From the IMG/VR virus record IMGVR_UViG_3300031566_004355: a stretch of DNA of 20,000 bases; one strand, 5' to 3'. The DNA comes from an uncultured virus (IMG/VR IMGVR_UViG_3300031566_004355). Its lineage: Duplodnaviria > Heunggongvirae > Uroviricota > Caudoviricetes. Positions 1 to 20,000 of this stretch are shown here, piece after piece. Positions within the stretch are counted from its first letter, which is position 1. Each line of letters starts with the position of its first letter. The notes beneath the pieces were generated by a model. The model worked only from the letters and a program-made list of their open reading frames with translations. It was not told the origin of the DNA and searched no databases. Made by a program: the position numbers and the translations under genes.

Positions 1-2
1 TG

Positions 3-53
3 GGGCTCGAGTGGTTCTTTGCGGCAGTGAAGAAGGACGCAAATGAAAACTAA
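3..53 (+). CDS. 3' end of an upstream gene (partial; ...GLEWFFAAVKKDANEN*)
   Basis: Frame open from the window edge to TAA at 51-53, overlapping the ATG at 43 as in a coupled operon. Confidence 0.45.
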   Translation, partial: GLEWFFAAVKKDANEN

Positions 54-2154
54 AGTCCTCCTAGGGTTGCTGTTCGTAGGACTGACAGCGATATACTTCC
101 GGTTCGTCATTTGCGCACCGGAAGGCGCATTACTGACTAACCACCTTGCTACTGACTTGTACGGACACTTTGTACACGTATGGGGGAGACTGAACCTCCT
201 CCGAGAGGGATTTATACCCCTGGGGGACTACTGGGTGCTCAGAGGAGGAGGCTTTCCTGCGGCGCTCAATGACCAAGTGATAATGCAGCACGAACTCTTG
301 TTGACGGCAGTGTACACCCTCACCCACAACCTAGAACAGTCTCTGAGAGTACTCATACCCTTCTTCTACCTCGCTACACTTGCGACAGCGTACTGGTATG
401 GCAAGGTACTGTTCAAGCGTACCGACGCGAGCGTAGTACTTGCAGTCGCGTACGCTTTCTGTGCCTATAGTGTCAACCAGCTCGAGCACCTCGAGTTAAT
501 TGGGGTTCAACCTTTCATACTCCTTGCCCTCATATACCTAGAAAAGACTCTCCAGGACCACAGACCCCTACATATCGTGCTAACGGGCCTGTTCCTGCTC
601 TTAGTGGCTACATCTAACATGTACCCACTATACTTCCTGATGCTCTTCATAATCGCACGTTTGTCCTGGCACATTGTATCGTCCCCGCAACGTCTGAAGA
701 CCGCGAAAAGTGCAGCCAAGATTGGCGTAGTCTTCCTAGTAGCTTTGGTGCCCCTAATACTCCCTACTCTCCTCAACATGCCTACGCAGGAAGCAATCGA
801 CGGACGAGGTGCGGCCATAGCAGGATACGCTCAGCCGCCCATACTGTACTTTCTCAGGAACGCTCCCTACGAGCCCTATACAACCGAAACCTATGTCATG
901 TACATGGGAATAGTAGTACTCCTACTTGCTGCAGTACCGATGGTGTTGAGACGCGACCGGAAGGGTCTATACATCTTTCACGTTGCTCTGGCAAGCTTCT
1001 TCATGCTGTACGCCGTAGGACAGTACGGGCCAGTCAATCTAGCATCGTGGATACACGACCACGCTCCTCTTGCATTCTTCATACAGGTACCTGGGAGAGC
1101 TATGGTAATGGGATATTTGAGCCTAGCCGTGTGCGCGGCATATGGCTTCACCCTCATAGCAGACAGACTGCCCAAACATCGATACTTGTTGGTTCTGGTA
1201 GCAGTCGTCGCGATTTTTGCAGACCTCACAATAGGGTTCGAGCATCACACAATGCCGGCGTACTTTCAACCCACGAGTGCCTACGAGTTCGTGGGAAAGC
1301 AACCCGGCGACTTTCGGGTAGTAGAGGTTCCCCTAATACACGGCCAACAAGCAATGACCACAATCTACACCGAACACGATACTGTAGGACCTACCCTCTG
1401 GGCGTTCGGGCTCTTTGCGCCGCTAGAGGCATTCACGACCGAGTACGAGAACTATACTAACAGCGACATCGACGCTTACAGGTCGGCACAGTACAACGTC
1501 CGCTACGTTATAGTAAACACCGACCCGGAGTACTACACAACCTTCGAGAGAGCCCTAGAGGCTCTGAACGGGCCAACTCTAACTGAAGTACAGGAGCTTG
1601 ACAGGACACTTGAAGAGTCTCAAGACTATACTCTGGTCCACAGCAGTTCATACACTAAAGTGTACGAGAACACCGCTTGGCAGGGACTAGTAACATCTGA
1701 GGGAGCCGATTACTTGACCTGGTCACAGTCCAGTCCCAATTGTATTAACATAGACTACAGCAGCGCTCTGCCAACCGTCATTCAAGTGAGCCAGAGTTAC
1801 TCGGAAGGCTGGGTAGCGTCTTCTAACGGTGCGACGTATACGATTGCCAACCTTCAGGGAATACAAGCAATTGCTGTGCCAGAAGGAACGCGTCACGTAA
1901 CACTCCAGTACGTCAACTACACCACGTGGGTCGCGATGGCTTTAGGGTTCTTGGCGGCGCTAGTATGCGCAATACTATGCATTTGGAGGAGGAAACTATG
2001 GCCGGTGCTAATAGCAGTAGGAATAGGACTAACAATCCTAGCGTTCACGATGGTACCACCACTACTGTATCAATATGCCACGTGGGCACTAGGCGGTGCT
2101 TGCATACTCTCAGGAGTATGGCTTTGTATTACACGGGTTGGAGGTTCATCCTAA
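43..2154 (+). CDS. YfhO-like polytopic membrane glycosyltransferase (GT-C fold), 703 aa
   Basis: Many TM segments in the N-terminal ~400 aa with an early Asp (ATDLYGH) and a PGR motif. Then DFRV, YNVRYVIVN, VYEN and a YfhO-type C-terminal beta domain (SPN..I...VSQSYSEGWVASSNG...AIAVPEG.RHVTLQY), followed by further TM helices. Confidence 0.8.
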   Translation: MKTKVLLGLLFVGLTAIYFRFVICAPEGALLTNHLATDLYGHFVHVWGRLNLLREGFIPLGDYWVLRGGGFPAALNDQVIMQHELLLTAVYTLTHNLEQSLRVLIPFFYLATLATAYWYGKVLFKRTDASVVLAVAYAFCAYSVNQLEHLELIGVQPFILLALIYLEKTLQDHRPLHIVLTGLFLLLVATSNMYPLYFLMLFIIARLSWHIVSSPQRLKTAKSAAKIGVVFLVALVPLILPTLLNMPTQEAIDGRGAAIAGYAQPPILYFLRNAPYEPYTTETYVMYMGIVVLLLAAVPMVLRRDRKGLYIFHVALASFFMLYAVGQYGPVNLASWIHDHAPLAFFIQVPGRAMVMGYLSLAVCAAYGFTLIADRLPKHRYLLVLVAVVAIFADLTIGFEHHTMPAYFQPTSAYEFVGKQPGDFRVVEVPLIHGQQAMTTIYTEHDTVGPTLWAFGLFAPLEAFTTEYENYTNSDIDAYRSAQYNVRYVIVNTDPEYYTTFERALEALNGPTLTEVQELDRTLEESQDYTLVHSSSYTKVYENTAWQGLVTSEGADYLTWSQSSPNCINIDYSSALPTVIQVSQSYSEGWVASSNGATYTIANLQGIQAIAVPEGTRHVTLQYVNYTTWVAMALGFLAALVCAILCIWRRKLWPVLIAVGIGLTILAFTMVPPLLYQYATWALGGACILSGVWLCITRVGGSS

Positions 2155-2158
2155 AGCG

Positions 2159-2338
2159 ATGTACACTGCACTTTTTGTGGGGCTCATTTGTGGGGTCGTT
2201 GGTGTATGTGTTGACCTCGACCACGTTATCGCATACTTTCGGAAGCACAGTGGGCGTATTCTCCACCAGTACCTACTCATTGCTAGTATCGTTGTGCTGT
2301 GTTGTCTTATCGCATATCTTGGAGGACTACTTTCTTGA
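2159..2338 (+). CDS. Small 2-TM membrane protein with DLDH...R.LH motif (YdjM-like metal-dependent hydrolase core), 59 aa
   Basis: ATG at 2159 after GGAGGT near 2140. MYTALFVGLICGVVGVCVDLDHVIAYFRKHSGRILHQYLL resembles the PDLDH...HR..TH motif of YdjM-type proteins. Confidence 0.6.
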   Translation: MYTALFVGLICGVVGVCVDLDHVIAYFRKHSGRILHQYLLIASIVVLCCLIAYLGGLLS

Positions 2339-3738
2339 CTGGTTCTAAACTAACAACTCTAGTCGTTGGTGCGGTCGCGTTCGCCTACTACGCGCTCTTG
2401 AGTGCCAAGAGTTACACTTGGGTCTTCGTATCCTACGACTCTGGGGACTGGCTTGCGTGTGCGAACTGGTGGATGGTACCGCAACCTTACGGAAGTCCGT
2501 TGTACATATTACTGTGCAGACTAGTCGGCATGTTTCCGGGAAGCCAGGCCGTTAACATGACACTAATACTTTCGGTACTACCTGCTGCAATCTCGGTAGC
2601 GCTAGTGTATGCCATAACAATCAAGCTGACCGACAGACGACTTATTGCAATAGTGGCCTCTTGCGCGCTTCTAGCTTCGGTAGTAGTGCTCACTCAAGCA
2701 ACCGTAGTAGAGCAGTATTCACTCGCGGTTATGTTCCTCACTCTCGCTCTGTACTTGCGGCTCCAAGGAAGACCTAAACTGACTGCACTGGCACTCGGGT
2801 TCGGCGCCGCAGTGCACATAATAGTACTTCTGGTCGCGGTGTTCTGGTTAGTAGCCGACTACAAGTACTGGCGTAGGAACGTCCGTGCAATCGTTATCGC
2901 GGGCGCGACAATCACAGTCTCCTACAGCTTTATACTAGTCCTAATGGCTATGGACACGCCTAGGCTGCTTGCAGGAGGCCTCAGCGTGACCAATGTACTA
3001 GACTACATAACAACTACTGGGGGCGCTGTAGTAGGCCAGCTAAGCATCTTCGAACTCCCACGGAGGGTTTGGGACATGTTCAGGATATTACTGGTCTCGC
3101 TCGGTCTAACAATAGTACCCATCTACGTCGGGCTTCGCGGCTCTGTACCCTACCTGAAGCCAGCACTACTCGGAACTGTCGCGGCTGCAGTAGGCTACTA
3201 CTTCATATGTGTCGACTATACTACATGGACGTTTCTGGCCTTCGCGGCTCCTAGCCTCGCTATCATAGCTGGTGTAGGACTCAGCAAGCTTCACCCTAAC
3301 CACACTAAGGTAGTACTCGCGGGGTGTATATGCCTCGCAGTGCTCAACGGGGTGTTCATGAACGCTGACGTCCTGACACGTCAGAATCCAGTAGCCCGAG
3401 AGTACTATAACACACTCAAGGGGATGCCCGCAGGTACAACTATCGTCGTTAACGCAGGGTACTACAGTTTGGGTCTATTTTACGCACTAAGCACCGGCTC
3501 GGACCTCGTTCCTATTATCCACCCATACATGGATGATTGGGAGTTCGAGGACTATCGTATGTGGTTGGATGAGACTTATGGCCTCGGGTCCTGGCAGGGC
3601 GCGAACACTACGGACCTGGTCGGACTGGCCTTAATGCGCGACCCCGACGTCTACTTCTTTGGTAACGACCCCGAACTCGAGAAGTGCTTGGAATTCGAAG
3701 AGGTTGGGAACCTCAGAAAGATTGTAGGAGTACGATAG
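2335..3738 (+). CDS. DUF2723 / TMEM260-like membrane glycosyltransferase (GT-C; putative protein O-mannosyltransferase-like), ~467 aa
   Basis: GGAGG at 2321-2325 and TTG start at 2335 overlapping the upstream TGA. YDSGDWLACANWWMVPQPYGSPLYILL matches the DUF2723 pattern DSGE......L..PHPPG.PLY..L. QAT..EQYSL follows, with many TM helices and a soluble C-terminal domain. Confidence 0.8.
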   Translation: MTGSKLTTLVVGAVAFAYYALLSAKSYTWVFVSYDSGDWLACANWWMVPQPYGSPLYILLCRLVGMFPGSQAVNMTLILSVLPAAISVALVYAITIKLTDRRLIAIVASCALLASVVVLTQATVVEQYSLAVMFLTLALYLRLQGRPKLTALALGFGAAVHIIVLLVAVFWLVADYKYWRRNVRAIVIAGATITVSYSFILVLMAMDTPRLLAGGLSVTNVLDYITTTGGAVVGQLSIFELPRRVWDMFRILLVSLGLTIVPIYVGLRGSVPYLKPALLGTVAAAVGYYFICVDYTTWTFLAFAAPSLAIIAGVGLSKLHPNHTKVVLAGCICLAVLNGVFMNADVLTRQNPVAREYYNTLKGMPAGTTIVVNAGYYSLGLFYALSTGSDLVPIIHPYMDDWEFEDYRMWLDETYGLGSWQGANTTDLVGLALMRDPDVYFFGNDPELEKCLEFEEVGNLRKIVGVR

Positions 3739-4028
3739 TGCGAACCAGAACCGCGGTAATAGCATACACAGCCTTAGGAGCCCTCACTGTCGGTGCCTAC
3801 TTCTCTGTAAAGGACTTTCTGGCGTGGCCTACACACCGCTACATCGTAGTGTCGAACGTCACTGTTAGCTACGTCCTAGCACTAATCCTCGTGGGCGTCC
3901 TCAGTCCAAGAATTACTCGAAGAATCTGGCCCAAAGCACCTAAATGGGCTTTTGCAATCGTAGCGGTAGGTCTAGCTCTAGCTGTCGTAGGTATTCTGGA
4001 CCTACTAGGAGCGCCTACGCGACTATAA
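3738..4028 (+). CDS. Hypothetical 3-TM membrane protein, 96 aa
   Basis: AGGAG at 3726-3730, GTG at 3738 overlapping the upstream TAG, three hydrophobic segments. Confidence 0.7.
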   Translation: MRTRTAVIAYTALGALTVGAYFSVKDFLAWPTHRYIVVSNVTVSYVLALILVGVLSPRITRRIWPKAPKWAFAIVAVGLALAVVGILDLLGAPTRL

Positions 4029-4040
4029 TGGAGGTATATT

Positions 4041-4352
4041 ATGGGAGTCTTAGACGGCTTAATGAAGGCGGCTCGGAGCGTACGCTCCAGGCAGCAGTCA
4101 CAGTACTATCGTAGGCTGCAGACGGACACGCGACGCGCCAAAATGGAGCGGGAAAAGGTACGCCTAATACGTAGAGCTAACAAAGAGAAGGACCGTGCGC
4201 GTCGAGAAGCGAAGAGCATGAAGCCCAAGCGTAAGTTCAAGTTCATGGGCGACCTGCGAGAGTTCGCAGGACGCATCCCTAGCGATACAGACCTCAACAA
4301 ATCCATATTCGGCGCAACCTCGCCTAAGCGCCCTAAGGACACACTCCGATGA
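4041..4352 (+). CDS. Basic Arg/Lys-rich helical protein (related to the C-terminal part of 12902..13660)
   Basis: GGAGGT RBS; very basic; ends with LNKSIFGATSP. Confidence 0.8.
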   Translation: MGVLDGLMKAARSVRSRQQSQYYRRLQTDTRRAKMEREKVRLIRRANKEKDRARREAKSMKPKRKFKFMGDLREFAGRIPSDTDLNKSIFGATSPKRPKDTLR

Positions 4353-4525
4353 AGAACAACAAACGACCTGTATTCCGGGTACGATTCAAGGAGATAGGTA
4401 CTGGTCGAGATGGGGGGTTCGGACCTGTCAAATCCTTCAGGACTACGGCACGCGACCCTCAAGCTGCTACACGGAAACTTCGGAAGAAAGGTGTCAGGGT
4501 GCTTTCGGTGCGCCGAGCAAAATGA
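4349..4525 (+). CDS. Small basic protein, 58 aa (not in ORF track); paralog of 7676..7915
   Basis: ATGA overlap with the upstream stop and AAGGA upstream. Translates as MKNNKRPVFRVRFKEIGTGRDGGFGPVKSFRTTARDPQAATRKLRKKGVRVLSVRRAK*. Confidence 0.75.
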   Translation: MKNNKRPVFRVRFKEIGTGRDGGFGPVKSFRTTARDPQAATRKLRKKGVRVLSVRRAK

Positions 4526-4532
4526 GCCTTCC

Positions 4533-4586
4533 CTATCAGGATGTGCTTGCGTTCTGTTGCGGACATATGATATAATGAGGTGTAAT
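4533..4586 (+). promoter_or_regulatory. Promoter P1 (sigma70-type, conserved extended motif)
   Basis: CTATCAGGATGTGC-TTGCGT (4547-4552), 18 bp spacer, TATAAT (4571-4576) with TGn extended -10. Motif shared with 15965 and 18802. Confidence 0.85.
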
Positions 4587-4613
4587 AAACAAATCGCTCC
4601 CACGTAAGTTGCG

Positions 4614-4910
4614 ATGTACGAAGATATTGTGAAGCACGCCCCAGCAGCTGCTCGACAGCGTATTCAAATATACGCTGAAAGTGTTGAGGAGGTAGAAGAC
4701 CCTGCCGAGCTCCTTGAAAAGTATGGTGTAAAGGACCTCAAGGAACTTGTTCAGCATCTTGTAGAGTACGAGTCTGGTACGCCCTACGACGTTGGTACTG
4801 ACAAGCTCATCCCGGACTACAAGCTGTTCTGGGAAATGTTGGACAAGGTCTATGGTACTGAGAAGAACGCTGTAGACGAGATACGAAGTAAACAAGGGGG
4901 TAAAATGTGA
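4614..4910 (+). CDS. Hypothetical acidic helical protein
   Basis: First ORF after P1, coupled to the next gene. No obvious SD. Confidence 0.7.
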   Translation: MYEDIVKHAPAAARQRIQIYAESVEEVEDPAELLEKYGVKDLKELVQHLVEYESGTPYDVGTDKLIPDYKLFWEMLDKVYGTEKNAVDEIRSKQGGKM

Positions 4911-5122
4911 GCCTGTACTATAACGAGCGAGCAGCGTTAGCTTTAGCGTTACGTAGACACGTTAATAATGCTCCGGCAAGCGAGTACGACGACGACATGA
5001 AGAAGTATCTAGTCGACCTTATCAACAAGTTCAGAGACCACGGCTATGCAGTCATAGTACACGGCAACGATAAGTTTCAACAGGAAGCATTTGACGAGCT
5101 GCTTAGGCACGCTCTAGAGTAG
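4907..5122 (+). CDS. Hypothetical protein, paralog of 6204..6467
   Basis: AAGGGGGT RBS, GTG start overlapping the upstream stop; 15/27 N-terminal identities with 6204..6467. Confidence 0.8.
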   Translation: MSLYYNERAALALALRRHVNNAPASEYDDDMKKYLVDLINKFRDHGYAVIVHGNDKFQQEAFDELLRHALE

Positions 5123-5134
5123 GAGGTAAGTAAT

Positions 5135-5335
5135 ATGCAACTAGGAATGCGTTCATTCAGAGTATATTGTTCCGAAACAGACCTTGACAAGAACGTTCGT
5201 GCTCTCGACGAAAGCGACGCGCTTAGACAGGCAGGCATAGACCCTACAATGGCTACAGTCGAGAGTGCAGATGGCCACCGAGTCATTCTCAACGTTGAAG
5301 GTAACGCCGTCGTAATTTACGACTCAGGTTACTAG
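5135..5335 (+). CDS. Hypothetical protein
   Basis: AGGAGGT RBS at 5121. Confidence 0.75.
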   Translation: MQLGMRSFRVYCSETDLDKNVRALDESDALRQAGIDPTMATVESADGHRVILNVEGNAVVIYDSGY

Positions 5336-5355
5336 TAAGTAAGGGGGTAAGTAAC

Positions 5356-5637
5356 ATGCCAACAAATCAGAAACGAAAGTCCAAGAAGCCCTACTGGCGA
5401 GAGTTCTCTACCCTTGGTAAAGACCCTACAGACCCACAGGGCATAAGAACGGTAAAGCTTCCAATCTATTACCTGTTCAACACCGAGGGAACTATGCGAG
5501 GCTATGCCCAAGCTAAGGCGAACGGTTCGTGGGTAACTGCTGTAGGTCGTCCGAGTGTGCAAATAAGCAATACTGCTACTACGGCCGAAGAAGCCAAGAA
5601 GCTTATAGAGGACACTATAGCTGAGTGGGGACTATGA
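5356..5637 (+). CDS. Hypothetical protein
   Basis: AAGGGGGT RBS; C-terminal TAEEAKKLIE helix of a kind common in small phage proteins. Confidence 0.75.
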   Translation: MPTNQKRKSKKPYWREFSTLGKDPTDPQGIRTVKLPIYYLFNTEGTMRGYAQAKANGSWVTAVGRPSVQISNTATTAEEAKKLIEDTIAEWGL

Positions 5638-5665
5638 ACTCTGCAGTACAAGGAGGGTTAGTGTT

Positions 5666-5890
5666 ATGAGCGTCACAACACACAAGACAATGAGGTTAAC
5701 GAGGGCGCCTGAGGTCGAGGGACCGAATGTTACTCACACTTGGAACGCGCTCTTCGATACCTACGGCTACGAGACCTTTCATCCAATTGAAGCCTTAGGA
5801 GCCTTACGGGCCACCAGGGGCATCCGGAGAGACGTAGCCGAGGCACAGCTAAACAAACTCGTAGAGCTGGGGCTCGCAACAGCACCCTAG
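5666..5890 (+). CDS. Hypothetical protein, possible winged-helix
   Basis: AAGGAGG RBS; GIRRDVAEAQLNKLVELGL resembles a wHTH recognition helix (weak). Confidence 0.65.
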   Translation: MSVTTHKTMRLTRAPEVEGPNVTHTWNALFDTYGYETFHPIEALGALRATRGIRRDVAEAQLNKLVELGLATAP

Positions 5891-5915
5891 GACATACTCT
5901 GGAACAGGAGATGAG

Positions 5916-6203
5916 ATGGCTAATTCTGCAAGGGTAATAAGAGTCGATGGCTTAGTAACAGACCTCGACCATCGTCCAACCTTGACGGAGGCCCAAGGCA
6001 TAGTCGAGGGCTACCTTGAGCTAGTTAAGGTAAAGGACGCTATGACCGGACACACCGTAACACTAGTCGTAAATGAGGACGGAAAGCCCACGGGACTGCC
6101 AGTCAATTGGGTCGCGACCAACGAGTACGGGGCATTTGTGTCTGGAGGTGTCCTTGTCGGAAATGTTATAGTATTGACCGGCTGGCAGACTGTAGGAAAC
6201 TAG
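5916..6203 (+). CDS. DUF3846-family protein
   Basis: PTLTEAQGIVEGYLELV...LVVNEDGK..GLPVN..AT...LVGNVIVL fits the DUF3846 pattern; AGGAG RBS. Confidence 0.8.
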   Translation: MANSARVIRVDGLVTDLDHRPTLTEAQGIVEGYLELVKVKDAMTGHTVTLVVNEDGKPTGLPVNWVATNEYGAFVSGGVLVGNVIVLTGWQTVGN

Positions 6204-6467
6204 ATGAGTCTAACATATGCCGAGAGACAACCCGTAGTAGCTGCGCTCCGACGCTACCTATACAATGCACCCGATACCGAGTATAGCGCTTCGGAGAAGA
6301 TGCAACTGCTCGCTGTCATCGACGAGTTCGAGCGATGGAGCTATAGCATAGTTGCAGGTGCACCCGAAGCCGAGGCATTCTACGAGCTGGTGCAGAAGGT
6401 GTCGCCCTGGAGTCTTCCAACTTCGCCAAGACCCCACGATAAGGTGTTCAACACATTCTACCTATAA
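6204..6467 (+). CDS. Hypothetical protein, paralog of 4907..5122
   Basis: ATG directly after the upstream TAG; shared MSL.Y.ER.....ALRR...NAP..EY and EAF.EL. Confidence 0.8.
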   Translation: MSLTYAERQPVVAALRRYLYNAPDTEYSASEKMQLLAVIDEFERWSYSIVAGAPEAEAFYELVQKVSPWSLPTSPRPHDKVFNTFYL

Positions 6468-6480
6468 GGAGGTACAAGAT

Positions 6481-6684
6481 ATGACAAAGCTCACACCTGA
6501 AGAAAAGCAAGCACTTCGTACTATAATCGACAATCTCGGCACCACTGTAGCAGACCAGGACGTACTGAAAGACGTCGAGTTCTCGGGTCTTAGCAAAGAC
6601 AGCGCGAAGAGGGTACTTACAGTCTACAAAACGTTGTGCAAGGACCTCCAGAACTGGCTGAACAACGAACTCGATGAGTATTAG
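6481..6684 (+). CDS. Hypothetical small helical protein, 67 aa
   Basis: AAGGAGGT RBS before ATG at 6481 (MTKLTPEEKQAL...). The track start at 6352 overlaps the previous gene. Confidence 0.8.
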   Translation: MTKLTPEEKQALRTIIDNLGTTVADQDVLKDVEFSGLSKDSAKRVLTVYKTLCKDLQNWLNNELDEY

Positions 6685-6739
6685 TATAAGCACCAACACA
6701 TCTGTACTACGCCAACTCCATAGGATGAGGAGGTAACAT

Positions 6740-7054
6740 ATGAACAAGCACCAACGACTCAAAGAGTACGGAATGTACATCCGTAAGAACAGTCGGAGTA
6801 TGTACAACCTCGGCTGGACAGATTCACAACGTCCCGGAGGCCTAGCCGAGTTTCCTACGTGGGACGATGCCTACAATGCGTTCGAGGATACCGTGCTCTG
6901 CTTCTGGGACGCTCGGATGGAAGACTTCCAGACATATATGGAAGAGAGCCTGTACCACGCACAAAAGAGTCCTCAACTAGAAAGGGCTCATACCGAACAC
7001 GAACAGCATCTCGAGGAGTCTCGAAATAAACTGTATGACCTAACGAAGCTATGA
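6740..7054 (+). CDS. Hypothetical protein
   Basis: AGGAGGT RBS; coupled to the next gene by ATGA. Confidence 0.75.
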   Translation: MNKHQRLKEYGMYIRKNSRSMYNLGWTDSQRPGGLAEFPTWDDAYNAFEDTVLCFWDARMEDFQTYMEESLYHAQKSPQLERAHTEHEQHLEESRNKLYDLTKL

Positions 7055-7377
7055 AGCTGTACCATGGTACGACCGATAAGCACATACAAGACATACTACG
7101 TGAGGGACTACAACCACCTTTTGAGGACACTCAGGTGTCCCTTACCGACGACTACGAGCTTGCAGTTTCGTACGCCACCGATGCAGCTAACCTAGCAGGA
7201 GGCAAACCAACCGTCCTGACAGTCTTAGTAAGTCGGGCACGCGAAGGCTACCTTGCAGAATTCGACGTCCCGAGCGTACCTCCTAAGGATATCGTTAAGG
7301 TCGAGCGTGTTCGACCTGTTGCGTCGACAGAGCATACAGAGATTGTGAAGCGCTTAATAGAGAAAAGAGGCGAATGA
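7051..7377 (+). CDS. ADP-ribosyltransferase-fold protein (Tpt1/KptA NAD-binding-lobe-like)
   Basis: LYHGT......ILREGLQP...VSLT....LA..YA...P.VL.V...EF.V..VPP.DI pattern. Confidence 0.7.
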   Translation: MKLYHGTTDKHIQDILREGLQPPFEDTQVSLTDDYELAVSYATDAANLAGGKPTVLTVLVSRAREGYLAEFDVPSVPPKDIVKVERVRPVASTEHTEIVKRLIEKRGE

Positions 7378-7679
7378 GCAAGGTACAACAGCACTCCAGA
7401 CGAAGTCAGATGGCCGTGGACGCCTATAATGTTTTGGCGGAGATGGGTATACCCCTACACACTGACTTCATCGCAAAGCTTGTCTACCATCGACGCGGAA
7501 TAAACCTCGACAAGCACCCTTGGTGGTCGGAGGAGTACAAGAAGCTGACCAAGCAGGTACGCGACGCGATTTATGCACACTCGGAGCTGTTCGAGAACCA
7601 AGGGACGCCCGGAGTGTACTTTCTAACTGGAAAGCGTCCCAACATTCGTAGCTATGATACAATTACGGAGGTACCATGA
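7374..7679 (+). CDS. HARE-HTH (RNA polymerase delta N-terminal-like) winged-helix protein
   Basis: AYNVLAEMGIPLH...IAKLV...G...VRDAI.....LF.....GVYFL matches the HARE-HTH pattern. Confidence 0.6.
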   Translation: MSKVQQHSRRSQMAVDAYNVLAEMGIPLHTDFIAKLVYHRRGINLDKHPWWSEEYKKLTKQVRDAIYAHSELFENQGTPGVYFLTGKRPNIRSYDTITEVP

Positions 7680-7915
7680 ACAGCCTGTACTCAGTTTTAT
7701 ACGACGACGGTAGCGGCCGCGGAATGGGTCCGTCTGGACAAGAAGTATTCCACACTCGTTCTTCCACACCTGAGGCTGCCATCCGCAAAGTGATGAAGCA
7801 TCAAGGATGGAAAGAGATTCCTAACATTGCAATCGACCACCTCGCAAACGGCGACCTAGAGTATTACTACGACGGCTCGACTTGGACTGCTTCGGTCGTA
7901 AAGGAGTTACCGTAA
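7676..7915 (+). CDS. Hypothetical protein, paralog of 4349..4525
   Basis: GGAGGT RBS; YSVLY..GSGR..G..G...FHT....PEAAIRK. Confidence 0.75.
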   Translation: MNSLYSVLYDDGSGRGMGPSGQEVFHTRSSTPEAAIRKVMKHQGWKEIPNIAIDHLANGDLEYYYDGSTWTASVVKELP

Positions 7916-7916
7916 A

Positions 7917-8183
7917 ATGACTGCAACGCATCCAAACCCTGAGTTTGTGGAGGGTCCGTTCTTCCTACTTGAGTCTACAGTGCATCCGCACATAGGCAAG
8001 CGTGTAGTCATTTGGGCGTCTGACGACTCCGCCGCACGTCAGGTATTTGGCTTCAAACTGGCTCTTCCTCTACCTTACCACATTCTCTCATACCTTGGAG
8101 GCCTCGACGACACTAAAAACTCCCTAAACCTGAGCCAAGCACAGCTCGCAGACCTTTATCGGGACGGATATGTAAGACTATGA
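7917..8183 (+). CDS. Hypothetical protein
   Basis: AAGGAG upstream; coupled to the helicase by ATGA. Confidence 0.7.
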   Translation: MTATHPNPEFVEGPFFLLESTVHPHIGKRVVIWASDDSAARQVFGFKLALPLPYHILSYLGGLDDTKNSLNLSQAQLADLYRDGYVRL

Positions 8184-9619
8184 ACTTCACTAAAGAGCTT
8201 TACCCATACCAACGTGTAGACGTGGACAAGATGAAGTCCCTTCCTAAGTGCTTGAACCGCAATCCTATGGGACTCGGAAAGACCATTGAGGCTCTAGCGC
8301 TTTGTCACGACCTCGACATGCAACACGTGCTCATCGTGTGCAAGAAGAGTCTAGTGGGTGAGTGGTTCTGGCAGACCGAGAGTGTGCTGGGAGAAGGTGC
8401 TCTGACTCCGCATGACAACGGACAATACGACCACAGACTCGCAGGTCTCGACCTGAAGGCTCCGAGGTTCGTAGCCGTGAACTACGACTTGATTGCAATA
8501 CCACAGTACCGAAGTATTTTAACCGCAGTACCTTGGGACTTGGTTATATTCGACGAGGCACATCGCCTCAAGAACTACAGCTCCAAGCGAACTCTCGGAG
8601 CCTATGCACTAACGTACCGAGTGCCGCGAGCTCTGTTTCTTACGGGAACACCAATCCGAAATACTCCCCTCGACCTGTTTCCCCTGTTCCACATGATGAA
8701 CCCTCGTGAGTATACCAGCTGGAAGCGCTGGCGAGACTGGTTCTGTGTCACAGAACGTGAGGAGATATGGCTCAAGAACCCTTACACGGGCAAACCCGCC
8801 CCACGATACATCACGAAAATACTACCCGGAACCAAGAACGAGGAGCAGCTAGCCCAGCTTCTCACCTTATACTCTGTTTACAACGAGAAGTCTGAGGTGA
8901 TGCCTCAACTACCCCCGAAGCAGTACCGTACTATCCCCGTCGAGCTCGGACCTGAGAAGAAGCAATATGAAACCATGCAGGAGGAGTACTTCGCACTTCT
9001 GGACAGCGGCGTCGAGATTACTGCACAGGTAGCAGTCGCACAAATGATGCGACTCCGTCAGATATGCCTCGACCCCAACACACTCCTGCCTGAGCCTCCG
9101 CGAAGTAGCACACCCTCGAACAAGACACTCGCACTGCTCGACGTCATCGACGAGACTGACGGCAAAATCGTCGTGTTTACTTTCTTCGAGAGATACGTGC
9201 AGATACTCACGCAAGAGTTCGACAAGGCGGGTATCAACTACAGAATTATTACTGGCAAGTCCAAGGGTGCACTCAAGGCTGAGCTGGACTTCCAGAACGA
9301 CCCTGCAGTTAAGGTCATACTCGGAACTATAGGAGCTATGGGAGAAGGGTTCACACTAACATCGGCAGATGTAGTAGTGTTTACTGACTCGTTCTGGACT
9401 CCCGCGGTCATTGAACAGTGTGAGGACCGCGTCCACGGAAGAGTGGACAAAGGTCTCGAGTCAATAAAGAACACTCTAGTCATAGACCTATTCTGTCCTG
9501 GTACTGTCGAAGAGCACGTACGCGCAGTCAAGGGAATCAAGGAACGAATGATTACCGAAATCGAATCCCTGGCTCGCGTAGTCGACCGAATGCGAAAAGC
9601 GAGCAGGAGGTTGAGATGA
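8180..9619 (+). CDS. SNF2-family (SF2) helicase/ATPase, 479 aa
   Basis: LYPYQ, PMGLGKT (Walker A), DEAH, LTGTPIRN, LRQIC, KIVVF, GEGFTLTSADVVVF, WTPA..EQCEDRVH. Confidence 0.93.
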   Translation: MNFTKELYPYQRVDVDKMKSLPKCLNRNPMGLGKTIEALALCHDLDMQHVLIVCKKSLVGEWFWQTESVLGEGALTPHDNGQYDHRLAGLDLKAPRFVAVNYDLIAIPQYRSILTAVPWDLVIFDEAHRLKNYSSKRTLGAYALTYRVPRALFLTGTPIRNTPLDLFPLFHMMNPREYTSWKRWRDWFCVTEREEIWLKNPYTGKPAPRYITKILPGTKNEEQLAQLLTLYSVYNEKSEVMPQLPPKQYRTIPVELGPEKKQYETMQEEYFALLDSGVEITAQVAVAQMMRLRQICLDPNTLLPEPPRSSTPSNKTLALLDVIDETDGKIVVFTFFERYVQILTQEFDKAGINYRIITGKSKGALKAELDFQNDPAVKVILGTIGAMGEGFTLTSADVVVFTDSFWTPAVIEQCEDRVHGRVDKGLESIKNTLVIDLFCPGTVEEHVRAVKGIKERMITEIESLARVVDRMRKASRRLR

Positions 9620-9825
9620 CAGCACACTCACAAATGCCTCATCCAGGTACGTCCGCGTATCGACAATACGGCGACTGGCTAATCAAGCACGTTGAGACAT
9701 ACACTGGACCCCTCTACGACCTCGGCAACCTGAGTAATCCGACACTCGAGAAGCTGTACGAACAAATAGTGGGCAAGAATCCCTGGCTACAGTACCGACT
9801 AGAACACCCTAAAGGAGGTGACTAA
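9616..9825 (+). CDS. Hypothetical protein
   Basis: AGGAGGT RBS and ATGA overlap. Confidence 0.75.
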   Translation: MTAHSQMPHPGTSAYRQYGDWLIKHVETYTGPLYDLGNLSNPTLEKLYEQIVGKNPWLQYRLEHPKGGD

Positions 9826-9829
9826 CAGT

Positions 9830-10516
9830 ATGAAATCGAAGTATCACCATCAACCCTCAGCAATTGAAAGGTCTAGGCGCCGCAAGTACCGACTACCTGC
9901 ATCTCAGGTCAACCCTTTCAAGGTTGAACTCCTTACTGACCGCTTAGGGAACATTGACATGTTCCAGGCAGCAGCTCGAGGCCTAGTACCTCGTCACAAA
10001 TTTCTCGGGCGCACTGACATGTGCATAGTCAAGTACGACGGCCCTCTAGGTGAGTTTCGGTGGTTCGTGGACCCCGTTGAACGGGGGATTGAGCTCCATA
10101 GTGATAGCTCTCCCCAACCTCCCGAGCACCTTACGGCGACCGCAACGAAATACTTCATGTCCACTAGCTACCCCAAACAGATGGTCGGGTGGTATCGTCA
10201 AATTCAAGATGCCGAGAAGCAAGCCTACGCAGGACTGAAATGGGAGACGTGTTCCATCTGCGGGCACGAGTTTCTAAAGGGCACCAAACACGAGCACTTT
10301 GCCAATGAGAGTGGCGTGTGGCCATATCAAGGCACTGAGGAAGTGGCGGCCATTGAAGTGCTGGGCCTGAAACCGAATTGGGGAGCCGGCTATGGTCGAA
10401 AGCGCACCCCAACCTTAGAGAGTGCGGGATTCAGTCCGGAGTGGATGGAGCGCATGGCTGATGACGAGGAGTTCCGCAAGCGCGCCCTAAAGGCTAGGCA
10501 CTATCCGTATCTGTGA
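9830..10516 (+). CDS. Hypothetical protein with a CxxC...H.H motif
   Basis: AAAGGAGGT at 9811-9819 fits the ATG at 9830; CSICGHEF....KHEH. Confidence 0.75.
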   Translation: MKSKYHHQPSAIERSRRRKYRLPASQVNPFKVELLTDRLGNIDMFQAAARGLVPRHKFLGRTDMCIVKYDGPLGEFRWFVDPVERGIELHSDSSPQPPEHLTATATKYFMSTSYPKQMVGWYRQIQDAEKQAYAGLKWETCSICGHEFLKGTKHEHFANESGVWPYQGTEEVAAIEVLGLKPNWGAGYGRKRTPTLESAGFSPEWMERMADDEEFRKRALKARHYPYL

Positions 10517-10524
10517 GGTAAGAT

Positions 10525-11031
10525 ATGAAGACACTAACACGAGTAATGGATTGGGACAAGCTAATCTTCGGTCACTACAACATTGACCAGATTCAGCAAG
10601 CTGTAGCCGACCCAAAGTGGCAGGAGTATCGAACAGAAGCGATAGGTACGTCACTAGAGAGCAAGTACATAGCCCTTCAAGACTGGTTGGAAGATAACAA
10701 TCACTCCGAGCGGGCTAAAATTCAGGTTACTAACTACGTCAACGCACTAAAACGAGGAGGACCCAGCACAGAAGACGTGAAGGAGGTACTAGCAATGTTT
10801 ACATTACAGCACTCTATTCTAGAAGCACTATCCGAAACAATGGATATGATAGAACGTGGCGAGAAGACCTCCGACATCGTTAGTGCACTAGACCGCGACC
10901 ACTCCATTCCACCCACTGACGGCAGGCAACTGGTCACATTCGCATATCACTTGCGCGACAAGCTCCGCGCCTACGACAAGTCTTGGAGCCAACCCAAGGA
11001 CGTGAGAACAAGCCTGCTGGAGGGACGTTAG
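10525..11031 (+). CDS. Hypothetical phage-type protein
   Basis: GAGGT RBS. WQ.YR....G.S...K...L..W...QVTNYVNALKRGG resembles uncharacterised phage proteins from memory (not verified). Confidence 0.75.
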   Translation: MKTLTRVMDWDKLIFGHYNIDQIQQAVADPKWQEYRTEAIGTSLESKYIALQDWLEDNNHSERAKIQVTNYVNALKRGGPSTEDVKEVLAMFTLQHSILEALSETMDMIERGEKTSDIVSALDRDHSIPPTDGRQLVTFAYHLRDKLRAYDKSWSQPKDVRTSLLEGR

Positions 11032-11060
11032 CTGAGAAACAGAACAAGGAGGTACTAGTA

Positions 11061-11297
11061 ATGTTATCAGTAACTGAAGAAGGACAACACACATCCGAGG
11101 AACTCTGGCACAAGCCTCGCAAGGACGAGAAGGAAATGGCCTTCCTAGCGGCTGTAGACATCATCGACGAGTATCCAGTATCAGATGCCTACGCCCTGGC
11201 GAACCAGCTACCGTTTGTGCACGGCATTGAGGCAAAGACCCGCATAGTGCGCCAGTGGATGGAAGAAGGCCTGATTACTCAAGGACAGCGATTCTAA
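11061..11297 (+). CDS. Hypothetical protein, 78 aa
   Basis: AAGGAGGT RBS before ATG at 11061. Confidence 0.75.
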   Translation: MLSVTEEGQHTSEELWHKPRKDEKEMAFLAAVDIIDEYPVSDAYALANQLPFVHGIEAKTRIVRQWMEEGLITQGQRF

Positions 11298-11298
11298 T

Positions 11299-11676
11299 AT
11301 GATACAAGCGCCAGCTACAACAGAAGAGTTCGTGATTCGCTTGCATAAGGCGAAACGCGCAGGCACTCACCACGACCTACACTTGAACGGCGAGACCTGG
11401 GCAGTGCCCAGGTTCGTTCCGAAGTCTGTAGGACCGAGGGTGCTGGCAATCAAGACTACTTACCACGGCCCAGAAGAGCGCCGATTCGCGGGCACAATAC
11501 CAGATGGCCAATACGGTGCGGGCACGAGTGAAGTAGTTGAAGAGGGCGAGCTGCAGATTATCGAGAGAACATCCAAGACCATTCTGTTCAAGCTCCTTGG
11601 GGGAATCTTCCGAGGAAACTACTACCTACGCCACTGGACCGGAAACCGTTGGCTGCTATGGAAAACAGCCCGATGA
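11299..11676 (+). CDS. Stand-alone LigD-type 3'-phosphoesterase (PE) domain protein
   Basis: FVIRLHKAKRAGTHHDLHL, WAVPR, LAI.T..H, F.G.IPDGQYGAG, G.Y.L, WLLWK match the LigD PE domain. Confidence 0.88.
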   Translation: MIQAPATTEEFVIRLHKAKRAGTHHDLHLNGETWAVPRFVPKSVGPRVLAIKTTYHGPEERRFAGTIPDGQYGAGTSEVVEEGELQIIERTSKTILFKLLGGIFRGNYYLRHWTGNRWLLWKTAR

Positions 11677-11709
11677 GGGAAAGTGAGAGTATTAAGGAGG
11701 TAAGTAACA

Positions 11710-12138
11710 ATGGCAAAGAGAACAATTCGCTGTCCGCAGTGCGGACAAGAACACTTCGAGGACAGTGAGGTCCTAGTCGAACACCAACGACTGTTCGCCA
11801 GCGACCCGCGAGCCTACGGCAAGCCCGTAGAGAAACCCGAGGCCAAGCAGGCAAAGTTCCTTAAGGACGTGCCTGTAAAGGTCTCGTTCAGCGCTAAGCC
11901 TGTAAATCGTCGAGAACCCAACGACGAACCCGCTGACAGTGAGTTCCACATCGTCTACATCGACTTCCTCGAAGGTCAAGGTCCCTCCGACGCCGGTGAG
12001 GCATACCCTCAAGAGCATGGGGGGTTCGACGTCGAGGTGTACGTATCGCGAAGCGCTCAGCCGTACGCGTTCCAGATTCTAAACGCAGCTGTCAGGTTCT
12101 TCAAGACAAACAACGTCAGCATAGAGTATACGGACTAG
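11710..12138 (+). CDS. Hypothetical protein with N-terminal Zn-finger-like motif
   Basis: AAGGAGGT RBS; CPQCG..HF.....L.EHQ. Confidence 0.78.
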   Translation: MAKRTIRCPQCGQEHFEDSEVLVEHQRLFASDPRAYGKPVEKPEAKQAKFLKDVPVKVSFSAKPVNRREPNDEPADSEFHIVYIDFLEGQGPSDAGEAYPQEHGGFDVEVYVSRSAQPYAFQILNAAVRFFKTNNVSIEYTD

Positions 12139-12142
12139 CACT

Positions 12143-12319
12143 ATGAGGGTCATCCAAAACGTCTGTCCCTCGTGCGGCGCTACAACGAGACAGGAGCACG
12201 ACGTCAAAAATGTGCGCGGATACGATGAGACGATAACCCACAACAGATGTCCGAAGTGTAAGGAGAACATCACTGCGGAAGAGCAACTGTTAGACGCAAT
12301 CTTCGGAAAAGGAGGTTAG
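12143..12319 (+). CDS. Zn-ribbon protein, 58 aa (not in ORF track)
   Basis: MRVIQNVCPSCGATTRQEHDVKNVRGYDETITHNRCPKCKENITAEEQLLDAIFGKGG*; two CxxC pairs; fills the gap between neighbouring genes. Confidence 0.75.
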   Translation: MRVIQNVCPSCGATTRQEHDVKNVRGYDETITHNRCPKCKENITAEEQLLDAIFGKGG

Positions 12320-12323
12320 GGAT

Positions 12324-12590
12324 ATGACAGAGCAGTTTCCTACACCCAGCAACCAAAACAGGTATGTGGCTGGACCATATGTTGAGTGGTTCCTCAACGG
12401 CCGGTGGGTAAAGTTCAGGATACTTGGTGACGCAAACATCAATCCCGATGACGACAACTTAAACCTAATCGGACACGTCATACACGAAGACCATCTCGAA
12501 GAACTCTATCAACAGGGCGACCAGTTCTTTAGACACGCAGGCGGAGGTCGCGGGTTCTACTGGGCTCAGGAACTCGAGGTAATAGCCTAA
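12324..12590 (+). CDS. Hypothetical protein
   Basis: AAAGGAGGT RBS. Confidence 0.78.
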   Translation: MTEQFPTPSNQNRYVAGPYVEWFLNGRWVKFRILGDANINPDDDNLNLIGHVIHEDHLEELYQQGDQFFRHAGGGRGFYWAQELEVIA

Positions 12591-12603
12591 GGAGGCTAGG
12601 TAC

Positions 12604-12888
12604 ATGTGGACAATAAGTAAAACGTACACCTTCGTCCCGAGTGGAGACGCCAACGAATTACACATCAAAATAGTTGAACGCGCACCCTTAGACGAAGCCA
12701 TTGCTTGGTATGAAAACATTTACAGCAGACCGTTCGACCTGGATGCAAGCACGGCATACAGAGCAGTAGTAGTCAAGGGAGGGTATGACGCTGACCTTCG
12801 ACACAAGAGAGGCGACGTCTACTATTTATTCAACGACGACTTCGGACCTTCACACTCACAGCCTGAAGGCCCCCAGGTAGTACTATAA
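12604..12888 (+). CDS. Hypothetical protein
   Basis: AAGGAGG RBS. Confidence 0.78.
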   Translation: MWTISKTYTFVPSGDANELHIKIVERAPLDEAIAWYENIYSRPFDLDASTAYRAVVVKGGYDADLRHKRGDVYYLFNDDFGPSHSQPEGPQVVL

Positions 12889-12901
12889 GGAGGTTAGTAA
12901 T

Positions 12902-13660
12902 ATGTCAAGCGAAAGCATTTATCCTCTAACGAGACGCCTACAATCGGAGGTCAACAGCGTGCTAGACATGCCTGACAACTTCCAAGGCAGAGAAATCCAG
13001 GCTACACTCAAGGCACCTACCGAGGAGTCCCTCGAGAACATGCTCTCGGAGCTGGAAGACTACGCTCACGAGGTAGAGCTGGACGAGATTCAAGTCCTCA
13101 AGAAGGGTAGAGACCAAGACGGAGGCTGGGAAGCAATAGTAGTCGCACACAACTTCAACCCGTTCACCTGGCTCCAGGAGAAATGGGAGGCTCGAGGTGG
13201 AGGCCCCGCGGCGCGTAGAGAACGCGAGGAAAAGGCGCGCAAGAGGCGACTCGAGAAACTCCAACAGCAGGTCGCGACATCCAGGATGCGCGCCACCCAA
13301 GAGCAAGCACGCTCATCTGCGGAGGCATCGAGAGCCCAATATGCTCAGGTCGAGGCGACCGCGCAAGCACGGATACGAAAGTCGACACAAACACGTCGCC
13401 AAGCCGAACGTCAGCGATTCGCGACTGCACACGCACAACGCCTCGAGACCTTTGAGGAAGGTATTCGTCGAGTCGGCGGATTTGCAGGAGCACAAGCCGC
13501 GGTCGCTCGAACCGCTCTGTATACGCCCGTAGGACTCGCAGAGGGTGCATCTCAAATGTACGGCGCGTCTAAGACCGACAGGCCCTATGGCTTGCCGAGA
13601 CTCCGTGGAAAGCCCCAGAAGCCCTTGAACAAAGCAATCTTCGATACAACCCTACCCTAA
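12902..13660 (+). CDS. Two-part protein: acidic N-terminal domain plus basic Ala/Arg/Gln-rich coiled coil
   Basis: AAGGAGGT RBS; charge switches near HNFNPFTWL; ends LNKAIFDTTLP. Confidence 0.82.
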   Translation: MSSESIYPLTRRLQSEVNSVLDMPDNFQGREIQATLKAPTEESLENMLSELEDYAHEVELDEIQVLKKGRDQDGGWEAIVVAHNFNPFTWLQEKWEARGGGPAARREREEKARKRRLEKLQQQVATSRMRATQEQARSSAEASRAQYAQVEATAQARIRKSTQTRRQAERQRFATAHAQRLETFEEGIRRVGGFAGAQAAVARTALYTPVGLAEGASQMYGASKTDRPYGLPRLRGKPQKPLNKAIFDTTLP

Positions 13661-13670
13661 GGAGTAACTC

Positions 13671-14213
13671 GTGACAAAGACCATAGTTGCGGCAGCTCCC
13701 GACCCTGAAGGACGAAAGTGCACGAAGCACAACATACTACTCAAGCATAGCGAGACGGAGAAGGTATGGTACTGCCCTGAGTGCCTCCGAAATGCCCACA
13801 ACTCCTGGAAAGCCCAACAAGAGGCAGTAAGACGCTACCGAAACTCCGACAAGGGTAAGGAGGCTCAGGACCGCTACGAAAACTCGGATAAGGGTCAGGC
13901 CGCGCGCAACCGATACCTCAAGTCCTCCAAATATAAACAGCGTCGGAAGGAGTACAACCAACGACTTCAGGAGTCCTTGCAAATAGCCCGCGAGGCAAAA
14001 AAGGCCGCACCACGAGTGCACAAGGTACTCAAGGCACTACCACCTAACTTGCCACCCTTAGTAACTGACATCTTAGAGTATCAAGACTTGATAGGTAGGA
14101 GTCCCTCAACTGCAGACGTAAAGGAGTGGTCGGTCGACTTGTACAAGAAGCACATAACAACGGAACAAGCCCGGAAGCTAATCAAGCAAGCGGAGGGACT
14201 GACTTCGGGCTGA
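13671..14213 (+). CDS. Putative DNA-binding protein: Zn motif, 13-aa RYxNSDKG repeats and C-terminal wHTH-like region
   Basis: AAGGAG plus GTG start; CTKH...YCPEC; RYRNSDKGKEAQD-RYENSDKGQAARN-RYLKS; ILEY...IGRSPSTADV resembles LexA-type wHTH. Confidence 0.75.
   Translation: MTKTIVAAAPDPEGRKCTKHNILLKHSETEKVWYCPECLRNAHNSWKAQQEAVRRYRNSDKGKEAQDRYENSDKGQAARNRYLKSSKYKQRRKEYNQRLQESLQIAREAKKAAPRVHKVLKALPPNLPPLVTDILEYQDLIGRSPSTADVKEWSVDLYKKHITTEQARKLIKQAEGLTSG
13833..13918 (+). repeat. 39-bp-period imperfect coding tandem repeat
   Basis: CGCTAC at 13833 and 13872, CGATAC at 13911; first two units share AACTC.GA.AAGGGT.AGG. Confidence 0.75.
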
Positions 14214-14226
14214 GGAGACAAATAAC

Positions 14227-14496
14227 ATGACGGCACTTAACGAAGCACAGACTCAAGAAATGACAGAGCTACTATCCAACTACATAGGAGAGTCCGAGGT
14301 CAGCATTCAAGACCTCCTTGGGATAATGGAAAACGCCGACGTAACACGCGCTCAGTTCGTCAACCTACTTCACAAGGTAAAAGCGAACCTCGAAGACGTC
14401 GCCAAAGATGCGTGGGACGACCCCGAAACAGTAGCATTCTACAACGCTCGGATAGACATAGCACGTCGCCTAATCAGTCAACTAGGAGGTGAATGA
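14227..14496 (+). CDS. Hypothetical small helical protein
   Basis: GAGGAG RBS. Confidence 0.78.
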   Translation: MTALNEAQTQEMTELLSNYIGESEVSIQDLLGIMENADVTRAQFVNLLHKVKANLEDVAKDAWDDPETVAFYNARIDIARRLISQLGGE

Positions 14497-14741
14497 TGAA
14501 CTTGACGTCACAACAAAAACTCCAGAAGCTCACACTCTACGCCACAGCCATAACGCGTCTCAAAGACCCTGAAGAGGTCGCTTTAGGGGGCCAGAGTGTA
14601 CTCAAACTCGCTGCAACGGCCCGACGCCTCAAGAAGGAGTTGCTCGATGCCGGCATAAGTGAAGAGCTCCTCAGTTTCTCGGAAGAGGACATAAATCAAA
14701 CAATCTTCGAGACGCTTCGGAGTCACGGATACGCAACATAA
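14493..14741 (+). CDS. Hypothetical small helical protein
   Basis: AGGAGGTG RBS; start at 14493 or 14496. Confidence 0.78.
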   Translation: MMNLTSQQKLQKLTLYATAITRLKDPEEVALGGQSVLKLAATARRLKKELLDAGISEELLSFSEEDINQTIFETLRSHGYAT

Positions 14742-14754
14742 GGAGGTATATACT

Positions 14755-14994
14755 ATGCCACTATCACCCGAAGCAGTAAGTGTACTCAAGGACTTCTTCG
14801 AAGAGGAACCCGGCGACTCCGTTGTAGAGTGGCTTATCGACAACAACATCGCCGACCCGAAGGCTCTGAAGGCGCACCTACTCAAGATGGCCCAGGATAA
14901 CCGTAACGAAGCTGCGCGCAGTCAAGATACAGAGGAACGCGCATGGCTCCTAAGTGAAGCTGAGAGGTACACAAAAGCCGCTAACACCTTGTAG
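14755..14994 (+). CDS. Hypothetical helical protein, paralog of 15006..15212
   Basis: AAGGAGGT RBS; ADPKALKAHLLKMAQD. Confidence 0.8.
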   Translation: MPLSPEAVSVLKDFFEEEPGDSVVEWLIDNNIADPKALKAHLLKMAQDNRNEAARSQDTEERAWLLSEAERYTKAANTL

Positions 14995-15005
14995 GAGGTA
15001 ACGAC

Positions 15006-15212
15006 ATGACACTAACAGCCGATGAACACGTCGACCTAGTAGGCCTCATCGAACAAGCTTGGGGAGGCCATAACGAGACTCTTACGAGCCTGCTCTTAGA
15101 GAGCGCAGACCCCAAGAAGCTCAGACGGCTACTACTCGACCGAGCTCGCGACCTCGTTCCTATCGACCCCGAGACAGCTAACAAGCTAAAAGCATTCGCA
15201 GCAAAGTTGTAG
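15006..15212 (+). CDS. Hypothetical helical protein, paralog of 14755..14994
   Basis: AGGAGGT RBS; ADPKKLRRLLLDRARD. Confidence 0.8.
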   Translation: MTLTADEHVDLVGLIEQAWGGHNETLTSLLLESADPKKLRRLLLDRARDLVPIDPETANKLKAFAAKL

Positions 15213-15218
15213 GACAAC

Positions 15219-15479
15219 ATGACGACGTACGTCATAGAGAGTGAGAAGCACGGAGTCTATACCGGAATAGACTGGTCACAATCTGGCAACTCCTACGGAC
15301 CTCGATTCAGTTGGACAATAGCGCGAAGTGCCGGCCATCCATTCTTCACCCTCGAGGAAGTCAAGGGGGCCATTAAACGGATTAAGGCCTTTCAACACTA
15401 CGCCTGGAAGCGCCCCTCTTGGATAGACGATATCTACATAGTCAAACTAAACGGAGGCGTGGTAATAGTACCGACGTAG
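15219..15479 (+). CDS. Hypothetical protein
   Basis: AGGA RBS; YVI...Y...WT...F.TLEE pattern of small phage proteins. Confidence 0.72.
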   Translation: MTTYVIESEKHGVYTGIDWSQSGNSYGPRFSWTIARSAGHPFFTLEEVKGAIKRIKAFQHYAWKRPSWIDDIYIVKLNGGVVIVPT

Positions 15480-15483
15480 TACA

Positions 15484-15924
15484 ATGGCAGACAAAATAGC
15501 GTACCGAAAAGCCTACAACGCGCTCAAGACGCAGCAACGCCAAGAGCAGTCCGAAACTCTTCGACGCTTTGCTGAAGCCCACCCAGAGCGTTACGCCGAG
15601 CTCATGACTCAGGCTCAGCATGAGGTAGAAGGGGAACTTACATCACCCCAAAAGTCTGTGGGCCACTCCATTGGAGAGCTAATTGACGCCTCACGACTCC
15701 GCGAGACAGCTGAACGCTTCGACGCTCTCGTCCGCGAAGGTCACAAAGGGATGCGCGACTACATCATTCGAGCCAAAGACAACTGGGGAGATGAACACAC
15801 CCTTTTTCTAGGGTTCCCAATCCCCCACGTTCCACAACCCAACGAGAAAATAAAGACACCCATCAAAGGTACGGAGTACACAGTCATCGACGCAACTCCT
15901 TGTACCTGTCCACTATGCAGATAA
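15484..15924 (+). CDS. Hypothetical protein; N-terminal helix homologous to 19484..19762
   Basis: 16/44 gapless identities with 19484..19762; C-terminal CTCPLC. Confidence 0.78.
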   Translation: MADKIAYRKAYNALKTQQRQEQSETLRRFAEAHPERYAELMTQAQHEVEGELTSPQKSVGHSIGELIDASRLRETAERFDALVREGHKGMRDYIIRAKDNWGDEHTLFLGFPIPHVPQPNEKIKTPIKGTEYTVIDATPCTCPLCR

Positions 15925-15964
15925 GGAGGCAACGCCGTACACTTGCCCACTGCACTAATAATCT

Positions 15965-16018
15965 CTATCATGATGTGCTTGCGACTTTGTGAATGTCCAG
16001 TGTATAATTGGGTATACT
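15965..16018 (+). promoter_or_regulatory. Promoter P2 (same conserved motif)
   Basis: CTATCATGATGTGC-TTGCGA (15979-15984), 18 bp spacer, TATAAT (16003-16008), then TGGGTATACT; lies in an intergenic gap. Confidence 0.85.
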
Positions 16019-16036
16019 CAAAACAAGGGGGTTTGC

Positions 16037-16294
16037 ATGTCAATAGAGTACGTCAACCACACGACAAATTTCAAGTGGCATCTAGCCCACAGCATCCGCG
16101 AGACAATTCACGGAATGGACAGCTTGGCCAAGGAGAACGCACTTCTCCATATCAGGTCTAGGCTGCTCCAAGACGAGATTCCAAACCCCGAAATCCTCAA
16201 GTACGTCACTGCGCTATTGCACGGTAAGACGCCTTGTGGGATTTGCTGCCCAAGACCAAAAGGAGGTGGGTCATGCCCGACCCTCAACAAGTAG
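16037..16294 (+). CDS. Hypothetical protein, 85 aa
   Basis: AAGGGGGT RBS before ATG at 16037; first gene after P2. Confidence 0.72.
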   Translation: MSIEYVNHTTNFKWHLAHSIRETIHGMDSLAKENALLHIRSRLLQDEIPNPEILKYVTALLHGKTPCGICCPRPKGGGSCPTLNK

Positions 16295-16389
16295 CACTGC
16301 AAGTCGAGCTCTTCCTTATCCTACACATTGGAGAGCTCGCCCAGGAAATTGAGGTATCCGACGGGTACAGCCTGGAACACCAAAACTAG
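16273..16389 (+). CDS. Small protein, 38 aa (not in ORF track)
   Basis: AAAGGAGGT RBS; MPDPQQVALQVELFLILHIGELAQEIEVSDGYSLEHQN*; stop abuts the next RBS. Confidence 0.6.
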   Translation: MPDPQQVALQVELFLILHIGELAQEIEVSDGYSLEHQN

Positions 16390-16403
16390 AAAGGAGGCAA
16401 GCC

Positions 16404-16640
16404 ATGCAAAGAGAGTACGACACGGTCGACACCGCTGAGAAAGTTCTCGAGCGCACCTGGGAAGGTAAGATGGTATCCCTCCAAAGGGCTCCGAGCCCTT
16501 CAGGCGAGGTAGTCACGACAAGAGTGCAGAACTTTGCCTGCCCAGCTTGCACCGAGACACTCCCAGAAGCGGTCGCAGTCAACGGACGGGTCCGAGGATG
16601 GTGTGGTAACAAGCACGTCCTCGTGAACGTCATAATCTGA
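16404..16640 (+). CDS. Hypothetical Zn-binding protein
   Basis: AAAGGAGG RBS; CPAC...GWCGNKH. Confidence 0.78.
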   Translation: MQREYDTVDTAEKVLERTWEGKMVSLQRAPSPSGEVVTTRVQNFACPACTETLPEAVAVNGRVRGWCGNKHVLVNVII

Positions 16641-16656
16641 AAGAAAGGAGGACAAG

Positions 16657-16935
16657 GTGAAAGCGTACCCAGAAACCCACCAACAAGGCCTTATTACCAT
16701 CGAGAGCATTCCCAACGAAGCATACAGTCGGTATGTTAGGGGAAACTACAACCCCGTTGCCATAACTGGCGACTTCGGGATACAAGTAGCAGAAGATGGG
16801 CGTGTCTGGGTTTGTATCAACGGCATCGCGGTCATGCGATTCAAACCGCTGCCACAGAAAGGAGGCAAGCCATGTTCATCACGGGCAACAAAACAGAAGG
16901 GTTCAGTGTCCACTTCAGCTTCCCTCAAGACTTAA
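16657..16935 (+). CDS. Hypothetical protein
   Basis: AAAGGAGG plus GTG start; core GDFGIQVAEDGRVWVCING; tail overlaps the next gene by 64 nt. Confidence 0.72.
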   Translation: MKAYPETHQQGLITIESIPNEAYSRYVRGNYNPVAITGDFGIQVAEDGRVWVCINGIAVMRFKPLPQKGGKPCSSRATKQKGSVSTSASLKT

Positions 16936-17060
16936 TGGCACCACCACTCATACCAGCCGCTCAGCCACTAGTACGTATCGACCTTACGGCTGACAAGGCG
17001 TACGAGCTGGAGTGCAAGCTTGAAGAGGTGCTGAACCCTAAACCACCAGACCACGAGTAA
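16872..17060 (+). CDS. Hypothetical protein, 62 aa
   Basis: AAAGGAGG RBS before ATG at 16872 (MFITGNK...). Confidence 0.72.
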   Translation: MFITGNKTEGFSVHFSFPQDLMAPPLIPAAQPLVRIDLTADKAYELECKLEEVLNPKPPDHE

Positions 17061-17087
17061 CGACATATGAAAGGAGGTACAACGGAC

Positions 17088-17396
17088 ATGCCAACAACTA
17101 CAACCGAGATAGTACTGCGAACACCCTGCACCTATCACGCACACTGCGACGAGACGGCAGTACACATAATGCACGGCAGGTCTGCCAAAGACGGCGACCT
17201 GACCGACGAAGAGTGGAAGAAGGCCTGTTGCGTCTGCGAGGGCGTCCTCAAGAAGATGAAGGACAGCCTCAAGGCTACAGGTAGCTGGACATGCCCGGTG
17301 TGCAACACCGTACACACTATAGACCTAGTCAACCGGGGTCCAGTAACCCCTGTACTGAGCTTCTGGTACAAGGCACTCCGGGTCACGAAATCTTAG
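17088..17396 (+). CDS. Cys/His-rich putative Zn-binding protein
   Basis: AAAGGAGGT before ATG at 17088; CTYHAHC, CCVC, CPVC. Confidence 0.78.
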   Translation: MPTTTTEIVLRTPCTYHAHCDETAVHIMHGRSAKDGDLTDEEWKKACCVCEGVLKKMKDSLKATGSWTCPVCNTVHTIDLVNRGPVTPVLSFWYKALRVTKS

Positions 17397-17411
17397 GAAA
17401 GGAGGCAAACT

Positions 17412-17771
17412 ATGGGTTGGAACTACATAACTACACTTAAGACGGACGTAGGTAGCGAGTGCAAGCTACCCAAAGTGTTGCGGGAACACTTCAAGGCGAA
17501 ACACGACATAGAGCTCCCCGCGGACTTCGGTCCTTACGGCGACATAGTGTTCCCAGACGCTGACAGCCGCCTCAATCTGTTCAGGTCTCCGTCACAAGAG
17601 ACCGGCGCCCTCATAGTCGTCGAAAACCTAAGCGGTTCCCGAAGCTCAGCAGAGTTCTACGTCTATGGAGACTTAGTACGACTGTGCAAGCGCTGCAACG
17701 ATATTCACAGAGAGACGAACTACTACTACTGCCCAAAGTGCGGGTCGAAACTGACGCACGAACTCTGGTAA
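17412..17771 (+). CDS. Hypothetical protein with C-terminal zinc ribbon
   Basis: AAAGGAGG RBS; CKRC...YCPKCGSKL. Confidence 0.8.
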   Translation: MGWNYITTLKTDVGSECKLPKVLREHFKAKHDIELPADFGPYGDIVFPDADSRLNLFRSPSQETGALIVVENLSGSRSSAEFYVYGDLVRLCKRCNDIHRETNYYYCPKCGSKLTHELW

Positions 17772-17803
17772 GAGAACAATAGTAAAAGGAGGTACAACGG
17801 ACT

Positions 17804-17995
17804 ATGAACTGCACATTGTGTAATGGACTACTAGAAACCGAGACCGACAAGGCTCTGGGCGTCCACATGGGATTTTGCCCTGGACCCTCCAGTCCCAAAC
17901 CGACCGTCGAAGTCCCCCAAGCTGCGACAGCCCCAGCCGAGACTGCAGTCCTCGAGACTGCAGTCGAAGCTCAGGTCGAAAGCGAGGTCGCGTAA
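17804..17995 (+). CDS. Small protein with CxxC..H..C motif and low-complexity acidic tail
   Basis: AAAGGAGGT RBS; CTLC...H..FC; ETAVLETAVEAQVESEV. Confidence 0.7.
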   Translation: MNCTLCNGLLETETDKALGVHMGFCPGPSSPKPTVEVPQAATAPAETAVLETAVEAQVESEVA

Positions 17996-18189
17996 TGTAC
18001 TGCCCACACTGCAACACGATACTACCGGAGAAGCTCGTCGACGAAACGGCTCCAAAGAGCTCGGACACGCACATCCCAGTACAGGCTCTATCGTGTCCGG
18101 GCTGCGACGCGGCTATACTGGTAGATGACCGCCGAGGAGTAATCCCCATCGACGCTCCAATCATAACCATCCTAGTGGTGTACAGGTAA
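17995..18189 (+). CDS. Zn-ribbon protein, 64 aa
   Basis: TAATG coupling and GAGGT RBS; MYCPHC...LSCPGC. Confidence 0.72.
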   Translation: MYCPHCNTILPEKLVDETAPKSSDTHIPVQALSCPGCDAAILVDDRRGVIPIDAPIITILVVYR

Positions 18190-18202
18190 GGAAGGTCGAG
18201 TA

Positions 18203-18844
18203 ATGTTAGAGTATACCTCGTCCAAACAACTAAACTCGGAGAGATTCTTCAGCCACATCAAGCCCGGCCTGATGCACGACCTCGAACTATCAGCGCCGCT
18301 CGACCCTAACAACACATTCTTCTTCAGCGACCCTCACTTCGACCATACTAACATCATAAGGTACTGTAACCGCCCATTTAAGGACGCAGACGAGATGAAC
18401 GAGACGATTCTCCACAACTACCTCGAAGTCGTGAAGCCGGACAGTCTCGTCTTCTTCCTCGGCGACATAGCCTTCGGACGAGGGTCTCGCAAACCTCAGT
18501 GGTGGCTGGCTCAACTCCCAGGTATCATCACCTACATCAAGGGCTCTCACGACCACGGACTACGTCCGACTAACCTCGACAACTGTCACACCAGTCTCAT
18601 ACTCAACACGGGCGTCGGCAAGGTACTACTCATCCACAGTCCCTGGGAAGTCGAGGCACGCAATTGGCAAGGTTGGGTCATCCACGGGCACACTCACTCC
18701 ACCCAAATGGTTGACAGGGAGCATCGAAGGGTGTGTGTGTGTGTGGAGGCGACAGGTTACAGGCCAGTAAGCCTACAACAAATCCGCAACGCCGCTGGTT
18801 TCTGTCAGGATGTACTTGCAAGACAAGACCTGTCTGTGGTATAA
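18203..18844 (+). CDS. Calcineurin-like metallophosphoesterase (phage/AQ1575-like type)
   Basis: SDPHFDH.NII.YC.RPF, FLGD, GSHD (for GNHD), LIH.P, IHGHTH, VCVEATGYRPVSL. Confidence 0.88.
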   Translation: MLEYTSSKQLNSERFFSHIKPGLMHDLELSAPLDPNNTFFFSDPHFDHTNIIRYCNRPFKDADEMNETILHNYLEVVKPDSLVFFLGDIAFGRGSRKPQWWLAQLPGIITYIKGSHDHGLRPTNLDNCHTSLILNTGVGKVLLIHSPWEVEARNWQGWVIHGHTHSTQMVDREHRRVCVCVEATGYRPVSLQQIRNAAGFCQDVLARQDLSVV

Positions 18845-18855
18845 TTGGGTATAAT
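18802..18855 (+). promoter_or_regulatory. Promoter P3 (same conserved motif), inside the 3' end of the phosphoesterase gene
   Basis: CTGTCAGGATGTAC-TTGCAA (18816-18821), 18 bp spacer, TGg-TATAAT (18840-18845), then TGGGTATAAT. Confidence 0.82.
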
Positions 18856-18910
18856 GAAAAACGGCGTAAGACCTGACCCTCAGGGCAGGCTGACCAACGG
18901 AGGCAGAAAA

Positions 18911-19114
18911 GTGACACCACAAACCCCAATGCAAATCCGAATGCACAAGGACAAGGAGACCAAGAACTCTGTCCGGTACTCCGAACCTAAGAAAGGAGAT
19001 GACCCTCACACTAAGAACATCTACCTGACTAAGGAAGAGCTGCAGGCAAGTTTTGGCGGCGTACCTGATGAGCTCATAGTCTCCATCGACGTCCCCATTA
19101 CTGAGAAGGCGTAA
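18911..19114 (+). CDS. Small beta-rich hypothetical protein (KETKNSVRY.E...IYLTK..L...P..L.V.I)
   Basis: GGAGG at 18899-18903 with GTG at 18911. The track start at 18845 lies within the promoter. Confidence 0.72.
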   Translation: MTPQTPMQIRMHKDKETKNSVRYSEPKKGDDPHTKNIYLTKEELQASFGGVPDELIVSIDVPITEKA

Positions 19115-19115
19115 C

Positions 19116-19430
19116 ATGGCAACACCCCAAACGGACGACCAACTTGTCGAAGCCGGTAGGCAGCACCTGTTGCAGCTAGCCCGAGCCGAGCGAGGCCGGG
19201 AAGCACGCTTGTACGCCCTAAGACATCTCGTCGCGATTCACAAGACCGAGTACCAGCACTACCGCACACAGTACATCGACCGCAACCCTCAAGTGTCAGC
19301 TCGCTTCAACCCCGACAAGTGCACCCGCGAGCAACTGGCACGCTACGGATTCCACAAGCACGAGTACCAACGCCGGCAGCGAGCACGACGTAACGCTGCT
19401 AGGACTGAAGGAGGTGATATGAGGTTATAA
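19116..19430 (+). CDS. Basic Arg-rich hypothetical protein
   Basis: Starts 1 nt after the upstream stop; ARLYALRHLVAIHKTEY helix. Confidence 0.72.
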   Translation: MATPQTDDQLVEAGRQHLLQLARAERGREARLYALRHLVAIHKTEYQHYRTQYIDRNPQVSARFNPDKCTREQLARYGFHKHEYQRRQRARRNAARTEGGDMRL

Positions 19431-19483
19431 TCGACCACACCCCGTAACCACAGCAAATAATACAGATGGAGGTACACAGTACA

Positions 19484-19762
19484 ATGGCTAAAGTAATCAC
19501 AACCCCAGGCGAAGGCGTCCCCTCGGAAGAGGCAATTCTCCGCGAGCTCAAGCAGCGCGAGAAACGGAAGCAGTACATGCAGTCCGACAAGGCCAAGGAG
19601 AACCGGAAGGTCTACATGAAGAAGAAGTACGAGCAGACCAAGCAGGACCGAGCCGCCATCTCCAACCTGAAGGAGACCGACCCCACGCGATACGCTCAGC
19701 TCGAAGCCCAGGCCAAGGCCCTGGTAGAGGCCGAGCGCTCCAAAAAGGCAGTCGGCGGGTAG
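19484..19762 (+). CDS. Lys/Glu-rich helical protein, 92 aa; last gene before the terminator
   Basis: GGAGGT before ATG at 19484; codons visibly G/C-ending; QSDKAKENRKVY and DPTRYAQL motifs. Confidence 0.82.
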   Translation: MAKVITTPGEGVPSEEAILRELKQREKRKQYMQSDKAKENRKVYMKKKYEQTKQDRAAISNLKETDPTRYAQLEAQAKALVEAERSKKAVGG

Positions 19763-19824
19763 GCTCGTAGCCCCCGGTACGTATAACTGAATAACGCGGC
19801 TGGTAGTCAGTACCAGCAAACCCA

Positions 19825-19854
19825 GGAGGCCCGCGCAAGCGGGTCTTCTTTTTT
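19825..19854 (+). terminator. Rho-independent terminator
   Basis: GGAGGCCCGC-GCAA-GCGGGTCTTC: 10-bp stem with two G-U pairs, GNRA loop, followed by TTTTTT. Confidence 0.9.
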
Positions 19855-20000
19855 GCCGTCTCCCGGGGGTTCCTATCAGGCGTTCCCGACGACTTCACCC
19901 GTACACCAGTGAGCTATAGGCACACGAACCTCTCCGAGAGAACCTCTCTGTGCTGCAGGTGTGTGTGGGTGAGAGAGTGCTGAGTGGATGGGTGCCAGGG

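Follow-up and report, generated by a model that had tools for sequence, protein, structure and literature searches.

The left end of the window (the whole 20,000 nt stretch of DNA that was analysed) raises the question of what two different GT-C glycosyltransferase genes are doing beside a phage-like array of small genes, and whether the two belong to one element. Bases 43–4028 encode four membrane proteins of 703, 59, 467 and 96 aa, all on the + strand and translationally coupled (Table 1), and the tight packing described in an earlier note is confirmed, the junctions being either overlaps or 4 nt long. The genes are real, since each has conserved homologues (20 for the 703-aa protein, 83 for the 467-aa protein, five for the 59-aa protein, and four plus a lineage found by tblastn for the 96-aa protein). 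Altogether 47 ORFs were called in the window (start codons are approximate for three), with a median of 93 aa and 93 % of the window coding. On balance it seems likely that the four genes form the far end of a large island for glycan synthesis and surface glycosylation, and that the island belongs to a mobile element of a soil bacterium, about 75 kb in size and most likely a phage.

Table 1. Features of the window discussed in the text
Feature	Position	Strand	Basis
SAM-dependent methyltransferase 3′ end, last 16 codons and stop	3..53	+	Frame 3 reads GLEWFFAAVKKDANEN followed by stop; overlaps start of 703-aa gene
703-aa GT-C-fold glycosyltransferase, YfhO-superfamily-like	43..2154	+	AF2 model, Foldseek, VIA-align, Atlas, conserved residues
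59-aa two-TM protein, putative partner of 703-type GT-C	2159..2338	+	Conserved motif, gene pairing
467-aa GT-C-fold glycosyltransferase, TMEM260/DUF2723-like	2335..3738	+	PF11028, AF2, Foldseek, Atlas
96-aa protein, about 3 TM helices, putative partner of 467-type GT-C	3738..4028	+	Gene pairing, invariant residues
103-aa basic protein, first gene past GT-C block	4041..4352	+	L015 homologue, 37 % identity
58-aa very basic protein, element-lineage marker	4349..4525	+	tblastn homologues, 45–60 % identity
Promoter opening small-gene array	4530..4576	+	Shared upstream motif, −35 TTGCGT (4547–4552), 18-nt spacer, −10 TATAAT (4571–4576)
SNF2-family helicase, element backbone	8180..9619	+	Pfam SNF2-rel_dom 7e-31, phrog_62 8e-83
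Terminator hairpin and T-run closing one-strand array	19824..19849	+	11-pair stem, 7 G-C pairs, then TTTTTT

In the 703-aa protein an N-terminal core of several TM helices is followed by an extracytoplasmic beta-sandwich (about residues 486–623) and, at the C-terminus, by two to three further TM helices; in some relatives LamG stands in place of the beta-sandwich, both being carbohydrate-binding-type domains. Its AF2 model (pLDDT 80.6, pTM 0.82) gives 29 Foldseek matches in the PDB at E<=1e-3, GT-C enzymes throughout among the matches listed, with probability 1.00 to STT3, DPY19, AftD, PglB and ArnT. VIA-align places it on STT3 with Z 25.2 and an rmsd of 4.9 over 454 aligned residues (Z 22.0 for AftD), and an Atlas structure search finds a cluster with 89 % YfhO members at TM 0.77 over 617 residues. 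The name YfhO-like given to it earlier is sound at the superfamily level, where fold and profile searches support it, but the protein has no Pfam YfhO match even at E<=10 (PF09586, gathering score 28.5 bits); the L013 homologue scores 24.5 bits, and a precomputed PF09586 match is present in one of 20 homologues. A profile of the family retrieved 1421 cluster representatives at E<=1e-10, 51 of them even at E<=1e-30. Of 150 matches listed, 57 were scanned; PF09586 is present in one of the 20 closest, and in 28 of the other 37, which are more distant, it exceeds its cut-off. Judged by these searches, the protein is a member of a small family outside Pfam coverage, with YfhO proteins as its distant relatives. 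Conserved in the family are D38, D62, E148, E167, R206, R352 and D394, and the model places D38 and D62 (each in 95 % of 20 sequences) in the segment that joins its first two TM helices.

The 467-aa gene begins at a TTG that overlaps the preceding TGA, and the gene call on the record is also 467 aa. PF11028 aligns with the N-terminal domain of its product over model positions 1–168 of 179 (23.3 bits, E 6e-5), and since 62 of the 83 homologues carry PF11028 the link to the DUF2723 family is clear despite the sub-threshold score; the earlier designation as DUF2723-like is therefore sound for the family, but the protein itself falls 0.9 bits below the cut-off of 24.2 (the L016 orthologue scores 32.2 bits). 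The AF2 model (pLDDT 92.8) matches ArnT in Foldseek at TM 0.63 and E 2.4e-6, one of 30 matches at E<=1e-3, the significant ones being solved GT-C enzymes only, and in Atlas it reaches TM 0.78–0.86 to TMEM260-like clusters, which are predicted structures. The GT-C fold expected of both large proteins is thus borne out by the models. Conserved residues of this second family are D35, D38, E126, H161, R244 and D294; D35 (98 %) and D38 (94 %), counted in 53 sequences, are again placed by the model between its first and second TM helices. By their position in the first extracytoplasmic loop, D38/D62 of the 703-aa protein and D35/D38 of the 467-aa protein are candidate catalytic-type residues, and both enzymes probably attach lipid-carried sugars to the outer side of a bacterial cell.

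The two small membrane proteins have no Pfam, PHROG or NCBIfam match. The 59-aa gene starts with ATG, with GGAGG 13 nt before it. It comes immediately after the 703-type gene in the window and in related contigs L015/16, L002 and L003, and in L008/L009 it is found 2.6 kb further downstream; five aligned sequences share C11, G12, G15, D19, D21, H22, H36 and Y53-L54-G55, which include a D-x-D-H motif. The 96-aa gene, whose GTG start overlaps the preceding TAG, is the immediate downstream neighbour of the DUF2723-like gene in the window, L015/16, L007, L014 and L013, and four aligned sequences, with a fifth lineage found by tblastn, have invariant S39-N40, T42 and Y45-V46-L47. What is new here is the pairing of the 59-aa gene with the 703-type gene and of the 96-aa gene with the 467-type gene, which is kept even where the two pairs are about 9 kb apart. 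Recurrence of the intact four-gene order, a check proposed earlier, is seen in only one further lineage (L015/L016), and elsewhere the two GT-C/partner pairs are separated.

A further new observation is that the first 50 bases of the window are the end of a methyltransferase gene, which in related contigs ends an 8–10 kb glycan cluster. In L016, L002, L013, L007 and L014 the 703-type gene is likewise preceded by a methyltransferase gene whose product has a matching C-terminus, and in related contigs these proteins match Pfam Methyltransf_11. The cluster of the relatives encodes GT2 proteins, a GT2–GtrA fusion, a free-standing GtrA, PMM, NTP transferases, epimerases, radical SAM/SPASM, GT4 and methyltransferase proteins, and the 703-type gene is its last gene in L002, L007, L011, L013, L014 and L015/16. 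The GT2 polyprenyl-phosphate sugar synthase and GtrA that had been predicted upstream are outside the window, whose first complete gene is the GT-C gene, and were indeed found in related contigs, with GtrA and a GtrB-type GT2 5–9 kb upstream in L016, L007 and L009; the DNA of the window itself extends a further 10 kb in that direction. The best NCBIfam scores of these GT2s are to AglJ, dolichyl-phosphate hexose transferase, PpgS and ArnC, all far below the equivalog cut-offs. An endonuclease VII/HNH gene lies inside the cluster of L014, and no element genes were seen on the far, upstream side of the cluster. A core module of epimerase, NTP transferase, radical SAM/SPASM, GT4 and 703-type GT-C genes is also found without the small-gene array, in one case on an 844-kb contig where it adjoins a P-type ATPase gene; the genes are thus not specific to the element, and the cluster may build a glycan, not merely decorate one.

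On its other side the GT-C block runs into the array. The 103-aa gene starts 12 nt past the block with its own GGAGG within those 12 nt, and a related basic protein occupies this position in L002, L011 and L013, its start overlapping the preceding gene in L002 and L013. Homologues of the 58-aa protein are encoded just downstream of the block in L002, L007, L013, L014 and L015/16, and in L014 it is the only one of the basic proteins detected (by tblastn). The GT-C block therefore adjoins the same basic-protein genes in seven contig lineages, the window counted, an adjacency that is reported here for the first time, and the small-gene/SNF2-helicase array is also present in five of the seven (the window, L007, L013, L014 and L015/16). 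The array continues past the block with 43 more small ORFs on one strand. Its promoter layout occurs in three copies in the window, the others at 15962–16008 and 18799–18845, and L015 has the motif at 13546 and 19975; homologues of the SNF2 helicase are encoded in L007, L014 and L015/16 (38–57 % identity).

As to the nature of this element, the earlier view of it as viral or phage-like fits its backbone, in which a phrog_62 helicase is accompanied by a phrog_547 phosphoesterase that matches 992 phage records, but no virion or packaging gene was seen and the GT-Cs are without relatives in the phage collections searched. Two related contigs are 75,732 and 74,728 bp long. That the host is a bacterium is indicated by the expression signals: three promoters with TATAAT, a GGAGG-type site ahead of 38 of the 47 genes, the terminator of hairpin and T-run and, in L016, a protein with a lipobox. 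Among 47 window and 101 related-locus proteins, which represent about 30 kb of about 75 kb, none could be assigned to a capsid, portal, terminase, tail, integrase or lysis family, and the PHROG matches (six of 47 and three of 101, respectively) include none that is structural. Both GT-Cs lack relatives in IMG/VR by pattern scan and matches in 50,697 phage records by tblastn; the best match of the SNF2 helicase in IMG/VR is 35 % identical, is not a close relative and comes with no other shared gene, and its best phage match is 32.5 % identical. These absences, and the fact that SNF2 helicases and phosphoesterases are not confined to phages, would suit a mobile non-virus element, such as a plasmid, an integrative element or an extrachromosomal replicon of unknown type, with the same island serving the host. 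We think this unlikely: genes for a relaxase, type IV secretion or partition were absent from the sequence in view, 72,556 plasmid records contain no match to either GT-C, the gene density, tiny ORFs, single coding strand, repeated strong promoters and HNH/endonuclease VII insert are typical of phages, and only about two-fifths of the element's length was in view.

It is quite improbable that the four genes are instead a host chromosomal envelope operon, with a prophage or other element starting at about 4030–4530. Cell-type clusters with the same core module do exist, a new promoter begins at 4547 and AT skew shifts near 4000, but the shift is explained by the codon content of membrane proteins and the 12-nt junction contains the ribosome-binding site of the next gene. 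That gene overlaps the GT-C block in L002, L007 and L013, the same adjacency is kept in seven lineages that are merely 40–60 % identical in protein sequence, GC is even (0.50–0.53) across the junction, no integrase, tRNA or att-like repeat was found in the window or the related loci examined, and the L014 cluster itself contains the HNH/endonuclease VII gene. Since start and stop codons overlap at several of these junctions, there is no host/element boundary at 4030–4530, and the earlier view that the block is borne by the element, and is not a host operon beside it, is upheld.

We therefore return to the element-borne island, which is probably an expanded Gtr-like surface glycosylation system. 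Upstream enzymes (nucleotidyltransferases, epimerases/dehydratases, a PMM-like mutase, radical SAM/SPASM, GT4 and methyltransferase proteins) would make and tailor an activated sugar, which GtrB/DPM1-like GT2 enzymes would load on polyprenyl phosphate and GtrA-type modules would flip outward. At the outer face of the membrane the two GT-Cs, each with its own small membrane protein, would transfer the lipid-linked sugar or sugars to an acceptor in the host envelope; the 703-aa enzyme, with its beta-sandwich domain, probably acts on a polymer or glycan, and the 467-aa TMEM260-like enzyme may add a second, different residue. As in phage seroconversion, the altered cell surface would probably serve the element in receptor masking or superinfection exclusion. 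Counted against this explanation, besides the missing virion genes and the lack of relatives in IMG/VR, are the occurrence of the core module apart from the array, the lack of element genes seen upstream of the cluster, and the promoter at 4547–4576, which starts a separate transcription unit just past the GT-C block. The least probable reading of all, that the system glycosylates the element's own particle, such as envelope or surface proteins of the membrane-containing virion suggested earlier, could appeal to TMEM260 as a protein O-mannosyltransferase in animals (in the part of PMC10214176 used here), but nothing in the analysis favours such a virion or protein O-mannosylation in particular, no virion gene of any kind and nothing pointing to virion proteins was seen, the phage GT-C systems treated in the relevant part of PMC11127046 modify host glycans, and the 703-type enzymes have carbohydrate-binding-type domains. 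A bolder form of the island proposal, which we put forward only tentatively, is that a phage lineage of about 75 kb in uncultured bacteria carries a self-contained pathway with two donors and two GT-Cs (YfhO/OST-like and TMEM260-like), each enzyme needing a micro-subunit of an undescribed family, that re-coats the host surface (S-layer, wall polymer or pili) to block rival phages. If so, neither a TMEM260-type enzyme nor a system with two GT-Cs would have been known from a virus before.

Among known systems, STT3, PglB and AglB are the solved structures that come closest to the 703-aa model (Z 19–25 over about 450 residues, including the extracytoplasmic domain). The extracytoplasmic domain of these enzymes bears the motif WWDxG, whereas neither WWD nor W[WYF]DxG occurs in any of 20 members of the 703 family, and the protein is only about 12 % identical to them with no STT3 Pfam match at E<=10. 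The 467-aa protein resembles TMEM260/DUF2723 proteins in its near-complete PF11028 alignment and in its Atlas matches, and differs from them in being without the TPR part and in its sub-threshold score. To our knowledge no bacterial TMEM260/DUF2723 member has been characterised. In the part of PMC10214176 drawn on here, protein O-mannosyltransferase function is known for animal (human) TMEM260 only.

The CsbB–GtcA–YfhO system of teichoic acid glycosylation in Firmicutes combines a YfhO-type GT-C bearing an extracytoplasmic domain with a GT2 and a GtrA-family protein, as outlined in sections of PMC8035078, and the distant relatives of the 703 family are YfhO proteins; the window protein, however, has no PF09586 match, and the Firmicutes system lies on the chromosome and has one GT-C, for which those sections describe no small partner. 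The Agl pathway of Haloferax volcanii (AglB and AglS), in the portion of PMC3871713 consulted, draws on a pair of lipid-linked donors and a pair of transferases that face outward; its further components are a GT2 (AglJ/AglD), a methyltransferase (AglP), a nucleotidyltransferase (AglF) and a protein associated with the flippase. AglJ is the best-scoring match of the L016 GT2s, at NCBIfam scores far below equivalog level, but all signals here are bacterial and the likeness is one of logic only.

The closest parallel in kind is the gtrABC seroconversion cassette of Shigella and Salmonella phages, in which a GT2 polyprenyl-phosphate sugar synthase and a GtrA flippase serve an extracytoplasmic GT-C (described in part of PMC11127046). 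Like it, the present system is borne by a mobile element, and it would follow the same logic, with GT2 and GtrA encoded in the window's relatives. It differs in host, which is not an enterobacterium, and in position, since gtrABC lies on temperate phages beside integrase and att whereas neither is nearby here. It also has two GT-Cs, of other families and without sequence match in the phage records searched, each with a dedicated micro-protein, and both set within an 8–10 kb cluster whose products include the enzymes for making and tailoring the sugar.

By our own ORF calls, in which the start codons of three genes are approximate, the window carries 47 ORFs with a median length of 93 aa, all on one strand and together covering 93 % of it; in 38 of the 47 a GGAGG-type site lies no more than 20 nt upstream. 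The earlier note had described four membrane genes followed by a phage-type array of small genes, and both descriptions hold: the four genes are confirmed and closely coupled, with TTG/TGA and GTG/TAG overlaps, and the array runs on along the same strand, its first gene beginning at 4041 with a ribosome-binding site within the 12-nt gap. No Rfam family was found in the window.

Coordinates of features in the window or, where a handle (L) is given, in related metagenome loci
Feature	Position	Strand	Remark
703-aa GT-C gene	43-2154	+	ORF call
59-aa putative partner gene	2159-2338	+	ORF call
467-aa GT-C gene	2335-3738	+	start TTG overlapping preceding TGA
96-aa putative partner gene	3738-4028	+	start GTG overlapping preceding TAG
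58-aa basic protein	4349-4525		
Promoter, one of three copies	4530-4576		-35 4547-4552; perfect TATAAT 4571-4576
Promoter, same layout	15962-16008		
Promoter, same layout	18799-18845		
Upstream motif in closest relative	L015 13546, 19975		
RNA 2'-phosphotransferase-like	7051-7377		
LigD 3'-phosphoesterase domain	11299-11676		
Metallophosphoesterase	18203-18844		
Assembly bubble	6488-6753		
Assembly bubble	10494-10744		
Hairpin/T-run terminator	19824-19849	+	sequence signal
30-mer	19909-19938		
~263-aa multi-TM protein	L016 4319-5110		
~263-aa multi-TM protein	L007 2038-3297		
~263-aa multi-TM protein	L013 805-1683		
~263-aa multi-TM protein	L014 2327-3118		
~263-aa multi-TM protein	L009 462-1268		
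Endonuclease VII/HNH gene	L014 1665-2330		
TnpB/Cas12f-like gene	L009 10023-11126		
703-type paralogues	L019/L020 6500-12400		
703-type paralogues	L006 7900-14600		
DUF2723-like gene	L001 4668-6130		

The GT-C fold claimed for the two large proteins is confirmed by their AlphaFold2 models (pLDDT 80.6 and pTM 0.82 for the 703-aa protein, 92.8 and 0.92 for the 467-aa protein), which give 29 and 30 PDB matches respectively at E<=1e-3; STT3, PglB, AglB, DPY19, AftA/D, ArnT, ALG and PMT enzymes are the matches listed for both. With VIA-align the 703-aa model aligns to STT3 with Z 25.2 over 454 residues (rmsd 4.9) and to AftD with Z 22.0 over 572 residues (span 3-650), and the best alignment of the 467-aa model is to ArnT (TM 0.63). 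In these models the conserved charged residues of the 703 family (D38 and D62, both in the first loop, with E148, E167, R206, R352 and D394) and of the 467 family (D35 and D38, with E126, H161, R244 and D294) sit at the expected GT-C catalytic positions. WWDxG is the oligosaccharyltransferase motif, and it is found in none of 20 members of the 703 family.

None of the four membrane proteins matches NCBIfam, and the 703-aa protein has no match in PHROGs or, even at E<=10, in Pfam. Its close family comprises 20 proteins in a search of 5.8 billion clusters, and an exhaustive profile search gives 51 representatives at E<=1e-30. A Pfam scan that covered 57 of 150 listed profile hits found YfhO (PF09586) in only one of the 20 closest as against 28 of the 37 more distant ones, and the nearest Atlas structure clusters are YfhO (TM 0.77). 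On these profiles and models the protein is best placed as a separate branch of the YfhO superfamily, so that the label 'YfhO-like' stands for the superfamily but not for the Pfam family. The companion label 'DUF2723-like' fares similarly for the 467-aa protein: PF11028 (TMEM260-like) is present in 62 of 83 homologues and TMEM260-like clusters of predicted structures match it at TM 0.78-0.86, although its own PF11028 score of 23.3 bits lies below the cut-off of 24.2.

The 59-aa protein has two TM helices and, across five sequences, invariant C11, G12, G15, D19, D21, H22, H36 and Y53-L54-G55; no longer or fused version turned up in the search, which is weak evidence. Its gene lies immediately 3' of the 703-type gene in the window and in L015/16, L002 and L003 (all related metagenome loci), and 2.6 kb downstream of it in L008/L009, while the 96-aa gene lies immediately 3' of the DUF2723-like gene in the window, L015/16, L007, L014 and L013. 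The complete four-gene order does recur, as the earlier note had asked, but only in L015/L016, which are near-identical to one another; in L007, L013 and L014 some 9 kb separate the 703-type gene from the DUF2723-like/96-aa pair, which is the upstream one of the two. Since the 96-aa gene stays with its partner even at that distance, the conserved units are two pairs of enzyme and micro-protein, and the 59-aa (D-x-D-H) and 96-aa (SN-T--YVL) proteins are two concrete candidates for GT-C accessory subunits.

We lean modestly towards the element being a virus. In favour are the SNF2 helicase of the array (phrog_62, E 8e-83; best phage match 32.5 % identity, to Bacillus siphophages), a phosphoesterase (phrog_547, E 3e-41; matches in 992 phage records), one phrog_3777 match, the phage-like gene layout and related contigs of 75,732 and 74,728 bp. 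Another kind of mobile element, which we consider unlikely, would fit two findings. Any PHROG match is limited to six of 47 window proteins and three of 101 related-locus proteins, and no virion or packaging family is among these matches in the part of the element covered, which is all but roughly 44 kb of it; nor is there a close relative in IMG/VR. Scans with two or three peptide patterns, by which relatives can be missed, found no relative of either GT-C in IMG/VR and none of the 703 family in genome contigs; 80 IMG/VR loci match the helicase alignment, none with a second gene in common with the window.

The search with the 703 family gave 21 metagenome loci, and in seven (L002, L007, L011, L013, L014, L015 and L016, representing six lineages) the GT-C block directly precedes the basic-protein genes of the element. 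The helicase or other array genes are also present in L007, L013, L014 and L015/16, and protein identity of the related loci to the window is only 35-67 %. A host/element boundary at 4030-4530, against which the earlier note had weighed its proposal, is very unlikely: the junction is kept in the six related lineages, the downstream gene overlaps the block in L002, L007 and L013, an HNH gene is inserted in L014, GC content is even, and neither a tRNA nor an integrase nor an att-like repeat occurs in the window. One of the promoters is located at that position. That the block is a host chromosomal operon rather than part of the element is highly improbable, given the conserved and partly overlapping junction, the even GC content and the lack of tRNA, integrase and att-like repeat.

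Three promoters in the window are built alike: a shared motif of 17 nt (consensus TCyCTATCAGGATGTGC) lies upstream, and after it come a -35 of the TTGC type, 18 nt of spacer and an exact TATAAT. The upstream motif, found again in L015, may serve a regulator encoded by the element as its operator or recognition site. Directly after the GT-C block, an extremely basic 58-aa protein with no family match, conserved at 45-60 % identity in L002, L007, L013, L014 and L015/16, could bind nucleic acid. Three array enzymes of end-processing type, one with a weak RNA 2'-phosphotransferase-like N-terminus (phrog_5470, E 1e-4), one with a LigD 3'-phosphoesterase domain (E 5e-12) and the metallophosphoesterase (phrog_547), may together make up a set for counter-defence or the repair of nucleic acids. 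Two public-assembly contigs, the window's own of 9,188 bases and another of 44,207 bases, run at equal depth into one 30-mer, which suggests that this sequence is present twice in the element; the assembly pieces total about 74.3 kb vs the 75.7-kb contig. Two assembly bubbles, in which 249 bases at 10494-10744 are swapped for 445 others in some contigs and 264 bases at 6488-6753 are skipped in one run, point to strain variants of the element in the same soils.

The expression signals are bacterial, with sigma-70-type promoters, Shine-Dalgarno sites, the hairpin/T-run terminator and a lipobox protein in L016. DNA of the element is present in six runs labelled soil metagenome, and the runs listed for it include no RNA run. 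One DUF2723-like relative (L001), split across two frames by a frameshift or assembly error, is on a contig that was binned into a Dehalococcoidales MAG. Despite this, there is no support for Chloroflexota as the element's home, since 401 genomes gave two weak matches to the 703 family (E about 1e-11), matches to the 467 family in 46 genomes that are close in only one (G001), and for the helicase only long cellular SNF2 proteins (<=186 bits). Most of the Atlas sequence-feature neighbours of the 703-aa protein carry the label Levyibacteriota or Woeseibacteriota, which we take as leads only.

Bases 3-53 encode GLEWFFAAVKKDANEN*, the C-terminus of a SAM methyltransferase whose gene also comes before the 703-type gene in five of the related loci, and a public assembly contig reaches 10,175 bases farther upstream than the window. 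In relatives the upstream 8-10 kb carries a glycan cluster with a DPM1/GtrB-like GT2, a GT2-GtrA fusion or free GtrA, a PMM-like mutase, nucleotidyltransferases, epimerases/dehydratases, a cytidylyltransferase with a mannose-6-phosphate-isomerase-type cupin domain and a GNAT; a fixed trio of radical SAM/SPASM, GT4 and methyltransferase genes adjoins the 703-type gene. The upstream polyprenol-phosphate sugar synthase and GtrA that had been predicted are thus both found in these clusters, the GT2s scoring best against the polyprenyl-phosphate sugar synthases AglJ, dolichyl-phosphate hexose transferase, PpgS and ArnC, all below the equivalog cut-offs. Five clusters share another uncharacterised membrane component, a conserved multi-TM protein (about 263 aa) that matches nothing in Pfam, PHROGs or NCBIfam and adjoins the GtrA gene or GT2-GtrA fusion. 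The endonuclease VII/HNH gene of L014 lies among glycan-cluster genes (phrog_1035, E 1.5e-25), and in L009 a TnpB/Cas12f-like gene (Cas12f1-like TNB domain, E 1.5e-20) comes right after the glycan cluster and a 59-aa-type gene.

The glycan and GT-C genes are not exclusive to the element. Loci of cellular type (L005, L006, L017 and L019/L020, of which L019/L020 adjoins a P-type ATPase gene on an 844-kb contig) have epimerase, NTP transferase, radical SAM/SPASM, GT4 and sometimes GT2 genes without the small-gene array, together with a 703-type gene, or two, bearing a LamG insert. Because the same genes occur in loci lacking the array, the island was probably acquired from, or exchanged with, cellular glycan loci. 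The 703-type paralogues there are 800-1140 aa long, most with a LamG (Laminin_G_3) insert, and are in tandem in L006 and L019/L020.

In the mechanism we propose, cytoplasmic enzymes would make and tailor a sugar, GT2 enzymes would load it on polyprenyl phosphate, GtrA modules would flip the lipid-linked sugar and the two GT-C/partner pairs would transfer it outside the cytoplasm. That there are two GT2s and as many GT-Cs suggests that two donors are used and that transfer takes place in two steps, and a beta-sandwich in the 703-aa enzyme, together with the LamG insert of its relatives, points to a glycan or polymer as its acceptor. Biologically, receptor masking would be the most economical role. 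We also considered that the upstream sugar enzymes might hypermodify DNA, and set this aside since membrane GT-C enzymes work outside the cytoplasm.

By tblastn, 50,697 records of phages and 72,556 of plasmids contain no match to either GT-C, a viral structure library holds few loosely similar GT-C folds (best TM 0.45; two matches at E<=1e-3), and a literature search without subscription journals found no virus-encoded YfhO-like or TMEM260-like enzyme. To our knowledge both GT-C families have barely been studied in bacteria, and the block offers a compact, expressible system for learning what TMEM260-like and YfhO-like enzymes do in bacteria.

That mobile elements can bring extracytoplasmic glycosylation with them is in principle well known, and such seroconversion is known mainly from the three-gene cassettes of enterobacterial phages. 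Here a mobile element of an uncultured bacterium would instead carry a whole sugar-making and sugar-attaching pathway, two GT-Cs included. The system looks like an expanded version of the three-component Gtr-like systems (PMC11127046, PMC8035078). Its suggested two-donor, two-transfer logic is like that of the Haloferax Agl pathway, where AglB first hands over a lipid-linked tetrasaccharide and AglS follows with a mannose drawn from a second carrier (PMC3871713); the likeness is in the logic and does not extend to membership.
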